From: Candidatus Woesebacteria bacterium RBG_16_42_24
Lineage (GTDB): Bacteria > Patescibacteriota > Microgenomatia > UBA8517
NCBI GenBank assembly: GCA_001792115.1
Contig: MGFX01000001.1
Location: 240,606 to 304,605, forward strand
Length of the DNA: 64,000 nucleotides
Direction: 5' to 3'
The notes below the pieces were generated by a model. It was not told where the DNA came from. It made no database searches and was given only the letters and a program-made list of their open reading frames with translations. Of this stretch, positions 1 through 64,000 are shown piece by piece. Positions within the stretch are counted from its first letter, which is position 1. The number at the start of each line of letters is the position of its first letter. Both the position numbers and the translations under genes were made by a program.

Positions 1-407
1 AGAAGGAAGTTTCAATAGAGGGTAAAAAGCGTAAAGTTAAAATTCCGGCCGGGGTTGATGAAGGCTCAAGGATCAATTTTGGCGACTTTTTACTCTCGAT
101 TAACGTCCGTCCGGATAAGGTTTTTGAAAGAGACGGAAGCGATATATATGTCAGTGTTGGCATCCCCTTCTCTTTGGCTACTCTAGGAGGAGAGATCAAA
201 GTACCAACAATCGATGGAGATATCAAAATAAGAGTGCGATCCGGAACTCAATCTGGAACGACGCTCAGACTTCGAGAAAAAGGTACCATAAACATTCGGG
301 GTCGCGGCCGGGGAGATCAATACGTTCGTATAAATGTGTTAGTTCCGGATAAATTAAACCGTGAACAAAAAGAAGCTATTGAAGGTCTCCAGGCCGAGGG
401 ACTTTGA
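1..407 (+). CDS. dnaJ: DnaJ family chaperone, C-terminal part (5' truncated by window)
   Basis: Frame open from position 3: KVKIPAGVDEG...FERDGSDIY...ATLGGEIKVPTIDG...GTQSGTTLRLREKG...GDQYV, a DnaJ C-domain pattern. Confidence 0.85.
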   Translation, partial: KEVSIEGKKRKVKIPAGVDEGSRINFGDFLLSINVRPDKVFERDGSDIYVSVGIPFSLATLGGEIKVPTIDGDIKIRVRSGTQSGTTLRLREKGTINIRGRGRGDQYVRINVLVPDKLNREQKEAIEGLQAEGL

Positions 408-414
408 TTCTTCG

Positions 415-443
415 TTGACTTATTCAGGCTTAAGGAGTAAAAT
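415..443 (+). promoter_or_regulatory. sigma70-type promoter for nusA-infB
   Basis: TTGACT (415-420), 17-nt spacer, TAAAAT (438-443). Confidence 0.65.
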
Positions 444-514
444 TCTAAATTAGAAATTAGAGCTAGAGATTAGAAATGGTGGGATTTTTGCCCGCCATTT
501 TTTGTAAAAGACAT

Positions 515-1594
515 ATGCAGACACCGAGGACAGAATTTGCTCAAGCCCTAAAGGCCATAGCTACAGAGCGTGGCCTCGACCCCTCTGTTATTTTAGACAC
601 CATCAAGCAAGCTATAATTGCCGCATATCGTAGAGACGCAAAAGAGCGAGGAGAGGATACGGAGGAGCTTGATTTTGACGTCGAAATAAATCCCACAAAC
701 GGGGAAGCCAGAGTTTTTGCTTGGCCGCTTGAGAAGCCCAAACAAAAGAAGGACGTCACACCTCCAGGCTTCGGTCGAATAGCGGCGCAGACGGCAAAAC
801 AAGTAATCCATCAAAAGATTCGTGAGGCAGAAAAAGGAGCGATAATGGAAGAATTCTCGGGTCGTGCAGGAAATTTAGTTTCCGGTATGATTTTGAGATT
901 TGACGGTCCCAATGTTCGGGTCGATATGGGAAGAACCGAGGCGACAATGCCGGCAAGCGAGAGAATTCCCAATGAACGTCTTACCCCTAATCAGAGACTT
1001 ACTTTTCTTCTTAAGGAAATTATAGAAGGTACAAGGGGGAAGGAAATTATCCTTTCTCGTGCAGACCCCGCCTTTGTTGAGAAGCTTTTCGCAAGGGAGG
1101 TCCCCGAAGTTGCTTCTGGAAGCGTTGTAATTAAACAAATTGCAAGAGAACCAGGAGTGAGAACAAAAATTGCTGTAGCCTCCGAACAATCGGGAGTAGA
1201 TCCGGTGGGTTCCTGTGTTGGCCAGAAGGGGGTTAGGGTTCAGGCAGTCACCAATGAGTTGGGAGGGGAGAGGGTGGATATAATTCCCTGGAGCCAGGAT
1301 TCAGCCGAACTTATTTCCGCTGCTCTTTCACCAGCAGAGAACGTAACTGTGGGCCTGGATGAGAAGACAAAGGTTGCCAAGGCGAAAGCCCCCGAGGACC
1401 AACTGTCACTTGCGATTGGAAAAGAAGGACAGAATGTGCGCCTCGCGGCGAAACTTACCGGGTGGAGAATCGAGGTTGAAGGAATTCCACAAGAGAAAGA
1501 ACAAGTCTCGGAAATTAGTTTAATTAAAAAGACTAGGACTAAGAAAGTAACTAAGAAAAAAGCTTCCCAGACGGCCGACGCGCCGCAGGAATGA
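515..1594 (+). CDS. nusA: Transcription termination/antitermination factor NusA
   Basis: FGRIAAQTAKQVI, AREPGVRTKIAV, DPVGSCVGQKGVR, SLAIGKEGQNVRLAAKLTGWRI; start moved to ATG 515 (MQTPRTEF). Confidence 0.97.
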   Translation: MQTPRTEFAQALKAIATERGLDPSVILDTIKQAIIAAYRRDAKERGEDTEELDFDVEINPTNGEARVFAWPLEKPKQKKDVTPPGFGRIAAQTAKQVIHQKIREAEKGAIMEEFSGRAGNLVSGMILRFDGPNVRVDMGRTEATMPASERIPNERLTPNQRLTFLLKEIIEGTRGKEIILSRADPAFVEKLFAREVPEVASGSVVIKQIAREPGVRTKIAVASEQSGVDPVGSCVGQKGVRVQAVTNELGGERVDIIPWSQDSAELISAALSPAENVTVGLDEKTKVAKAKAPEDQLSLAIGKEGQNVRLAAKLTGWRIEVEGIPQEKEQVSEISLIKKTRTKKVTKKKASQTADAPQE

Positions 1595-1615
1595 AAATTT
1601 CATTAGAAAGACAAA

Positions 1616-3010
1616 ATGATGGAAAAAAGTGCTCGAGCTCCAATAGTTTGCGTATTAGGCCATGTAGATCATGGAAAAACTACGCTTCTTGATGCAATAA
1701 GGACGACAAATGTTGCATCAAAAGAAGCTGGGGGAATTACTCAAGGTATAGGAGCGTCAGTTGTAACCACAAAAAAGGGAAGTATAACCTTCATAGATAC
1801 TCCAGGCCACGCAGCTTTCTCCAATATGCGCTCCCGGGGAGCAAAGGTTGCAGATATTGCAATATTGGTAGTAGATGCAACAGCCGGAGTAAAACCACAG
1901 ACGAGTGAAGCAATTCAATTAATTAAATCGGCCAATATACCTTTTGTTGTGGCAATTACGAAAATAGACCTACCTTCAGCAAATATTGAGGAAGTAAAAG
2001 GACAACTTACTAAAGAGGGAATTTTATTTGAAGGCCGAGGAGGCGATACACCTGTAGTTGCCGTTTCTGCCAAAGAGTCAAAAGGACTATCCGAGCTTCT
2101 TGAGACGATAAATCTGGTTGCAGAGGTAAGTGGGGTCAAGGGAGAGAGAAACTCCCCTCTTGAGGCGGTTGTTATCGAAAGTAGCAAAGATAAAAGAGGG
2201 ACAGTTGCGTCGATAGTAGTAAGAGCTGGAAGGATTAAGGTTGGAGATCAAATTTCTGCAGAGGCAATTTCTGGCAAGGTGAGGGCTCTTTTTAACGATA
2301 AATTAGAGTCTGTCAGGGAAGTAGGTCCCGGAGAACCTGGCCAAGTTTTGGGCTTCGAAGAAGTTCCGCCGGTTGGGGCAAGTGTCAGAATTGGAGAAGT
2401 AACTCAGGATTTAAAGGTTCAACCGCAAAAACAAGCCGAGGTAGCTGAAGGAGAAATCCCAATCCTAATTAAAACTAAAGATAAGGGCAGTATTGAGGCG
2501 ATCGAGGGGGTTCTTCCTTCTCTTTATAAAGTGATTAATAAAGGAGTTGGAGATGTAAACGAATCTGATGTTTTAGCCGCCAAAGCGGCAAGTGCCAGGA
2601 TTTTTGTCTTCGGCTCGAAAGTTACTTCCTCCTCCGCAAAGCTTGCCGAAACAGAAGGTGTGGTAATTGAAAAATTCGAAATAATCTATGAACTTATTGA
2701 AAGACTTGAGGAAATACTGAAAAAGGGTGAGGTTGAGATATTCGGGAAAGCTGAGATTGTCGCAACTTTCCCCTTTAATAATAAAAAAGTTGCTGGGTGT
2801 AAAGTAGTGTCTGGGCGGATTAAGATTAAAGATCATCTAAAACTGTTTCGAGGAGATAAAGATATCGGAAAAGTAAGAGTGATTTCCATGAAGAAACAGA
2901 AAGAGGAGGTGACGGAAGTCGGGGCAGGAGAGGAATTCGGAGTAATTTTTGAACCGCAGCTTGATTTTTCAAAGGGTGACGTGTTAGTATCGGTCGCCAG
3001 TAAGAAGTAA
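1616..3010 (+). CDS. infB: Translation initiation factor IF-2, short form lacking the N-terminal domain
   Basis: [32 protein letters not shown]; only 464 aa. Confidence 0.95.
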   Translation: MMEKSARAPIVCVLGHVDHGKTTLLDAIRTTNVASKEAGGITQGIGASVVTTKKGSITFIDTPGHAAFSNMRSRGAKVADIAILVVDATAGVKPQTSEAIQLIKSANIPFVVAITKIDLPSANIEEVKGQLTKEGILFEGRGGDTPVVAVSAKESKGLSELLETINLVAEVSGVKGERNSPLEAVVIESSKDKRGTVASIVVRAGRIKVGDQISAEAISGKVRALFNDKLESVREVGPGEPGQVLGFEEVPPVGASVRIGEVTQDLKVQPQKQAEVAEGEIPILIKTKDKGSIEAIEGVLPSLYKVINKGVGDVNESDVLAAKAASARIFVFGSKVTSSSAKLAETEGVVIEKFEIIYELIERLEEILKKGEVEIFGKAEIVATFPFNNKKVAGCKVVSGRIKIKDHLKLFRGDKDIGKVRVISMKKQKEEVTEVGAGEEFGVIFEPQLDFSKGDVLVSVASKK

Positions 3011-3022
3011 TACTTAAGCACG

Positions 3023-3880
3023 ATGGAAAACTCATTCGGATCACTTATTAACTCTGCCTCTTCAGTCTTAATTCTCCTTCCCGTTAGGCCCTATCTTGAC
3101 CAAGTTGCCGCAGGACTCGCCCTCTACCTAGCTATTCGGGATCAAAAAGACGCAAGTATTTCTTGCCCCACCCCTATGACAGTTGAATTTAATCGACTTG
3201 TCGGGGTAAATAAAGTAACTGCGGATCTGGGAAACAAAAATATGGTCATTAAATTTATCAACTATAACGCAAGAAATATCGAAAGAATCAGTTCCGAGGT
3301 GGAAGGCAACGAACTTTATATGGTAGTTATTCCTAATCCGGGTGCAAAGGCCCCGGCAAAAGAGAATGTCGAGATATCCTTTTCGGGCGTATCGGCCGAA
3401 ACAATCATATTAGTGGGAGGAGTAAATGAGTCTCATTATCCACAATTAGCATCCAAAGATCTTATGGGGACAAAAGTAGTTCATATAGGCACAAGGTCCT
3501 TAGCTCTTTCCCCCAATAGAAACATTCTCTCTTTTGCCAGACCGGCTTCCTCGGTTTCCGAATTAGCGGCAGCACTAATTGAGGAATTGGGCATAACCAT
3601 AGATACCGATATTGCTACAAATCTTTTGATGGGGGTTGAAGAAGGCAGCCGTCAGTTTAAGGGGCCAGATGTGACTGCCGAAACTTTTGAATTAGTTGCT
3701 AGACTTCTTAAGAAAGGTGGACAGAGGTTGCAAGTACAGGTTGACAAGGCTCAATTTCCGTCCCCACGTCAAGCCCCCCCGACCGCTCCGCTTCCAGAAA
3801 GAGTGGAGGAAGAATCTCCCAAAGAGCCGCCAAAGGATTGGTTAGAGCCGAAAATCTACAAAGGGACTTCAATTAGTTAA
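3023..3880 (+). CDS. DHH/NrnA-like phosphoesterase homolog, catalytic motifs degenerate
   Basis: SSVSEL...LGITIDTDIATNLLMG...F resembles DHH family; position after infB; no DHH triad. Confidence 0.55.
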   Translation: MENSFGSLINSASSVLILLPVRPYLDQVAAGLALYLAIRDQKDASISCPTPMTVEFNRLVGVNKVTADLGNKNMVIKFINYNARNIERISSEVEGNELYMVVIPNPGAKAPAKENVEISFSGVSAETIILVGGVNESHYPQLASKDLMGTKVVHIGTRSLALSPNRNILSFARPASSVSELAAALIEELGITIDTDIATNLLMGVEEGSRQFKGPDVTAETFELVARLLKKGGQRLQVQVDKAQFPSPRQAPPTAPLPERVEEESPKEPPKDWLEPKIYKGTSIS

Positions 3881-3985
3881 AAGTTCAACCCATTCGGCAA
3901 GCACAGGGTTGATGCTGAGCTTGGTTATTCTTTTTGAGTTTTTAATTTGTTTATGTTATTATTCCTACGATGTCTACAAGGTTTT

Positions 3986-4014
3986 TCCTTCGACTCCTTT
4001 GAGTCGCTCAGGAT
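3986..4014. repeat. Short palindromic dispersed repeat (family A)
   Basis: tccttcgactcctttgagtcgctcagga is nearly the reverse complement of 57061-57088; related copies at 38958-39028 and 16081-16098. Confidence 0.75.
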
Positions 4015-4035
4015 TTACTTTGTTCAACATGTCTT

Positions 4036-4305
4036 ATGGCACTACCAACTGAAGAAAAACAGGAGATTATTAAAAAGTTTGCTCGCGAGAAAGGCGACAC
4101 AGGGAGCCCCGAAGTACAAATCGCACTTCTTTCAGCGCAAATCGATAAACTTATTTTGCATTTGAAGGAACACGCAAAAGATGTACACTCGAGAAAGGGA
4201 CTTCTTAGTATGGTTGCTAAAAGAAGAAGGCTTTTGACCTATCTTCAAAAGCGCGATGAGGCGCGGTACAAAATCCTCATAGGAGAACTAAAACTCAAGA
4301 AATAA
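4036..4305 (+). CDS. rpsO: 30S ribosomal protein S15
   Basis: DTGSPEVQIALL, DVHSRKGLLSMVAKRRRLLTYL. Confidence 0.98.
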   Translation: MALPTEEKQEIIKKFAREKGDTGSPEVQIALLSAQIDKLILHLKEHAKDVHSRKGLLSMVAKRRRLLTYLQKRDEARYKILIGELKLKK

Positions 4306-4334
4306 CCTACTAGGATATTTCACCAAACATTTTA

Positions 4335-6581
4335 ATGAAGAAAGCTGAAAAAAGTATAGAACTGGGTGGTAGAAAACTCACCCTCAAAACGGGCGTTCTG
4401 GCTGAACAAGCAACAGGCAGCGTCCTTGCTTCATATGGAGAAACAGTTGTATTGGCAACGGTTGTTGCCGCTCCCTTAAAAGTTGATCTGGGTTATTTTC
4501 CTCTCATGGTCGAATATCAGGAAAGGCTTTATGCGGGAGGCCGTATCAAAGGAAGTAGATGGGTAAAAAGAGAGGGCAGACCCACGGATGAGGAAATTTT
4601 GTCTGCAAGGTTAATTGATCGCTCAATTAGGCCCCTTTTTCCGGAAACGTACAAAAAAGAAGTTCAGGTTGTTTTGACTGTTCTTTCGGTTGATAGGGAA
4701 AACGACCCTTCGATTCTTTCAGCAATTGCAACATCTGCGGCTTTGGCCGTCTCAAATATTCCCTGGAAAGACCCGATTGGAATAGTAAGAGTTGGGATGA
4801 AAGAGGGTGTTTATTTTGTCAACCCGGTTGACACTGAAATGGCAGTTTCGGAGATGGATTTGGTTGTTTCGGCAACAAAAGACGCGGTGCTTATGATTGA
4901 GGCCGGAGCCAAGGAGGTAAGCGAAGAGTCTATTTTGGGGGCGGTTGAGTTTGCCCAAGGGGAAATTGGCAAAATTGTTAAGGTAATTAACGACTTGGCT
5001 AAAGAGGTGGGGAGTGAAAAAGAGGTAGTAAAAGAAGAGAAAATTGATGTGAAACTAGTCTCAGCCGTCAAAAAACTGGTCCAAGATAAACTTCCAAAGA
5101 TAGTTGAAGGAATGGTTTTAAGGGAAGGCGGAAGGACCGAAGAATATCAGGAACTTCTGGGTGCAGTTTTAGACAAAGTTTCAGAAGAAGAGCGAATTTA
5201 TGTGCCTGCTATTTTGGATAAACTTAAAAAGGAATATGTTCGATCATTAGTCCTCTCCGGAAAAAGATTGGATGGAAGAAAGCATACGGAAATAAGAAAG
5301 CTTTCTTCCCAGGTGGGAGTTCTTCCGAGAACCCACGGAAGTGCGATTTTTCAAAGAGGCCAAACCCAGGTTCTTACAGTGGCCACCCTTGGCGCCCCGT
5401 CTTTGGAGCAGCTTCTCGAGTCGGCCGAAGGAGAAGCGTCGAAAAGGTATATGCACCACTACTCCATGCCCCCTTACTCATTGGGAGAAACAGGAAGAAT
5501 GGGATTTCCTTCAAGGCGCGATATAGGACATGGAGCATTGGCCGAGAGGGCGCTTCTGCCTGTAATTCCTTCTGAAGAAGCTTTCCCTTATACAATTAGG
5601 GTAGTTTCCGAGGTTATGAGCTCAAATGGTTCTACTTCCATGGCATCGGTCTGTGGTTCAACACTTGCCCTTATGGATGCAGGAGTTCCTATTGCCTTTC
5701 CCGTATCCGGGATTGCGATGGGGCTTGTAATTGAGGACCTGCCTGCCGGCAAGGCTGGCAAAAAAGTTGCAATTCTCTCGGACATTATTGGAATGGAGGA
5801 CTTTAATGGCGACATGGACTTTAAAGTCGCAGGTACCCAGAAAGGAATTACTGCACTTCAGATGGACGTAAAAACTCTAAACCTTACAAAGGACGTTCTA
5901 AAACAAGCCCTTGCCCAAGCCAAGGAAGGAAGGGCATTTATCTTAAAAAATATGCTGGAGACTTTATCCTCTCCCAGAGAGAAAGTATCCTTATATGCAC
6001 CCAAAATTAAAGTCGTTAAAATTCCCGTTGAAAAAATTGGGGAACTTATTGGCCCCGGTGGAAAAATGATTAGAAAAATTATTGCAGAGACTGGGGCACA
6101 GGTTGAGGTTGAAGACGACGGAAGCGTTAATGTTTCCGGGTCAACGGATGAAGCTTTGGCCGCCGGAGTGAGCAGGATCGAAGCTTTGACAAAAGAAGCA
6201 ATCCCCGGAGAGATTTACCAAGGTGAGGTTAAAAGGATTCAGCCATTTGGGGCATTTGTTGAAATCCTACCTGGCAAGGAGGGATTGGTACACATTTCGG
6301 ACATGAGTGAGGGTTTTGTCAAAGACCCCAATGAAGTGGTTTCATTAGGTGCAAAAGTGCAAGTTAGAGTTAAAGAGATTGACGAGCTTGGAAGAATAAA
6401 CCTTTCGATGTTAATGGATCCTTCTAAGGATAAGCCGAAGGCAGATCGGGGAAGTTTTGGTGCGAGGGGGAGACATGATTTTCAGAGAAGACCTCGGTTC
6501 AGGGAACAAAGAGAAAGAGGGGGTCCACATTTTCCAACAACCAGGTTTTTAGAACCTAATAAAAAAGACTTCAATAGGTAA
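4335..6581 (+). CDS. pnp: Polyribonucleotide nucleotidyltransferase (PNPase)
   Basis: RLIDRSIRPLF, RTHGSAIFQRGQTQ, SNGSTSMASVC, GDMDFKVAGT, KH and S1 domains; follows rpsO. Confidence 0.98.
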   Translation: MKKAEKSIELGGRKLTLKTGVLAEQATGSVLASYGETVVLATVVAAPLKVDLGYFPLMVEYQERLYAGGRIKGSRWVKREGRPTDEEILSARLIDRSIRPLFPETYKKEVQVVLTVLSVDRENDPSILSAIATSAALAVSNIPWKDPIGIVRVGMKEGVYFVNPVDTEMAVSEMDLVVSATKDAVLMIEAGAKEVSEESILGAVEFAQGEIGKIVKVINDLAKEVGSEKEVVKEEKIDVKLVSAVKKLVQDKLPKIVEGMVLREGGRTEEYQELLGAVLDKVSEEERIYVPAILDKLKKEYVRSLVLSGKRLDGRKHTEIRKLSSQVGVLPRTHGSAIFQRGQTQVLTVATLGAPSLEQLLESAEGEASKRYMHHYSMPPYSLGETGRMGFPSRRDIGHGALAERALLPVIPSEEAFPYTIRVVSEVMSSNGSTSMASVCGSTLALMDAGVPIAFPVSGIAMGLVIEDLPAGKAGKKVAILSDIIGMEDFNGDMDFKVAGTQKGITALQMDVKTLNLTKDVLKQALAQAKEGRAFILKNMLETLSSPREKVSLYAPKIKVVKIPVEKIGELIGPGGKMIRKIIAETGAQVEVEDDGSVNVSGSTDEALAAGVSRIEALTKEAIPGEIYQGEVKRIQPFGAFVEILPGKEGLVHISDMSEGFVKDPNEVVSLGAKVQVRVKEIDELGRINLSMLMDPSKDKPKADRGSFGARGRHDFQRRPRFREQRERGGPHFPTTRFLEPNKKDFNR

Positions 6582-6605
6582 CCCCTAAGTGCTAAAGTTT
6601 AAGGT

Positions 6606-7652
6606 ATGGATGCTGCTGCCCAAGAAATTTCTAAGCTAGCTGAAAGGGTAAGAGGTTCGACTCTTCCAAATAAACTCCTAGAAGAGATTTCAGTAAGACT
6701 CGATCAACTTTCGAAACTGACCAATTCACCGACATTTTTGCCCGAGTTTGACAGAATAAGCAAATATATAGATTGGGTAATCTCTCTTCCTTGGGAGGTA
6801 AGAACTCAGGATACCTTAGATTTAGAGGCGGGCAGGAAGATTTTAGATAAAAATCACTATGGGCTTTTGGAAGTAAAAGACAGGATCCTGGAGTATATGT
6901 CTGTAATGAAACTCAAACAGGAAAGGGGTGAGGGGGCGGATATTTTTCGAGCTCCCATTCTTTGTTTTGTGGGTTTGGTTGGAACTGGAAAAACGACCAT
7001 TGCCTACTCAATCGCCCAAGCCTTGGGAAGGCGCTTTGCAAGAATTCCTTTCGGTGGTATGGGAGATCCGTTAGATCTTAGGGGACAATCAAGGATGCAC
7101 CCCGAAGCAGAGCCCGGGAAAGTTATTAAATCTCTAAAATTTGCGCAAAGCAAAAATTGCGTGATTCTTTTAGACGAAATAGACAGGGTAACTGAAGCCG
7201 GAAGGTCCTCCATTATGGGAGTACTGGTTGAGCTTCTTGACCCCGAGCAGAATCACGAGTTTGTGGATCACTATATTGATTTTCCATTCGACCTCTCTGA
7301 GGTTCTTTTTATAGCAACCGCCAACAACACCACCAATATCTCAACAGCCGTTCTTGATAGACTAGAGCCGATTGGTATGCCTTCTTACTCGGATAATGAA
7401 AAAATAACAATTGGTTCCCAATACGTTTTCCCGAGGATAATGGCTGCTGCTGGGCTACCCGAAGGTTCAGTTACCCTAGATAATGAGGTTTGGCCTTTAG
7501 TTGTAAGACCTCTGGGATTTGATTCGGGTATAAGGACGTTGGAGAGGACAATCGAGGGAATTGTAAGAAAAATTGCTAAGCTAATAGTTGAGGGAAAAGG
7601 CCAATCATTTAGAATTAATACCCAAAATGTTAAGGAGTTTTTGCCCCAGTAA
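6606..7652 (+). CDS. Lon-type AAA+ ATPase module without N-domain or protease domain
   Basis: LDKNHYGLLEVKDRILEY, GLVGTGKT, ILLDEID, LLDPEQN..F.DHY, DLSEVLFIATAN; ends before any Lon_C domain. Confidence 0.85.
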   Translation: MDAAAQEISKLAERVRGSTLPNKLLEEISVRLDQLSKLTNSPTFLPEFDRISKYIDWVISLPWEVRTQDTLDLEAGRKILDKNHYGLLEVKDRILEYMSVMKLKQERGEGADIFRAPILCFVGLVGTGKTTIAYSIAQALGRRFARIPFGGMGDPLDLRGQSRMHPEAEPGKVIKSLKFAQSKNCVILLDEIDRVTEAGRSSIMGVLVELLDPEQNHEFVDHYIDFPFDLSEVLFIATANNTTNISTAVLDRLEPIGMPSYSDNEKITIGSQYVFPRIMAAAGLPEGSVTLDNEVWPLVVRPLGFDSGIRTLERTIEGIVRKIAKLIVEGKGQSFRINTQNVKEFLPQ

Positions 7653-7679
7653 ATCGCTTTTTTACAAATTTTTTCAACT

Positions 7680-8333
7680 TTGCTACACTTAAACCTGCCT
7701 GATTTGATCAATTCGAAACACTATAATATAGACAAGCAAGAATCCTTGAGAACCTTAAAGGGTACAATGCTGAAAGACAAGAGCTTGCCCTTGAGACAGG
7801 GGGCAACCAATTTAGTTTTTGGCGTAGGCAATCCTGATACCAAAATATTATTTATTGGAGAAGGGCCTGGGTATTGGGAAGACCAAAAAGGCGAACCCTT
7901 TGTAGGAAACGCGGGAAAACTTCTAAACTCTTTACTTCAATTAATCAAACTGGAAAGAAGTAAAGTTTATATAACAAACGTGATACACCATAGACCCCCA
8001 AACAATAGAGACCCAGAGCCTTCCGAGATTGCAGCTTACGCTCTTTATTTAGATAAAATTATAGAAATAATAAAGCCCAGAGTAGTTGTAACATTAGGAA
8101 GATTTTCGATGGGGAAATTTTTACCGGGTGTAAAAATTACAGCTATTCACGGAAGGGAGTTCAGTATAAACTGGAAAGGGAAAGAAACTACCATAGTGCC
8201 CATGTTTCATCCAGCTGCGGCATTAAGAAGCACAGAGGTTTTAAGGGCAATAAAGGAAGATTTTATTAAATTACCCGAAATCTTAAATCGGGTAAAAGAA
8301 GAACCTAAGGGAGAACAAATGAAGTTTATATAA
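7680..8333 (+). CDS. Uracil-DNA glycosylase, family 4-like (start uncertain; ATG 7767 is an alternative)
   Basis: IGEGPG, PFVGNAG, RPPNNRDP, TLGRFS, HPAA. Confidence 0.9.
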   Translation: MLHLNLPDLINSKHYNIDKQESLRTLKGTMLKDKSLPLRQGATNLVFGVGNPDTKILFIGEGPGYWEDQKGEPFVGNAGKLLNSLLQLIKLERSKVYITNVIHHRPPNNRDPEPSEIAAYALYLDKIIEIIKPRVVVTLGRFSMGKFLPGVKITAIHGREFSINWKGKETTIVPMFHPAAALRSTEVLRAIKEDFIKLPEILNRVKEEPKGEQMKFI

Positions 8334-8334
8334 A

Positions 8335-9987
8335 ATGGCTTTTCTTAAATTTATAGCTTTATCTGGTACGACGGGTGTAACTCAAAACCATTACGTTTAC
8401 GAATACGGCAATGACATGATTGTTGTTGATGCGGGAGTCGGTTTTCCTGAAGCCGAGATGTATGGGGTCGATTTGGTGATTCCGGATTTTAGTTATGTAA
8501 AGGAAAACAAACACAAGCTTCGAGGTATTCTAATTTCGCATGGACACGAAGACCATCTTGGGGCCCTACCCTTTCTTCTTCCCCAGGTTAACACGCAGGT
8601 TTATGCTACCCGCCTCGTTGCGGGTTTTATAGAAGACAAACTCAGAGACTACCGTCTAAAGGGTTATAAATTGAATGTTTTTGACCCTGAACGAGATACT
8701 CTAACTTTGGGCAGCTTCAAAGTTACTCCCTTTAGAGTTTCACATTCGGTTCCGGATGGGGTTGGTTTTGCAATAGATACTCCCGAAGGCAGGGTATTCC
8801 ATGTTGCCGACTACAAATTTGACTGGACGCCGGTTGACGGACGGCCTTTTGATATAGCCAAGTGTGCAAACCTTGCCACCGAGGGTACGCTAGCCGTTGT
8901 TTCTGATTGTCTGGGGGCCAATTCTCCTGGCTACACCGAGTCCGAAGCCCAAATTGAAGAGAAGATAGAAAATCTGGTTTTGAACTTTGGCAAGCAAGTC
9001 TTTTTCAGTACGATTTCTTCTAATATCTCAAGGATGCAACAAGCCTTAAACGTTGCTCAAAAGGCAGGAAGGAAGGCGGTTTTTATTGGAAGGTCTATCG
9101 AAAAAAAAGCAGAGATAGCCAGATCCCTTGGATACCTGCATTATGATGGGAGCTTGGTAATTTCGATAAAAGAAGCAAGGAAATTACCTAGCGATAAAGT
9201 TTTTTACATCATTTCCGGAAGCTATGGACAACCCGGGAGCGCTCTTTATCGACTTGCAATAGGCGAACACGACTTTCTAAAGCTTTCCCCCGACGACCTC
9301 GTGATTTTCTCATCAGACCCTGCCCCGCCCGGTTCAAAGGCAAACGTCGATTTTTTGGTGGATAAGCTGATCGAGGCAAATGCGGAAGTTCACTACTACG
9401 ATATGCAGGAGGACTTGCACGTTTCGGGACACGGGAGCCAGAATGATATTGAAATGCTTTTCGCGCTTCTTAAGCCTAAATTTTATATCCCGATTGGCGG
9501 CACAATGAGACACATGAGGGCCTATTCCCAGATGGCCCAAAAGATGGGGGCGAAGAAAGAAGACGTATTCGAACTTCTTCCTGGAGAGACAGTTGAGTTT
9601 AGCGGCAAAAGCGCAAAGAAGGGGGGACGGGTGCCAGTAAAAGACGTCTTGGTGGACGGACTCGGCATTGGAGATGTAGGGAATGTGGTTTTGAGGGATA
9701 GACAAGTTCTTGCCAAAGATGGGGTAGCGATTGCAATGCTTCAGGTTGATAGGAATGCAAGAAAGCTCGTCGGTGCTCCGGAAATAATAAGTAGAGGGTT
9801 TGTTTACGAGGCAAAGCATAAAGATATTCTTATTGAGGCAGGCAAAGAGCTCGCTAGTGAGCTCGAAAAAAAACCAAGTGTGGACACCCACATTACGAGA
9901 AACATAACCATTGAGTATCTCGAACGCTATTTCTTCAAAAGGACCGGACGACGCCCCATGGTCATCCCCGTAGTGGTTGAGCTCTAA
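8335..9987 (+). CDS. rnj: Ribonuclease J
   Basis: SHGHEDHLG, HSVPD, DYKFDWTP, HVSGH, LVDGLGIGDVGNVVLRDR. Confidence 0.95.
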   Translation: MAFLKFIALSGTTGVTQNHYVYEYGNDMIVVDAGVGFPEAEMYGVDLVIPDFSYVKENKHKLRGILISHGHEDHLGALPFLLPQVNTQVYATRLVAGFIEDKLRDYRLKGYKLNVFDPERDTLTLGSFKVTPFRVSHSVPDGVGFAIDTPEGRVFHVADYKFDWTPVDGRPFDIAKCANLATEGTLAVVSDCLGANSPGYTESEAQIEEKIENLVLNFGKQVFFSTISSNISRMQQALNVAQKAGRKAVFIGRSIEKKAEIARSLGYLHYDGSLVISIKEARKLPSDKVFYIISGSYGQPGSALYRLAIGEHDFLKLSPDDLVIFSSDPAPPGSKANVDFLVDKLIEANAEVHYYDMQEDLHVSGHGSQNDIEMLFALLKPKFYIPIGGTMRHMRAYSQMAQKMGAKKEDVFELLPGETVEFSGKSAKKGGRVPVKDVLVDGLGIGDVGNVVLRDRQVLAKDGVAIAMLQVDRNARKLVGAPEIISRGFVYEAKHKDILIEAGKELASELEKKPSVDTHITRNITIEYLERYFFKRTGRRPMVIPVVVEL

Positions 9988-10039
9988 GTTCCTACGTAGT
10001 TTTCTGAGATTAGCTTGTGATATGATTTGTGTGACTGAA

Positions 10040-11224
10040 ATGGAAGTACAGGCCGACGATATAGGAAGAATACTCAGTCCCGAGGAGGCGGAATCTTATG
10101 AATCGTATCGAGATTCGGGTGCTGACGTTTGGCGGCACCAAGGGCAACTGACATTAAAAGGTGATTTTGTTTTATATTTTCCACCCAAAGACGGTCAGTT
10201 AACCTCCGAACGAGAAATTATTACACCACGAGCATATAGACTGGGTTTGGCTGTAGAATCCCCACAGACAATGGATGAGAAGGGTAGAATCGAGGGCTTA
10301 AAAATACCTTCCCCCTTAATATGGGAAGTGTTAGAAGTGTCCGATGAGAATAAAGCTGTTGATTTTCCTTCGACAACGGCCGTTAGTCTTCTTCCTTATC
10401 GAGGGGACCCCTTTGCAAACCTTGCGGATTCTAGGGTAGTGCTTTTTACGGAAAAGTCTAGAGTGGAGGGAAACATGATTGGTCGGATTCAATCCTTAGC
10501 AATTGAATATATCAATAGACAGGTTCAAGAAGGACAAATGCCGCAGGATTTACTTGATACGGCAATCGGACTATTGAAGTATACAAAAAAAGCACCCGAG
10601 GACCCGTTATTGTATAAACTGAAACAGAAAAGTGAAGCAAGTGGGCGGAGCCCTGAAGAGCCTCTTGTAACAATAAAGGGTAGTATCGGGCGGCCAATTG
10701 GGGGCGAGATTTTAGAGGAATATGGTGCAAGAGTTTATATCGACGGCAACCGTCTTGTATACCAAAGCGAGAGACTTAAAAGGAATAATCAAAAAAGGTG
10801 CATCACAATTGCAGTTGGGGATAATCAGGAAGGAGATGAGGGAAAATTGCTTCTTACCAAGGCGGCTTGGCATATTATTGGGATTATTCCCGAGAGAGTG
10901 CCGGGGCAGTTGATGGATGAGCATTTGTTCTATAGACCAAGTGGTGAAAGGGAGCTTACTTTCAGCGAGGCCATTCAAGACAAAAGAGGAATCTGGGTAG
11001 TAGAAGCAAGGCCTTTTAAAACGGATACCAGAACACTCGTGGCGATGCAGGCCAAAATCCTTGATTATGTCAGAGTAAAGGTAGAAAATGGTCAGATGGA
11101 TCCAGAGGTCCCTCAAATAATTCAGGGTGTATTCAAATATAAACACGCCACCTTGAAACCTGTTGGCCACAAAGATCTGCTTCCTGTTTATCGTGCAAAA
11201 GCCGCAAAGTTCTCGAGAACTTAA
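10040..11224 (+). CDS. Hypothetical protein with an apparent internal two-fold repeat
   Basis: Long ORF with TATGAT at 10021; halves end in IEYINRQVQEGQMP...GLLKY and LDYVRVKVENGQMD...GVFKY. Confidence 0.6.
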   Translation: MEVQADDIGRILSPEEAESYESYRDSGADVWRHQGQLTLKGDFVLYFPPKDGQLTSEREIITPRAYRLGLAVESPQTMDEKGRIEGLKIPSPLIWEVLEVSDENKAVDFPSTTAVSLLPYRGDPFANLADSRVVLFTEKSRVEGNMIGRIQSLAIEYINRQVQEGQMPQDLLDTAIGLLKYTKKAPEDPLLYKLKQKSEASGRSPEEPLVTIKGSIGRPIGGEILEEYGARVYIDGNRLVYQSERLKRNNQKRCITIAVGDNQEGDEGKLLLTKAAWHIIGIIPERVPGQLMDEHLFYRPSGERELTFSEAIQDKRGIWVVEARPFKTDTRTLVAMQAKILDYVRVKVENGQMDPEVPQIIQGVFKYKHATLKPVGHKDLLPVYRAKAAKFSRT

Positions 11225-11286
11225 TGTTAATCTCGTAAAGAGGAACCCAAGTAGGCATATTAAGGTATGTTGGGTATAATGTAGTC

Positions 11287-13386
11287 ATGGCAAAGAAGCA
11301 CCACAGGGTTCCCAAAAGAAAATTTAACCTAAGACTTAAAAGGGCGACAATCTTTTCCATTTCCCAAATTGTTTTTTTTGCTCTAGCTGCATTAATTATT
11401 ATTTCCTTTACTAGGCGAGGACTAATTCTGGTTAAACTAAACGACCTACTCGTTGATTCATTTTCTTGGGCAACAATATTTTTGCCATTTGTTTTTCTTT
11501 CCCTTGCCTTCCTTCTTTCTAAAATTAGGATACCCTTGAGCCAGCCGAATGTTCTTGTCGGATCCTTACTTTTTTTTATTTCAATAGCGACCCTAGGCAG
11601 AGCAGGGAGTCTCGGAAGACTTGCTTGGGAGGGTGTAGCTTCTTTAATAACTAAGATAGGGGCATTCATTGTTCTTTTAGGAATGAGCCTTACCGGCCTA
11701 ATCATTCTTTTTAATACCTCACTCGACGCTGTATTCGCCCTTATAGTAAATATTTTCTCGGCTTTAAGACGTTTTATTTATGGCGAAAAAGGATTCGATA
11801 GGGGTCTTGCGAGACGAAGTTTAAAAGTTACTGGGGGAGCACCTTCCCTATCGGCTGGAGGAGTGGTGAGGCCCACGACTTTATCTCCTGAGGGGCAGTT
11901 ACAGGAGAAGTTGGTGAGTAATGTGCGGGGAGAGGAAATGGTTTGGAAATATCCGCCAATTAACCTTCTATCTGACTTAGAAACCGGCAAGGCTGATAGG
12001 GGTGACATCAAAGGCAATGCGGCAACAATCGAGGAAACCTTGGAATCTTTCGGAATAAGAGCGAAGGTCGTAGAGGTTAACCTCGGACCAGCAGTAACCC
12101 AATATGCTCTCGAGGTAGCGCTTGGAACAAAGCTTTCAAAAATTACAGCCCTTGAGAGAGATTTGGCCCTAGCGCTTGCCGCGCCCACCGGAACCATAAG
12201 AATTGAGGCTCCGATACCAGGACGAAGCTTAGTGGGGATTGAACTACCAAATAGAAGCCCTGAATTTGTGCCCTTAAAGAAAATGATGGAGGCAGAAGTT
12301 ATGCGCGGAAATTCTTCTAAGCTTGCAGTTGCCTTGGGGCTTGATGTTTCTGGAAAGGCCATAGTTACAGAAATCGGCCGCATGCCCCACGTTCTTATTG
12401 CGGGCCAGACAGGGAGCGGGAAGAGTGTTTGTATCAACGCGTTTTTGGGTACAATCCTTTTTCGGTCTGCACCTTCGGAAGTGAAGCTTATTTTGGTTGA
12501 CCCAAAGAGGGTCGAACTAACACACTATAACGAAATTCCCCATCTTTTAACACCCGTGATAGTTGAGCCTGAAAAAGTAATCTCGGCCCTCAAATGGATA
12601 CTTTCTGAGATGGACAGGCGCTATAAACTTTTCGCCCAAGCTGGTGCCAGAAATATCGATGGTTATAACGAAATGTCCGGCTTCCAGGCTCTTCCTTATA
12701 TAGTCCTTGTTATTGATGAACTCGCCGACGTTATGCTTTTTTCTCCGGTTGAAGTCGAGGATGCAGTAACAAGAATTGCCCAAATGAGTCGGGCGACAGG
12801 AATACACATGATTTTGGCGACCCAAAGACCTTCGGTGGACGTTATCACCGGACTTATTAAAGCCAATATTCCGTGTCGAATTGCTTTTGCGGTTGCGTCT
12901 CAAGTCGACTCTCGGGTGATTCTTGATACTCAAGGAGCAGAAAAACTATTAGGACGGGGAGACATGCTTTATCTTCCGCCGGAGCAGGCCAAGCCAATTA
13001 GGATTCAGGGTGCCTTCGTCTCTGATAAGGAAATAGCGGCACTCGTTTCATACCTTAAAACTCAAGGAGTGGTACCTCAATATACAGATGAGGTTATTGC
13101 CATGGCGAAAAGCGGTAGATCCACTGTCCCCGGGTTGACAGGCGAGCCTGATGAGTTTTTTATGGATGCGGTTCGTCAAGTAGTGAGTTATGAGAGGGCC
13201 TCTGCTTCACTTCTTCAGCGACGCTTGTCGATTGGCTACGCCAGGGCCGCAAGGATAATAGATGAATTAGAAGGAGCCGGCGTGGTTGGTCCGGCAGAAG
13301 GTTCCAAGCCACGAGAGGTTTTAATCAAAGATGCAGAAGAATTTTTGGCAAAACTTCGAGATGCTGAAGCGTCTGCCCCGTCGTAA
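11287..13386 (+). CDS. ftsK: FtsK/SpoIIIE DNA translocase
   Basis: N-terminal TM segments, PHVLIAGQTGSGKS, DPKRVEL, ATQRPSVDV, gamma domain SASLLQRRLSIGYARAARIID. Confidence 0.97.
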   Translation: MAKKHHRVPKRKFNLRLKRATIFSISQIVFFALAALIIISFTRRGLILVKLNDLLVDSFSWATIFLPFVFLSLAFLLSKIRIPLSQPNVLVGSLLFFISIATLGRAGSLGRLAWEGVASLITKIGAFIVLLGMSLTGLIILFNTSLDAVFALIVNIFSALRRFIYGEKGFDRGLARRSLKVTGGAPSLSAGGVVRPTTLSPEGQLQEKLVSNVRGEEMVWKYPPINLLSDLETGKADRGDIKGNAATIEETLESFGIRAKVVEVNLGPAVTQYALEVALGTKLSKITALERDLALALAAPTGTIRIEAPIPGRSLVGIELPNRSPEFVPLKKMMEAEVMRGNSSKLAVALGLDVSGKAIVTEIGRMPHVLIAGQTGSGKSVCINAFLGTILFRSAPSEVKLILVDPKRVELTHYNEIPHLLTPVIVEPEKVISALKWILSEMDRRYKLFAQAGARNIDGYNEMSGFQALPYIVLVIDELADVMLFSPVEVEDAVTRIAQMSRATGIHMILATQRPSVDVITGLIKANIPCRIAFAVASQVDSRVILDTQGAEKLLGRGDMLYLPPEQAKPIRIQGAFVSDKEIAALVSYLKTQGVVPQYTDEVIAMAKSGRSTVPGLTGEPDEFFMDAVRQVVSYERASASLLQRRLSIGYARAARIIDELEGAGVVGPAEGSKPREVLIKDAEEFLAKLRDAEASAPS

Positions 13387-13394
13387 ATAAATTG

Positions 13395-14018
13395 ATGAGA
13401 ACTATTGGTCAAGCTCTCAAGGAAGCTCGCGTCCGAAAAAGATATTCTTTGGCGTTCCTTGCCGAGTTAACGAAAATAAAAAAAGATTTTATTGAGAATT
13501 TAGAAAAGGAAGACTGGGAAGTGCTTCCCGAATCTCCTGTTCTAACGGGTTTCGTAAAAAATATCGCCAAGTTTTTAAATATAGATGAAAGGGGAACAGT
13601 GGCACTTCTTAGACGTGACTATCCCCCCAAAAAGCTGTCAATAAATCCTAAACCGGATATCGCGGATAAGTTTGTTTGGTCGCCGAGATTAACATTTTTA
13701 GTTGGGGCAGTCACTATTATCACAATTGTATTGGGATATTTGGGTTTCCAGTACACCCGCTTTGTTTCTCCGCCGCCGTTAATAGTTAACCGCCCGAAAG
13801 AGGACGAAGTGGTCAGAGAGAGGGCGCTTAGGGTTTGGGGAAAAACTTCTTCCGACTCGACGGTCAAGGTCAATAACCAGCCGGTACTGGTAAGTGACGA
13901 GGGAGAATTTGTAGCAGAAATTGAAATATTTGAAGGAACGAGCGAGATAGTCGTGCAGGCAACTTCCCGGGCTGGAAAAGAGACGGTCGTGCGGCGCAAA
14001 ATAAAACCCGAATTATAG
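13395..14018 (+). CDS. RodZ-like protein (N-terminal HTH, TM, Ig-like C-domain)
   Basis: TIGQALKEAR...LTKIKKDFIENLE...GFVKNIAKFL; one TM; directly downstream of ftsK. Confidence 0.7.
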   Translation: MRTIGQALKEARVRKRYSLAFLAELTKIKKDFIENLEKEDWEVLPESPVLTGFVKNIAKFLNIDERGTVALLRRDYPPKKLSINPKPDIADKFVWSPRLTFLVGAVTIITIVLGYLGFQYTRFVSPPPLIVNRPKEDEVVRERALRVWGKTSSDSTVKVNNQPVLVSDEGEFVAEIEIFEGTSEIVVQATSRAGKETVVRRKIKPEL

Positions 14019-14102
14019 GAAGGTAGGACAAGTAAGATAGGTAGTAAAAGTAGAAAGGGACAAATCTACCACTTGCCATACTTGTACTACTTGTTCTACT
14101 TT
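14018..14102. repeat. Degenerate 9-mer tandem repeats in inverted arrangement
   Basis: ggtaggaca/agtaagata/ggtagtaaa/agtagaaag, then the mirror tctaccact/tgccatact/tgtactact/tgttctact. Confidence 0.55.
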
Positions 14103-14108
14103 TAGGAA

Positions 14109-14369
14109 ATGGATAATATTCAAACGCTTTTAGTTGTTGTAGTAATATCTTTAACCCTTCTATTGGTTATTGTGGGAATTCAGGTTTTCTTGGTGATAGT
14201 AGATCTTCGAAAGTCTATTAAGCGTCTAAACAGTATTTTGGAGGATGCGATTTTGGGTGGAGGGTTAATAAGACCCGATAAATTAACTAGCGTTTTAGAG
14301 CTTCTTAAGAAGAATAAAAACCTCCAAACCCACGGTTTGGGCGAAGAGCACCCTAGGACTTCAGGTTAA
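14109..14369 (+). CDS. Small single-TM hypothetical protein
   Basis: Hydrophobic N-terminus followed by a coiled segment. Confidence 0.6.
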   Translation: MDNIQTLLVVVVISLTLLLVIVGIQVFLVIVDLRKSIKRLNSILEDAILGGGLIRPDKLTSVLELLKKNKNLQTHGLGEEHPRTSG

Positions 14370-14424
14370 ATTCGAATTAAGGCCAATTTTGTTGTAACCT
14401 GATATAAAGGTATAATGCGTAGCC

Positions 14425-16227
14425 ATGACGTCGGATGAAATTAGAGAAAAATATCTTAAATTTTTTGAGGGAAAAGGACACGCAAGAATTACTCCGGCTC
14501 CATTGGTTTTAGAGAGCGACCCCACTACCCTATTTACCTCCGCTGGAATGCAGCCTCTTGTGCCCTATCTCAAAGGTGAACCTCATCCTAAAGGAAGAAG
14601 ACTTGTAGATAGTCAGCCAAGCTTTCGTACAGTAGATATCGACGAGGTTGGCGACAACCGGCATCTAACCTATTTCGAAATGCTCGGGAATTGGGGCTTG
14701 GGTGACTATTTCAAGAAAGAGCAACTTGAGTGGTGTTTAGAATTTTTTACTAAAGAGTTAGGGTTTTCAAAAGATAAGCTTTGGGTTTCGGTTTTTGAAG
14801 GCCTGCCTGCGCAGGCAGGAACAAAGGAAGTTCCCAAGGACACAGAATCAGCCGAAAGGTGGAAACAGTTGGGAATTCCGTTAGAAAGAATTCATTTTTA
14901 CGGGGTAGATAAAAACTGGTGGAGCCGAAGCGGCCCCCCCGATAAAATGCCGCCGGGTGAAATTGGAGGGCCGGATTCCGAAATCTTTTTTGATTTTGGG
15001 ACACCCCACGACCCTAAATATGGTGAGAAGTGTCACCCGAATTGTGAGTGCGGAAGGTTTATAGAAATAGGAAACTCTGTTTTTATTCAGTATGAGAAAA
15101 AAGAAGACGGAAACTTGGTCGAATTACCGCAAAAAAATGTAGATTATGGGGGAGGCTTGGAAAGAATTACTGCGGCCGTTTCTGGAACCCCTGATATTTT
15201 TCTGTCGGATTTATTTGAATCGACGATTCGAAAGGTCGAAGAAGAAAGCAAGGGATCGTATGGCAATAATTCCGAAAAAGACCGAAGTTTCCGGATTATT
15301 GCCGATCATCTAAGGGCGTCGTCGGCGGTGATGTCGGAAGGGATAGAGCCTTCCAATAAGCTCCAGGGGTATGTTGTCAGAAGGCTTATAAGAAGGGCGG
15401 TTTTCCACCTTTCTCTTCTTGGGGTTAAAGATTTATCGGCATCTATTTCGAGAATTTCCAAAGCCCTTTGGCCCAAAATTTCGGGGGCGATGGTCCAGGA
15501 GTCGGAACGCTTTGAAAAAGCTTTATCCAAGGGAACCGCCATTCTGACAAGGAGGCTAGAGACCTCCGGTGTAATTGACGGAAAATTTGCCTTCGACCTT
15601 TATCAGTCCGGAGGTTTTCCTTTGGAACTTAGTCTGGAAATACTAAAAGAAAAAGGCAAAGAGTTTAGCGAAAAGGAAATAAGGACTTTCGAGAAGGAGT
15701 TTGAAAGCCACAGGCAAAAATCAAGAACAGCCTCGGTAGGGATGTTTAAGGGGGGGCTTGCGGACTCTTCCAAAGAAGTTACCAAACTTCATACTGTGAC
15801 ACATTTACTTCACGCGGCCTTAAGAAAAGTTTTGGGTGAGCACGTAAGCCAAAAAGGTTCGAATATTACAGCCGAGAGGCTACGCTTTGATTTTTCCCAC
15901 TCCCAGAAATTAACCGAAGAAGAAACTAAGAAGGTTGAGGATTTGGTGAATGAGCAGATAAAGAAGGATCTGAAAGTAGAATTTGAGGAAAAAACTCTGG
16001 ACGAAGCCGTAAAGGAGGGCGCGCTACACTTTTTTGGAGAAAGATATGGGGATAGAGTGAAGGTTTATACAATCAAAGATCCTTCGGCAGGCCCAGGACC
16101 TCCTTTCAGTCGGGAAGTCTGTGGAGGTCCCCACGTTAGTCACACGGGTGAACTTGGCCGTGTTAGAATATTAAAGCAAGAAAAGTTAGGCTCGGGGGTA
16201 GTGCGTATATACGCATCGACATCTTAA
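14425..16227 (+). CDS. alaS: Alanine--tRNA ligase (no C-Ala domain)
   Basis: DPTTLFTSAGMQP, FEMLGN, GPDSEI, IADHLRA, HTVTHLLHAALR, EVCGGPHV. Confidence 0.97.
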   Translation: MTSDEIREKYLKFFEGKGHARITPAPLVLESDPTTLFTSAGMQPLVPYLKGEPHPKGRRLVDSQPSFRTVDIDEVGDNRHLTYFEMLGNWGLGDYFKKEQLEWCLEFFTKELGFSKDKLWVSVFEGLPAQAGTKEVPKDTESAERWKQLGIPLERIHFYGVDKNWWSRSGPPDKMPPGEIGGPDSEIFFDFGTPHDPKYGEKCHPNCECGRFIEIGNSVFIQYEKKEDGNLVELPQKNVDYGGGLERITAAVSGTPDIFLSDLFESTIRKVEEESKGSYGNNSEKDRSFRIIADHLRASSAVMSEGIEPSNKLQGYVVRRLIRRAVFHLSLLGVKDLSASISRISKALWPKISGAMVQESERFEKALSKGTAILTRRLETSGVIDGKFAFDLYQSGGFPLELSLEILKEKGKEFSEKEIRTFEKEFESHRQKSRTASVGMFKGGLADSSKEVTKLHTVTHLLHAALRKVLGEHVSQKGSNITAERLRFDFSHSQKLTEEETKKVEDLVNEQIKKDLKVEFEEKTLDEAVKEGALHFFGERYGDRVKVYTIKDPSAGPGPPFSREVCGGPHVSHTGELGRVRILKQEKLGSGVVRIYASTS

Positions 16228-16272
16228 TAATTAGATTAGTGTAAAATTTCTATTCTAATGTTAAATAGTCAC

Positions 16273-16363
16273 AATTTCCAATTTCCAGATTCCAGATTCC
16301 AATTAGTTATCGAATCCCAAAATTTGAAATTATTTGGAGATTGGAGATTGGAGATTGGAGATT
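16273..16363. repeat. Heptamer tandem repeats in inverted orientation
   Basis: (ttccaga/ttccaat)n at 16273-16304, then (ttggaga)x4 at 16334-16363. Confidence 0.8.
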
Positions 16364-16371
16364 AATTCGAG

Positions 16372-18600
16372 ATGGACCTCAAAAGTTTTCTGCCGCACAC
16401 AGACAAAGAAAAAGAAAAGGAATACTTCTGGTCTTTAATTATTGAGCCCGGGTGGGTACAGGCAGGCGTTTGGGATATAGAGGGGGAGAAGGCCGAAGTA
16501 ATATCCATAAGCCCTACGACTGCATGGGAAACTGAAGGAGAACTGCTTGGTGCTGCTGACGCGGCTCTTTCTGCGGCTGTTCAGAATCTCCCAGATACTA
16601 TGGTAGAGCCAACAAAGACTGTTTTCGGAGTTAACCCTTCGTGGGTGGGAGAAGGGCAAATAAAACCGGAGTATTTAGAAAGAATTAGAAAAATTTGCTC
16701 CGACCTATCGCTTTCCCCAGTAGGATTTGTGGTTTTACCGGAGGCAATTTCCCATCTAACTAAGGTCCAGGAGGGAGCGCCTCTTAATGCCTGTGTATTG
16801 GGTATTGGCAAAGATACTCTTGAAATAGCTCTTTTCAGGCTGGGAAACTTGGTCGGCGCGTCACAGATAGCAAGAAGTGTTTCTATGGTCGACGACGTTG
16901 CCGAGGGATTGGCCAGATTTTCCGGGAGTGAGGCTTTTCCCTCAAGAATCATTCTTTATAACGGGAAAGAAGGGGAACTGGAAGAGGTAAAACAAACGCT
17001 TCTAAATGTTTCCTGGGAAAGTTTTGAAAAAATTAAATTTTTGCACTCTCCTAAAGTCGAGATAATACCTCCCGAGAAGAAAATACTAGCGGTTTGCCTG
17101 GCGGGAGCTTCCGAAATTGCAAACGTGACGGGGGTTTCCGCTGCCAAGGTTATTGGAGGAGTGGTGAGGGAAGAGGTGCCTGGGCAAGCGAATATCTCTC
17201 TGCCGGAGGAAGATGTAAATCCGGAGGAGTTGGGATTTGTCTTGGGTAAAGACGTAACTTCTATCCCAAAGGTTGGTCGAGTTTCGCAGACGGCAGAACT
17301 GCTCCCCAGCCTTAGAGAAGCGTCTACCCCAAAAGCATTACCGCAAAAACTAGAGGTAGAAACACCGGCGGTCGATAGATTTGGATTTGTCAGAAACTTC
17401 AGATTTCCACAGTTTGCCTTCTTGAAAAACTTTAAGGCCTCGCTACCCAAACCAGGATTATCTTTCCCCGGCAAAAAAGTTCTTACTTTCGGAGTTATTT
17501 CACTGGCCATAATTTTTATTTTGGGATTTGTTGCTTGGTGGTTTTTACCAAAAGCCCTGGTTACAATTTATGTTTCCCCCCAAAAACTTGAGGAAAGAAC
17601 CGAAGCTACGGTCGACCCGGAAGCAGACGCTCTTAATTTTTCGGAGAAGATAATTCCCGGCAAGGTTCTTACAACGAACGTTTCGGGGGAAAGGACCAAG
17701 GCAACTACTGGAACAAAAACAGTAGGAGACAAAGCAAAAGGAAACGTAATAATCCAAAATGGTACGGCGTCAGCCATAAATCTTGCAGCTGGCACAATTT
17801 TGGTTTCCAACTCTGGGTTTAAGTATGTACTAGACGCTTCCGTCTCAATCCCCGCTGCAATTTCTCCTTCAAACCCCGGGACTACTACGGTTGACGTTGT
17901 CGCAGATAGTATTGGAGCAGAATATAACTTGGCCAAAGACGAAGTTTTTGACGTGGGAAATTATCCCAGAAGTGAGGTAGATGCAATTGCAACCTCCGAT
18001 TTTACTGGAGGGTCCAGCCGTCAAATTCCGGCTGTTTCAGACGAGGATCAGAGCATGCTGGAAGAAGAACTTCTCGACGAACTTATGGCTAAAGCAAAGG
18101 ATGACTTGTCCCAAAAAGTTGGCGAAAACGAAACGTTTATTACTGAATCCGCAGTAAGTACTCTTACCGAGAAAACTTTCGGCAATAAAGTAGGAGATGA
18201 GGTGGAAATTTTGAAACTTGACCTCGCAATAGACGTTAAAGGACTTTCTGTATCTCAAGGGCAACTAACAGATTTGGCCATGGAGACTCTCAAAGGAAAA
18301 GTTCCCGACGGATACATTTTAAGAGAGGGGCAGATTGCAAGCGAATTTGAGTTTCTAGAAGAAAGCGGGGGCGGGGCGAAAGTTATGGTTCTTTTTAGGG
18401 CCAACCTTCTCCCAGAAGTTAACCCCGATGAAATTGCAAAAGAAATTGCCGGAAAGTACCCGTCCCTCGCCGAGGATTACCTAACCAATATAAGGGGTTT
18501 TTCCCGAGCAGAAATAAAAATAAACCCGAGCTTGCCAGGGAAACTCAAATCCCTGCCACGCATAAGTCGAAATATAGAAATAGAAATTGCCGCCGAGTGA
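16372..18600 (+). CDS. Membrane protein: N-terminal possibly actin/FtsA-like domain, TM, and baseplate-J-like C-terminal region
   Basis: TM near aa 370-395; TGTKTVGDKAKG.V...N, A...GAEYN, FTGG motifs resemble the baseplate-J-like proteins common in CPR. Confidence 0.55.
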   Translation: MDLKSFLPHTDKEKEKEYFWSLIIEPGWVQAGVWDIEGEKAEVISISPTTAWETEGELLGAADAALSAAVQNLPDTMVEPTKTVFGVNPSWVGEGQIKPEYLERIRKICSDLSLSPVGFVVLPEAISHLTKVQEGAPLNACVLGIGKDTLEIALFRLGNLVGASQIARSVSMVDDVAEGLARFSGSEAFPSRIILYNGKEGELEEVKQTLLNVSWESFEKIKFLHSPKVEIIPPEKKILAVCLAGASEIANVTGVSAAKVIGGVVREEVPGQANISLPEEDVNPEELGFVLGKDVTSIPKVGRVSQTAELLPSLREASTPKALPQKLEVETPAVDRFGFVRNFRFPQFAFLKNFKASLPKPGLSFPGKKVLTFGVISLAIIFILGFVAWWFLPKALVTIYVSPQKLEERTEATVDPEADALNFSEKIIPGKVLTTNVSGERTKATTGTKTVGDKAKGNVIIQNGTASAINLAAGTILVSNSGFKYVLDASVSIPAAISPSNPGTTTVDVVADSIGAEYNLAKDEVFDVGNYPRSEVDAIATSDFTGGSSRQIPAVSDEDQSMLEEELLDELMAKAKDDLSQKVGENETFITESAVSTLTEKTFGNKVGDEVEILKLDLAIDVKGLSVSQGQLTDLAMETLKGKVPDGYILREGQIASEFEFLEESGGGAKVMVLFRANLLPEVNPDEIAKEIAGKYPSLAEDYLTNIRGFSRAEIKINPSLPGKLKSLPRISRNIEIEIAAE

Positions 18601-18610
18601 GCTTACTCCT

Positions 18611-19279
18611 ATGGGCAAAAGCACAGCTCTTAAAATTCTGGCCACCCTCTCCGGATTTTTGGGGATGGCGATTCTTTCTTACACTTTATACCCCCTGGCG
18701 GACTATGAGTTAACGGCGAGACAGAGTTATCCAACACTGCTTTCTCCTCTTCCAGATAGCGAAAGATTCCCAGACCTCTCTTCCGAATACGACCTAACGC
18801 AAGCTAGCAATTGGTTTCCGGGGGGCGCGAAAAAAGAGGACTTTGTGGCGTCACAGGTTTCCTATTACACAATTTCTATTCCGCGCCTCAAAATTGAAAA
18901 TGCAACAGTAGCCATTGGCGGTGAGGATTTGTCCAAGAGCCTAGTTCAATATCCCGGTACCGCTCTACCGGGAAAAAATGGGAATACGGTTATTTTTGGT
19001 CACTCAATCCTCCCCATTTTTTACGACCCGAAGGATTACTTGGCTATTTTCTCTACACTTCCCACACTCAAAAAAGGTGATAAGATTGAGGTTAATTACG
19101 ACGGAGTAACATATAAATATCAAGTGACCGACTTATTTGAAGTGCTACCTGACGAACTCGATGTTCTCACACAAGATTCTTCAAATTCATATATTTCTCT
19201 TATTACATGTGTCCCACCCGGACATCCTCTTAAGCCAAGAAGGTTGGTGGTGAGAGCCAAAATAGTACCCTTTAACTAA
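18611..19279 (+). CDS. Sortase family protein
   Basis: N-terminal TM, YPGTALPG..GNTVIFGHS, LITC, RLVVRA (His/Cys/Arg triad). Confidence 0.9.
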   Translation: MGKSTALKILATLSGFLGMAILSYTLYPLADYELTARQSYPTLLSPLPDSERFPDLSSEYDLTQASNWFPGGAKKEDFVASQVSYYTISIPRLKIENATVAIGGEDLSKSLVQYPGTALPGKNGNTVIFGHSILPIFYDPKDYLAIFSTLPTLKKGDKIEVNYDGVTYKYQVTDLFEVLPDELDVLTQDSSNSYISLITCVPPGHPLKPRRLVVRAKIVPFN

Positions 19280-19280
19280 A

Positions 19281-19667
19281 ATGACAATATTAGGAATTGA
19301 TTGGGGAGAAGCAAAAATTGGACTCGCGATCGCCACGGCGGCAGTTGCAGAGCCGTATGCGGTAATAAGATTTAGGACGATAGAGGAAGTGTTTGAGAAT
19401 GTAGCAAAGGTAGTACAGGTAGAGCAGGTAGAAAAAGTAGTGGTTGGAGTTTCGGAAGGAAGGTCGGGGGAAGAAGCTAAAGATTTCAGTCTAGGTTTAA
19501 GAAAAAAATTGACGATTCCGGTTGAAACTTTTGACGAAACACTATCTACTCAAGAAGCCCAAAAATTAGCGATCGAGGCGGGGATTAAAAGGAAAAAGCG
19601 TAAGGACCTCGATGATACTTTTGCAGCTGCACTTGTGTTACAATCCTATTTAGATAGCCATGCTTAA
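19281..19667 (+). CDS. ruvX: YqgF/RuvX pre-16S rRNA nuclease
   Basis: ILGIDWGEAKIGLA, DETLST, D..AAALVLQSYLD. Confidence 0.92.
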   Translation: MTILGIDWGEAKIGLAIATAAVAEPYAVIRFRTIEEVFENVAKVVQVEQVEKVVVGVSEGRSGEEAKDFSLGLRKKLTIPVETFDETLSTQEAQKLAIEAGIKRKKRKDLDDTFAAALVLQSYLDSHA

Positions 19668-19860
19668 AAACGTTATTGCACCGATTCAGGCCTGGCTTCT
19701 TTCGCAAGCAAGGTGCGTCGGCTGCGGGAGACCACTCTCTGAAGGGAAGAGAGAAAGAAGGAGAGACGATACAGAGAAAGTTACTTGTGTTTGCGGCCGA
19801 ATATTCATCTACGACCCCAAAACTAAAAAACATAGACGGGCGCTTCTTGAAGAGGTTTAA
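19660..19860 (+). CDS. Small zinc-ribbon protein
   Basis: CVGC...CVCG; tightly coupled to yqgF and mltG. Confidence 0.65.
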   Translation: MLKNVIAPIQAWLLSQARCVGCGRPLSEGKRERRRDDTEKVTCVCGRIFIYDPKTKKHRRALLEEV

Positions 19861-19866
19861 GCTTAA

Positions 19867-20868
19867 ATGAAAAAGCTCCTGATCCCTCTTGTACTCCTGA
19901 TTCTCATTTTAGGTTTATGCATTTTAGGGTTTTTGTGGTGGAATAAAAATTCCCAGAAGGTTTCTGACGACACTCGACAAGTCGACTTTCTGGTTGTAAA
20001 AGGAAGAAGCGCAAGTCAGATTGGTGAATCTTTATATCAAGAAAATTTAATAAAAGATCCTTTGGCTTTTAAAATATATGTACAAGTCTCGGGGAAAACA
20101 GCAAAATTTCAATCTGGACAATTTAGAATTTCGCCAAGCTACTCATTGCTCGAGGTAGTTGATACTCTCATGCGCCCCCCGGCGGAACTTTGGGTGACTA
20201 TACCCGAAGGGCTAAGGCGGGAAGAGGTTATTGAGAGGTTTATCAAAGCCCTGGAAATTAAGGAAGCTGAGGCCGAGGCTTTCAGGGAAGAATTTCTTTC
20301 AGAATCTGAAAGTCTTGAGGGCTTTCTTTTTCCCGATACCTACCTTTTCCCAAGGACGGTTTCTGCAAAAACGGTCGTTTCCCGAATGCGCTCGACTTTT
20401 GATTTAAAAATGAAAGTTCTCGAGAAAGATTTGGAAGCATCAGAATTTACTCTTGATGAGATTGTAATTTTGGCCTCGATTGTTGAAAGGGAAACGAGGA
20501 CCGATGAGGAGCGCCCGGTTGTGGCTGGAATACTTATGAATAGATTGGATATTGATATGGGTCTTCAAGCTGACGCAACGGTCCAATATGCCGTTGCAAG
20601 TGGCAGTTGCCGAGCCGGGGAAGAATGTAATTGGTGGCCGATTTTAACAAAAGACGACCTTTCTATAAATTCGCCTTATAATACCTATCGTTTTCGTGGT
20701 CTTCCGCCCGACCCGATTGCTAACCCCGGGCTTTCCTCGATTAAGGCGGCGCTTATTCCAGAGGAAACAGACTATCTGTATTATCTCCACGACTCCGATG
20801 GGAGCATTCACTATGCCGAGACTCTGGCCGAGCATAATGAGAACGTAAGGCGCTACATAGGAAAGTAG
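19867..20868 (+). CDS. mltG: Endolytic transglycosylase MltG
   Basis: TIPEGL, LEGFLFPDTY, ASIVERE, LQADAT, SPYNTY, GLPPDPIANPG. Confidence 0.95.
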   Translation: MKKLLIPLVLLILILGLCILGFLWWNKNSQKVSDDTRQVDFLVVKGRSASQIGESLYQENLIKDPLAFKIYVQVSGKTAKFQSGQFRISPSYSLLEVVDTLMRPPAELWVTIPEGLRREEVIERFIKALEIKEAEAEAFREEFLSESESLEGFLFPDTYLFPRTVSAKTVVSRMRSTFDLKMKVLEKDLEASEFTLDEIVILASIVERETRTDEERPVVAGILMNRLDIDMGLQADATVQYAVASGSCRAGEECNWWPILTKDDLSINSPYNTYRFRGLPPDPIANPGLSSIKAALIPEETDYLYYLHDSDGSIHYAETLAEHNENVRRYIGK

Positions 20869-20913
20869 TTGTTGACAGCTATTTCCGTTTCGGGTAGATT
20901 AGCTTTCAATTAA

Positions 20914-21849
20914 ATGGCCGAGGAAACCATTACTCCTTCCCCTTACGCAAATCCCGAAATCCAAGTCAATGGTTACCCAGTTTCAATAGAAGTAGCGCCT
21001 CCCGGGGCCAAGATCCCTGTTTTACATAGAATTAAAGACGCGGCACATTATGTGGGACCGGGTGAATTTGACATTCTTGTTGACTTTCGTGATACCTTTG
21101 TCAGAAACGGTATGTGGAATTCATATGTTCCAAAGGAGAGGCAATGGAATGCCTTTAATTTGCCAGAAGGAATTACGGTGCTCGGTTTTATCGACCCTGA
21201 CATTAAAGAGGCAACTAATGAAATGGAATGGATAGCTCAAAGGGATTTTTATGAGAATGACAAGGATTGTGAACGATATTACATCCTAAATAAGACTATA
21301 TTCGGAAAGATTTCCCGATGGTCTAGACCAAGAACCAAATCGGGCAATTTAGAATTTATTGGTCTTATCAGGGCAGGAGTGGTTGCAAGCGAGATGTTGG
21401 GTATAAGCGTCGAGGAACAAGTATTAATCCAAACAAAAAGATTGCCATTAATAGGTCAGTCACAAGGAGACATTGCAATAGGACTTACTCCCCATAATTT
21501 AGAAACGCTTTCTAGGCTTAAGGAAAAACATTGGGTGTTTGCCGACGTTGCCGGCGCGACACTCGCTTCCATTATTGCAAATGTGAGATATCTGATTCAC
21601 ATTGGAATTAGGCCAGAGAAAGTTAGCATTTGGAATGCCGTTTTATCCCACAAAGGGGGTCTGTTTGGCCTACAAGCTCTAAGAGAGTTGGGAATCGATG
21701 CCCAAATTGTTGCAGGGGGATATTCCCCTAGACTGAATAAGGATTATTATCTCGAAACTGATTACGGGTCAGCTTCTGTAGGAGACGCCGGAAATGCGCT
21801 AGATAGATTCTTACCCGAGGACCTTAGACTTTTGGCTTTTAACAAATGA
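20914..21849 (+). CDS. Divergent uracil phosphoribosyltransferase-like (type I PRTase) protein
   Basis: GLIRAG (cf. ILRAG), DVAGATLAS (cf. DPMLATGGS), LNKDYYL...GDAG (cf. LNE.GYI..GDAG). Confidence 0.55.
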   Translation: MAEETITPSPYANPEIQVNGYPVSIEVAPPGAKIPVLHRIKDAAHYVGPGEFDILVDFRDTFVRNGMWNSYVPKERQWNAFNLPEGITVLGFIDPDIKEATNEMEWIAQRDFYENDKDCERYYILNKTIFGKISRWSRPRTKSGNLEFIGLIRAGVVASEMLGISVEEQVLIQTKRLPLIGQSQGDIAIGLTPHNLETLSRLKEKHWVFADVAGATLASIIANVRYLIHIGIRPEKVSIWNAVLSHKGGLFGLQALRELGIDAQIVAGGYSPRLNKDYYLETDYGSASVGDAGNALDRFLPEDLRLLAFNK

Positions 21850-21852
21850 ATA

Positions 21853-21880
21853 TTGACAACATACACCCATTCTGTATAAT
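21853..21880 (+). promoter_or_regulatory. sigma70 promoter for rpoBC with a structured leader
   Basis: TTGACA, 16 nt, TATAAT; leader hairpin tcccgcat..atgtggga plus T-run at ~21911-21935. Confidence 0.65.
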
Positions 21881-21962
21881 CCCTGCTTAGGCGTACATCA
21901 GTTACGCTGGTCCCGCATTTTTATGTGGGGATTTTGTGTTGAAACGCCGAGAACAACACCCA

Positions 21963-24900
21963 ATGGCCGCCAAATTCTTAAACCGCCGAAATTTCGGAAA
22001 AAAAGAGAAAAATTTGCCCGAACTTGACCTTTCCCTTGTCCAGCGAGAATCGTGGGAATGGTTTTTGTCTCAAGGCATCTCCGAGGAATTAACCGAGATT
22101 ACTCCAATAGAAGATTTTACCGGAAAAAATTGGCAACTAATTCTTAAAGAACCCGGACTTTCAAATCCTCCAAGTTCTCCCCGACAATCCCAGGAAAAGG
22201 GACTTACCTATTCTTCACCCCTCAAAATTAATGCAACTTTGGTAAATAAAAGAACCGGGAAAGAAGTTTCCCAAGAAGTCTTTTTGGGAGACATTCCCCA
22301 AATGACGTCTCGCGGGACCTTTATCATAAATGGGATAGAAAGAGCCGTCATAAACCAGATAGTTCGCTCTCCGGGGGTTTATTTTTCGGGAGAACTGGAA
22401 GTCGCCTCAGGCAGAATGCTTTATAAAGCAGAAGTTCGACCGATGCACGGAACTTGGCTCGAGTTTGAAGTTGGAAGAAACGACGTCATTGCTGCAAGAA
22501 TTGACAGACGAAGAAAAGTAACAGCTACGGTACTTCTTAGAATATTGGGCCTTGCTACCGACGCCGAGATTATGGAGGCATTTAGCGACGTCGATACTGA
22601 CGCAAATCACAAGTATATTTCAAAAACTCTCGAAAAAGATCCATCCAAAGGACGCGAGGAAGCCCTTCTAGAAGTTTACCGAAAAATGAGACCTGGAGAA
22701 CCGGTAGTTTTGGAAAACGCAGAGGCTCTTGCCGACGGACTTTTCTTCGACCCCCGCCGCTATAGCTTAAGTCGCGTCGGTAGATTCAAAATAAATAAAC
22801 GTTTGGGGCTAACTCTTCCCAACGAGAAGGGAACATGGATACTCACACGTCAAGACGTTATCGGCGCGCTTTCGTACCTAATTAAACTCCAAAACGGCCA
22901 AGGTAGGGTCGATGATATTGACCATTTGGCAAACAGGCGCCTTAGACGAGTTGGCGAGCTTGTTGCAAGCAATGCTTTTAGGGTAGGGCTTTTGAGGCTT
23001 GAGAGGAGCGTCAAGGAAAAGATGAGCCTTATTTCGCCAAACGATAGACCCTTGCCGGCGACTTTGATTAATGCCAGACCCTTAATTGCCTCTTTAAATG
23101 AGTTTTTCCGCTCGAATCAGCTCTCGACAATTCTTGATGATACAAATCCACTTGCCGAAATTGAAAATTTGAGGAAAGTTTCGGTATTGGGACAGGGAGG
23201 GATAAACAGAGAAAGGGCCTCTTTCTCCATAAGGGACGTCAACTCTTCACAGTACGGCCGGATTGATCCGGTAAAATCCCCAGAAGGGCCAAATATCGGA
23301 TTGGTTACCCACCTTGCCCTTTACGCGAGAATTAATGAGTTTGGTTTTATAGAAGCCCCATATAGAAAGGTAGAAAAGACAAAATCTGGCAGAAAAACCC
23401 AGGTCAAAGTTAGCGACGAGATAACATACCTTACCGCAGACGACGAAGAAGATTATTATATTACACACTCTGGTATAGGCATGGACGGGCGAGGCGTCGT
23501 AACAGATATTAGGGTTCCCTTAAGATTTAGAGGAAGTTTTATGGAAGGACCGAAGGAGCTCGTAGATTTTATTGACGTAACTCCCCGACAAGTAGTAGGG
23601 GCTTCTGCATCCCTAATTCCATTTCTGGCCCACAACGAGGGAAACCGTGCCTTGATGGGTTCAAACATGCAGTGTCAAGCCGTTCCACTAGTTGCCCCAG
23701 AGACTCCGGTTATTGGAACCGGCATGGAAGAAGAAATTGCAAGGGGAATGGGTAGGGTAATAAGAGCGCTTCATGCAGGGAAAGTTGAATACGCCGATTC
23801 CGAGAAAATAATTGTGAAGCTTGCTAAAAAGGCAGACGAAGTTAGCATGGAAGACGTTGAGATAGTTGAGGGAGGGAGACGGGAAGTTTATTATCTTTCG
23901 AAATTCAGGAGGACTTCTCATTCCACTTGCTATAACCAAAAAGTAAGAGTGGCGGCGGGGGATAAAGTTAAGGTGGACGATCTTCTGGCCGATGGCCCGG
24001 CAGTTGACGGTGGAGAACTTGCATTGGGAAGAAATTTAGTGATTGCATATACGTCTCTGGATGGCTATGGGTTTGAAGACGCAATATTGATTTCCAGTAG
24101 GCTCGTCAAGGACGACATGCTCACCTCAATCCACATAGAGGAATACGAGGCAGAAGTGGTCGATACAAAACTCGGTCCGGAGGAATTAACCCGTGACATT
24201 CCCAATGTTTCCGAAACGGAACTAGCTAACTTGGCAGAGGACGGAATAGTCGTTATTGGCGCCGAGGTTGGGCCAAATGATATTTTGGTTGGGAAAATTG
24301 CACCTAAGGGAGAGACCGAGCTCACTTCCGAAGAGAGACTCCTTAGGGCGATCTTTGGAGAGAAGGCTCGGGAAGTTCGGGATACCTCTCTTCGCGTCCC
24401 GCATGGAGAGCGCGGGATTGTAGTTGACGTTAATATTTTAGATCGCGAAAAAGGGGATGAACTTGGCCCTGGAGTGATTAGAAAAGTAATTGTTAAAGTG
24501 GCTCAAATGAGAAAGATTACCGTAGGAGACAAAGTCGCCGGGAGACATGGGAACAAGGGGGTCATTTCAAAAATTATGCCGGTTTCCGACATGCCTTATC
24601 TTGCCGACGGAACGGTAATTGACATAGTTATTTCTCCTTTATCGGTTCTGGCTCGAATGAACCTTGGGCAGCTCCTTGAATGCCATCTGGGTTGGGCTCT
24701 TTCTAAAAAAGGGGAGAAAGCGTCCCTTCCGGTTTTTGACAAAATTGGCGAGGAAGTAATTACAAAGGAGCTTAAACTAGCCGGACTTCCAATTACCGGA
24801 AAGGCAAGACTTCTTGACGGAAGAACAGGAGAGCCTTTTAAAGAAGATACCGTTGTCGGAGTCGGCTACATTATGAAGCTTCACCACATGGTCGAGGATA

Positions 24901-25337
24901 AGACTCACGCCCGCTCAACCGGTCCATATTCCTTGGTTACCCAACAGCCCCTTGGAGGAAAAGCTCAAATGGGAGGGCAGAGACTTGGGGAAATGGAGGT
25001 TTGGGGACTTGAGGCTCACCGTGCAGCTTACGTTCTTCAGGAAATGCTGACCATCAAGTCCGACGATATCCTGGGACGAGCTCGTGCATTTGAAGCTATT
25101 GTCAAAGGGGTCGACATACCAGAGGCTACTGTTCCAGAGTCTTTCAAGGTTTTGGTTAGGGAACTAAATTCTCTGGGGCTTTCAATCGACGCTAAAGGAG
25201 CAGTAGCAGCTACCCAGGAGGATGAAGTCGGAAGTCAGGCCCAAGAGTTGGCACAAGCCGCAGGGGCCGAGGTTGTAGCAACTAAAGAATTAGTGGCGCC
25301 AGAAGGCCCAATGGAAATAGAAGAAAAAGGCGTCTAA
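21963..25337 (+). CDS. rpoB: RNA polymerase beta subunit
   Basis: GTFIINGIER, PEGPNIGL, RALMGSNMQCQAVPL, GDKVAGRHGNKG, GGQRLGEME; start moved to ATG 21963. Confidence 0.99.
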   Translation: MAAKFLNRRNFGKKEKNLPELDLSLVQRESWEWFLSQGISEELTEITPIEDFTGKNWQLILKEPGLSNPPSSPRQSQEKGLTYSSPLKINATLVNKRTGKEVSQEVFLGDIPQMTSRGTFIINGIERAVINQIVRSPGVYFSGELEVASGRMLYKAEVRPMHGTWLEFEVGRNDVIAARIDRRRKVTATVLLRILGLATDAEIMEAFSDVDTDANHKYISKTLEKDPSKGREEALLEVYRKMRPGEPVVLENAEALADGLFFDPRRYSLSRVGRFKINKRLGLTLPNEKGTWILTRQDVIGALSYLIKLQNGQGRVDDIDHLANRRLRRVGELVASNAFRVGLLRLERSVKEKMSLISPNDRPLPATLINARPLIASLNEFFRSNQLSTILDDTNPLAEIENLRKVSVLGQGGINRERASFSIRDVNSSQYGRIDPVKSPEGPNIGLVTHLALYARINEFGFIEAPYRKVEKTKSGRKTQVKVSDEITYLTADDEEDYYITHSGIGMDGRGVVTDIRVPLRFRGSFMEGPKELVDFIDVTPRQVVGASASLIPFLAHNEGNRALMGSNMQCQAVPLVAPETPVIGTGMEEEIARGMGRVIRALHAGKVEYADSEKIIVKLAKKADEVSMEDVEIVEGGRREVYYLSKFRRTSHSTCYNQKVRVAAGDKVKVDDLLADGPAVDGGELALGRNLVIAYTSLDGYGFEDAILISSRLVKDDMLTSIHIEEYEAEVVDTKLGPEELTRDIPNVSETELANLAEDGIVVIGAEVGPNDILVGKIAPKGETELTSEERLLRAIFGEKAREVRDTSLRVPHGERGIVVDVNILDREKGDELGPGVIRKVIVKVAQMRKITVGDKVAGRHGNKGVISKIMPVSDMPYLADGTVIDIVISPLSVLARMNLGQLLECHLGWALSKKGEKASLPVFDKIGEEVITKELKLAGLPITGKARLLDGRTGEPFKEDTVVGVGYIMKLHHMVEDKTHARSTGPYSLVTQQPLGGKAQMGGQRLGEMEVWGLEAHRAAYVLQEMLTIKSDDILGRARAFEAIVKGVDIPEATVPESFKVLVRELNSLGLSIDAKGAVAATQEDEVGSQAQELAQAAGAEVVATKELVAPEGPMEIEEKGV

Positions 25338-25353
25338 ACAGAGGAATAATATT

Positions 25354-28300
25354 ATGGAACAGCTATCAGACTTAAGAAATTTGGTTGACTTTAAGAGCCT
25401 GGTTATAAAGCTTGCATCTCCCGATGAAATTCGGAAGTGGTCGCGTGGAGAAATTACCAAGCCCGAAACAATAAACTACAGAACCCTAAAGCCCGAAAAA
25501 GACGGGCTTTTTGACGAGAGAATTTTTGGTCCGACTAAGGATTGGGAGTGCTACTGCGGAAAATATAAAAGAATAAGGTATAAAGGCGTTATTTGCGACA
25601 AGTGCGGAGTCGAAGTTACCCAGTCGAGGGTAAGGCGCGAAAGAATGGGGCATATAACCCTTGCCACCCAAGTTGTTCACGTTTGGTTTTTTAAAGGCGC
25701 GCCGTCAAAAATATCTCTAGTTCTTAATGTTGCTCCCAGGGCGATTGAACAAGTGATTTATTTTGCCAGATATTTGGTGGTTGAGGTTAACGACAAGGAA
25801 AAAGACGGAGCAATAGCTGCCCTTAAGAGCGCTAAGGAAAGTAGGGAAAAAGAAGTTGTTGAGTCGTTCAAGAGCAGGCACGATGCTCTTTTACTCGAGA
25901 TTAAAGACGCAAAAGAAAAAATCAAAGGCAAGATAAAGGATAAGGAACAAGCCTCGCTTGCGATTTCCGAAGTGGACCTTGACGCTAGGAAGAAAGAGGC
26001 GGCGGTAGCCGAGGAAGAGAAAGGGATGCTCGATAAGACTGGTCAGCTTTTCGATAACCTCATCTCCTTGGTCAAGAATCTCCGCCCCATGTCTGTTCTC
26101 TCGGAGGAGGAATACGACGAATTAGCCGGACACCAAGCAGCCGATTTTATGGTAGCCAAGATGGGCGCAGAGGCAGTGGCCTCCGCCGTGGAAAAGGTGA
26201 ATATCGAGGAGACGGCGGCTGCCTTAAGAGTAGAAATAGAAGACGTCAAAGGGGCTACCTCAAAGTATATAAAACTTGCCAAAAGATTAAAGGTTATAGA
26301 CGGATTAAGAAGAACGGGAATAAATCCCTCCTGGATGATTCTCAAGGTTTTGCCGGTACTTCCGCCGGATTTGAGGCCCATGGTACAGCTTTCGGGTGGG
26401 CGCTTTGCAACAAGCGACCTTAATGACCTTTACCGAAGGGTAATAAATAGAAACAATAGACTCAAGCATTTAATTTCACTAGGGGCCCCTGAAATAATCC
26501 TAAGAAACGAAAAAAGAATGCTCCAGGAGGCGGTTGATTCTTTGATAGATGCTTCTCAAAGAAAGGCGACAAGACGCGGGCGCGGCAAACAAACACTAAG
26601 AAGCCTTTCCGATATGCTTAGGGGCAAGCAAGGGCGTTTTAGACAGAACTTATTAGGTAAAAGGGTTGATTATTCGGGCCGTTCCGTAATCATAGTCGGA
26701 CCTGAGCTTAAGCTTTCTCAGTGCGGACTTCCTAAAGACATGGCACTTGAAATGTTTAAGCCCTTTGTCCTAAGAGAAATGATATTTAGAGGAATTGCTC
26801 CCAATGTCAAATCTGCCAAAAATATGCTTGATAAAAAGCCGCCGGAAGTTTTCGACATTCTGGAAGAAATTACCAAAAACCACCCCGTGCTTTTAAACCG
26901 TGCGCCGACTCTGCACAAGCTTTCCATTCAGGCATTTTATCCGGTCTTGATTGAAGGAAGCGCAATTAGAATTCACCCGGCTATTTGTGGAGGTTTTAAT
27001 GCCGACTTTGACGGAGATCAAATGGCCGTGCACGTTCCACTTTCGGGCAAAGCCATCGAAGAGGCTAAAAATTTGATGTTGCCGGAGAATAACCTACTTA
27101 GACCCGCAGACGGTTCACCCATCTCCGCCCCTGCTTCCAAAGAAATGGCACTCGGCGTATATTACCTTACGAGTGAGGATTCAAGAATCCCAACTTCGGA
27201 AACCATCTTTAGTGATAGGCAGGAGGCAATACTAGCCTATCAAACCGGCAAACTCGAACTTAGGCAAAAAGTTTCTATTAGAATTGACGGAAAGATAGTA
27301 GAAACTACGGTTGGAAGGATACTGTTTAACGAAGTTTTACCGGAGAATTTCCCCTTTGTTAATGAAGCGGTCAATTCAGGGGTGATTAAGAAGCTATTTA
27401 CTGAAGCTTATGCAAGCGAGGAAAAAGCAAGGGTTGTTGAGATGGTGGACGCTATTAAGACCCTTGGGTTTATGGCAGGAACGATTTCTGGCTTATCTTT
27501 CGGCATTTCAGACGCGGAAGTTTTGCCGGAGAAAGGTGAGCTGATTGCGGACGCAGAACAAAAGATTGCCGAACACGAAAAGAATTTTGCCCAAGGATTA
27601 ATTACTGCCGAGGAAAGAAAAAGGCTTTCTCAGGAAGTTTGGATAGAGGCGACAGAGGAATTGGCGGATAAAACATGGGAGAGAATGTCCGATAATAACC
27701 CGATAAAAATCGTAATTGAGGCTAAAGCAGGAAGGGTATCAAGAGACCAGCTAAAACAGCTCGCCGCAATTCGTGGACTTATTGTTGACCCATTGGGGAA
27801 AATTGTTGAGCTTCCAGTCAAATCAAACTTCAGGGAGGGACTTTCGGTTTTCGAATACGTTACATCGTCCCGAGGTTCCCGAAAGGGATTAACAGATACT
27901 GCGTTAAAAACCGCAGACGCTGGGTACCTTACGAGGCGTTTGGTAGACGTAGCCCACGACATGATAATTAGGATCGATGACTGCGGTACCAAAGAAGGTT
28001 TTACAGTTAAAAAAGGTATAAGGGTCAACTCTTTCATTGCAAGATTAACAGGAAGAGTGGCGCTTGAGGACGTAGTCGTCGCAGGAGGTAAGGCGATTGT
28101 CGGAAAGGGAGAAATTATTACCGAGGGGAATGCTCAAGAAATAGATAAAGTGAAAATTACAGAAGTAGAGGTTCGTTCACCCCTTACATGTCTTTCTCGC
28201 TATGGACTGTGCGCCAAATGTTATGGTTTGGACCTTTCCAATAAAAAATCAGTTGAGTTGGGAACTCCGGTTGGGGTAATTGCTGCACAATCTATAGGAG

Positions 28301-29145
28301 AGCCCGGTACTCAACTTACGCTTCGAACCAAACACATGGGTGGAATTGCGGGAGTCGACGTTACACAAGGATTACCTCGCGTCGAGGAGCTATTTGAAGC
28401 GAGGACCCCCAAGGCCTTGTCCCCTCTTTCCGAAATCCCAGGTAAGGTAAGGGTCGCAGAAACCGAAGAGGGATGGCAGGTTACAGTTACTAATTCGGAA
28501 ATGAAGCCAGTCGAGGAAAGGAGCTATTTAATCCCAAAGACGGTTAAACTCGCTGTTTCCGACAAACAACTCATTGACGCAGGTACCCAGCTTGCGGGAG
28601 GGGCACTAGACATTAAAGAAATACTCTCAATAAGGGGGCTTAGAGAAGCGCAGGAGTATCTGGTCAACGAAATCCAGAAAGTTTATGAGTCACAGGGAAT
28701 TCCAATAAATGATAAACACTTTGAGGTGATTGTGAGGAAAATGAGTGACGAAGTTAGGATCGTTACTCCGGGAGATACGCACCTTTTGCCCGGAGAGATA
28801 GTCGACAAGGCAACCTTTGAGGAAGAGAACGAAAAAGTTCTGGCAGCAGGAGGCGGGCCGGCCAGCGCCCAGCAAGTTGTCTTGGGTATTACCCGTCGCG
28901 CCCTCTACACTGAGTCCTGGCTTTCAGCCGCCTCATTTGAACAAACTACAGACGTATTAACCGAAGCGGCTCTATTAGGACGCGAAGATAGGCTTTTGGG
29001 GCTCAAAGAAAACGTAATTATTGGTCGCCTAATCCCAGTTACCCCCGAAAGGGCGGCTCTCGCTATGCAAGTAACAGGGGGAGTAGCCGTGAAGGAAGAG
29101 AAGACTAAGAAGGAAAAGTTGCCGCAGGGGGCCGTCGTACAGTAA
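25354..29145 (+). CDS. rpoC: RNA polymerase beta' subunit
   Basis: [39 protein letters not shown]. Confidence 0.99.
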
Positions 29146-29156
29146 AATTCAAACTT

Positions 29157-29636
29157 ATGCCGACAATTTCACAACTAGTAAGGCATGGCAGAAAAAGGAT
29201 AGTTAAAAAGACCCAAACCGCGGCTTTAAGGCGCTGGTTTTCTGCCAAGGATAGAAAATTCGGAGAAGTAGCCTCGCCCTTTAAGCGGGGGGTGGTCTTG
29301 GCAGTCCGAACAATGACTCCCAGAAAGCCAAATTCTGCCTTAAGAAAAGTGGCCAGGGTCAGGCTTTCCAATAAACAGGAGATAACTGCCTATATCCCCG
29401 GTGAGGGACACGAGCTTGCAGAACACGCGATTGTGCTTGTGCGAAGCGGCAGGGTTAAAGATTTGGCCGGAGTCAAATATCAAGTCGTGCGCGGTAAATA
29501 CGACACGACCGGTGTGGTTGGAAGGAAGCAAGGAAGAAGTAGATATGGAGCCAAGAAAGGAGGAAGCGCACCTCATGCTGCAGTGCCTGTGGTGGCGGCA
29601 ACGCCCGCAGCTGCTGTGCCGCCCGAGTCGGCATAA
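29157..29636 (+). CDS. rpsL: 30S ribosomal protein S12 with an Ala/Pro-rich tail
   Basis: [27 protein letters not shown]. Confidence 0.98.
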
Positions 29637-29672
29637 ATGGGGCCCCCAAGCGTAAGCTTGGGGAATAAAAAT

Positions 29673-30152
29673 ATGGGTAGAAAAGGCCCGGTTAGAGAAA
29701 GAAAAACTCCCCAAGACCCCATTTATGGGAATAAGGTAGTAACCAAACTCGTAAATAGAATAATGAGGGATGGGAAAAAGTCTATTGCAGAAAAAGAGGT
29801 TTACACTGCATTTAGCTTAATCAAAGAAAAAACGGGCGAAGAACCTCTGAAAGTTTTTAGTTCTGCACTCGAGAATATAAAGCCCACAATGGAGGTGCGT
29901 CCAAGACGCGTCGGGGGAGCTGCATATCAGGTTCCGATGTCAGTTAGAGGTCCCAGGAGGGAATCTTTGGGAATTAGGTGGCTTATTAAGGCTACACAAG
30001 ACCGTTCCAATACGGAATTTCATACATTTGCCGAGAAGCTTGCGGCAGAGATTATGGCTGCCTCAAACGGGGAGGGAGCGGCGGTTAAAAAGCGCCACGA
30101 CATAGAAAAAGTCGCCGAAGCCAATCGCGCCTTCGCCCACTTCAGGTGGTAA
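29673..30152 (+). CDS. rpsG: 30S ribosomal protein S7
   Basis: RRVGGAAYQVP, AEANRAFAHFRW; start ATG 29673. Confidence 0.98.
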   Translation: MGRKGPVRERKTPQDPIYGNKVVTKLVNRIMRDGKKSIAEKEVYTAFSLIKEKTGEEPLKVFSSALENIKPTMEVRPRRVGGAAYQVPMSVRGPRRESLGIRWLIKATQDRSNTEFHTFAEKLAAEIMAASNGEGAAVKKRHDIEKVAEANRAFAHFRW

Positions 30153-30177
30153 CCCTTTCGTGTAAGATAATATTAAT

Positions 30178-32346
30178 ATGCCGGCGGAAGTAACTAAAAA
30201 GAAAGCTGCCATGGTTATGACGGTCACCAAGGACCGCGTGGTTCCTTTGGAAAAGATCCGAAATATCGGCATTATTGCCCATATCGACGCGGGTAAGACT
30301 ACCACCACCGAAAGAGTCCTTTTTGAAACAGGAAAAACTTATAAACAAGGTTCGGTCGATGAGGGAACCACTGTTACCGACTGGATGGCGCAGGAGCGCG
30401 AGCGAGGAATAACCATAGTTTCAGCAGCAATTACTACTTTCTGGGATCTCCAGACGGGCTCTGCAATTGAAAACGGGCACTACAGAATAAATATTATTGA
30501 TACCCCTGGGCATATTGATTTTACTGCTGAGGTCGAACGTTCACTTCGAGTTCTCGACGGGGCGATTATGGTTTTTGACGGAAGAACCGGGGTTGAGAGC
30601 CAATCCGAAACAGTCTGGCGTCAAGCCGATAAATATCACGTCCCTAGAATTTGCGTTCTAAATAAGCTAAACCTCATCGGAGCCGACTTTGAAGGCTCAA
30701 TAAAATCAATCCATGAACGACTTGGGGCAAATGCGGCCCCTGTTACTATCCCAATAGGGATTGAACACGCCCATACCGGAGTGGTTGACCTAATAAGAAT
30801 GAAGGCATTAACCTATAAGGGAATTGAGGATAACAAACTTACCGAGGGGGAAATTCCGGCTGACTTGATAGATGAGGCCAAGAAGTATAGAAAAGCTCTT
30901 ATAGAAAAAGTTTCGGAATACGACGATGAGGCTTTGGCAAAATATCTTGAAGGTTCGGAACCTTCAGAGGTTGAACTTAAAAGGGCAATCAGAAAAGGAG
31001 TCATTGCCGGCAAATTCTTTCCGATATTCGGAGGAGACAATAGGACGGTAGAGGTGCGTCTTCTTCTTGACGGAGTTACCGAATATCTTCCCTCACCCCT
31101 AGATTTACCTGCAGTTTCCGGAACCAATCCCAAAACCGGAGAAAAAGAACTTCGGGAAAGAAAAAACGAAGCGCCCTTCTCGGCTTTGGCCTTCAAAGTA
31201 ACGACCGACCCGCACGTTGGGCGGCTGGTTTATTTAAGAATTTACTCCGGGAAATTAGGTTCCGGTCAGGTTGTTTATAACACTACCGAACAGAAGCAGG
31301 AAAGAATAGGCAAACTCGTTCTTCTTCACGCAGACCAGAGGGAATTAATAGACTCGGCATACGCCGGAGAAATAGTCGCCGCAGTCGGAATTAAAGATAC
31401 TACAACCGGAGATACACTCTGTGATCCGGGACACCCCATACTTCTTGAGTCAATTTCATTTCCCGAGCCCGTAATTTCACTTGCAATCGAGCCGGCGACG
31501 AAGTCTGACCAGGAGAAAATGGGTTTAGCCTTAAATAAGCTTTCTGACGAGGACCCGACATTTAGAATTAAATCTAACCTCGAAACCGGTCAAACAATTA
31601 TTTCCGGAATGGGGGAACTACAGCTCGAAGTTTTGGTGGATAGGATGAAGAGGGAGTTTAACGTCGAGGCGGGAACGGGTGCCCCGCAGGTGGCCTACAA
31701 GGAAACTATCAAAAAAATTGCCGAAGGAGAGGGAAAATATATCCGTCAAACAGGAGGTCGGGGGCAATACGGGCATTGTCTTATTCGCGTTGAACCCAGG
31801 GGTCGAGGGGAAGGCTATGAATTTAAATCCGAAATCAAAGGTGGAGCAATTCCGTCTGAGTTTATACCGGCAATAGAGAAAGGAGTGCATGAGAAGCTCG
31901 AAAACGGAATACTGGCGGGCTTCCCTATGGTAGATATTTTTGTCGCGGTTTATGACGGAAGTTTCCACGATGTGGACTCCTCAGAGATTGCCTTCAAAAT
32001 CGCTGGATCCTTGGCAGTTGAGGAGGCGGCAAGAAATGCCGACTTGATCCTACTTGAGCCAATAATGAAGGTAGAAGTATCTACCCCGGAGGAATTCATG
32101 GGAGATGTTATCGGGGATCTATCGGCCAAGCGTGCCCAAATCCAGGGTACGGAGAAAAAGGGAACAGTTACAATTATTAATGCCATGGCCCCCCTGGCCG
32201 AGCTTTCGGGGTATGCCACAAAATTGCGCTCAATTTCCCAAGGAAGGGCAAGTTATTACATGGAACCTTCCCACTATGAGGAGGTTCCAAAGAACATTGC
32301 CGAACAAATTGTGGCAAAAAGTGGCAAGGCTGCCCCATCAAACTAG
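30178..32346 (+). CDS. fusA: Elongation factor G
   Basis: IRNIGIIAHIDAGKTTTTER, DTPGHIDF, GMGELQL. Confidence 0.98.
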   Translation: MPAEVTKKKAAMVMTVTKDRVVPLEKIRNIGIIAHIDAGKTTTTERVLFETGKTYKQGSVDEGTTVTDWMAQERERGITIVSAAITTFWDLQTGSAIENGHYRINIIDTPGHIDFTAEVERSLRVLDGAIMVFDGRTGVESQSETVWRQADKYHVPRICVLNKLNLIGADFEGSIKSIHERLGANAAPVTIPIGIEHAHTGVVDLIRMKALTYKGIEDNKLTEGEIPADLIDEAKKYRKALIEKVSEYDDEALAKYLEGSEPSEVELKRAIRKGVIAGKFFPIFGGDNRTVEVRLLLDGVTEYLPSPLDLPAVSGTNPKTGEKELRERKNEAPFSALAFKVTTDPHVGRLVYLRIYSGKLGSGQVVYNTTEQKQERIGKLVLLHADQRELIDSAYAGEIVAAVGIKDTTTGDTLCDPGHPILLESISFPEPVISLAIEPATKSDQEKMGLALNKLSDEDPTFRIKSNLETGQTIISGMGELQLEVLVDRMKREFNVEAGTGAPQVAYKETIKKIAEGEGKYIRQTGGRGQYGHCLIRVEPRGRGEGYEFKSEIKGGAIPSEFIPAIEKGVHEKLENGILAGFPMVDIFVAVYDGSFHDVDSSEIAFKIAGSLAVEEAARNADLILLEPIMKVEVSTPEEFMGDVIGDLSAKRAQIQGTEKKGTVTIINAMAPLAELSGYATKLRSISQGRASYYMEPSHYEEVPKNIAEQIVAKSGKAAPSN

Positions 32347-32358
32347 TTATAATAAAGT

Positions 32359-32724
32359 GTGATTGAGAAGTTAAAGACTTATACTTCAAAACTTAGTTTC
32401 TGGTGGCCAATTGTGCTTGTTCCAATCTGGCAAGAATTAGTCTTTAGATATCTTCCGTATCGATTTATTTATCTTCCCATTGGTAAATTTTGGGAAGTAG
32501 GACTTCTGTCAAACATTGTTTTTGCTACTCTCCACTGGTACATAGGAAAGTGGTTTACCATCTGGGCATTTTTGTGGGGAATAATATTGTGGTGGGTAAT
32601 GGGTAGGTACGGTTTGATTCCAGCAATTTTGCTCCACTCTCTTGTAAATGTAGTTGATCTTAGGTTTGGAATTAGAAAGCTTTTCAGAAATAAACATGGA
32701 GCTGAAATTAATGGGGGTCTATAA
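32359..32724 (+). CDS. CPBP/Abi-family intramembrane protease-like protein
   Basis: QELVFR, FATLH, AILLHSLVN motifs; hydrophobic. Confidence 0.65.
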   Translation: MIEKLKTYTSKLSFWWPIVLVPIWQELVFRYLPYRFIYLPIGKFWEVGLLSNIVFATLHWYIGKWFTIWAFLWGIILWWVMGRYGLIPAILLHSLVNVVDLRFGIRKLFRNKHGAEINGGL

Positions 32725-32737
32725 GTAACTTTTTAAC

Positions 32738-33310
32738 ATGAAACAAGTTTTTATTATCCACGGCTGGGGAGGGAGTTCCGAGAAGGACTGGATTCCTTGG
32801 GCAAAAAGAGTTTTGGTGCAGAAAGGCTTTGAAGTACATATACCGACCATGCCCGATACCGACAATCCCGTAATTGATAAGTGGGTTGGACACTTAGCCA
32901 AAGAGATTGGAGAAATTGACAAAGACACCGTTCTTATCGGGCATTCAATCGGTTGCCAGACTATCTTGAGGTATTTGGAAGGCTTTTCTACCGGAAGTAG
33001 GATTGGTAAAGTAATATTGATTGCCCCCTGGGTAAGTTTAAAGAATTTAACGAGTGAGGAAGAACCGATTGCGAGGCCCTGGGAAGAAACCCAGATAAAT
33101 TTCGATTCACTCAAGAGCAAGGCGGGTTCATATGTAGCTGTTTTTTCAGATGACGATCCCGTGGTTCCTTATGAAGAAAATATAAAAGTCTTTAAAGAAA
33201 AATTAGGAGCACAAATAATCTCTAAGCACAAAATGGGGCATTTCAGCCAAGACGAAGGAATAACAGAAATTCCTTTTCTTCTTGACCTTATTGGAACGAG
33301 TTACCAATGA
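32738..33310 (+). CDS. RBBP9/YdeN family alpha/beta hydrolase
   Basis: IIHGWGG, W.PW, GHSIG, SDDDPVVP, GHF. Confidence 0.88.
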   Translation: MKQVFIIHGWGGSSEKDWIPWAKRVLVQKGFEVHIPTMPDTDNPVIDKWVGHLAKEIGEIDKDTVLIGHSIGCQTILRYLEGFSTGSRIGKVILIAPWVSLKNLTSEEEPIARPWEETQINFDSLKSKAGSYVAVFSDDDPVVPYEENIKVFKEKLGAQIISKHKMGHFSQDEGITEIPFLLDLIGTSYQ

Positions 33311-33323
33311 GGCCAGTTGCCTC

Positions 33324-33353
33324 TTGACAACCTAATTTGTGCCTATCTATAAT
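33324..33353 (+). promoter_or_regulatory. Promoter for tuf-rpsJ
   Basis: TTGACA, 18 nt, TATAAT; hairpin aacagggc/gccctgtt in the leader (33363-33385). Confidence 0.6.
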
Positions 33354-33447
33354 ACGCCTAATAACAGGGCTTTTATGCCCTGTTTAGTTTGTCGGACGAT
33401 AAGCTAAATTTCACTCTTTTACCCTTTTACTCTATAATTAACTAACT

Positions 33448-34647
33448 ATGGCAGCTGAAGCAAGACAAAAGTTTGATAGAACCAAGCCGCACGTAAATGT
33501 CGGAACTATTGGTCATGTGGACCATGGAAAAACGACCCTAACCGCGGCAATTACCACGGTTCTATCTAAGCAAGCAGGAAATAAAACAAAACCCCTAAAG
33601 TTCGACGAGATAGATAACGCCCCAGAAGAGAAGGAAAGGGGAGTTACTATTAACATTTCCCACGTCGAGTACGAGACAGAAAAGCGCCACTACGCCCACA
33701 TCGACGCCCCGGGACACGCCGACTACATCAAAAACATGATTACAGGAGCGGCCCAGATGGACGGGGCAATTTTAGTCATTTCCGCGGCAGATGGTCCCAT
33801 GCCCCAAACCCGAGAGCACGTAATTTTGGCCCGCCAGGTCAATGTCCCCGCAATTGTAGTTTTCCTCAATAAAGTCGACACGGTCGATGATCCTGAAATT
33901 CTTGATTTAGTCGAGGCAGATGTGCGTGACCTTCTTAAGAAATACGAATACCCCGGGGATAAAGTACCCATAATCAGGGGGAGCGCACTCAAGGCACTCG
34001 AGGGAGACAAAGAGCAGGAGGCCAAAATTCTGGAGCTTATGAAGGCGGTTGACGAATCTATCCCCGAGCCGGTCCGCGACACCGAAAAACCCTTTATTAT
34101 GCCTGTCGAGGACGTATTTGCTATCAAGGGTCGAGGGACGGTTGTTACGGGCAGGGTTGAGCGAGGAAAACTTAAAATTAACGAAGAGGTCGAGATAGTC
34201 GGGCTTAGGGAAACCAAAAAGGTTGTGGTAACTGGACTTGAGATGTTCAGAAAAACCCTCGATGAAACAGTTGCCGGGGATAATGTCGGGGCACTACTTC
34301 GCGGAATCGAAAAGGACGACGTCGAGCGAGGACAGGTTCTCGCCAAGCCGGGCTCAATTACTCCTCATACTGAATTTGACGCGGAAGTCTATATTCTTTC
34401 AAAAGAAGAGGGAGGCCGCCACACGCCGTTTTTTACCGGTTATAAGCCCCAGTTCTACGTCAGAACCGCGGATGTTACAGGGGACGTTGCACTCCCTACA
34501 GGAATCGAAATGGTCATGCCCGGAGACAATGCCAAAATGAAGGTTAAACTCATCCAACCCGTTGCCATGGAAGAGGGACTTAGATTTGCTATTCGAGAAG
34601 GTGGTAGCACGGTTGGTGCCGGAGTTATCACCAAAATTATAGCTTAA
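33448..34647 (+). CDS. tuf: Elongation factor Tu
   Basis: [42 protein letters not shown]. Confidence 0.99.
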
Positions 34648-34695
34648 GAAACGCTACACGCTAAAAATAGCTATTAGCACTTTAAAGGGCCATAT

Positions 34696-35004
34696 ATGCC
34701 GGTAGGAAGATTACGAGTCAAGCTAAAATCCTACGACCACCGTGTCATCGACGAGGCGGCAGGAAAGATATTGGATACGGCCCTGGCGACCGGAGCTAAA
34801 ATAGTTGGCCCCATTCCCCTCCCCACAACACGCACCATAATGAGCGTTAAAGAATCCCCTTTTACCGATAAAGATGCGCAAGAGCATTACGAGATGCTGG
34901 TCCATAAAAGGCTAATCGATATCATCGACCCCAGTGAGCGCACAATTGATTCCCTCTCCAATCTCGACCTCCCCGCAGGTGTCAGTATAGAAATCAAAAT
35001 GTAG
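34696..35004 (+). CDS. rpsJ: 30S ribosomal protein S10
   Basis: LKSYDH, GPIPLPT, HKRLIDI, DLPAGVSIEIKM. Confidence 0.98.
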   Translation: MPVGRLRVKLKSYDHRVIDEAAGKILDTALATGAKIVGPIPLPTTRTIMSVKESPFTDKDAQEHYEMLVHKRLIDIIDPSERTIDSLSNLDLPAGVSIEIKM

Positions 35005-35028
35005 TTTTACTACATTTTCTGACACCGA

Positions 35029-35172
35029 TTGCCCCTCCGAATCGCCCTTCGAGCCGTGTATGAATAATACGGGAAAGGCGAGAAGTAAGATTGTGTGGGG
35101 CAGGAGTTGCGATCGAAATCAAGATGTAGGGCGAAACTCCGTTTGCCCCTCCGAATCGCTCTTCGAGCCGTG
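35029..35172 (+). repeat. 30-bp direct repeat (35029-35058 and 35143-35172, 1 mismatch), each following an rpsJ 3'-end copy
   Basis: ttgcccctccgaatcgc(c/t)cttcgagccgtg occurs twice. Confidence 0.9.
35100..35129 (+). pseudogene. Remnant of the rpsJ 3' end (AGVAIEIKM*)
   Basis: gca gga gtt gcg atc gaa atc aag atg tag versus rpsJ AGVSIEIKM*; a third copy IEIKM* lies at 35809-35826. Confidence 0.8.
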
Positions 35173-35214
35173 GCAGCTTGAATCTTTTCCGCATTTTCTT
35201 CATAGTGAAGAAGT

Positions 35215-35784
35215 ATGAAAAAGAATTCTTCCGATGAACGGGGTAGCGTTCCTGTAATAATCGGAGTAATTATTCTCGCGATAGTCGTATTTGGAATATC
35301 TTATTGGACCTACTTCAAATACTACAGACTCGCCTATACTGACAAAACCTATAATTTTTCACTAATGAATCGCAGAGGGTGGCACGAACTTCCAAAAGAA
35401 GAAGGCGTGTATTATTCATTGGGCACATCCGATGTTCCAGGCGGAAAGGTGGTATCGACCTTCAGGATATCGCCGATTACCCGGAAGGATGATACTAGCA
35501 TTACAGACTCTTCTTCATTCCAAAAAATATGCAGCGACCTAATTAAAGAAATAAACTACACAATCCTGGGCTGGTTTGATGTAAGGTATAGCGGTTTAGA
35601 GGGACATGTTTGTAAAAGTGAGGGAAAGGCTGCCGATATAGATAGAATAAACATTTTCAGTATCTATTTACTTATGAATCCGGGCGGGACATACGATTAT
35701 ATGATCTTCACGACTTATCCAAAAGGAAACCTAGTTGAGGAAGCGAAAGTGAATGAGATGTTGCGTTACTTCCACGCAGATTAA
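35215..35784 (+). CDS. Hypothetical membrane-anchored/secreted protein
   Basis: Charged leader ending ERG, then a hydrophobic helix and a soluble domain. Confidence 0.65.
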   Translation: MKKNSSDERGSVPVIIGVIILAIVVFGISYWTYFKYYRLAYTDKTYNFSLMNRRGWHELPKEEGVYYSLGTSDVPGGKVVSTFRISPITRKDDTSITDSSSFQKICSDLIKEINYTILGWFDVRYSGLEGHVCKSEGKAADIDRINIFSIYLLMNPGGTYDYMIFTTYPKGNLVEEAKVNEMLRYFHAD

Positions 35785-35870
35785 AAGTAGAGTTAATATT
35801 AATTTCCCATCGAGATTAAGATGTAGTTTCTCGCGCCAGCCTCGGAAAAGTTGTATAATCCGTCCCTGTT

Positions 35871-36386
35871 GTGACTAAAGAAGTCGCCATAACCCCTGAG
35901 AGCCAGCGTGAGCTGGTTAGGGCGTTTTTGGCAAAACTTGGAGGGGTTGCCATCGCGACGCCAGATATGAGTAGGGACTACAAATTTGTAGCCGTACTGC
36001 CTGAATTAGACGAATGGACTCGGCTTTTTTCGTATGACGGCGCTTCAGTAAAACCCGACTCTATATGGGAAAAATTACACATTCAGAATGTAAATATTAC
36101 TGACTCGACAATGATTTTTTTACGAATAGATGGCAATGTTGCAAAGACAAAAATTGTCGAGGTAGATACTGCCGGATGGGATGAGACTGATTTACAAAGA
36201 GGACACGTTTTGGGATTTAGAGAAAAACCGTTAGTTTTTGATAGGGCACAAAGGATTCTTAGTCATTTGAAAAAAACGGCCTCAAGATTCTTTGTGGTGG
36301 GGTTTCCCATAGACAATCCCAACGACCATAAGCTTATGGTTCCTATCAGAATGGGTGGGGACGATATAGGCGAAGACGATTTTTAA
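35871..36386 (+). CDS. Hypothetical protein
   Basis: 171-aa ORF; TATAAT at 35854-35859 within a cassette-type motif. Confidence 0.6.
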   Translation: MTKEVAITPESQRELVRAFLAKLGGVAIATPDMSRDYKFVAVLPELDEWTRLFSYDGASVKPDSIWEKLHIQNVNITDSTMIFLRIDGNVAKTKIVEVDTAGWDETDLQRGHVLGFREKPLVFDRAQRILSHLKKTASRFFVVGFPIDNPNDHKLMVPIRMGGDDIGEDDF

Positions 36387-36470
36387 AAAAGCAAAAACTA
36401 TTTTCCGCCTTCACCTACATTTTGGCGGATGAAATAGAAAGAAGGTCGAAAAAATCGTAATATAATCAAA

Positions 36471-36617
36471 ATGGAGAGAGAACAGCAGATTGTTGAAGCA
36501 AAACGAGTTTTGCGCCGACAACTTAGCCTTCGGGGTAAACCACATACGCGGCATATAAGGATGCACCGTCAGGCCGCCGAAGATAATCATAACAGACTCC
36601 CCGCCCCACGAATTTAA
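36471..36617 (+). CDS. Small basic hypothetical protein, 48 aa (not in ORF track)
   Basis: TATAAT 36461-36466, then ATG: MEREQQIVEAKRVLRRQLSLRGKPHTRHIRMHRQAAEDNHNRLPAPRI*. Confidence 0.4.
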   Translation: MEREQQIVEAKRVLRRQLSLRGKPHTRHIRMHRQAAEDNHNRLPAPRI

Positions 36618-36654
36618 GTGGCAACTTTAGCTTCAAAGGGGTAGAATCTAGAAA

Positions 36655-37095
36655 GTGTTAAAGGTGAATGACAAAGCTCCCGAGTTTAAACTACCCGATC
36701 AAAAGGGCAATTTACACAGCCTTAGCGATTATAAAGGGGGTTGGCTTTTGATTTATTTTTATCCGAAGGATTTTACTCCGGGTTGTACCAAAGAAGCCTG
36801 CTCATTCAGGGATAATTTTTCGCGCCTTAAAGACAAGCTGCAACTAGTTGGCATAAGCGGGGACAGCGTAGAAAGCCACAAAAATTTCAGCGAAAAGTAT
36901 AATTTACCTTTTACAATACTTTCCGATCCGGAAAGAAAAGCGATAAAAAATTACGGCACAAATGGACTGATTTTTGCCAAAAGAACTTCTTTTTTAATAA
37001 ACCCTCAAGGAACAATTGAGAAAATTTACGAAAAAGTCGATCCCACCACCCACGCCGAAGAAATCCTTAAAGACATTTCTTCCCTGACAGCTTAA
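36655..37095 (+). CDS. bcp: Peroxiredoxin (BCP family)
   Basis: YFYPKDFTPGCTKEACSFRD, LSD, RTSFLI. Confidence 0.93.
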   Translation: MLKVNDKAPEFKLPDQKGNLHSLSDYKGGWLLIYFYPKDFTPGCTKEACSFRDNFSRLKDKLQLVGISGDSVESHKNFSEKYNLPFTILSDPERKAIKNYGTNGLIFAKRTSFLINPQGTIEKIYEKVDPTTHAEEILKDISSLTA

Positions 37096-37190
37096 ATCAT
37101 CCTTTGAAAATCTGGCAAATTTAACCCCTAGAGAGCCTGCAACGTTAAAATTTTGGTTAATAATTATTTACGTTGTAAAATACGGGCAGA

Positions 37191-37664
37191 GTGACTGATA
37201 TAGACGCTTTAACCAATAAATCAAAAAAGGTAATCGACACAATTGAATATATCGATCTTGCAACCATAACCGAAGATGGAAAGCCCTGGAACTCACCTTT
37301 ATGGTTTGTAAGAGACGATAAGTACAACCTTTATTTTTACTCACCCAAATACACCCAACATTCAGAGAATATAAGAAACAACGGCAATGGATTTGTTGTT
37401 ATTTACGACTCGAGAGCTCCGGAAGGCACAGGATTCGGAGTCTATATGACGGTTGAAGTGAAAGAGCTAAATACGGTTTCCGAGGTCGACGAAGCCCTCA
37501 AATGGGTTTATAAGAAAAAGAAAAAGAAAAGGACACCGCAGGAGTTTTTGGGCAATTCCCCTAGAAGGATTTACAAGGTTACTCCCAAGGAGGCCTGGGT
37601 AAATGACGCTGAATTGAAAAATGGTTTTTACCTAGACTATCGAATTCCAATAAAACTTACATAA
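37191..37664 (+). CDS. Pyridoxamine 5'-phosphate oxidase-like FMN-binding protein
   Basis: LATITEDGKPWNSPL, S....HSENIRNN. Confidence 0.8.
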   Translation: MTDIDALTNKSKKVIDTIEYIDLATITEDGKPWNSPLWFVRDDKYNLYFYSPKYTQHSENIRNNGNGFVVIYDSRAPEGTGFGVYMTVEVKELNTVSEVDEALKWVYKKKKKKRTPQEFLGNSPRRIYKVTPKEAWVNDAELKNGFYLDYRIPIKLT

Positions 37665-37670
37665 ATAAAT

Positions 37671-38138
37671 ATGGGCAGTGTGAATAAGAAAAAACTAGTA
37701 ACTTTTTTAACCGGGGCTCGTGCAAACACCTATGCGGCTGGTAAGGGAAAGGTAAAACCAGTTTTTCCGGGCTCGACCCAGCTTGAATATAAGGAGGGAG
37801 ACTGGCTATATCGCGACATTTACAATTTGGGAAATAAAATCTTCGTGGGTCTTGAGACAGTCTATTTCAAGGGGAAACCCGTCTGGTCGATGTGCTATTA
37901 CGGAGATTTTAAAAAAATGACGGAAAAAGAAATTGATGAGATTCTGCGGGAAGCCTTAATTAAATACAAAGATAAAGTAAGACTTTGGTACCAGGTGGAG
38001 TGGAAAAACAAAAACTTCAAGTATATTTGCACACCCGACTCCCGAGAAGGCATAGAAGAAGTGTCCGGACTCGAGGAAATTTATAAAGACCGAGAGAAAG
38101 TTTATTATCTTTATTACGCCGGCGGCCTCATAGGCTAA
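37671..38138 (+). CDS. DUF5680-like protein
   Basis: TYAAG, YRDIY, G.ETVY..GKPVWSMCYYG, G.EEI. Confidence 0.6.
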   Translation: MGSVNKKKLVTFLTGARANTYAAGKGKVKPVFPGSTQLEYKEGDWLYRDIYNLGNKIFVGLETVYFKGKPVWSMCYYGDFKKMTEKEIDEILREALIKYKDKVRLWYQVEWKNKNFKYICTPDSREGIEEVSGLEEIYKDREKVYYLYYAGGLIG

Positions 38139-38220
38139 CGGCACATTCCTCGCCCCAGCCTCGGTCATATTTTTATTTGAACACTGGGAAATTCGAAGGC
38201 GGGAAGTGTTAAAATCAATT

Positions 38221-38904
38221 GTGAAATTTGACCCGGTTAAGCACTGGAACGATCGCCATTTCGAACTTCCAAAAAATAGAGATACTTCTTCTTACGCGAA
38301 AGACAAAGAAAAATTTTTTCCTCGAAATTCCCTAGTCTGTGATTTGGGTGGCGGTGTTGGAATAGACTCAAATTACTTTTTAGATAAAGGACATGAAGTC
38401 TACCTTCTGGACATTTCTGACTATGCGCTCAAGGCTGCCCGCAACACTGCGGTTTCAAAAGGCCTTGGCTCCCACCTCATTACCAAAGAGGTAGATTTTT
38501 CGGTAGGTATGTTTCCTCTGGAAGACGGTTTGGTCGATATTGTCTATTCAAGGCTTGCCCTTCATTACTTTCCCCTCGATCGTATGAAAGAAATATTTTC
38601 CGAAATTTATAGAATTTTAAAAAATGGAGGGAAGGCGTTCATAGCCGTAAAGTCGCCCGACGACAAAAGGGAAATGGGAGCCCTCAGAAAAATTGCAAAG
38701 GAAACAAGTCCTGGAATTTTTGACGAAAACGGCCTGATTAAAACTAGATTTACAAAAGTGCAGTACAAAACAGTTCTTAAAAAAGCCGGAGTGTTAAGTT
38801 TTGAAGTGCGAGATTGTGTTGAACATTTTGGTAAAGGTAAAGTTTATGTTAAATCCAAAGCAGAAAAACTTCTATATATAGAAATCATAATAAATAAAGT
38901 TTGA
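38221..38904 (+). CDS. Class I SAM-dependent methyltransferase
   Basis: DLGGGVG, LDIS, LALHYF, LKNGG; GTG 38221 chosen because TAAAAT lies at 38210-38215. Confidence 0.85.
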   Translation: MKFDPVKHWNDRHFELPKNRDTSSYAKDKEKFFPRNSLVCDLGGGVGIDSNYFLDKGHEVYLLDISDYALKAARNTAVSKGLGSHLITKEVDFSVGMFPLEDGLVDIVYSRLALHYFPLDRMKEIFSEIYRILKNGGKAFIAVKSPDDKREMGALRKIAKETSPGIFDENGLIKTRFTKVQYKTVLKKAGVLSFEVRDCVEHFGKGKVYVKSKAEKLLYIEIIINKV

Positions 38905-38957
38905 CTTTCGGGATTTTTAAATTAAGGGGTCCGGCCCATTCATAAATCTCAATTTTA

Positions 38958-39028
38958 ATCCTGAGTGAAATCGAAGGATTATAATCCCGAGCGAACTTGT
39001 TCTGAGTAACCTCGAAGGAGTCGAGGGA
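38958..39028. repeat. Cluster of family-A palindromic repeats, one nested inside another
   Basis: atcctgagtgaaatcgaaggat; tcccgagcgaac[ttgttctgagtaacctcgaagga]gtcgaggga. Confidence 0.65.
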
Positions 39029-39094
39029 CTTCTGGCAACTTTAGCCTCGAGAGAGTAGAGTACCTCAAAGTTATTTCATGGACAGGTTGGGCCA

Positions 39095-39121
39095 TTGACA
39101 ATATGACAAATTTATCATAAT
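39095..39121 (+). promoter_or_regulatory. TA promoter with palindromic operator
   Basis: TTGACA 39095-39100; inverted repeat tatgacaaa/tttatcata at 39102-39119. Confidence 0.6.
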
Positions 39122-39125
39122 ATAA

Positions 39126-39422
39126 ATGAAGTTAATTTTTGATCCTAGGGCTGAAAAGTTCCTGGATAAAATTAGGGACAAAGAAAGAACAAAGGTATTT
39201 GAATATATTCTTTTATTCGAGGAATACGGATTTGAACTTGATAACAGATACCTTAAGAAGGTAACGAAAAATATTTGGGAGTTAAGGCCTAAAAATATAA
39301 GACTATTTTTTATCAAGAGAGCCACAAATTATTTAATCGTTCACGCAATGTATAAAAAATCCCAGAAAATAACCAAGAAAACGCTAAAATTGTTAGAAAA
39401 AAGAATTAAAAGTTACCTATGA
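39126..39422 (+). CDS. RelE/HigB-like (Gp49) toxin
   Basis: YLKKV..NIWELRP..IRLFF, H...KKSQK; upstream of an HTH gene with 4-nt overlap. Confidence 0.85.
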   Translation: MKLIFDPRAEKFLDKIRDKERTKVFEYILLFEEYGFELDNRYLKKVTKNIWELRPKNIRLFFIKRATNYLIVHAMYKKSQKITKKTLKLLEKRIKSYL

Positions 39423-39730
39423 AAGCAAAAAAAATAGACACATCGAAATTCATTACTTTCCACGAGCTTAGAAGAAAGTGGATGAAAGATCCGGAGTTTG
39501 TAAGGGAGTGGGAAAAGTTAGAGCCCCACTATCAAATAGCAAGACAAATGGTTGGGGCCAGAATCAAAAAGAAAATGTCCCAGGAGGAACTTGCCAAAAA
39601 AATTGGAACCGGGCAGGCGGTAATTTCAAGACTCGAAGGAATGAATGCCAAGCCATCAATTTCACTTTTGAAAAGAGTTGCCGACGCATTGGACACACCA
39701 ATAAAAATAACAATTAACCCCGATCGGTAG
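39419..39730 (+). CDS. HigA-like XRE antitoxin
   Basis: MSQEELAKKIGTGQAVISRLE, PSISLLKRVADAL. Confidence 0.88.
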   Translation: MKAKKIDTSKFITFHELRRKWMKDPEFVREWEKLEPHYQIARQMVGARIKKKMSQEELAKKIGTGQAVISRLEGMNAKPSISLLKRVADALDTPIKITINPDR

Positions 39731-39788
39731 GCCATTCTAGATTCTGGCAACTTTAGCTTCAACCTCGGGAAAGTAGTAGAATATCCAA

Positions 39789-40415
39789 ATGCTAGTTTTT
39801 ATCGATGATTCCGGCGACCCCAGTCTAAACATAGAAAAAGGAGCAAGTAAATTTTTTGTTATCTGTTGTGTTGTGTTTGATGATGATTTGGAGGTTGAAA
39901 AAACGGCAGTTGCAATCAAAGAGCTAAGACGAAAACTCAAGTTTTCCGATAGAGTTGAATTTAAGTTTAACGGGTCCAGTTTTAAAACACGTATTGCCTT
40001 CCTACAAACCATCAAACTATTTTCATTTAAGATTCGAGCCCTGGTTGTGGACAAAAGAAAAATAAAAAGTGACCAATTAAAAAATGATAAACAATCTTTT
40101 TATAGCTACTTTATCAAAATGATCCTGCGATATAGTGGGGGGTCAATCGTTAATGCAAAAGTAAAAATAGACGGAAGCGGGGACAGAATATTCCGTAAAA
40201 GATTTCTAACGTATCTAAGAAAAGAACTTAATAGTAAACAAAAGAAAATTGTGAAGAATGTTAGATTGGTTGACTCTAAAACCAATGTATTAATTCAAAC
40301 TGCAGACATGGTTGCAGGTACAATTAGAAGGTACAAAGAAAAAGAAAAGTTAGATGCTCCCAAATACTGGAATATTATAAAAAATAAAATTGATGACTGT
40401 TGGGATTTTAAGTAA
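39789..40415 (+). CDS. DUF3800-family protein (RNase H-like acidic motifs)
   Basis: FIDDSGD at N-terminus, EFKF, VDSK..VLIQTADMVAG. Confidence 0.8.
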   Translation: MLVFIDDSGDPSLNIEKGASKFFVICCVVFDDDLEVEKTAVAIKELRRKLKFSDRVEFKFNGSSFKTRIAFLQTIKLFSFKIRALVVDKRKIKSDQLKNDKQSFYSYFIKMILRYSGGSIVNAKVKIDGSGDRIFRKRFLTYLRKELNSKQKKIVKNVRLVDSKTNVLIQTADMVAGTIRRYKEKEKLDAPKYWNIIKNKIDDCWDFK

Positions 40416-40419
40416 GCAC

Positions 40420-40448
40420 AAAAAAATCCCAAATTTCTTTGGGATTTT
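40420..40448. terminator. Bidirectional-looking intrinsic terminator
   Basis: aaaatcccaaa-tttc-tttgggatttt with an A-run on the left. Confidence 0.7.
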
Positions 40449-40525
40449 CCGACCACGTCTCTAGACGGGTAGTTCCCGACACGCCACCATCCGGTAACAG
40501 TTCGAGATACAGGTCTTTGTATCTA
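40420..40525 (-). ncRNA. Candidate small RNA convergent with DUF3800 gene 1
   Basis: Minus-strand TTGACA-16-TATATT (40555-40528), internal hairpins including CC-GGAU-GG, and an intrinsic terminator at 40420-40448. Confidence 0.55.
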
Positions 40526-40658
40526 TGAATATACTAAATTTGGTATATTTGTCAACCCCGATTCCAAAACCTCCCTCTTTCTATGCCCTCAGCACTGTGT
40601 ACTAAGACTATGTTATGAACTATGCTCTATGCGCTATCTATAGTAGAATACGGGCAGA

Positions 40659-41474
40659 ATGAAAAAGCAAAACAGCACCCCCAAACTTCTTCCGGAAAAA
40701 GTAATTAGACCCCGGGTTTCTCCCGAGGAAGTCGGTAGGTACTATCTGAAATCAGAATTAGGACGCATCTTTCCTGGACAAAAAGAGATTAGGGAAAATC
40801 TGGACAGAAGGATTGATAAACTCGATAGCTTTGAATTCTGGAGACTCCTTCAGGCTCTATCCTTCGCCTACAGATTAAATTATATATTTCTTTTCGTGGG
40901 AAATTCCGGTTATTCATGGAGCGAGGAGACATGGCGTATTTCGCGCCTCACACTTACTGGGATAAACCCCGACATAAATGCAATCACTTTTTCCCCCGAA
41001 ATTAGTAGGTCTCCTATCAAATTTCGCGATTTTCTTAAGAAATATTTTGCCGATCACCCCCAAGACGATCCTCAGAAGCTTAATGAGTTTCGCCCGAGCC
41101 AAAGGCCCATTGACTACCCCAGGATAATATTAAGGGAAGACGAAGCTAATATACTTCTTCTGGATGGATCAAATAGGCTAATTGAGCTAATGTTTAGACA
41201 AGAGGAGGAGGTAGTTGCTTTTATCGGCAGAAAGAATGGTAAAAAGGAGAAATTTAGAATAGGAGATAGCACCTTCTTACTTTTGAGAAATCTTTATGAA
41301 AAAGGGGATTCCCAGGAGAGGCGTGCGGTGTTAAAGGTTGTAAAGATGCTTTTGGGCATAAGCCTGGATGGCAGACGGGCGGTTGAGAATTACTGGGTAA
41401 GACATCCTCGTGACGAAAAGCTAAAGGCAGTCGGCCGAAGCCTATTAAAAGCACATACTTCTAAGTCGACATAA
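40659..41474 (+). CDS. Hypothetical protein with a ParB/Srx-like motif
   Basis: PRIILRE...LLLDGSNRL resembles the ParB DGxHR motif. Confidence 0.5.
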   Translation: MKKQNSTPKLLPEKVIRPRVSPEEVGRYYLKSELGRIFPGQKEIRENLDRRIDKLDSFEFWRLLQALSFAYRLNYIFLFVGNSGYSWSEETWRISRLTLTGINPDINAITFSPEISRSPIKFRDFLKKYFADHPQDDPQKLNEFRPSQRPIDYPRIILREDEANILLLDGSNRLIELMFRQEEEVVAFIGRKNGKKEKFRIGDSTFLLLRNLYEKGDSQERRAVLKVVKMLLGISLDGRRAVENYWVRHPRDEKLKAVGRSLLKAHTSKST

Positions 41475-41580
41475 CTTCCAAATCTTACCTTCCCTATGCA
41501 CTCTGATCTATGTACTAAACACTAATAACATTCTGGCAACTTTAGCCTTAACTCCGGAAAAGTGCTAAAATGCGGGCCAA

Positions 41581-42216
41581 ATGGCATATATTTTTCTCGA
41601 CGAATCGGGTGACCTAGGATTTAACCCCAAAAAGAAAAGTTCAAAATATTTTGTAGTAACGGTTTTGACTACATCAGACAAGAAACCCATAGAAAAATTA
41701 GTTAAGAAGGTTCATTCTAAGCTGAGAAAGAAAATAAGAAAGTTAAGTGGAGGCATTCTCCACGCCTATAAAGAGAAACCTTCCACTAAAAAAAGGATCC
41801 TTTCCGGCCTTGCTGGTATTGATTGTCTAATAATGGCTATTTATCTAAACAAATCAAAGGTATACACCAAACTGAAGGAAGAAAAACATATTTTATATAA
41901 CTATGTGGCCAATATTCTTTTAGATAGGATTATGAGAAAACGATTTACTTTCTCAAGAAGCAAAATATTCTTAATTGCCTCCAAAAGGGAGACTAACAAG
42001 TTTTTAAACGAAAATTTTAAAAACTATCTCAAAAATCAGGTATCAAATAGGCATAAAGTAGATATGGCAGTAGAGATAAAAACCCCAGCCCAAGAAAGGT
42101 CTTTGCAGGCAGTCGACTTTGTATCCTGGTCGATATTCAGAAAATACGAGCATGGAGACGAAACCTATTATAATTTGATTAAGAGCAAGGTAATTGAAGA
42201 AAATTCTCTCTTCTAA
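41581..42216 (+). CDS. DUF3800-family protein
   Basis: IFLDESGDLG at N-terminus, SLQAVDFVSWSIFRKYE. Confidence 0.82.
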   Translation: MAYIFLDESGDLGFNPKKKSSKYFVVTVLTTSDKKPIEKLVKKVHSKLRKKIRKLSGGILHAYKEKPSTKKRILSGLAGIDCLIMAIYLNKSKVYTKLKEEKHILYNYVANILLDRIMRKRFTFSRSKIFLIASKRETNKFLNENFKNYLKNQVSNRHKVDMAVEIKTPAQERSLQAVDFVSWSIFRKYEHGDETYYNLIKSKVIEENSLF

Positions 42217-42218
42217 AA

Positions 42219-42285
42219 CGCAAAACCCTGTGCGCTATTTCTGAGCAACCATCCGGAAGCCCACGCACAAGGATTTACTTGCAAC
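42219..42285 (-). ncRNA. Candidate small RNA convergent with DUF3800 gene 2
   Basis: Minus-strand TATAAT (42295-42290); long stem enclosing the same CCGGAUGGU hairpin; a G-U pair works only on the minus strand. Confidence 0.5.
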
Positions 42286-42410
42286 CCCTATTATACATAG
42301 CTGTCAAGTCATTTACCATACCCTCTAAACCTGAATCATAAATCTAAGTTCGTTTGCTTTCCCTGGCAAATTTAGCCTCAACTCCGGAAAAGTGCTAAAA
42401 TACGGGCAGG

Positions 42411-42779
42411 ATGCAGAAGAAATATCGCATTGGTGAAATTGCCGCACTTACAGAAAAGATCAAAAAGTTTAGAGATGAGCGGGATTGGAAACAATTTCAT
42501 AACCATAAAGATATGGCGATTTCCCTCGTTTTAGAGGCTACGGAAGTTTTAGAACACTTTCAGTGGAGAACTCCAGAGGAGGGTGAGGAACGGGCAAGAA
42601 GCCATAAAGAAGAACTCGCGGATGAACTGGCAGATGTAACCTATTTTCTCTTCGAACTTGCCGACAACCTCAAAATAGATTTAGGTAAGGCTTTAATTTC
42701 AAAATTAGAAAAGAACGTAACTAAATATCCTATAGAAAAATCAAAGGGTAAAAATTTAAAATATACGGAATTAAAATAA
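42411..42779 (+). CDS. MazG-like nucleotide pyrophosphohydrolase
   Basis: FRDERDWKQFH, EATEVLEHFQW, DELADV, N..KYP. Confidence 0.9.
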   Translation: MQKKYRIGEIAALTEKIKKFRDERDWKQFHNHKDMAISLVLEATEVLEHFQWRTPEEGEERARSHKEELADELADVTYFLFELADNLKIDLGKALISKLEKNVTKYPIEKSKGKNLKYTELK

Positions 42780-42928
42780 ATAAACTGACCTCTTTGTAAA
42801 AATAGCCCCAAACCTTCTGGCAAATTTAGCCTTAAGGTCTTCACTAAAGATTCTGGAAAAGTGATAAACTGACCATTGACAATATTTCTAGATTTGAATA
42901 AATTGTAATAACCAAATAAAACCCGAAT

Positions 42929-44125
42929 ATGGATACTGTTCTAATTCCGACTACTCATATTAAAAGTACATACGAAGAAGTTCCAATAACCAATTTTTCA
43001 TCTATAAATTCCAACACCCCGTTAGATTCGTTAAATTTAAATTGGAGGGAAAGAGACCTTCCGGAAAGAACTAGAACTAAGCACGTACATAGACTTCACC
43101 CGTATTTAGGTAAGTTTATCCCCCAGCTCGTAGAAATTTTTTTAAGAAAATACAAACCTAAACTTGTATATGATCCTTTCGTGGGCAGTGGTACAACCCT
43201 GGTGGAAGCAAATACGCTTGGCATTGATTCGGTGGGAACCGATATTTCTGCTTTTAACATTTTACTTTCAAAAGTAAAAACTGATAAATATAACATCCCG
43301 GCCTTAGAAAAAGAGGTTAATGAAATCTTGCGAAGATTGTCTTTGTATAAAAGCAAATTTTCAAAGGACGAGAAAGTAAACAAATTATTTCAGACAGATA
43401 ATCCTTATATTCACGAGTGGTTTGCACCAAACACCCAGAAAGAACTGCTTTGTTATTTAAGATTGATAAAAGATTATACCTATCAGGATTTATTAGAGAT
43501 TATTTTGTCCCGCGCTGCCCGTTCTGCCCGTTTGGTTACACATTATGATTTAGATTTTCCGAAGAAACCCCAGACGACACCTTACTTTTGTTATAAACAC
43601 AGAAGAATATGCAAACCAACAGAAGAAGCATATAAATTTTTATATCGGTATACTATTGACACTCTGCAAAGAATAAAAGAATACGCAAAAATTAAAACGG
43701 GCGCGAAAGTGGTTTTGAATCATGGCGATTCTAGGGAAGTAAAACTACCGAAGGGAATTGATATGGTTTTTACCTCACCGCCTTATATAGGGCTTATTGA
43801 TTACCACGAACAACATAGATATGCATATGAATTTTTAGGTCTAAAAAATAATGAGACAAAGGAGATTGGGCCTGCGAAAAAGGGCCAATCTGATCAAGCA
43901 AGAAAAGAGTATATGAAAGGGATAAATGATGTATTGTTACATACCCGTGATTATGTCGCTAAGGATGGGTTGGCAATTATTGTGGTAAATGATAAATTTA
44001 GACTCTATGCACCTGAAGAGGTGGGTTTTAAATCTGTTGGCAAAGTGGAAAGACACGTCAATAGGCGCACCGGTAGAAGAAATGGTGCATTTTATGAAAG
44101 TATTTTAATCTGGCAAAAAACATGA
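42929..44125 (+). CDS. Type II amino-DNA methyltransferase, probably m4C
   Basis: HPYLGKFIPQ, motif I DPFVGSGTT, motif IV TSPPY. Confidence 0.9.
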   Translation: MDTVLIPTTHIKSTYEEVPITNFSSINSNTPLDSLNLNWRERDLPERTRTKHVHRLHPYLGKFIPQLVEIFLRKYKPKLVYDPFVGSGTTLVEANTLGIDSVGTDISAFNILLSKVKTDKYNIPALEKEVNEILRRLSLYKSKFSKDEKVNKLFQTDNPYIHEWFAPNTQKELLCYLRLIKDYTYQDLLEIILSRAARSARLVTHYDLDFPKKPQTTPYFCYKHRRICKPTEEAYKFLYRYTIDTLQRIKEYAKIKTGAKVVLNHGDSREVKLPKGIDMVFTSPPYIGLIDYHEQHRYAYEFLGLKNNETKEIGPAKKGQSDQARKEYMKGINDVLLHTRDYVAKDGLAIIVVNDKFRLYAPEEVGFKSVGKVERHVNRRTGRRNGAFYESILIWQKT

Positions 44126-44958
44126 CAAAAAAAGAAGAAATGAAGAAAGCCATCCAGTCTGTCATCAAATCGATGATGGATGGAGTTATGAATAAGGTAT
44201 TAATTGAAGATCCTTTCATTGCGGAAAACCATAAAGCCAAAAAACCGCTATATGCAGCACTTGTTCCTGATGAAATTTTTAAAGGATCTCATTTTGAAAG
44301 AAGATTTGTAACTCCTTTCGGAAATGCCTGGGAAGAACTGGCAATCGTTGCGGCTAATCAGGGCCTTGGTTTTGGGGAAAGAGCACACAGTATAACAGGG
44401 AGAATAAATGCAGAAAGATTGCGTAGAATTCAACAAATATTAAACACTCTTGAACACCCGGAAAAAGGGAAGAAGAGAATTAAGCCCAATTGGACGCAGG
44501 AACTTAAATATGTTTTGGAAGGCAAGAGTCCTAAGGTCGTTCCCACAACTGTTGTTTGTGACATTTATGTTGAAGATAGAAAAATCGACAAAAAGTATAC
44601 GTTTGAATTAAAAGCACCATTGCCCAATAGTGACCAAACAAAAGTCAGTAAGGAAAAGCTTTTAAAGCTATATAGCATGGATCCATTGGAAATTGATGCT
44701 GCTTATTATGCCTTACCTTATAATCCTTACGGCAAACGAGATGATTACTCCTGGAGCTTCCCTGCGCGCTGGTTCGATATGAAAAAGGATGAAGTTGTGC
44801 TAATCGGAGACGAATTTTGGGAAAAGATAGGAGGAACAGGCACCTATACAGCATTTATAAATGCTGTAAATGAAATTGGTAAAGAGTATAAAGATAGAAT
44901 CTATAGAGAATTTTTAGGTATAGAGCCACCAAGCTCTTTAGCGATGGTCAAGCTTTGA
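44122..44958 (+). CDS. Type II restriction endonuclease, TdeIII/MjaII-like
   Basis: ERRFVTPFG..WE, D...FELKAPLPN, PYNPYG, GDEFWEKIGG; overlaps the MTase stop. Confidence 0.75.
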   Translation: MTKKEEMKKAIQSVIKSMMDGVMNKVLIEDPFIAENHKAKKPLYAALVPDEIFKGSHFERRFVTPFGNAWEELAIVAANQGLGFGERAHSITGRINAERLRRIQQILNTLEHPEKGKKRIKPNWTQELKYVLEGKSPKVVPTTVVCDIYVEDRKIDKKYTFELKAPLPNSDQTKVSKEKLLKLYSMDPLEIDAAYYALPYNPYGKRDDYSWSFPARWFDMKKDEVVLIGDEFWEKIGGTGTYTAFINAVNEIGKEYKDRIYREFLGIEPPSSLAMVKL

Positions 44959-45075
44959 ATAATTCTTAAGCTTATCCAAAAAATTAAAATTTGACCTTTG
45001 AGAAATTTGCGTACGATAATCGTAAATTTGAAGCTAGCTTATATTTTATTCATCAACAAATAAAAGTCATACCAG

Positions 45076-45104
45076 TTGACAAGCCTTTCTATCGGTGATA
45101 GATT
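45076..45104 (+). promoter_or_regulatory. sigma70 promoter of the retron locus
   Basis: TTGACA (45076-45081), 17 nt, TAGATT (45099-45104). Confidence 0.7.
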
Positions 45105-45109
45105 GAAAA

Positions 45110-45688
45110 GTGGAGGATGTAATTCCTTTCCGCTCTTTTAAATCTCACCCAGCTATCAATTAACCCTATCGCTCTATAAATGAGCAAACCAGCTTGTCTG
45201 GTTACTTATGGTGTCTGGAAAGACACCGCAGAGGTTTCGACCTCTGCCTTTTCAGGGGCCAAATATGGCACTCTGGAGAAAGTTATCGTTGATATCCGTG
45301 TAACCTCCTAGAAGAGGCACGTATAGCGACTTGTGCAAAGAAGTTTAGGATTGATCCAGTTTTTTCCTGCAGAGGGCCAAATTGAGGCACATGGTATCTG
45401 CAATACGAAACCATGTTAGACCGAGGTGAGTATTATGAAAAGAGTAAAATTAGACACGATTGTCGAATTCTTCGACAGTCTAGTTTCGGAAGAAAGGCTG
45501 GATCTTGAAACTAGGGGCCAAATAGCGAAAGCTATTAAAGATCTTTCACACGGTTTAGCTATAAAAGACCTGAAACAGGTAAGCAAAGCTGTGGATAGAT
45601 TGTCAAAAAGCCTGCTCAATAATACGTTTCGATCCTAAGCTTTCTTATAAGGTTCCAAACTGGTGCTTTATAAGAGAGCTTAGTTTTT
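45110..45688 (+). ncRNA. Highly structured retron-associated RNA overlapping a small ORF (ncRNA/mRNA hybrid candidate)
   Basis: Back-to-back hairpins, e.g. ggtgtct-GGAA-agacacc 45210-45227, gcagaggt-TTCG-acctctgc 45228-45247, aatagc-GAAA-gctatt 45521-45536, 18-bp stem 45635-45683. Confidence 0.7.
45435..45638 (+). CDS. Small helical protein embedded in the retron RNA, putative effector
   Basis: SD GAGGTG 45423-45428, ATG 45435; 67 aa, amphipathic helices. Confidence 0.65.
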   Translation: MKRVKLDTIVEFFDSLVSEERLDLETRGQIAKAIKDLSHGLAIKDLKQVSKAVDRLSKSLLNNTFRS

Positions 45689-45695
45689 GGCAATC

Positions 45696-45992
45696 ATGAA
45701 TTACGGAAAAGCTATTAAAATATTGCGAAGCGCCAAGAATCTTGAACAACAAGAGCTTGCCAAGAAAATAGGCCTTGATTCTAGCTACATTTCTTTAATT
45801 GAAAATGGTAAAAGAAAACCAAGTCCAAAAACCATTGAAAAAATTTCAGAAAGCTTGTCTATTCCTAAACACCTGTTGCTACTTCTTGCTTCCGATGAAA
45901 AGGATTTGAAAAACGTTCCAAAAAACGAGTCCGCAACAATTGGAAAACAATTGTTAGAAATTCTTATTTCCTCCCAGAATGTCGGGGCATGA
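45696..45992 (+). CDS. XRE-family HTH protein of the retron locus
   Basis: GKAIKILR...QQELAKKIGLDSSYISLIENGKRKPS; overlaps the RT start. Confidence 0.9.
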   Translation: MNYGKAIKILRSAKNLEQQELAKKIGLDSSYISLIENGKRKPSPKTIEKISESLSIPKHLLLLLASDEKDLKNVPKNESATIGKQLLEILISSQNVGA

Positions 45993-47004
45993 ACACCAGC
46001 TAAATATCCCAAGTCCATTTCCAATTTTATCTGTCAATAAATTGGCGTTTATATTAAGAACAAAGCCAAATGAATTAAAGAAATTATCAGAAAACGCCGG
46101 AAACTACTATACCCCATTCGATAGGAAACAAATCAAAGATAACGGAAAGGTAAAGTGGCGGCATATAGATAATCCTGCACCTAAACTTAAGAAAATTCAG
46201 CAAAAAATTAATAGGGTACTTCTGAAGGCTAAGGTAGAGTCGTTGCCAACCGGTATGACTGGGGGTATTAAGGGTAGATCAATTTTTACGAATGCCGCCC
46301 AACATCTTAATCAAAAAGCTGTGGTGACCATTGATTTGAAGGACTGTTTTCCAAGAACCAGTAACAAGCGAATTTTTAGAGTCTGGAGAAACCATCTGGG
46401 TACCAGTGAATGTGTAGCAAATATACTGACAAAGTTAACTACATTTCAGAGAAGATTGCCTCAGGGTTCCCCCACAAGTTCCTCGTTGTGTAATCTAGCG
46501 CTCTTTCCTCTTTTCAAAAAGACAAAAAGGTATTGTCAAAAAGAAAAATTCAACCTAACGTTGTACGTAGACGATATCACTATATCTGGCCAAACTATTC
46601 CGATACGACTCGCGATTGGAAGAATTATAAATTTCATTCAAGAAGAGGGTTATGCTGTCAGAAGGAACAAGATAAAAATTATGACGGCAAGTGTTCAACA
46701 AAAAACGACCGGATTAATTGTCAATAAACAATTGTCAGTTTCTGCAAAAGCACGTGAGGAGATTCGAAAAGAAATATTTATTTTATCAAGACAAGAAATG
46801 TTTTCCTCTAAAAGAATGAGATCTCTTTGGGGTAAAATTAATTACATTAAGAAGGTTTCACCAAAACAGGGGGGGAAATTAGCCAGCTTAGCACACACTC
46901 TTTTGTTGGATACACTAGCGTCTCATAGTTATGAAAATGTGACTTCGGAGAAGGAAGTGACAAGAGAGTGTAAAAATACAAGAAGACATAAATATAGTCT
47001 ATAA
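45979..47004 (+). CDS. Retron-type reverse transcriptase
   Basis: NAAQH (retron region X NAxxH), DLKDCFP, LPQGSPTSS, YVDD, TTGLIV (VTG-like region Y); 341 aa, no maturase or endonuclease domain. Confidence 0.9.
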   Translation: MSGHEHQLNIPSPFPILSVNKLAFILRTKPNELKKLSENAGNYYTPFDRKQIKDNGKVKWRHIDNPAPKLKKIQQKINRVLLKAKVESLPTGMTGGIKGRSIFTNAAQHLNQKAVVTIDLKDCFPRTSNKRIFRVWRNHLGTSECVANILTKLTTFQRRLPQGSPTSSSLCNLALFPLFKKTKRYCQKEKFNLTLYVDDITISGQTIPIRLAIGRIINFIQEEGYAVRRNKIKIMTASVQQKTTGLIVNKQLSVSAKAREEIRKEIFILSRQEMFSSKRMRSLWGKINYIKKVSPKQGGKLASLAHTLLLDTLASHSYENVTSEKEVTRECKNTRRHKYSL

Positions 47005-47112
47005 AAACTGGTTGAGTATTTTTTTTGATATAATTCTTTTGATGTATAAACCTTCGCCATACTTTCCAGAAATCTTGCTATAATCTTCTCATGAAGCAGA
47101 CAGAAAATATCA

Positions 47113-47178
47113 ATGACTATCAACAAAAAATGGCATTTGGAAAACAGGATGCCTGAAAATTTGACCCCATGGTTTTAG
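47113..47178 (+). pseudogene. Possible truncated gene remnant (MTINKKWHLENRMPEN...)
   Basis: Protein-like start that ends shortly after an aaatttgacccc motif, followed by 7-mer repeats. Confidence 0.25.
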
Positions 47179-47345
47179 TGAATCGTGAATAGTGGCTAGT
47201 GATTGGGTTATATTCGCTAAAAATCAATTTTACTACCCCAGCGCTTTATGTATGATAAGATGATATATCATACACAGATTTGATTCAATTCAAAATTATT
47301 CAAAATCGATTAAATTTTCCACCTCGGAGGTGGTATAATCCTGAT

Positions 47346-47591
47346 ATGAGCGCTAATAAATTAGATTATTTGATAAAATTAACCTACGACAAGGACTATA
47401 AAGGTTATGTGGCCGACGTAGTGAATCTGTATGGCTGTATGTCTCAGGGAAAGACAAAGAAAGAGGCTCTGGAGAATGCTGAAAAAGCCATAAAAGCCTA
47501 CATGGAAGCAGTTGCTAAAGAAGGAAAAAATATAGAATTTACCAAAAGAGCTGTAGATATAAACATTCCCCGCTCGTTAGTTAATGCCTAG
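47346..47591 (+). CDS. HicB-like antitoxin
   Basis: GYVADV..L.GCMSQGKTKKEALENAEKAI; TATAAT 47334-47339 supports ATG 47346. Confidence 0.88.
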   Translation: MSANKLDYLIKLTYDKDYKGYVADVVNLYGCMSQGKTKKEALENAEKAIKAYMEAVAKEGKNIEFTKRAVDINIPRSLVNA

Positions 47592-47805
47592 ATTTGCTAA
47601 TATCTCCGGAAGAAAAGCTGTCAAAGCATTTCTGAAATTTGGCTACGTCCACAGTCACTCCTCCGGCGATCATGCAATTCTTCAAAAGAAAGGCGCACCT
47701 ACCTTATCGATCCCATTACACAAGGAGATAGCTCCGTTTTTATTAAAGTCTCAAATTAAAAGAGCGAATATTAGGCCCGATGATTTCCTGAAAGCTTTAA
47801 AATGA
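47584..47805 (+). CDS. HicA-like mRNase toxin
   Basis: KFGY.....GDHAIL, SIPLHKEI...LLKS. Confidence 0.85.
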   Translation: MPRFANISGRKAVKAFLKFGYVHSHSSGDHAILQKKGAPTLSIPLHKEIAPFLLKSQIKRANIRPDDFLKALK

Positions 47806-48114
47806 TCAGTCCGGTAGGTAACCTTTCCCCAATAAATTTGACCCCCTCCGTCGCTAAAGCTTTGAAGAGCTAGGCCATAATCCCAGGTTTAGTTTCAACA
47901 CCATTGTCATTACCCTATAGTCAATTTGCTTTCCTGTGTGAGTCGTGCTATACTTCTTTTCTAGTTGGCAGATTGAAGAAATAGATCTGCTTAATTTTTG
48001 AATTTATTTTGAAGTCGGTAAGATAAAGATACCCCAAATCTTTCGTATTTATTCGTATCTTGTCCCCCACATCACGATTTTCTCATTTAAGCAGTTTTAT
48101 TTCTTTAATACTTT

Positions 48115-49317
48115 ATGTATAACAGGCATAACCATCGCTCAAACGGACACGGAGGGGGAAGAAGGTTCCAAAACAGATTTCCCTCCAGAAGCCAAAAAAC
48201 TGACGCCGAAATCGTGAGAGCGATTCAAGCTATCCAAATTACAGAAGCCCAAGAAGGCGATAGCCCCCAGAGCGCCTATATCCCCAAAAACAGATTTGAA
48301 GATTTTGCAATATCCGGGCAGCTTAAGAAAAACATTTCAGATAAAAGGTATGTAACCCCTACTCCCATTCAGGATCAGGTAATACCGGCAATACTTCAAG
48401 GCTCGGACGTTATAGGAATTGCCAATACAGGAACGGGCAAAACCGCCGCATTCTTAATTCCTTTAATCGAAAAAGTCTGCAATGACAGAAGCCAGAAGGT
48501 ACTTATAATTACTCCCACCCGTGAGCTTGCCTTGCAAATTAACGAAGAACTTTATGGCTTCTCCTATGGTTTGGGAATTAAGAAGGCACTTTGTGTTGGG
48601 GGAATGAATGAAAGAAAGCAAAGATATGAATTGTCATGCATTCCCAATTTTGTAATAGGCACACCCGGGCGCTTAAGGGAATTTATTGAAAGTCGGGCAC
48701 TTCCTATTTCGGAGTTTAACAATATCGTAATTGATGAGGCAGACAGGATGGTAGACATAGGGTTTATCGCCGATATTAAGTATTTTATTTCGTGCCTTCC
48801 CCAAACTCGCCAGTCGCTTTTTTTCTCTGCAACAATTCCCCCTAAGGTAAAGCTGATTCTCGGATCTTTTGTTCGAAACCCGATAACGATTTCGGTAAAG
48901 CTAAAAGAAAGCATAGATAATATTAAGCAGGATATTATTAAGGTTACCGATAGCCAGGGGAAGGTGGACCAGCTAGAGAACATCCTTTCTCAGGAAGGCT
49001 TTAATAAGGTTCTTATTTTTGGACGTACAAAATGGGGAGTTCAGAGACTTTCGAATGAGCTTGTAAGGCGCGGCTTTAAGGCCGGGGCTATTCACGGAAA
49101 CAAAAACCAAAGTCAAAGGCAAAGGGTTTTGGATGACTTTAAAAATAGCAGAATCTCTATTCTTTTGGCTACGGACGTAGCTTCCCGGGGACTCGATATT
49201 GAGGATGTAAGTCACGTAATAAACTACGATTTACCGAATACCTTCGAAGATTATATTCATAGGATTGGAAGAACGGGCAGGGCAAACAAAAAAGGCGTTG
49301 CCTTAACCTTCGTTTAA
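48115..49317 (+). CDS. DEAD-box RNA helicase
   Basis: PTPIQ, TGTGKT, PTRELA, DEAD, SAT, SRGLD, HRIGRTGR. Confidence 0.96.
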   Translation: MYNRHNHRSNGHGGGRRFQNRFPSRSQKTDAEIVRAIQAIQITEAQEGDSPQSAYIPKNRFEDFAISGQLKKNISDKRYVTPTPIQDQVIPAILQGSDVIGIANTGTGKTAAFLIPLIEKVCNDRSQKVLIITPTRELALQINEELYGFSYGLGIKKALCVGGMNERKQRYELSCIPNFVIGTPGRLREFIESRALPISEFNNIVIDEADRMVDIGFIADIKYFISCLPQTRQSLFFSATIPPKVKLILGSFVRNPITISVKLKESIDNIKQDIIKVTDSQGKVDQLENILSQEGFNKVLIFGRTKWGVQRLSNELVRRGFKAGAIHGNKNQSQRQRVLDDFKNSRISILLATDVASRGLDIEDVSHVINYDLPNTFEDYIHRIGRTGRANKKGVALTFV

Positions 49318-49358
49318 AAACCAAAAAATTCGCCCCCGTTCTGGTATATGATACTTAT

Positions 49359-49697
49359 ATGGATGATTCGCTAGTTTGCCCCTCTTGTCATATTGAAGTA
49401 CGTTCAACCGATTATTTTTGCTACAACTGCGGCAAAAATCTTAAGCCCAAGCCTCTTTCTACTTCTTTAACCCAACAAATACTAATTTATTTGGGAAGCG
49501 TATTCCTGCCGCCCTTGGGGCTCGTCTGGGGAGTCCGTTACCTGCGCCAGGAAGATAACACTTCAAAAATTGTGGGGGTAATCTCTATTGTTTTAACCGC
49601 TATTACTTCGGTTTTATTAATAAAATTCACAAATGACCTGATAAAAACAGTAAACGAGCAGGTAAATAGCCAACTTCAAGAGATGCAAGGTTTTTAG
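49359..49697 (+). CDS. Zinc-ribbon membrane protein
   Basis: CPSC...CYNCG followed by two TM helices. Confidence 0.75.
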   Translation: MDDSLVCPSCHIEVRSTDYFCYNCGKNLKPKPLSTSLTQQILIYLGSVFLPPLGLVWGVRYLRQEDNTSKIVGVISIVLTAITSVLLIKFTNDLIKTVNEQVNSQLQEMQGF

Positions 49698-49772
49698 GAT
49701 AATCTTAGGACTATAGAAATATGTTCCCACATTGTAATTGTCACCTAATCCTCAGTATAATTTCATTACATT

Positions 49773-50015
49773 ATGAGTGAGCGCGAAGCAGACTTACGTT
49801 GCCCATTTGATGAAGAACGTCCGTGTCTCGATGGGTGCGAACTTCGGCCTTTCGTTTTGAGGATGTTGGCTATATATCATCATCTAGCCCCCCCGGATGA
49901 AGTAAGAAAATCAATTGTAACTTGTCCCTCAAGACGAGGGGACGGCGAGAGAGCAATAACTGGAGGGGTAAACAACCACATCAAAGAAAAATTTTGCCTG
50001 CATTCTAGGCATTAA
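49773..50015 (+). CDS. Small Cys-containing hypothetical protein
   Basis: TATAAT 49756-49761 upstream; CPFD...C...C. Confidence 0.5.
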   Translation: MSEREADLRCPFDEERPCLDGCELRPFVLRMLAIYHHLAPPDEVRKSIVTCPSRRGDGERAITGGVNNHIKEKFCLHSRH

Positions 50016-50058
50016 AAGAACTTCCTTCTTTGAAGCAAATTTGTGCTATACTTAGATA

Positions 50059-50238
50059 TTGAACTCAGATTCTCCAGTTGCTAAATTGATCGATACTTTC
50101 TTGCAAAGAGGAGGAAGGATAGATAAATATTATCTTCGAGGTACAAACCAATCAAAACGCTCCCTGGTTTATCTACACGGATGGTTTTCGGGGCAGAATA
50201 TCAAATCCGCAATCCTCAAAGCCTTCGGAAAGGTTTAG
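50059..50238 (+). CDS. Small hypothetical protein, 59 aa (not in ORF track)
   Basis: TATACT 50047-50052, TTG 50059: MNSDSPVAKLIDTFLQRGGRIDKYYLRG...AILKAFGKV*. Confidence 0.5.
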   Translation: MNSDSPVAKLIDTFLQRGGRIDKYYLRGTNQSKRSLVYLHGWFSGQNIKSAILKAFGKV

Positions 50239-50272
50239 AATAGCTAGAAGCAACTTAATCTTCTTAACTTGC

Positions 50273-50527
50273 TTATGCAGCTTTTTGGGAGATGTTATGG
50301 GTTCTTCTTTCTTTGGCTTCCGTTTGCCTTCTTACATTGGCCAGTTCTCTCTCGTCTCTTAATTTTTGATCTTTGACAAGCTGTCTATCCACAATTGTCT
50401 GACAATCGGGATCGGGACAGGCAGTAAGCTTGGTAACAATAAGCGAACTACCTATGTATTCTTTATAAGTTTTTACAACAACTCTTACTTTTCCGCACCT
50501 CATACAGACATTTAATCCCGTATTCAT
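50273..50527 (-). CDS. Small zinc-binding hypothetical protein
   Basis: CMRCGK...CPDPDC; co-oriented with the RRM gene. Confidence 0.7.
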   Translation of the reverse strand: MNTGLNVCMRCGKVRVVVKTYKEYIGSSLIVTKLTACPDPDCQTIVDRQLVKDQKLRDERELANVRRQTEAKERRTHNISQKAA

Positions 50528-50548
50528 ATAATCTTTTAGAGTGAATTT

Positions 50549-50860
50549 TTACCAGCGCCTAGATTGCCTTTGCCCTCCGCCTCCTCTGTCATATCCCGCG
50601 GAACTTCTTTCCTCTCGCGGCCTTGCTTCATTGACTATGATTTTTCTTCCACCAAAATCCTTACCGGAAAGCTCTTTTATAGCTTTATCGGCGTCTGCGT
50701 CATTTTTATATTCTACAAAACCGAATCCTTTTCCTTGACCGGAATATCTGTCGGTAATGACTGTTGCGCTTGCAACCTCACCAATTTCTGCGAAAAATTG
50801 ACTGAGTTCTGCGTCAGTAGCGGTGTAGGGAAGACCTCCTACGAATAATCTTTTTGCCAT
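50549..50860 (-). CDS. RRM RNA-binding protein
   Basis: RNP2 LFVGGL, RNP1 KGFGFVEY, Gly/Arg-rich tail. Confidence 0.95.
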   Translation of the reverse strand: MAKRLFVGGLPYTATDAELSQFFAEIGEVASATVITDRYSGQGKGFGFVEYKNDADADKAIKELSGKDFGGRKIIVNEARPREERSSAGYDRGGGGQRQSRRW

Positions 50861-50992
50861 TTATTATCTCACCACCTTTGTGTACTTACGTGAGGATTAT
50901 TCCATCTAAGAAGCTTTAAACCGCTTGGTAGAAGTAATCGTAACCTAAGTAACTAATGATACTTTATCATAAAAAATGTAAAATAGCAAAGT

Positions 50993-51664
50993 ATGTATAA
51001 ACTTTCTCCTTCCGATTTCAAATACCTTTACCAGGACTGCAAGCACTGCTACTACCAAAAGGTGAAAAAGGGAATTACCCTGCCCTCAATCGGAATGCCC
51101 GGAGTTTTTTCCAAAATGAATTCACTTCTACAATCGGCGATTATGGGAATGAATCTAAAGGATGTAAATTCCGAACTCCCATCAGGAATAATCGAAGTTA
51201 AGGAAGGATTTCTGCGATCCGCCCCAATTCCGCCCTCCAAAAAGTCCTTTATAAGTGGGCGATTCGACATTACTTCGAAACTTGAGGGCGGCTCAATTGC
51301 CGTAATTGACTTTAAAATTACCGACCCGACAGAGGAAAAAATCCAAAAATACTCAAGTCAGCTCCATGCCTATAAATTCTCCCTCGAAAACCCGTCTTAT
51401 GGTGAGGCCAAAAAGGTGGCCAAGATGGGAATTATAGCCATAAACCCGGAAGACATTTCTTTTCCGGGGGATAAAGTAATTTTTAAGGCAACCCCGACCT
51501 GGTTTGAAATAAAGGAAGATATGGATAGTTTTTATAATTTCATATCCGAAGTAACAGAGCTTTTGGAAGGACCCACCCCTAAAGAAAATCCTGATTGTGC
51601 GTGGTGCAAATACCGCCTCTGTTTCGCCCACCCCGAAGCCACACAGGATGAGATTCCTTTTTGA
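50993..51664 (+). CDS. PD-(D/E)XK nuclease (PDDEXK_1 / Cas4-like)
   Basis: LSPS, CKHC, GRFD, IDFK, QLHAY, CAWC. Confidence 0.8.
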   Translation: MYKLSPSDFKYLYQDCKHCYYQKVKKGITLPSIGMPGVFSKMNSLLQSAIMGMNLKDVNSELPSGIIEVKEGFLRSAPIPPSKKSFISGRFDITSKLEGGSIAVIDFKITDPTEEKIQKYSSQLHAYKFSLENPSYGEAKKVAKMGIIAINPEDISFPGDKVIFKATPTWFEIKEDMDSFYNFISEVTELLEGPTPKENPDCAWCKYRLCFAHPEATQDEIPF

Positions 51665-51679
51665 GTTCTCCGAACCCAA

Positions 51680-51708
51680 TTGACGTCTGAAGCTAAATGA
51701 TTTATAAT
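51680..51708 (+). promoter_or_regulatory. sigma70 promoter for the rplC operon
   Basis: TTGACG, 17 nt, TATAAT. Confidence 0.75.
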
Positions 51709-51774
51709 CTTGGCATCAATGGAGGTGACTAGCCAGAAATAACCTCTACATAAGAAGTAGGATGTGCCAGTTGA

Positions 51775-51797
51775 GGGCGCCTCCGGCGCCTTTTTTT
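51775..51797 (+). terminator. Leader terminator/attenuator before rplC
   Basis: agggcgcc-tcc-ggcgcc followed by T7. Confidence 0.6.
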
Positions 51798-51808
51798 GTG
51801 AGAAAAAG

Positions 51809-52702
51809 ATGATCAATGCTATTTTAGCCTCAAAAGGGAAAATGGGAGCGGCCTTCGTCAAAGGCCGAAGGTTTGCTGTGACAAAAGTTCTGGCCGGCCC
51901 GTGCGTGGTCATCCAGGTTAAAAAAATGGAAAAAGACGGATATTGGGCGGTCCAGCTTGGCTTCGGAGAAAGAAGAATTAAGAATATTAGTAAGGCCATG
52001 CAAGGACACCTCAAGTTAAGTCAAAACTCAAAAGTCAAAACTCAAAGCTCTAATCTCAAATCTCAAAACACCCTCCCCAGATTTATAAGAGAGGTAAGGC
52101 TAGAAGAAGAACCAAAAATGAATGTTGGAGATGAAGTTAAAGCCTCCGACGTTTTTAATGTCGGAGATATTGTTAGTGTTTACGGCATTTCCAAGGGTAA
52201 GGGTTTTCAGGGAGTGGTAAAGCGCTGGGGATTTGCGGGGGGTCCCAGAACCCACGGACAATCTGACCGTGAGCGAGCACCGGGCTCAATCGGCCAAGGA
52301 ACAACTCCGGGCAGGGTTTATAAAGGTAAACATATGGCAGGAAGAATGGGAGGGGATAGTGTTACTGTTAAAAATTTGCAAGTGGTTTCTATTGAGCCTG
52401 AAACAGGACTGATTGAGATTTCGGGTCCTGTACCGGGGGATACGGGAGGCCTTCTTAAGATAACGAGAACAGCTAAGGGCGAGCTTGAAGGAATTCAGGA
52501 AGTAGCGGCCCAGGTTGTAGAAGGAGAGCCCTCCTCCGCCGAGGCTACGGAGGACAAGGTCCCCGCCGACGCTGGCCTGCCTGCCGGCAAGGCAGGAGCT
52601 GTGGCGGGCAAGCCCGCCGACGAGGCTCCAACCGAAAGCGGCGCACCCGCCGCAACTAAAGAGGTCCCAGCTGCTAAAGGAGGTCAAAGTGACAAAAGCT
52701 AA
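51809..52702 (+). CDS. rplC: 50S ribosomal protein L3 with repeat-derived insertion and tail
   Basis: DGYWAVQLG, SKGKGFQGVVKRWG, RAPGSIG, MAGRMG; start ATG 51809. Confidence 0.97.
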   Translation: MINAILASKGKMGAAFVKGRRFAVTKVLAGPCVVIQVKKMEKDGYWAVQLGFGERRIKNISKAMQGHLKLSQNSKVKTQSSNLKSQNTLPRFIREVRLEEEPKMNVGDEVKASDVFNVGDIVSVYGISKGKGFQGVVKRWGFAGGPRTHGQSDRERAPGSIGQGTTPGRVYKGKHMAGRMGGDSVTVKNLQVVSIEPETGLIEISGPVPGDTGGLLKITRTAKGELEGIQEVAAQVVEGEPSSAEATEDKVPADAGLPAGKAGAVAGKPADEAPTESGAPAATKEVPAAKGGQSDKS

Positions 52703-53357
52703 TGTCTATTCGGCAAAAGGCGTAAAGAGCGGAAGCGTAAATCTTCCCAAAGATTTTAATGAGAATCAGAATTTAGCGCTTTTGGCGCAAGCAATTCGGG
52801 TTCAGACCGCACGCGCCCATATCGGACTCGCTAAAGTCAAAACCCGAGCCGAGGTTGATAGAACCAAAAAGAAAGTCTATCGCCAAAAAGGTACAGGAGG
52901 TGCAAGGCACGGAAGCCGAAGTGCCCCTATTTATGTTGGCGGTGGAGTTGCCCACGGCCCCAAGGGAGTAAAAAGGGAGCTGACTCTCCCCAAGATTCTC
53001 GCCAAAAAGGCTTTAAATATTGCCCTGACGCTTAAGGCAAAAGACGGGGAAGTAGTTGTCGTAAATGGCCTGGGGGCAATAGCAAAAACAAAGGAAATAC
53101 AGAGTTTAATCGATAAAATTAAAAAAACTAGGGAGTTAAAGAAGGGACGATTTACGTTTGCATTAGCTAACACTAACCTTGAGAGCCGAAGGAGCCTGAA
53201 AAATCTTGAAGGAGTTGCGGTCTTGCCTTACGAAAATCTTAACGCATACAGGGTATTTTACGGGGGAGTTTTGGTTTTAGATAAAGATGTTTTTACTAAG
53301 AAACCCAAAACTTTAAACTCTAAACTCAAAACCACTAAGATAGAAATAAATAAATGA
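52689..53357 (+). CDS. rplD: 50S ribosomal protein L4
   Basis: KTRAEV, RQKGTGGARHGS, GGGVAHGP. Confidence 0.97.
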   Translation: MTKANVYSAKGVKSGSVNLPKDFNENQNLALLAQAIRVQTARAHIGLAKVKTRAEVDRTKKKVYRQKGTGGARHGSRSAPIYVGGGVAHGPKGVKRELTLPKILAKKALNIALTLKAKDGEVVVVNGLGAIAKTKEIQSLIDKIKKTRELKKGRFTFALANTNLESRRSLKNLEGVAVLPYENLNAYRVFYGGVLVLDKDVFTKKPKTLNSKLKTTKIEINK

Positions 53358-53638
53358 AATTAATTCCAATAATTACTGAAAAAAGTTTGAGGGACGCAAA
53401 AGTTGGTAGATACACCTTTAGCGTTGACCGTCACTTAAGAAAGCCCGAGATAAAAAAAGCCATTGATGAGGCATTCGGCGTCCATGTGGTGAGCATTCAA
53501 ACGTCAAAAATTGGCGGAAGCCAGAAAAGAAACATGAGGGGCTATCAACAAAGGACTTTGGCCGAAAAAAGAGCCAGGGTTACTTTAAAAGAAAAAGAAT
53601 CAATTGATTTATTTGAAGAGAAAAAATCAGCCAAATGA
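53354..53638 (+). CDS. rplW: 50S ribosomal protein L23
   Basis: PIITEKS, K.EIKKAI...FGV; gene order. Confidence 0.93.
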   Translation: MKLIPIITEKSLRDAKVGRYTFSVDRHLRKPEIKKAIDEAFGVHVVSIQTSKIGGSQKRNMRGYQQRTLAEKRARVTLKEKESIDLFEEKKSAK

Positions 53639-54384
53639 AAAATTTAAAAAGAATATTGGCAAAAAATAGCGGAAGAAGCGCAGGATCCCTGACGATTAGG
53701 CATCAAGGTGGCCGACAAAAAAGATTTTTGCGAGACATTGACTTTGAAAGAGATAAAATTGGTGTGACAGGAAGGGTGGAGACAATCGAATACGACCCCA
53801 ATCGTTCGGCAAATATTGCACTCGTTGTCTATGAGGATGGGGATAGGCGTTACATCTTAGCCCCAAACGGTATGGAAATTGGTCAAAAAGTAATCAGCGG
53901 CCCCTCCGCTCCCATTGAGATGGGAAATGCGATACCTTTGGGGAAAATCCCGATAGGAACAGGAATTCATAACCTCGAGGTCAGACATGGTAAAGGCGGG
54001 CAGCTGGTTAAATCCGCAGGGTCTCTCGCGCATGTACAGGGAAAAGAGGGGAACTTTGTACTTGTAAAGCTTCCTTCCGGGGAGGTAAGGCGTTTTGACC
54101 CAGAAGCGTATGCAACAGTCGGTCAAGTGGGCAGGGTTGAGGCCAAAACCGAGCACATAGGGAGTGCAGGAAGAAAAAGAAGGATGGGTATAAGGCCGAC
54201 CGTAAGAGGGGTTGCCATGCACCCGGGTGCCCACCCCCACGGAGGAGGAGAGGGAAGAAGCCACATTGGTTTGAAGTATCAAAAGACTGTTTATGGAAAG
54301 CGAGCAGTTGGAAAAACAAGAAGAAGAAAGAAATATTCCGATAAATTAATCGTTTCGGGAAGGAGCTTCGGGCCCCACCATTAA
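53635..54384 (+). CDS. rplB: 50S ribosomal protein L2 (N-terminally short)
   Basis: [30 protein letters not shown]. Confidence 0.97.
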
Positions 54385-54385
54385 C

Positions 54386-54667
54386 ATGAGTAGGAGTTCA
54401 AAAAAAGGACCATTTGTTGATGCCAACCTTGCCAGGAAGGTTGCGGTTGGCATGGGGACTAAAGAGGCCCCGATTAAAACTTGGTCCCGCTCGTCCCAAA
54501 TTCCTCCGGAATTTGTGGGCAAGTACTTTCAGGTCCATAACGGCCGAATATTTATCGACGTTTTTGTAACGGAAGATATGGTGGGACATAGACTCGGAGA
54601 ATTTGCTCCGACCCGAACATTTAGAGGACACGGAGAAATTGTTAAGCGAATTTTAGAAAAGACATAA
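54386..54667 (+). CDS. rpsS: 30S ribosomal protein S19
   Basis: [24 protein letters not shown]. Confidence 0.98.
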
Positions 54668-54672
54668 AGAAT

Positions 54673-55086
54673 ATGGAAATAATTGCGACACAGAAATATT
54701 TAATCACTTCTCCCAAGAAATTGAGGGAAGTGGCGGCTGTTGCCAAAAAGCTTTCGCCAATACGGGCAATTGAGATCTTGCCTTTTATCGGAAAACGCGC
54801 CGCAACTCCCCTCTTAAAGGTGATAAAGAATGCAATCGCCAGTGCCAAGGCGAAGGGTAGCAGCGAGGGGGAACTTGCTTTTAAAGAAATTCAAATAGGC
54901 GAAGGCCCGAGACTCAAAAGGTTCAGGGCCGGAGCCCATGGCCGGGCCAAGCCTTATAAGAGGCGGATGAGCCACATCCGAGTTGTGCTAACAACTCAGA
55001 ATTCCCAAATTCCAGTTTCCAAATCCCAAATAAATTCAAATGCCCAAAATTCTAGTGCGGAAAAGAAAAAGGAGGGGAAGAAATAA
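54673..55086 (+). CDS. rplV: 50S ribosomal protein L22 with a 7-mer-repeat-derived tail
   Basis: SPKKLR, GPRLKRFR, SHIRVVL. Confidence 0.95.
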   Translation: MEIIATQKYLITSPKKLREVAAVAKKLSPIRAIEILPFIGKRAATPLLKVIKNAIASAKAKGSSEGELAFKEIQIGEGPRLKRFRAGAHGRAKPYKRRMSHIRVVLTTQNSQIPVSKSQINSNAQNSSAEKKKEGKK

Positions 55087-55089
55087 CCC

Positions 55090-55739
55090 GTGGGACAAAA
55101 AATTAATCCGGTGGGAATGAGGATTGGGAGCTTTCTGCCTTGGAAGTCGCGTTGGTTTGTCGAAGGTGAAAAGTACAAAGAGTTTTTGTGGAAGACGTCA
55201 GAATTAGATATGCACTTATGGATAAGCTTAAACTCGCAGGAATAACGTCTGTTGAAATTGAGAGGCTTCCCAAATCCATGGTTCTTAATTTAACCGTATC
55301 GCGCCCCGGAGTTGTAATAGGTAGAGGTGGGTCCGGAATTGAGGAGGTTAAAAAATACGTTTTGGGAATTATAAAGAATGTTCGAGGCGAACTTCCCAAA
55401 GACTTGAAGATCGATTTAAAGGTTACCGAAGTAAAAAATCCTGAAATTTCGGCACATTTAGTTGCTTCAAGAATTGCTGGGGAGCTCGAGCGAAGGATGC
55501 CCCACAGGCGAGTGGTATCTAAAGCGACCGAAAGAGTCATGGCGGGAGGCGCCTTGGGAGTGAAGGTCGTCTTGGGTGGAAGAATCGGCGGAGCTGAAAT
55601 TTCGAGAGTCGAAAAATTCCAGATGGGTTCGGTTCCGACGCAAACATTAAGAGAAACAATAGATTATGCTCAAATACCGGCACTATTAAAAAGAGGATAC
55701 GTCGGAGTAAAAGTCTGGATCCACAGGAAGGAAGAGTAA
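55090..55739 (+). CDS. rpsC: 30S ribosomal protein S3, apparent 1-nt frameshift at the T5 run 55183-55187
   Basis: GTG 55090 frame gives MGQKINPVGMRIG..WKSRWF; EDVRIR...RPGVVIG...GRIGGAEI continues in the -1 frame. Confidence 0.92.
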
Positions 55740-56147
55740 ATGCTTGAACCAAAAAGACAAAAATACAGGAAGGCTTTTAGAGGAAAAAGAAGGGGAGTTG
55801 CCACCCGTGGCGTGACACTATCATTCGGTGAGTTTGGCCTTAAGTCCTTGGGTCGCGGCTGGCTGGCGAGTCGCCAGATTGAGGCGGCCAGAAAAGCGAT
55901 AACACATGTACTCAAGAAAGGCGGAAGAGTCTGGATAAGGGTTTTTCCGGATAAACCGGTTACTTCCCGTCCTGCAGGGAAAAGGATGGGGAGCGGCAAG
56001 GGGGAGATTGATAGGTATGTAGCGGTAGTAATTCCCGGGCGCATCCTCTTTGAAATTGCCGGAACTACAAAAGAAATTGCAAAAACGGCCTTTGAGAGGG
56101 CGTCAAATAAATTGCCATTTAATACTAAGTTCATATCAAAGGAGTAA
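55740..56147 (+). CDS. rplP: 50S ribosomal protein L16
   Basis: [21 protein letters not shown]. Confidence 0.98.
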
Positions 56148-56149
56148 AA

Positions 56150-56371
56150 ATGAAGAAAAAGGACAAGGAAGTTATAAGGACAAAAGATATAGGCGAAGTC
56201 AAAAAGACACTCGCCGAGCGTAAAGCAGAGCTTAAAAAGGTGATCGCAGAGGTTTATGGCGGCAAGGAGAAGAATTTGAAAAAAGCTAAGAATCTAAGGC
56301 GCGAAATTGCCCAAATTCTGACGATATTAAGAGAAAGAGAAATATTAGACGTGGAGGCCAAAAAGGAATGA
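56150..56371 (+). CDS. rpmC: 50S ribosomal protein L29
   Basis: RREIAQILT; gene order. Confidence 0.85.
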   Translation: MKKKDKEVIRTKDIGEVKKTLAERKAELKKVIAEVYGGKEKNLKKAKNLRREIAQILTILREREILDVEAKKE

Positions 56372-56628
56372 AAATTTTCAAAGGAAAGGTAATTGCGACA
56401 AATATGGCTAAAACCGCGACCGTCTTGGTGGAGAGGATTGTGATACACCCAATTTATGGCAAGAGGTTTAAAAGGGCCAGAAAATATCTCGTACATGATG
56501 AACTAGGGGCCCAAAAGGGAAATGCCGTAAAGTTTGTCGCCTCAAAACCTTATAGCAGATTAAAGAAATGGAAAATTCTAGAGATACTGGATAAAAAGGT
56601 AGAGAGGAAAGAAGCCCCCAAAAAATAA
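56368..56628 (+). CDS. rpsQ: 30S ribosomal protein S17
   Basis: KTATV, HPIYGK, HDE, KPYSRLK. Confidence 0.95.
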   Translation: MKIFKGKVIATNMAKTATVLVERIVIHPIYGKRFKRARKYLVHDELGAQKGNAVKFVASKPYSRLKKWKILEILDKKVERKEAPKK

Positions 56629-56643
56629 ACGGGGATTAAAGTT

Positions 56644-57009
56644 ATGATTCAATTAAGGACAATATTAACCCCTGCCGACAATTCCGGCGCAAAGCGCTTG
56701 ATGGTCATTGGCGTGCCCGCCAGGGTAGGTAGAATTGCCAGACTCGGAGACGTGGTTTTATGCGTAGTTCAAAGTGCCGATCCGGCCGGAGTAGTAACCG
56801 ATAGCGAAAAGGTAAGGGTATTAATTGTCAGGACGAAAAAAGAGGTCAGGCGTCAGGACGGAACATATATTCGTTTCGACGACAACGCCGGGGTCGTAAT
56901 TGACAAACAAGGCCTACCCCGGGGAACCAGAATTTTGGGGCCGGTCGCGCGAGAAGTAAAAGAAGTGGGTTATAACAAAATTGCCTCGCTGGCTAGGGAG
57001 GTGGTATGA
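56644..57009 (+). CDS. rplN: 50S ribosomal protein L14
   Basis: ADNSGAK, RFDDNA, GTRILGPVARE. Confidence 0.98.
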   Translation: MIQLRTILTPADNSGAKRLMVIGVPARVGRIARLGDVVLCVVQSADPAGVVTDSEKVRVLIVRTKKEVRRQDGTYIRFDDNAGVVIDKQGLPRGTRILGPVAREVKEVGYNKIASLAREVV

Positions 57010-57060
57010 GAAAAATTCCAAATTCCAATTTCCAAATTCCAAATAAAAACAGGCAACTTG

Positions 57061-57088
57061 TCCTGAGCGACCGAAGGGAGTCGAAGGA
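57061..57088. repeat. Family-A palindromic repeat abutting the rplX start, preceded by 7-mer repeats
   Basis: tcctgagcgaccgaagggagtcgaagga. Confidence 0.7.
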
Positions 57089-57402
57089 TGTTGAAGTTTA
57101 AAGTCGGAGACAATGTCAGAATAACTCTCGGGAAAGACAAAGGTCGGGAAGGGAAGATTGAGAGAATTTTCCCCAAGGACCTTACGGTTCTTATCCCGGG
57201 GTTAAATATTTATAAAAGGCACATTAAAGGCGCAAGCGGCCAAAAGGGCGGGATATATGAAATTCCAAGACCCTTTACATTAGGGAAAATCGCCCTTATT
57301 TGTCCTAAATGCAAGAAGGTAACCCGGGTCGGTTTTAGGCTGGCGGGCGAAGAAAAAGTGAGGATTTGTAGAAAGTGCAGAAAGGAAATAGACAGTAAGT
57401 AA
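57088..57402 (+). CDS. rplX: 50S ribosomal protein L24
   Basis: KVGDNV...GKDKG; C-terminal CPKC/CRKC. Confidence 0.95.
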   Translation: MLKFKVGDNVRITLGKDKGREGKIERIFPKDLTVLIPGLNIYKRHIKGASGQKGGIYEIPRPFTLGKIALICPKCKKVTRVGFRLAGEEKVRICRKCRKEIDSK

Positions 57403-57418
57403 GTGATAAGGAGTAAAT

Positions 57419-57979
57419 ATGGGAACTAAAAAACAAAGATTACAGGAAAAGTATGAGGGTGTGGTTGCGCCAGCTTTGGCCAAAGAATTTGGTATCAAAA
57501 ACAAAATGGCGATCCCTAAACTTACTAAAATTGTGGTAAATGTCGGGATTGGCGAAATTGCAAAAAGTAAAGAGTCAATGGAGACTGCCAGGCGCGACAT
57601 TGCGGTAGTTACGGGGCAAATGCCGTCGGTGAGGCCGGCCAAGATTTCAGTAGCCACGTTCAATGTGAGGTCCGGGATGCCGGTGGGCTTGGCGGTAACC
57701 TTGAGGGGAGAGAAGATGTATGCATTCTTGGACAAACTTATTTCCATAGTACTCCCCCGTTTTCGAGACTTTAGGGGAGTGAGCGGCCGAAGTTTTGACG
57801 TCAGCGGAAACTATACCTTAGGAATTTATGAGCATACTGTTTTTCCAGAGATAGATTTGACCAAGGCCCATGCACTTAAGGGATTTGAAATAACAATAGT
57901 AGGAACCGCCGGAAATCCCAAGAAGGGTAAAAAGCTTTTAGAACTATTAGGAATGCCCTTCGAGAAAAATAGTACATAG
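57419..57979 (+). CDS. rplE: 50S ribosomal protein L5
   Basis: KIVVNVG, VTLRG, LPRFRDFRG. Confidence 0.97.
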   Translation: MGTKKQRLQEKYEGVVAPALAKEFGIKNKMAIPKLTKIVVNVGIGEIAKSKESMETARRDIAVVTGQMPSVRPAKISVATFNVRSGMPVGLAVTLRGEKMYAFLDKLISIVLPRFRDFRGVSGRSFDVSGNYTLGIYEHTVFPEIDLTKAHALKGFEITIVGTAGNPKKGKKLLELLGMPFEKNST

Positions 57980-58053
57980 TAAATAGTGCAGAGTGCAGAG
58001 TTTCTATATACTATGCACTTTGAACTCTGCGCTGCGACTAAAAGGAGCAATAT

Positions 58054-58239
58054 ATGGCAACAAAAGCAAAAGAAGTAAGAGAAGATAAAAAACTTAAATT
58101 CAAGGTTCGTTATAGAAACCGTTGTGGCCGCTGTGGAAGACCGCGCGGTTATATGAGAAAATTCGGTCTTTGCAGGCTTTGTTTTAGGGAGTTTGCTTTG
58201 AAGGGAGAAATCCCAGGAGTGCGAAAAGCCAGTTGGTAA
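58054..58239 (+). CDS. rpsN: 30S ribosomal protein S14, zinc-binding type
   Basis: [26 protein letters not shown]. Confidence 0.97.
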
Positions 58240-58246
58240 ATAAAAT

Positions 58247-58660
58247 ATGAAAAAACAAAATAACAAAAAGGAAAAATTCGGAATGGTTGGTTATCCGGTT
58301 GGGGACTTTTTGATAAGGGTAAAAAATGCCGCACTGGCCCGCCAAAAGGAAGTGAAGGTTCGAAGGACGAAGCTAATCGAGGCGACGGCAAAAGCGCTGG
58401 CCAAGGAGGGATATATTAGCGAGGTCAAGAAAGTGGGCGATGAACTTTCAGTCAGCCTCACCTATCGAAAAAAAGAACCCTTAATGCTGGGTTTAAGACT
58501 CGTTTCCCGACCGAGTCTGAGAGTTTATGTTGGGGTTGAGGATTTAGAAAAAAGAAGAAAGCCGGAAACTCTACTAATTTCTACACCAAAAGGAATAGTT
58601 TCGGCGAAACAAGCTATCGCCGCCCGCGTGGGGGGCGAGGCGATTGTAGAGGTTTGGTAG
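58247..58660 (+). CDS. rpsH: 30S ribosomal protein S8 (start may be ATG 58283)
   Basis: DFLIRVKNA, SRPSLRVY, STPKG, VGGE. Confidence 0.95.
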   Translation: MKKQNNKKEKFGMVGYPVGDFLIRVKNAALARQKEVKVRRTKLIEATAKALAKEGYISEVKKVGDELSVSLTYRKKEPLMLGLRLVSRPSLRVYVGVEDLEKRRKPETLLISTPKGIVSAKQAIAARVGGEAIVEVW

Positions 58661-58675
58661 TTGGGAGGATGTTCT

Positions 58676-59227
58676 ATGAGTAAAATAGGAAGACAGCCAA
58701 TATTAATTCCAGAAGGGGTAACCGTCAAAATTTCCGGCCGGGAAGTGGAAATTACTGGACCAAAGGGATCTTTGGTCCATACGCTCCCCCGTAGGATTTC
58801 GGTTGTAGCTGACAACGAAAACGTTGTCGTATCGTCTGAAATAAAATCAAAACAGGACCGTTCGCTTTACGGAACTACCAGGGCGCTTATTGCAAACATG
58901 GTTAAGGGTGTAAAAGACGGTTGGGTTAAGGAGCTGGAGCTTGTGGGGACGGGTTATCGCGCTGAGGTAGCAGGCGCAGATTTAGTTTTGACGGTAGGGT
59001 ATTCCCACCCAGTCAAAATCGCTGCTCCAGAGGGAATTAAATTTAGCGTAGAAAAAACCCTTATTACCGTTGAGGGTAGAGACAGGCGGTTGGTCGGACA
59101 GATTGCGGCAAATATAAGGATGGTTCGCCCACCCGAGCCCTACAAAGGGAAAGGAATTAAGTATAGGAACGAGGTTGTAAGGAGGAAGGCAGGCAAGGCC
59201 GCAAAGACGGTCGGCGCACCCGCTTAA
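58676..59227 (+). CDS. rplF: 50S ribosomal protein L6
   Basis: MSKIGRQP, GTTRALIANMV, RPPEPYKGKG. Confidence 0.97.
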   Translation: MSKIGRQPILIPEGVTVKISGREVEITGPKGSLVHTLPRRISVVADNENVVVSSEIKSKQDRSLYGTTRALIANMVKGVKDGWVKELELVGTGYRAEVAGADLVLTVGYSHPVKIAAPEGIKFSVEKTLITVEGRDRRLVGQIAANIRMVRPPEPYKGKGIKYRNEVVRRKAGKAAKTVGAPA

Positions 59228-59229
59228 AA

Positions 59230-59589
59230 ATGAAAAGCAAAAGAAGTAGAGAGATACAAAGAAAAGCGAGAACCAGAGTGAAAATTGCCAGAATCAGTAA
59301 TCTGCCGAGGCTTAGCGTTTTTCGCTCAAATAGACACATAGTCGCTCAAATAATTGACGATATTAAAGGCGAGACGGTGGTTGCGGTTTCGGATAAAACT
59401 CTGGCCAAGGGTAAAAGCAAAGTTTCCGGCCCGAGGACGGCGGTCGCCGAACTTGTCGGCATGGAAATTGGAAAGAGAGCTAAAGCCAAAAAGATTTCCA
59501 AAGTAACCTTTGACAGAGGAGCTTATAAATATCATGGATTAGTCAAAGCTTTGGCCGATGGAGCCAGGAAGGGAGGATTAAACTTTTGA
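59230..59589 (+). CDS. rplR: 50S ribosomal protein L18
   Basis: PRLSVFRSN, FDRGAYKYHG. Confidence 0.97.
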   Translation: MKSKRSREIQRKARTRVKIARISNLPRLSVFRSNRHIVAQIIDDIKGETVVAVSDKTLAKGKSKVSGPRTAVAELVGMEIGKRAKAKKISKVTFDRGAYKYHGLVKALADGARKGGLNF

Positions 59590-60080
59590 TGCAATATCGA
59601 GGATGGGCAGGTGAGATAAAAGAATTTGAGGAAAAGGTGGTCGAAATAAATAGAATTTCTAAAAAAACGAAGGGTGGAAATCAGATAAGATTTTCCGCTC
59701 TTGTCGTTGTCGGAGATAAGAAAGGTAAGGTCGGAGTGGGACTAAGAAAGGCCCCGGATGTAAGGGGTGCGATAAGAAAGGCAATTTCTGCAGCCAAAAG
59801 AGGAATGGTAACAGTACCCTTACGAGGTAACACCATCCCCCTTTCTGTGAATGAAAAATTCTCAGCCGCTAAAGTACTTCTAAAGCCGGCCCCACCCGGT
59901 TCCGGAATTATTGCCGGAGGACCGATGAGGGTTGTTTTGGAACTCGCGGGAGTGAAAGATGCGGTTGGCAAAATTCTGGGTACCAAAAATAAAGTCTCAA
60001 ATGTTTACGCAACACTTAAGGCCTTGAACACAATCTCTATTTTGAATGAGAGGAGGGCGAGTCGTGCAAAAACTTCTTAA
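59586..60080 (+). CDS. rpsE: 30S ribosomal protein S5
   Basis: KTKGG..RFSALVVVGD, PAPPGSGIIAGG. Confidence 0.97.
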   Translation: MMQYRGWAGEIKEFEEKVVEINRISKKTKGGNQIRFSALVVVGDKKGKVGVGLRKAPDVRGAIRKAISAAKRGMVTVPLRGNTIPLSVNEKFSAAKVLLKPAPPGSGIIAGGPMRVVLELAGVKDAVGKILGTKNKVSNVYATLKALNTISILNERRASRAKTS

Positions 60081-60543
60081 GATAGTTAGCAAAAGCAAAA
60101 AAAGAGTTGGCCGAGGGATTGGGAGCGGAAAAGGAGGCCACACGGTTGGTCGTGGGCAAAAGGGTCAAAAGGCAAGGGGGAATTTGGGCATTCTTTTTGA
60201 GGGGATAAAAATGAAGAAGTCGTTTATCAAAAAGCTTCCCCTAAGACGTGGACGCGGAAAATTCGGCCCAAAGGCTAAGCCCATTGTAATTAATCTGGAA
60301 GACCTTAATTTTATACCGGCAGGGACAAAAGTCGATTTGGCCTTTTTAGTAAAAGCCGGTATCGTAGATGAGAATGACGCGAGGGTTTTTGGAGTAAAAA
60401 TTTTGGGTGGCGGGAAACTCACCAAAAAAATAACCATCGCTCTTCCCATTTCGAAATCCGCAGCCAAGAAAATAGAAAAGTTTGGAGGAAAGGTGATAAC
60501 TGAAAATCCTAAATCCAAATTACTAATTTCTAAGAGCACTTAA
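60064..60543 (+). CDS. rplO: 50S ribosomal protein L15
   Basis: RVGRGIGSGKG, GRGQKGQKAR, KILGGG; GTG 60064; no rpmD upstream. Confidence 0.95.
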   Translation: MQKLLKIVSKSKKRVGRGIGSGKGGHTVGRGQKGQKARGNLGILFEGIKMKKSFIKKLPLRRGRGKFGPKAKPIVINLEDLNFIPAGTKVDLAFLVKAGIVDENDARVFGVKILGGGKLTKKITIALPISKSAAKKIEKFGGKVITENPKSKLLISKST

Positions 60544-60560
60544 CAAATAAGCTCTAATTT

Positions 60561-61841
60561 ATGCTGAATTCTATCGCCCAGTTTTTTTCTAAAGTAGTCA
60601 AAACTCCGGCAATTAGGAAGAAACTTCTAATTACCGCGCTGGTTGTTTTGGTTTTTAGATTAGTAGCCCACATACCTGCCGCCGGAATCGACAGGACTTC
60701 CCTCTCGGCACTTTTTTCGGGGAGTCCACTTCTTTCACTTTTAGACGTTTTTTCCGGTGGGACTCTGGCCAATTTCTCGATAATGGCCCTGGGTCTTAAC
60801 CCCTATATCAACGCGTCAATAATCTTTCAGCTTTTGACTTTTGTGGTACCTTCTTTAGAAGAACTCTCTAAGGAAGGAGAATTCGGGCAGGAAAAAATTA
60901 ATCAATATACGAGATTTCTGACCGTTCCCCTTGCCGCCCTTCAGGCCTTTGGAATGTATACCCTTCTTAAAAGCCAAGCAATAATTCCTAACCTAACGCC
61001 ACTTGCCCTTGCCGCGCTTGTACTAACCATGACTGCGGGAACCGTGTTTGCGGTCTGGTTGGGAGAGCTAATTACGGAATATGGAATAACAAACGGAATA
61101 TCTTTTCTAATATTCACAGGAATCGTTTCAAGGTTGCCGGTTACCATAGGACAATCCGTTACAACAATTGGCTCTTCCGATTTACTTAAAGTCGGTATTT
61201 TCTTAGCTCTCGCCATGGTGATCGTCGGGTTAATAGTATTCATGAACGAGGCGGTAAGAAGAATTCCAATAAGCTACGCCAGGCGCGTTGGCAGGAATCT
61301 TCCGGGTTCTTCGTACTTGCCTTTAAGGCTTAACCAAGCCGGGGTAATCCCGATAATCTTCGCGGTATCCTTGGTTCTTCTTCCTTCTATGGTCAGTCAA
61401 TTTTTGTCTAGCGCGGCAAACCCCAACATTGCAAAATTCGCCTCTTCCCTCGCCCTAACATTTAACCCCCAAACCCTTATTTATAATGTCGTTTACTTCT
61501 TTCTGGTTTTTGGGTTTACATATTTCTACACAGCAGTCGTTTTTAACCCCGAAAAAATTTCCGAAAATCTTCAAAAAAACGGCGGCTTTGTTTCGGGTAT
61601 TAGGCCGGGAGGCGAAACTACGAAATACCTAAGCTATGTTTTATCAAGAATTACACTAGTCGGAGGAATATTTTTGGGACTTATAGCAATTTTGCCGTCA
61701 TTTTTCCAAAACGCCGTAGGGGTAGCCAATTTAGCAATCGGGGGAACAGGAGTTTTGATAGTTGTCTCGGTAGTTCTTGAGCTTACCCGAGAACTCGAAT
61801 CTCAATTGGTGGTTGGAAGATACGAAAGGTTTATTAGATGA
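60561..61841 (+). CDS. secY: Preprotein translocase SecY
   Basis: [37 protein letters not shown]. Confidence 0.98.
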
Positions 61842-62470
61842 ATTTAATTATTTTAGGGCCACAAGGATCGGGCAAGGGAACACAAGCAAGACTTCTTGCC
61901 GACTCCTTGGGACTTTTTCATTTCGAATCCGGGGATTTTTTGAGGGAGGTTGCCAAGGCCGACCCGAAGATAGATGAGATTATAAATAAGAAGGGAGAGC
62001 TTTTTCCCGACCAAGAAATTTTTGCTTTGGTTACAAAATACCTGGAGGAGAAGTTGCCCAACCTTGAAAATTTCATTTTAGACGGGTATCCCCGCTCGGT
62101 TTGGCAGTATGAGGTGTTAAAAAATTGGCTGGCACAAAAAGGCCGAAAATTAAATTGGGCAATATATCTAACTCTTAGCCAAGAAGAATCGATAACCAGA
62201 ATTACGGCGAGGCGCACCTGTGAGAAATGCGACAGGGTCTATAACCTGGTTACCAATCCGCCCCCAACTTTAGATAGATGCGAATGCGGGGGAAGGCTCC
62301 TCCAAAGGGAGGACGATACACCGGAAGTTGTTAAGAAACGACTTGAGATTTACCAAAAAATAACTGTTCCTTTAATTGAAGTTTTAAAAAAAGATTCGAT
62401 TCTTCTAACCATAAACGGCGAGCAGCCCATCGAAGCTATCTTGAAAGAAATTGTTGCCACGATTGCTTAG
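61838..62470 (+). CDS. adk: Adenylate kinase with zinc lid
   Basis: [26 protein letters not shown]. Confidence 0.95.
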
Positions 62471-62471
62471 A

Positions 62472-63236
62472 ATGGGAAACACTTTGCTGGTCAAAAGCGA
62501 AAGCGAGCTTGCCATTATGACGGAAGGGGGAAAGAGACTGGGTAGGGTAAAGGCGGAACTTAAAAAAGCTGTAAAAATCGGAGGGACCGCGGCCGGCTTA
62601 GAAGGCTTGGCAAATAAGCTTATCGCCAAGGAAGGAGGAACGCCGTCGTTTAAGGGAGTTCCCGGATACCATTGGGCAACTTGTGTGAATGTGAATGCGG
62701 GGGTAGTCCACGGAATTCCCAATGCCGAAATTATATTTAAAAAGGGCGACGTGGTAAGTGTTGACGTTGGGATGAAATATCGAGGCTTTCATACGGATAC
62801 ATCTTTTAGCGTTGGTCTTTCCTCGGATAGAAAGACCGCGCGTTTCCTTGAGGTTGGAGAAAGGGCGCTAAAAAAAGCCATAGAAATGGCTAAACCAGGA
62901 AATAGGGTTTATGACATTTCCGAAACCATTGAAAGGCAGGTACGTGGGGCCGGCCTTACTCCGGTAGAAGATTTAGTTGGACATGGGATAGGGAAGGATT
63001 TACACGAGGAGCCGCAAATCCCCTGCTTTAGCCGGGGCAAGAGGGAAGAGAGTCCCCTAATTTCCCAAGGGGCGGTTTTGGCCATAGAAGTTATGTATGT
63101 GAAAGGTAAAAAAGACCTTGTTTTGGGCCACGATGGATGGACAATTTCAACCGCCGATGGTAAAATAGCAGCACTTTTTGAGGAGACCGTTGCGGTAACA
63201 TCCGGCGGTCCCCTTATTTTGACGGAAGATAATTGA
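62472..63236 (+). CDS. map: Methionine aminopeptidase type I
   Basis: VVHGIP, DVG...HTD, GHGIG..LHEEP, AIE, FEETV. Confidence 0.95.
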   Translation: MGNTLLVKSESELAIMTEGGKRLGRVKAELKKAVKIGGTAAGLEGLANKLIAKEGGTPSFKGVPGYHWATCVNVNAGVVHGIPNAEIIFKKGDVVSVDVGMKYRGFHTDTSFSVGLSSDRKTARFLEVGERALKKAIEMAKPGNRVYDISETIERQVRGAGLTPVEDLVGHGIGKDLHEEPQIPCFSRGKREESPLISQGAVLAIEVMYVKGKKDLVLGHDGWTISTADGKIAALFEETVAVTSGGPLILTEDN

Positions 63237-63237
63237 C

Positions 63238-63453
63238 ATGAAAGAATCCAAAAATAAATTTGTCGATGGGGAAGTAATAGAAGCTTTGCCAAACACCATG
63301 TTTAAGGTGTCTTTGGTTGACGGCAAGATAGTATTAGCGACACTCAAGGGGAGATTAAGGCGCGCTTATGTCAGGATATTCCCAGGAGACAAAGTCAAGG
63401 TTGAAATGACACCATATGATAAGGAAAGAGGAAGGATAGTTTATAAGTACTAA
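63238..63453 (+). CDS. infA: Translation initiation factor IF-1
   Basis: EALPNTMF, GDKVKVEMTPYD..RGRI. Confidence 0.97.
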   Translation: MKESKNKFVDGEVIEALPNTMFKVSLVDGKIVLATLKGRLRRAYVRIFPGDKVKVEMTPYDKERGRIVYKY

Positions 63454-63462
63454 TTTCTAAAC

Positions 63463-63576
63463 ATGAAAGTTTTATCATCCATTCAAGTTCGTTGTAAAGA
63501 TTGCAAAATAGTAAAGCGCAAAGGGGTTCTTTATGTTATCTGTAAGAATCCTAAACATAAACAAAGACAAGGATAG
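63463..63576 (+). CDS. rpmJ: 50S ribosomal protein L36 (not in ORF track)
   Basis: [37 protein letters not shown]. Confidence 0.97.
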
Positions 63577-63582
63577 AGCTAA

Positions 63583-63674
63583 AAATTCCAAATGCCAAAT
63601 TCCAATTTCCAATTAATTATCAAATTACAAATTTCGAATTTCACTGGAATTTGGAAACTGGAAACTGGAAATTG
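63583..63674. repeat. Heptamer tandem repeats in inverted orientation
   Basis: (aaattcc/aaatgcc/aatttcc)n followed by (tggaatt/tggaaac)n. Confidence 0.8.
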
Positions 63675-63691
63675 AAGCCCAGGCGACTAAT

Positions 63692-64000
63692 ATGGCAAGA
63701 ATTGCAGGAGTAGAACTACAAGATAATTTGAAAGTTGATTATGCTTTGACCAGGATTCGAGGCATAGGCTGGCCGTTGTCGCAGAAAATTTTAGCTAAGG
63801 CGGGGATTTCCGGGGAAAAAAGAGTTTCAACACTAAGCTCGGATGAGCTTTCAAAAATTGCAAACCAACTGGAAAATTATCCAACTGAAGGAGAACTCGC
63901 GAGGCGTGTAAAGGGAAATATCTTAAGACTCACGACAGTGGGGGCCTATAGGGGTGTTCGTCACCAAAAAAATCTTCCTGTGCGTGGGCAGAGGACTAGG
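63692..64000 (+). CDS. rpsM: 30S ribosomal protein S13 (3' truncated by window)
   Basis: MARIAGV, ALTRIRGIG, EGELAR, YRGVRH, LPVRGQRT. Confidence 0.97.
   Translation, partial: MARIAGVELQDNLKVDYALTRIRGIGWPLSQKILAKAGISGEKRVSTLSSDELSKIANQLENYPTEGELARRVKGNILRLTTVGAYRGVRHQKNLPVRGQRTR

Follow-up and report, generated by a model that had tools for sequence, protein, structure and literature searches.

Gene content of the rpsJ-rplC gap

The stretch analysed here, called the window, comprises 64,000 nt of Candidatus Woesebacteria bacterium RBG_16_42_24 (GTDB lineage Bacteria; Patescibacteriota; Microgenomatia; UBA8517; assembly GCA_001792115.1, contig MGFX01000001.1, positions 240,606-304,605, forward strand), and genome-wide scans covered 873 kb in the 7 contigs of this 98%-complete genome. 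The core genes rpsJ, present in 58 of 60 relatives, and rplC are separated in the window by 16,808 nt, compared with 56-15,381 nt (median 902) in the 50 relatives carrying both genes. The gap exceeded 1 kb in 21 of these 50 relatives, indicating that the gene content between the two core genes is variable. In the window, the gap contains 24 plus-strand and three minus-strand ORFs, with only the plus strand used from 35215 to 47805, and a Pfam scan of 25 gap ORFs detected no integrase or transposase. Because rplC has its own promoter, the gap probably tolerates insertions. The main features, all on the + strand unless stated, are as follows.

34696..35004: rpsJ, the core gene to the left of the gap
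35110..35129: repeated rpsJ 3' end, the last part of a ~110-bp element (35020-35129)
35807..35826: another copy of the rpsJ 3' end, with 88% similarity over 25 nt to the end of rpsJ in the relative L202
35827..35870: variant of the repeat, TCGCGC-17-TATAAT, lying 11 nt ahead of the GTG of ORF 35871; a homolog fronts another gene in the relative G001
36471..36617: small ORF, 48 aa, shortened relative to its G001 homolog (about 100 aa)
36618..36654: short-form copy, TGGCAA-17-TAGAAT, 7 nt, GTG of BCP
36655..37095: BCP/AhpC peroxiredoxin gene, 82% DNA identity to L202
37112..37190: copy split by a hairpin insert, fronting the PNPOx-like gene; both ends match the post-BCP copy of L202
37191..38138: PNPOx-like gene and DUF5680 gene
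38145..38220: variant copy whose spacer is interrupted by an insert; TAAAAT lies 5 nt ahead of the methyltransferase GTG
38221..38904: class I SAM methyltransferase gene
39032..39061: short-form copy, TGGCAA-17-TAGAGT, not followed by a start codon
39092..39730: Gp49/RelE-like and HTH toxin-antitoxin pair with its own TTGACA-17-TAATAT promoter (TTGACA at 39095)
39744..39788: long-form copy, TAGCTT-17-TAGAAT, 6 nt, ATG (39789)
39789..40560: DUF3800 gene with an antisense DUF3800-IX RNA (40447-40515, - strand; minus-strand promoter 40555-40528)
40641..40658: right half only, TAGAAT ACGGGCAGA ATG
40659..41474: 271-aa protein with no Pfam family and weak ParB-like fold leads only
41533..41580: long-form copy, TAGCCT-17-TAAAAT, lying 9 nt ahead of the ATG of the second DUF3800 gene
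41581-42216: second DUF3800 gene
42363..42410: long-form copy, TAGCCT-17-TAAAAT, lying 9 nt ahead of the MazG-like ATG
42411-42779: MazG-like gene
42817..42870: degenerate copy, split and followed by no start codon, next to the R-M operon
42929-44958: type II restriction-modification (R-M) operon, which has a TTGACA promoter of its own (42876)
44987..45009: second junction word AAATTTGACCTTTG (-35-like TTGACC), recurring at 47157 and 47834
51688..52702: rplC, right core gene, with its own sigma-70 promoter and leader (ATG at 51809)

The heterogeneous cargo that an earlier note had read from these letters (BCP, PNPOx-like, methyltransferase, toxin-antitoxin, two DUF3800, MazG and R-M) keeps its names. 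The DUF3800 gene and its RNA form a unit, running from the ATG to past the RNA, that is common to other genomes of the class. Within the PNPOx-like and DUF5680 region, TAAATATGGGCAGT, which resembles the right end of the repeat, lies ahead of a likely GTG start at 37680. At the head of the gap lie a small element that is found class-wide and, at 35126, a hairpin led by GTAG.

A repeat confined to the gap

The motif TGGCAAMTTTA(G/A)C has seven exact copies genome-wide, all of them intergenic, on the + strand and within 36619-42830, 6.2 kb of the gap, at the coordinates reported earlier. With up to one mismatch allowed, the window gave 7 matches, a count that none of 100 shuffles (mean 0.34) reached, and the genome gave 11, the four outside the array being those without the right half. 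The raw genome count at up to two mismatches was 63. A weight matrix from six ungapped copies, four from the window and two from relatives, scored its own four window copies at 47-66 bits and the next-best genome site at 15 bits.

With three looser copies included, the repeat is present about 10 times and is 45-50 bp long. Its edges are sharp: over eight copies, conservation begins 1-2 nt left of TGGCAA, and identity between copies (42/45) extends up to the start codon. The copy at 42363..42410 is identical at 44/50 nt to an L202 copy that fronts an unrelated gene, and that at 39032..39061 shares 16 identical nt with the stretch ahead of BCP in L202. The right half was also found, as noted before, ahead of 35871, 38221 and 40659. 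The statement that the motif fronts each gene was too broad, since the copies at 39033 and 42818 front no gene and the five others do. Two copies had been described as split by hairpins; a hairpin insert was confirmed at 37127-37175, only a weak hairpin was found at 42836-42852, and a third split copy, at 38145-38220, had been overlooked.

The inserted stem-loops, found in 3 of about 10 copies, did not exceed shuffles. Twelve sequences were folded on both strands, and no significant single-strand hairpin was obtained when z was computed against shuffles: z ranged from -1.2 to +0.5 for the long copies and from -1.2 to +1.4 for 10 sequences, the exception being the L202 short-form stretch (best z -2.0). 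Neither an Rfam match nor a terminator-like site was found at any repeat copy.

Promoter geometry of the repeat

Intact copies are shaped like a sigma-70 promoter, with two registers, TGGCAA-17-TAGAAT in the short form and TAGCCT-17-TAAAAT in the long form. In the rplC promoters of the lineage (n = 41), the -35 consensus is TTGC, 17 nt before TATAAT; at this position the long copies have TAGC and the short copies TGGC. The -10 box lies 5-11 nt before the start codon, leaving no room for a Shine-Dalgarno sequence. These features suggest that the repeat is a putative promoter from which the following gene is likely transcribed with almost no leader. The leaderless promoter proposed earlier is supported, as a prediction from geometry alone, by the 17-nt spacing in both length forms. 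The TARAAT box is present as described and is not distinctive, a -10 box at 5-11 nt being common genome-wide (314 of 841 crudely called genes vs 171 of 3000 random ATGs). TAAAATRCGGGC with an identical 9-nt spacing was found ahead of five unrelated genes, four here and one in L202; only 51 of the 314 spacings genome-wide are of 9 nt.

Gene differences between relatives at the repeat

Comparison of the rpsJ-rplC intervals provided one clear comparator, the syntenic contig L202, and a weaker one, G001 of the same genus, a small sample. The order in L202 is rpsJ, two other ORFs, the short form, BCP, the full repeat, gene X, the AAATTTGACC word and a DEAD helicase. BCP and the next repeat copy are kept in both, and from the start codon on a different gene follows: gene X takes the place of 37191-44986, so that ~8 kb of the row are absent from L202, and the window rejoins L202 at the second junction word (44987..45009). 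Gene X has no match in the RBG_16_42_24 genome and is found in G001 behind a different repeat variant (81% DNA identity). In G001, similarity of the small ORF stops ~20 nt left of the copy at 36619.

Since the repeat lies exactly where L202 has a different gene, it is likely a swap point, and the recombination junction proposed earlier is supported by L202 and, more weakly, by G001. The L202 comparator is at 78-85% DNA identity, and its breakpoints are therefore blurred by age. For cargo homologs elsewhere (29 loci), among the matches listed, DNA was shared only from the ATG or the -10 box onward, without the left half, and none of 27 BCP homologs had the repeat on either side. Taken together, the alignments suggest that the repeat likely serves as shared homology for the gain, loss or swap of single-gene units.

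Comparison with known systems

In T4-type phages, the promoter-early stem-loop (PeSL) regulatory cassettes (Arbiol et al. 2010, PMC2839356; Comeau et al. 2014, PMC4122927) number about 50 per phage genome, are about 100 bp long, and have demonstrated promoter activity and mini-circles. As in PeSLs, repeated sigma-70-like promoter elements, here recognised from geometry alone, lie between unrelated accessory genes of a hypervariable region; relatives differ in gene content at the element, clearly in L202 and within 20 nt in G001; stem-loops can occur between -35 and -10 (three copies here); and there is no dedicated recombinase. In contrast to PeSLs, the repeat lies in a bacterial chromosome rather than a T4-type phage, at the single rpsJ-rplC locus, in about 10 copies of 45-50 bp, and the start codon follows 5-11 nt after the -10 box; PeSLs have a stem-loop terminator, whereas intact copies here have none.

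The ends of integron attC sites are RYYYAAC...GTTRRRY, and CALINs, which are attC clusters lacking an integrase, can occur with none in the vicinity. Like sedentary chromosomal integrons and CALINs, the array consists of co-oriented single genes or small operons (toxin-antitoxin, R-M, defence and housekeeping extras) with repeats between them; the right edge of the repeat abuts the next start codon, and its centre varies in length. However, an alignment of 13 copies and half-copies had no GTT right end, consistent with the attC-type symmetry having been reported as lacking, and the repeat has a promoter shape, whereas integron cassettes are normally read from one Pc promoter. An integron array was ruled out by the missing attC symmetry, bottom-strand hairpin and IntI.

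Hotspots between conserved core genes without an integrase are also represented by the minimal mobile elements of Neisseria, for which crossovers are placed in the flanking core genes. For hotspots without mobile elements, Oliveira et al. 2017 (PMC5635113) place them there too. The gap resembles such hotspots in its variable genes between two conserved core genes, its lack of an integrase and the competence genes of the genome, and differs in that an internal repeat marks at least one swap.

Possible origins of the row

We give an even chance to the row being a chromosomal counterpart of the T4-phage PeSL cassettes, with host recombination exchanging its units at a hotspot of gene transfer. 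A promoter in the gap would occasionally have captured a new ORF at its start codon, selection for expression would have kept the spacing of captured ORFs, and strains would have come to hold different genes behind the same 45-50 bp. Crossovers between repeat copies on incoming DNA may then have built and rearranged the row, a route demonstrated for the PeSLs of T4-type phages, and units with their own promoter (toxin-antitoxin, R-M) may have let the preceding copy decay. Intact ComEA-ComEC, DprA and RecA are encoded in the genome. Several points count against this reading. There is a single clear comparator, the repeat has no terminator where PeSLs have one, and two of the seven copies lack a gene behind them. 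Copies of 45-50 bp, often diverged, are short for RecA-driven exchange; the precision of the identical 9-nt spacing before unrelated genes would fit a site-specific enzyme too; and the rpsJ 3'-end copies, of which there are two here and which also occur in 6 of 54 relatives, suggest that another process, of the insertion type, acts in this gap.

Patescibacteria combine tiny genomes with fast gene turnover, without integrons or many mobile elements. If the repeat is both promoter and swap point, gene gain and expression would be solved in one step, and the PeSL principle, known from T4-type phages, would extend to the chromosome of a bacterium. In any assembly the rpsJ-rplC gap is easily located, which opens the idea to direct strain comparison.

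A less probable explanation is that a site-specific recombinase, now lost or acting in trans, uses the repeat as its site, either a large serine recombinase of the family or the host XerC/D pair, with units integrated singly, the crossover fixed near the start codon and the site doubling as promoter, as in an integron-like array. The sharp edges on both sides, the 9-nt spacing, the split centre of three copies and the inverted pair TTTAGC...GCTAAA in 3 of 8 copies would agree with this, as would the large serine recombinases in 89 of 124 other genomes of the family. A resemblance to the LI integrase zinc-domain motif TTTAGTATC was also seen for the 9-base core of the repeat, TTTAGCYTC, whose variable bases are the two positions that PMC3783163 reports to tolerate change. 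However, serine att-site arrays are recognised by inverted zinc-domain motifs about 40-50 bp apart with a cognate recombinase; the inverted pair here spans 29 bp, no PF07508 or PF00239 match was found in the 98%-complete genome, and the core was not enriched beside 30 serine recombinase genes of the family (1 match in 24.8 kb; controls 0-5). The two tyrosine recombinase genes (PF00589) lie far from the array, match XerC/XerD best, and scored 126 and 46 bits against TIGR02249 (integron integrase, cut-off 265), in keeping with the integrase-free array described earlier; the single-strand hairpins were not significant either. In addition, repeat words differ from array to array: the genome has at least two further arrays built on other words, and L022, of a different genus, carries an unrelated 55-87-nt repeat three times in its rpsJ-rplC gap, which argues for a local origin of repeats and not for one enzyme's fixed site.

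It is similarly improbable that the repeat is a passenger and regulated promoter under selection, with a host DNA-binding protein reading TTTAGCYTC near accessory-gene promoters and the row being replaced, once DNA has been taken up, by double crossover in the core genes on either side; recombination in flanking core genes is the route that PMC5635113 gives for mobile-element-free hotspots. The shared regulator site that the earlier note offered as an alternative gains from the core counts, in which array copies are themselves included: TTTAGCYTC occurs 17 times in strictly intergenic DNA of this genome, a count that none of its 119 permutations (mean 1.5) attained, 16 times vs 0-1 for seven synonymous-codon variants, and 15 times vs 0-3 in pooled loci of relatives. 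It also lies 3-15 nt before the -10 box in the arrays on contigs C4 and C6, and is a candidate binding site for a DNA-binding protein of the lineage. Against this, 400 kb of the relative G019 had no enrichment (2 vs 0-3), identity over 45-50 bp up to the start codon exceeds the need of a binding site, the cargo has no shared function, and in L202 the swap is located within the row and at the repeat. The excess of the core between genes outside the array is left unexplained by the host-recombination model.

We also regard as doubtful an undescribed, integrase-free gene-capture system of these ultra-small bacteria, in which a host factor reading TTTAGCYTC would direct the precise joining of incoming promoterless ORFs, at their start codons, behind the resident promoter repeat, each hotspot having its own repeat and each captured gene being expressed at once as a leaderless message.

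Local movement of the repeat as a tiny non-autonomous element (a REP/MITE-like mobile promoter), with a Y1 (HUH) transposase at work and copies before ORFs kept as promoters, is very unlikely, since all copies are co-oriented in one 7-kb stretch where mobile repeats would scatter and flip, and have neither flanking target duplications nor a stable hairpin, although the repeat is a discrete unit, some copies have complementary ends of 3-4 bp (CCTG/CAGG, TCTG/CAGA), the hairpin and small element at the head of the gap would fit, and one of the two Y1/RAYT-like genes of the genome is followed by the TTTAGCYTC core and a hairpin.

A locus-specific repeat in the rpsJ-rplC gap

The genes rpsJ and rplC are adjacent in the usual S10 operon. 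In this Woesebacteria genome (873 kb, 7 contigs, completeness given as 98%), they are separated by a gap of 16,808 nt with a GC content of 38%, versus 45-46% in the core genes on either side. The gap contains an intergenic repeat of about 50 bp, led by TGGCAAMTTTA(G/A)C and composed of a left and a right half, which is a real, locus-specific, promoter-shaped junction repeat.

Borders of the gap and looser members of the repeat (window positions)
34696-35004, rpsJ, left border of the gap
35827, looser repeat member
38145, looser repeat member
40641, looser repeat member
51809, ATG of rplC, right border of the gap

Seven copies were found at the positions claimed by the earlier note. With one mismatch allowed, the window held 7 matches versus 0.34 expected, and 7 were reached in 0 of 100 shuffles. 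All 7 exact copies in the genome fell within 36619-42830 on the plus strand, and the right half was absent from each of 4 more one-mismatch matches elsewhere in the genome. A weight matrix made from six ungapped copies gave its own four window copies 47-66 bits and everything else in the genome at most 15 bits. Splitting of copies, which the earlier note had seen twice, was found in three (37112, 38145 and 42817), each interrupted centrally. Its view that the motif precedes each gene had to be given up for 39033 and 42818, which have no start codon behind them; the toxin-antitoxin (TA) operon behind 39033 and the R-M operon behind 42818 have TTGACA promoters of their own.

A wider spread of the repeat was rejected, as matches outside this genome, the syntenic metagenome contig L202 and the same-genus genome G001 were scattered, coding or without the full form. 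No array of the repeat was observed in the loci downstream of rpsJ in 54 relatives. The 13-mer occurred in 24 of 60 relatives with 1-3 scattered copies each, all 10 inspected loci lying within long ORFs, and the 18-mer in 2 of 124 family genomes, dnaG-internal both times. One of the 124 carried the right-half 17-mer, and six carried the TCGC variant with one mismatch, namely G001 and five in which it lay in coding DNA by crude gene calling. Among 72 loci from a scan of metagenome contigs, L202 alone was a true relative, the remainder being without the right half, which was also absent from the 1 locus in the genome collection; viral contigs gave 8 and 4 loci, in which the two halves never occurred together. 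A literature search, covering mainly journals that need no subscription, found no paper describing arrays of this kind for Patescibacteria or Woesebacteria.

Promoter geometry of the repeat

Comparison with the rplC promoters (n=41, from 40 relatives and this genome), whose -35 consensus TTGC lies 17 nt before TATAAT, suggested that the repeat is a predicted promoter by its geometry. Long copies have TAGCCT, TAGCTT or TCGCGC at exactly the rplC-type -35 position, and in short copies, which are 9 nt shorter, TGGCAA occupies this position instead. Intact copies of both lengths thus retain the full promoter geometry, and split copies retain the -10 box without a matching -35. The spacing of 5-11 nt between -10 box and start codon, described in the earlier note, holds at the copies but is not specific to the array, being found at 314 of 841 crudely called genes versus 171 of 3000 random ATGs. 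The special trait of the array is TAAAATRCGGGC with a 9-nt spacing before unrelated genes: this combination (TAGAAT once) precedes four unrelated genes in the array and a fifth in a relative, and 51 of the 314 genes genome-wide have the 9-nt spacing.

Several other identities were rejected. The sigma-54 promoter consensus is GG-N10-GC, and the copies read GG-N8-GC. For a consistent antisense promoter from TTGCCA, a fitting -10 was present in some copies only, and the reversed core TTTAGCYTC was the sole part shared with the present rplC promoter, of which the repeat is not a copy. A coding remnant (E-A-K-V-A, minus strand) was rejected because third codon positions were nearly invariant between copies.

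Gene differences between relatives at the repeat

We compared a region of at most 20 kb following rpsJ in 54 of the 58 relatives with an rpsJ match, excluding 4 at contig ends. In the 50 loci with both rpsJ and rplC, the gap ranged from 56 to 15,381 nt (median 902) and exceeded 1 kb in 21. In these relatives rplC is preceded by a promoter of its own and by a conserved leader, which would account for the gap's tolerance of insertions. This leader, at 51688-51808 and in 49 relatives, comprises a promoter, a TGGAGGTGG box, a GGCGCC...GGCGCC hairpin and a T run, and may be an attenuator for the split S10 operon.

The clearest breakpoint was found in L202, whose core genes are 78-85% identical to those of this genome. 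In this contig, rpsJ is followed in turn by two other ORFs, the short form, the peroxiredoxin gene BCP (36655 in the window), a full copy, a gene not found in this genome (gene X), the word AAATTTGACCTTTG and a DEAD helicase. Both ends of the full copy after BCP match between L202 and this genome, but the gene behind it differs from the start codon on, being PNPOx-like here and gene X in L202. The two rejoin at 44987, so that gene X stands in place of 37191-44986. The L202 copy is identical at 44 of 50 nt to the copy before MazG. In G001, a fragmented assembly without rpsJ, gene X (81% DNA identity) is preceded by the repeat variant that fronts ORF 35871 here, and the small ORF 36471 has a longer form, with similarity stopping about 20 nt before copy 36619. 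With breakpoints at or near the repeat in one clear case (L202) and one weaker case (G001, by that distance), the earlier note's proposal that cassette differences break at the repeat therefore stands. Among the matches listed (29 loci), cargo homologs elsewhere shared DNA from the ATG or the -10 box onward only, and the repeat lay beside 0 of 27 BCP homologs of other genomes.

Possible routes of gene exchange

We give about an even chance to the reading that the repeat is a promoter which also supplies homology, by which units would be swapped by host recombination after DNA uptake. ComEA-ComEC, DprA and RecA are present in the genome, with ComEC intact. The genome also has at least two further rows of small genes, each with repeated words of its own (contig C1, 132-137 kb; contig C6, 149-157 kb), and a smaller row beside a tRNA (C4:13500-17450), whose repeated element of about 60-100 bp has TTAGCYTC before a -10 box. 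In another genus, an unrelated repeat of 55-87 nt occurs three times in the same rpsJ-rplC gap (locus L022). As the words differ between hotspots and within one hotspot, repeats derived from local promoter sequence fit better than the fixed site of one enzyme.

That difference speaks against a site-specific recombinase acting in trans, which we consider unlikely. The search agreed with the description of the array as integrase-free: the genome has two tyrosine recombinases, distant from the array, with best matches to XerC/XerD and far under the integron-integrase cut-off, and no match to a serine recombinase or resolvase. Such enzymes are carried by 89 of 124 other family genomes. A loose pattern gave no convincing dif-like site for Xer. 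The core resembles the zinc-domain motif of the LI serine integrase (PMC3783163); a site of this type was rejected, the spacing being wrong and the core unenriched beside 30 family recombinase genes.

The core is shared with boundary repeats on C4 and C6, there as TTAGCYYCR. In intergenic DNA of this genome it was found 17 times versus 1.5 for permutations, and 16 times versus 0-1 for synonymous variants (array copies included in both), with 15 versus 0-3 in pooled loci of relatives; in 400 kb of another relative, G019, no enrichment was seen (2 versus 0-3). The enrichment counts against a simple promoter-junction reading and leaves room for a site of a regulator or host factor; TTTAGCYTC is a candidate site of a DNA-binding protein of the lineage. 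The repeat could accordingly be a regulated promoter that is carried along passively, with turnover of the gap through crossover in flanking genes, an unlikely reading given where the breakpoint in L202 falls. We hold it similarly improbable that an integrase-free system with a host factor joins ORFs, at their start codon, to a promoter already resident. Two Y1/RAYT-like genes are present in the genome, but we rate it very unlikely that the repeat is a tiny mobile element with promoter function.

The core was often observed inside promoter spacers, including before tRNA genes (this genome, G001 and other relatives), and one long non-coding stretch, C1:8777-9189, has it three times.

Comparison with known systems

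Integron arrays have a layout like this row of repeats, which failed the tests by the attC and IntI definitions. The lack of attC symmetry seen earlier was borne out, the copies being without attC ends, and an attC-like hairpin was not supported, as copies folded no better than shuffles on either strand. The closest working likeness appears to be the promoter-early stem-loop (PeSL) cassettes of T4-type phages, described as repeated sigma-70 promoters with stem-loops that are indel markers and yield mini-circles (PMC2839356, PMC4122927). The repeat differs in being chromosomal, shorter, without terminator and, by prediction, near-leaderless, and is not a PeSL member. As a locus, the gap matches the description of hotspots that lack mobile elements (PMC5635113).

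Cargo and other elements of the gap

The cargo was confirmed by Pfam and PADLOC to comprise BCP, PNPOx-like, DUF5680, methyltransferase, Gp49/HTH pair, two DUF3800, MazG-like and type II R-M genes. The already known antisense DUF3800-IX RNA is present with the first DUF3800 gene. A conserved stretch 3' of the second (42217-42310), common to homologs in other genomes, ends in antisense promoter-like sequence, has no Rfam match and is probably a further DUF3800-linked RNA. The TA unit and the R-M unit open with the identical 13 bases (39092-39104 and 42873-42885), CCATTGACAATAT.

A type VI retron-like system lies at 45080-47004 (+; PADLOC HTH_VI E 7e-24, RT_VI E 1e-77) and includes a small protein (45426-45638); its long upstream non-coding stretch, for which Rfam gave no match, may hold the retron RNA. 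For a HicB-HicA pair at 47280-47805 (+), many genomes of the class have close homologs at the DNA level, in a different context each time. A second recurring word, AAATTTGACC(C/T), with a -35-like TTGACC, was observed at unit ends (44987, 47157 and 47834; G001 contigs C61 and C66; L202); 4 of its 6 genome copies are in the gap, one of these coding.

At the head of the gap lies a non-coding element of about 110 bp (35020-35129), also found at C1:197278-197349 and in loci L217-L235, with a conserved core, variable inverted arms and no Rfam match. Many genomes of the class carry it at promoters and gene ends (rpsJ, rpoD, gyrB, secA); in the case of rpsJ, 20-30 nt of the rpsJ 3' end are repeated behind it. 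Such 3'-end copies, two in the gap of this genome and others in 6 of 54 relatives, point to a second process, one of insertion, at the rpsJ end of the gap.

Follow-up and report, generated by a model that had tools for sequence, protein, structure and literature searches.

In canonical retrons a long-range stem, the a1/a2 inverted repeat, joins the two ends of the ncRNA and closes the msr-msd domain. The two described systems closest to the locus reported here differ in how they control their small protein (SP). According to the main text on Retron-Vpa2 (Zhang et al., 10.1101/2025.10.22.683967), SP is translationally repressed and msDNA releases its translation. A 7-nt direct repeat is proposed there as the key, and the published fold corresponds to the one called set B below. 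That text thus describes retron DNA as turning on toxin translation and leaves open which RNA elements are responsible. For Retron-Sen3, a member of the cl2075 lineage (Garcia-Rodriguez et al., 10.64898/2026.04.27.721009), the main text places the RBS in a basal stem, describes a 5' stem-loop and presents the pairing of two inverted repeats, IR1 and IR2, as an alternative. Tagged Sen3 SP is made without infection and the HTH protein is the antitoxin, i.e., a basal stem and an alternative fold are drawn and control was found at the protein level. The same text lists a Levybacteria member among previously tested retrons. In both main texts, a RecC-containing complex is tied to activation (10.1101/2025.10.22.683967; 10.64898/2026.04.27.721009).

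The idea of a toxin released by RT-DNA is not new, since it is the published mechanism of Retron-Vpa2, and the lock logic is already in print for Type VI retrons. What is new here is a concrete two-fold model. No switch model was found in the main texts of the Vpa2 and Sen3 papers, and no other paper on a Type VI mechanism was found in the literature searched, most subscription journals lying outside its scope.

The retron locus and its host

The window, i.e., the whole stretch of 64,000 nucleotides analysed here, carries a Type VI retron at positions 45076-47004, with ncRNA, small ORF, HTH gene and RT in that order. The SP gene (45435..45638, + strand) encodes 67 aa, the XRE-type HTH gene (45696..45992, +) 98 aa and the gene for the retron reverse transcriptase (45979..47004, +) 341 aa; the HTH and RT genes share a 14-base overlap. 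The best PADLOC family of the RT is RT_VI (E 1.4e-77; next family 2.8e-57) and that of the HTH protein, which also matches Pfam HTH_3, is HTH_VI (E 6.7e-24). These matches support the retron identity proposed in the first-pass annotation, which a model had made from the sequence alone. Retron RTs are marked by the motifs NAxxH, YxDD and a VTG-like motif. The RT of the window is intact with a YVDD active site, and the residues N105, A106, H109, D198, D199, T244 and G245 are conserved in an alignment of 28 sequences, with TTG standing where VTG is expected. Judged from RT clade, HTH gene, gene order and RT motifs, the locus is a Type VI retron.

The SP has a predicted fold of three helices (pLDDT 81.6) and is likely a toxic effector, judging from gene position only. 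It had no match in Pfam, PADLOC or a PDB fold search (E<=0.001), and its weak fold matches to bundles of three helices, among them the DnaK lid, carry no meaning. The library model SP_VI did not match the window SP and touched one of 30 members of the SP family (E 0.027). This miss does not exclude Type VI membership, since the main text of the Sen3 paper places SPs of the 'Large' lineage, that of Vpa2, outside the defined clusters. SP length is 67 aa here, 55 in Vpa2 and 79 in Sen3, as given in the main texts. A GTG start at 45426 was rejected because it lies within the SD, whereas the ATG at 45435 suits both spacing and homologs.

The retron is flanked by a Type II restriction-modification pair and a HicBA pair. 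Positions 39126-47805 of the window form a defence island with two DUF3800 genes, a MazG-like gene, a methylase, a TdeIII-like nuclease, the retron and HicB-HicA; a DUF3800-IX RNA match (40447-40515, - strand) accompanies the two DUF3800 genes. The host genome has 873 kb and is 98% complete, and a search of it found no member of the RecC family. It encodes a single AddA-like 991-aa protein that combines UvrD and PD-(D/E)XK (G000:C1:213783-216674), and this helicase-nuclease is a candidate for the target under the retron's surveillance here. Among named relatives of the RT, the best two belong to Candidatus Woesebacteria. The RT family is patchy: in the class, 6 of 400 genomes have it, and in the order 3 of 139, the host's own being counted in both. 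One relative, P0002, is a 435-aa HTH-RT fusion, 73% identical to the RT of the window and either a natural fusion or a frameshift. A quick RT tree, which omits seven of the 50 loci introduced below for want of a full-length RT, splits the group of the window from five plasmid and phage loci (support 91).

Architecture of the leader RNA

Transcription probably starts at ~45111-45112, as judged from a conserved sigma-70-type promoter (45076..45104, +; -35 at 45076-81, extended -10 at 45097-45104). This promoter is a 10/12 match, in a scan that finds no excess of sites over shuffles (12 vs 11.8). The -35 hexamer is identical in the four relatives' rows that cover it, and the T, A and T of the -10 box are invariant in 5/5 rows. 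Downstream follows a 5' stem-loop (45113..45128, +), which is present in MFE and centroid folds, was seen by eye in relatives and has a probability of 0.2-0.3 in the longer fold. According to the Sen3 main text, an essential stem-loop occupies the matching position in Retron-Sen3.

Directly behind this stem-loop lies the 5' arm of the basal helix P1 (45132..45149, +), which is both anti-start and anti-SD strand and opens with a conserved GnnCnTTnA motif. The 3' strand of P1 (45423..45445, +) consists of the SD (45423-29), the spacer, the AUG at 45435 and codons 2-4. Nested inside P1 is P2, whose 5' strand (45152..45167, +) pairs in the predicted folds with 45373..45388 (+) at a probability of ~0.8. 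Folding and relatives point to four short conserved, msr-like hairpins (45168..45247, +), followed by a variable structured region (45248..45340, +). This region is the least conserved part of the leader and, by comparison with the Vpa2 and Sen3 papers, a candidate RT-DNA template. The first copy of the direct repeat GAGGCAC (45314..45320, +) lies inside it. The second copy (45384..45390, +) overlaps the outer end of P2 and is where the RT-DNA is predicted to land. A hairpin at 45389..45416 (+), located between P2 and the SD, has a probability of 0.87-1.0 and is kept in relatives.

Two further helices cross P1 and P2. The 5' strand of P3 (45353..45367, +) pairs with 45488..45504 (+) within the coding sequence of SP, and the 5' strand of P4, or IR1 (45341..45354, +), pairs with IR2 (45629..45642, +) past the stop codon, a pairing found by inverted-repeat search and in relatives. 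A long 3' hairpin (45635..45683, +), whose core is conserved on both arms, overlaps IR2 and is the likely end of the hybrid RNA. It extends to the HTH start region and could mark where the RNA ends, act in priming or serve as an HTH operator. No branching G after P1 or P2 was invariant in 17 loci, and no Rfam family was found over the ncRNA.

The basal helix P1

The first-pass annotation had drawn a long-range helix between 45133-45149 and 45425-45444. Both strings are found at these positions, and a hand count gives 17 possible pairs, with U45431, A45435 and G45437 as single-base bulges. The fold of 45105-45690, suggested there as a check, contains P1 in its minimum-energy and centroid structures, as does the fold of 45105-45460. 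Pair probabilities are 0.99-1.0 at 45133-35 and 45144-49 and 0.6-0.96 between. As had also been proposed, P1 closes the whole multi-hairpin domain: the 45105-45460 fold has a z of -5.1, which 0 of 100 shuffles equal. The annotation was right about the SD, four of whose six bases (45425-28) are paired, but less so about the AUG, which is mostly unpaired and enclosed by helices. In the preference of the folding model, A, U and G sit in a 1x3 internal loop with unpaired probabilities of 0.94, 0.79 and 0.83. Taken at this locus alone, the P1 duplex is borderline against shuffles (p = 0.08 with 100 shuffles, 0.043 with 300), and the support for it comes from the homologs discussed below.

A local pairing of the same arm with 45106-45114, which had been named as a competitor, fared badly: it reaches -7.3 kcal/mol vs -14.2 for P1, and the pairing probability is <=0.05 for 45106-11 and 0.10-0.31 for 45112-14. 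As a switch partner this segment was rejected. Its A-run is lost in 4/4 close relatives, and most of it lies upstream of the likely transcription start (~45111-12). Folding of the growing RNA suggests that P1 is complete once 45430 has been transcribed, before the partner strands of P3 and P4 exist.

For a 28-base ribosome footprint at the SP start, the predicted cost of opening is 11.7 kcal/mol when the RNA is full-length and 16.2 when it is nascent; it is 5.6 if the arm is blocked and 4.9 if set B (P3 and P4) is forced. For 54 of 440 host genes, taken in random order, the median is 7.3 kcal/mol; seven of the 54 reach 11.7, and one reaches 16.2 in the geometry matching the nascent form. The nascent form was harder to open than set B in 17/17 hand-picked and 16/18 other loci, a comparison of truncated RNA with constrained full-length RNA. 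The HTH start costs 10.0 kcal/mol as well, so a high opening energy need not mean repression. The SD of SP is complementary to the tail of the host 16S rRNA, in which the anti-SD is present. SD-like 4-mers before 441 crudely called host genes are not enriched (12% vs 10-11%), i.e., SP has a strong SD in a host without SD enrichment. Prediction and co-evolution, and only these, suggest that RNA structure hides the RBS and start of SP.

P1 in related loci

A search with an RT alignment yielded 95 loci, whereas a scan with the single RT found none. Among the 96 loci that include the window's own, 85 have an HTH match and 67 an SP of this family with a start call. Subtracting ten duplicates and eight loci with <400 bases upstream left 49, to which one was added; the resulting 50 loci are related and not independent. 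L103 duplicates L002, and L101 and L102 are without an SP of this family. Eight further loci (L006, L007, L077, L012, L079, L082, L083 and L094) are Type VI-like, with HTH and RT genes and small ORFs of other families, which escape the SP profile.

In an unanchored comparison, the zone at -370..-270 paired best with its own start region in 9/50 loci, with a median rank of 8 (control medians 28.5 and 16.5). In an alignment of 17 loci, 54-59% of the P1 cells are paired and the register slips between loci. Since column-wise counts understate P1 under such slippage, we chose a test anchored on the GnnCnTTnA motif. This motif, read off the alignment, occurs at -375..-265 in 35/50 loci, compared with 6 and 7 in control windows. 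The arm anchored in this way ranked its own start region first in 16/35 loci and among the top three in 23/35, with a median of 2; three control targets gave medians of 15, 17 and 23. For the 18 loci outside the hand-picked set, the own start region ranked first in 6/18, with a median of 3 (control 6.5). SD plus spacer contribute the main part of the signal (median 5), the first codons a smaller share (median 9). L029 (1340-1700) and L088 (1605-1970) have no recognisable SD, and in both the arm still ranks its own start region first of 35, which argues that the lock follows the start and not the SD alone.

Other measures are weaker. The P1 duplex reaches p<=0.05 in 8/49 loci individually (controls 7/98), long-range SD pairing of >=0.5 occurs in just 12/49 full-length folds, and the SD half of P1 has no two-sided change among five close loci. 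The covariation asked of homologs by the first-pass annotation is seen in the preference of the arm for its own start region. Its wider proposal, that a helix conserved in homologs hides the start region, is supported by folding and co-evolution. From these comparisons we conclude that P1 is real and co-evolves with the SP start region, but loosely. The first bases of the arm (45132-45140) are conserved in sequence, as GnnCnTTnA in 35/50 loci, while their partners vary; they are possibly a protein-binding or priming site.

Two crossing helix sets

P1 and P2 form set A, P3 and P4 set B, and the two sets cross. P3 came to light in a window pair that had been intended as a control. A blind map of zone pairs found P3 in 37/50 loci and P4 in 25/50, where chance is ~5 and background 2-13; P1 reached 14/50 and 12/50 in two adjoining cells, barely over that background. 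P3 is 98% paired in five loci and 86% in 17, with 11/12 pairs changed on both sides, and P4 is 93% paired in five loci and 84% in 17, with 8/9 pairs changed on both sides. For P2, 79-87% of cells are paired and three two-sided changes occur in five close loci, falling to 50-65% paired in 17 loci. Sliding the partners by 1-3 columns cuts the pairing of all four helices together from 87% to 39-54%. By this sequence comparison, set B is better conserved than set A, and the true competitor of P1 is 45341-45367 with 45488-45504 and 45629-45642.

We read the two sets as alternatives, since full coexistence of helices this long would be improbable without threading; pseudoknots are outside the scoring of the folding program. 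Set A is favoured by 7-11 kcal/mol at this locus. In this locus and its four closest relatives, full-length RNA retains P1 at a probability of 0.92-1.0, with a preference of 3-14 kcal/mol for A. The 17 hand-picked loci have a median A/B difference of -0.7, nine favouring A and eight B, and among 18 other loci B is favoured in 15, with a median of +5.4 kcal/mol. Four proteobacterial Type VI loci (plasmids and a phage) all have the repeat and P4, three of the four have P3, and P1 is weak in them; a fifth locus gave no SP call.

The direct repeat

The two copies of the 7-base direct repeat link the variable candidate template (45314-20) with the outer end of P2 (45384-90). Repeats of at least 7 nt join the same two zones in 36/50 loci, against 7.3 expected and 8/50 in control windows; the zones were picked after a first inspection of the repeats. 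The repeat sequence varies between loci and matches within each locus. At this locus, copy 2 is unpaired at 0.11 in set A and 0.73 in set B, and the median exposure across loci is 0.37 in A and 0.72 in B. Occupying copy 2 moves this locus by 5.6 kcal/mol towards B. In the 17 loci the median shift is 2.0 kcal/mol and exceeds 1 in 10/17 (controls 2 and 5), with L084 having taken a wrong motif, and the favoured fold is altered in 2/17. With copy 2 alone blocked, P1 still has a probability of 0.87 at this locus. In the weak predicted fold of the RT-DNA, the key lies in the stem and not in the loop.

The first-pass annotation had also suggested that reverse transcription itself might open P1. Blocking 45250-45335 leaves P1 at 1.00, and this direct route is unlikely because neither P1 strand lies within the candidate template. 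The modelled effects of the repeat instead point to P2, the neighbour of P1, as the probable place of attack.

Separately, a 12-base direct repeat connects a leader hairpin (45254-45265) with the SP coding sequence (45513-45524; shuffle p 0.0065), and a third copy of nine of its bases lies at 45374-45382. In L058 it comprises 14 bases (p 0.0005), with the same two substitutions in both copies. It is weak in L018 and L017, absent in L084 and not family-wide. It might be a second DNA landing site or stem from RT-DNA copied into the gene.

Discussion

We propose that P1 is a basal stem that locks a probably toxic SP until retron DNA tips the RNA into a second fold, a reading to which we give a probability of about one half. 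P1 and P2 would close as the SD emerges from the polymerase, keeping SP untranslated. By analogy with Retron-Vpa2, the RT would copy the variable region on infection, and the RT-DNA, carrying the complement of the repeat, would bind copy 2 and strip the outer end of P2. The RNA would then shift to set B with its more open start, SP would be translated and the cell would arrest. On this analogy, it is plausible that the toxin is held untranslated until RT-DNA accumulates.

The comparison with Vpa2, as described in its main text, reveals a common plan. Both loci have the order ncRNA-SP-HTH-RT and a single structured RNA that holds both template and toxin gene; in both, RBS and start are hidden in RNA structure, the 3' end pairs back and a 7-nt direct repeat connects template and regulatory arm. 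The dependence of SP translation on RT-DNA was shown in Vpa2 and is proposed here. Both repeat copies lie in loops in Vpa2; here the exposure of copy 2 differs between the two sets (0.11 in A, 0.73 in B). The Vpa2 RBS sits in local stem-loops of one fold, and neither a long-range 5' arm nor an alternative fold or switch is named in the main text; Supplementary Fig. S4 of that paper, with the covariance model and the repeat sequence, may already show P1 or the repeat. The host here also differs from that of Vpa2, being a small-genome patescibacterium in which RecC was not found.

The main text on Sen3 describes other features of this locus: a basal stem, closed by a 5' and a 3' inverted repeat, that hides the RBS, a small stem-loop just upstream of the 5' repeat and an IR1-IR2 pairing across the SP gene, called an alternative conformation. 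In Sen3, SP is made constitutively and HTH neutralises it, the RBS is in a stem in both conformations, and that text mentions no direct repeat or switch. Here, unlike in Sen3, the stem extends over the AUG and first codons, and a more open second fold is predicted. The complex monitored by Sen3 is RecBCD, whereas RecC was not found in the 98% complete genome of this host. P1 also resembles the canonical a1/a2 stem in joining the RNA ends over a long range, but the effector's translation start serves as its 3' arm, there is a second helix set that crosses the first, and neither P1 nor P2 is followed by an invariant branching G.

The superior conservation of set B also fits a different order of events, in which P1 would serve as a temporary safety catch, keeping ribosomes off the nascent transcript until synthesis has reached the 3' strands of P3 and P4. 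Once mature, the RNA would rest in B, other stems or an RT-HTH complex would repress SP, and RT-DNA would act on the exposed repeat. This agrees with the completion of P1 before the partners of P3 and P4 exist, with the preference for B in 15/18 unselected and 8/17 hand-picked loci and with the greater exposure of copy 2 in B (0.72 vs 0.37), which matches the description in the Vpa2 main text, where the helix corresponding to P4 is likened to a priming stem. Against it stand the window locus and its four closest relatives, which keep P1 at 0.92-1.0 with A favoured by 3-14 kcal/mol. Set B would also be a poor lock in these five loci, since the start is easy to open there (4.2-7.9 kcal/mol). We consider such a transient role unlikely. 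P1 as a stem required structurally, for folding or for binding of the RT, while SP is made anyway and held in check by HTH as in Retron-Sen3, appears still less probable to us. Sen3 shares the basal stem, the 5' stem-loop and the IR1-IR2 pairing, and its main text describes constitutive SP with an HTH antitoxin. The sequence conservation of the first bases of the arm is what a protein-binding site would have, and the HTH start is hard to open too (10.0 kcal/mol). However, a purely structural stem would have no need to sit on the start, and the arm tracks the SD, spacer and first codons of each locus, even in L029 and L088. Moreover, the Vpa2-type repeat is kept here, and the Sen3 main text mentions none.

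The pairing might also be a by-product, in that a pyrimidine-rich stretch in a 300-base leader would match any purine-rich SD. The single-locus p of 0.04-0.08 and the weak signal of P1 in the blind map agree with this. The motif, however, fixes the arm at a single place, the arm favours its own partner above the partners of 34 other loci with similar SDs, and pairing drops when the partners are slid by 1-3 columns. Already largely refuted by the motif-anchored test, this explanation is very improbable.

The lock proposed above can be taken further, to a two-state switch triggered by DNA, in which an OFF fold of P1 and P2 and an ON fold of P3 and P4, nearly equal in energy, would be flipped by binding to the repeat. 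We put this forward tentatively, as possible if somewhat doubtful. Equally tentative are two of its parts: a 5' end that imitates the 16S tail and wraps the SD and first codons of the toxin co-transcriptionally, and an ON fold in which the leader is paired with the coding sequence and the 3' end of the toxin itself.

Because the co-evolving helices and the repeat are defined exactly, and each can be broken and restored, the release step left open so far is directly testable. The trigger may differ in this organism, since its small-genome host hardly uses SD signals and seems to be without RecBCD. If true, the switch would supply the missing step in toxin release by msDNA and would reconcile the differing folds drawn for Vpa2 and Sen3. 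It would also be a regulator of natural origin, made of RNA and with a DNA copy of that RNA as its ligand, and as such a useful sensor part.
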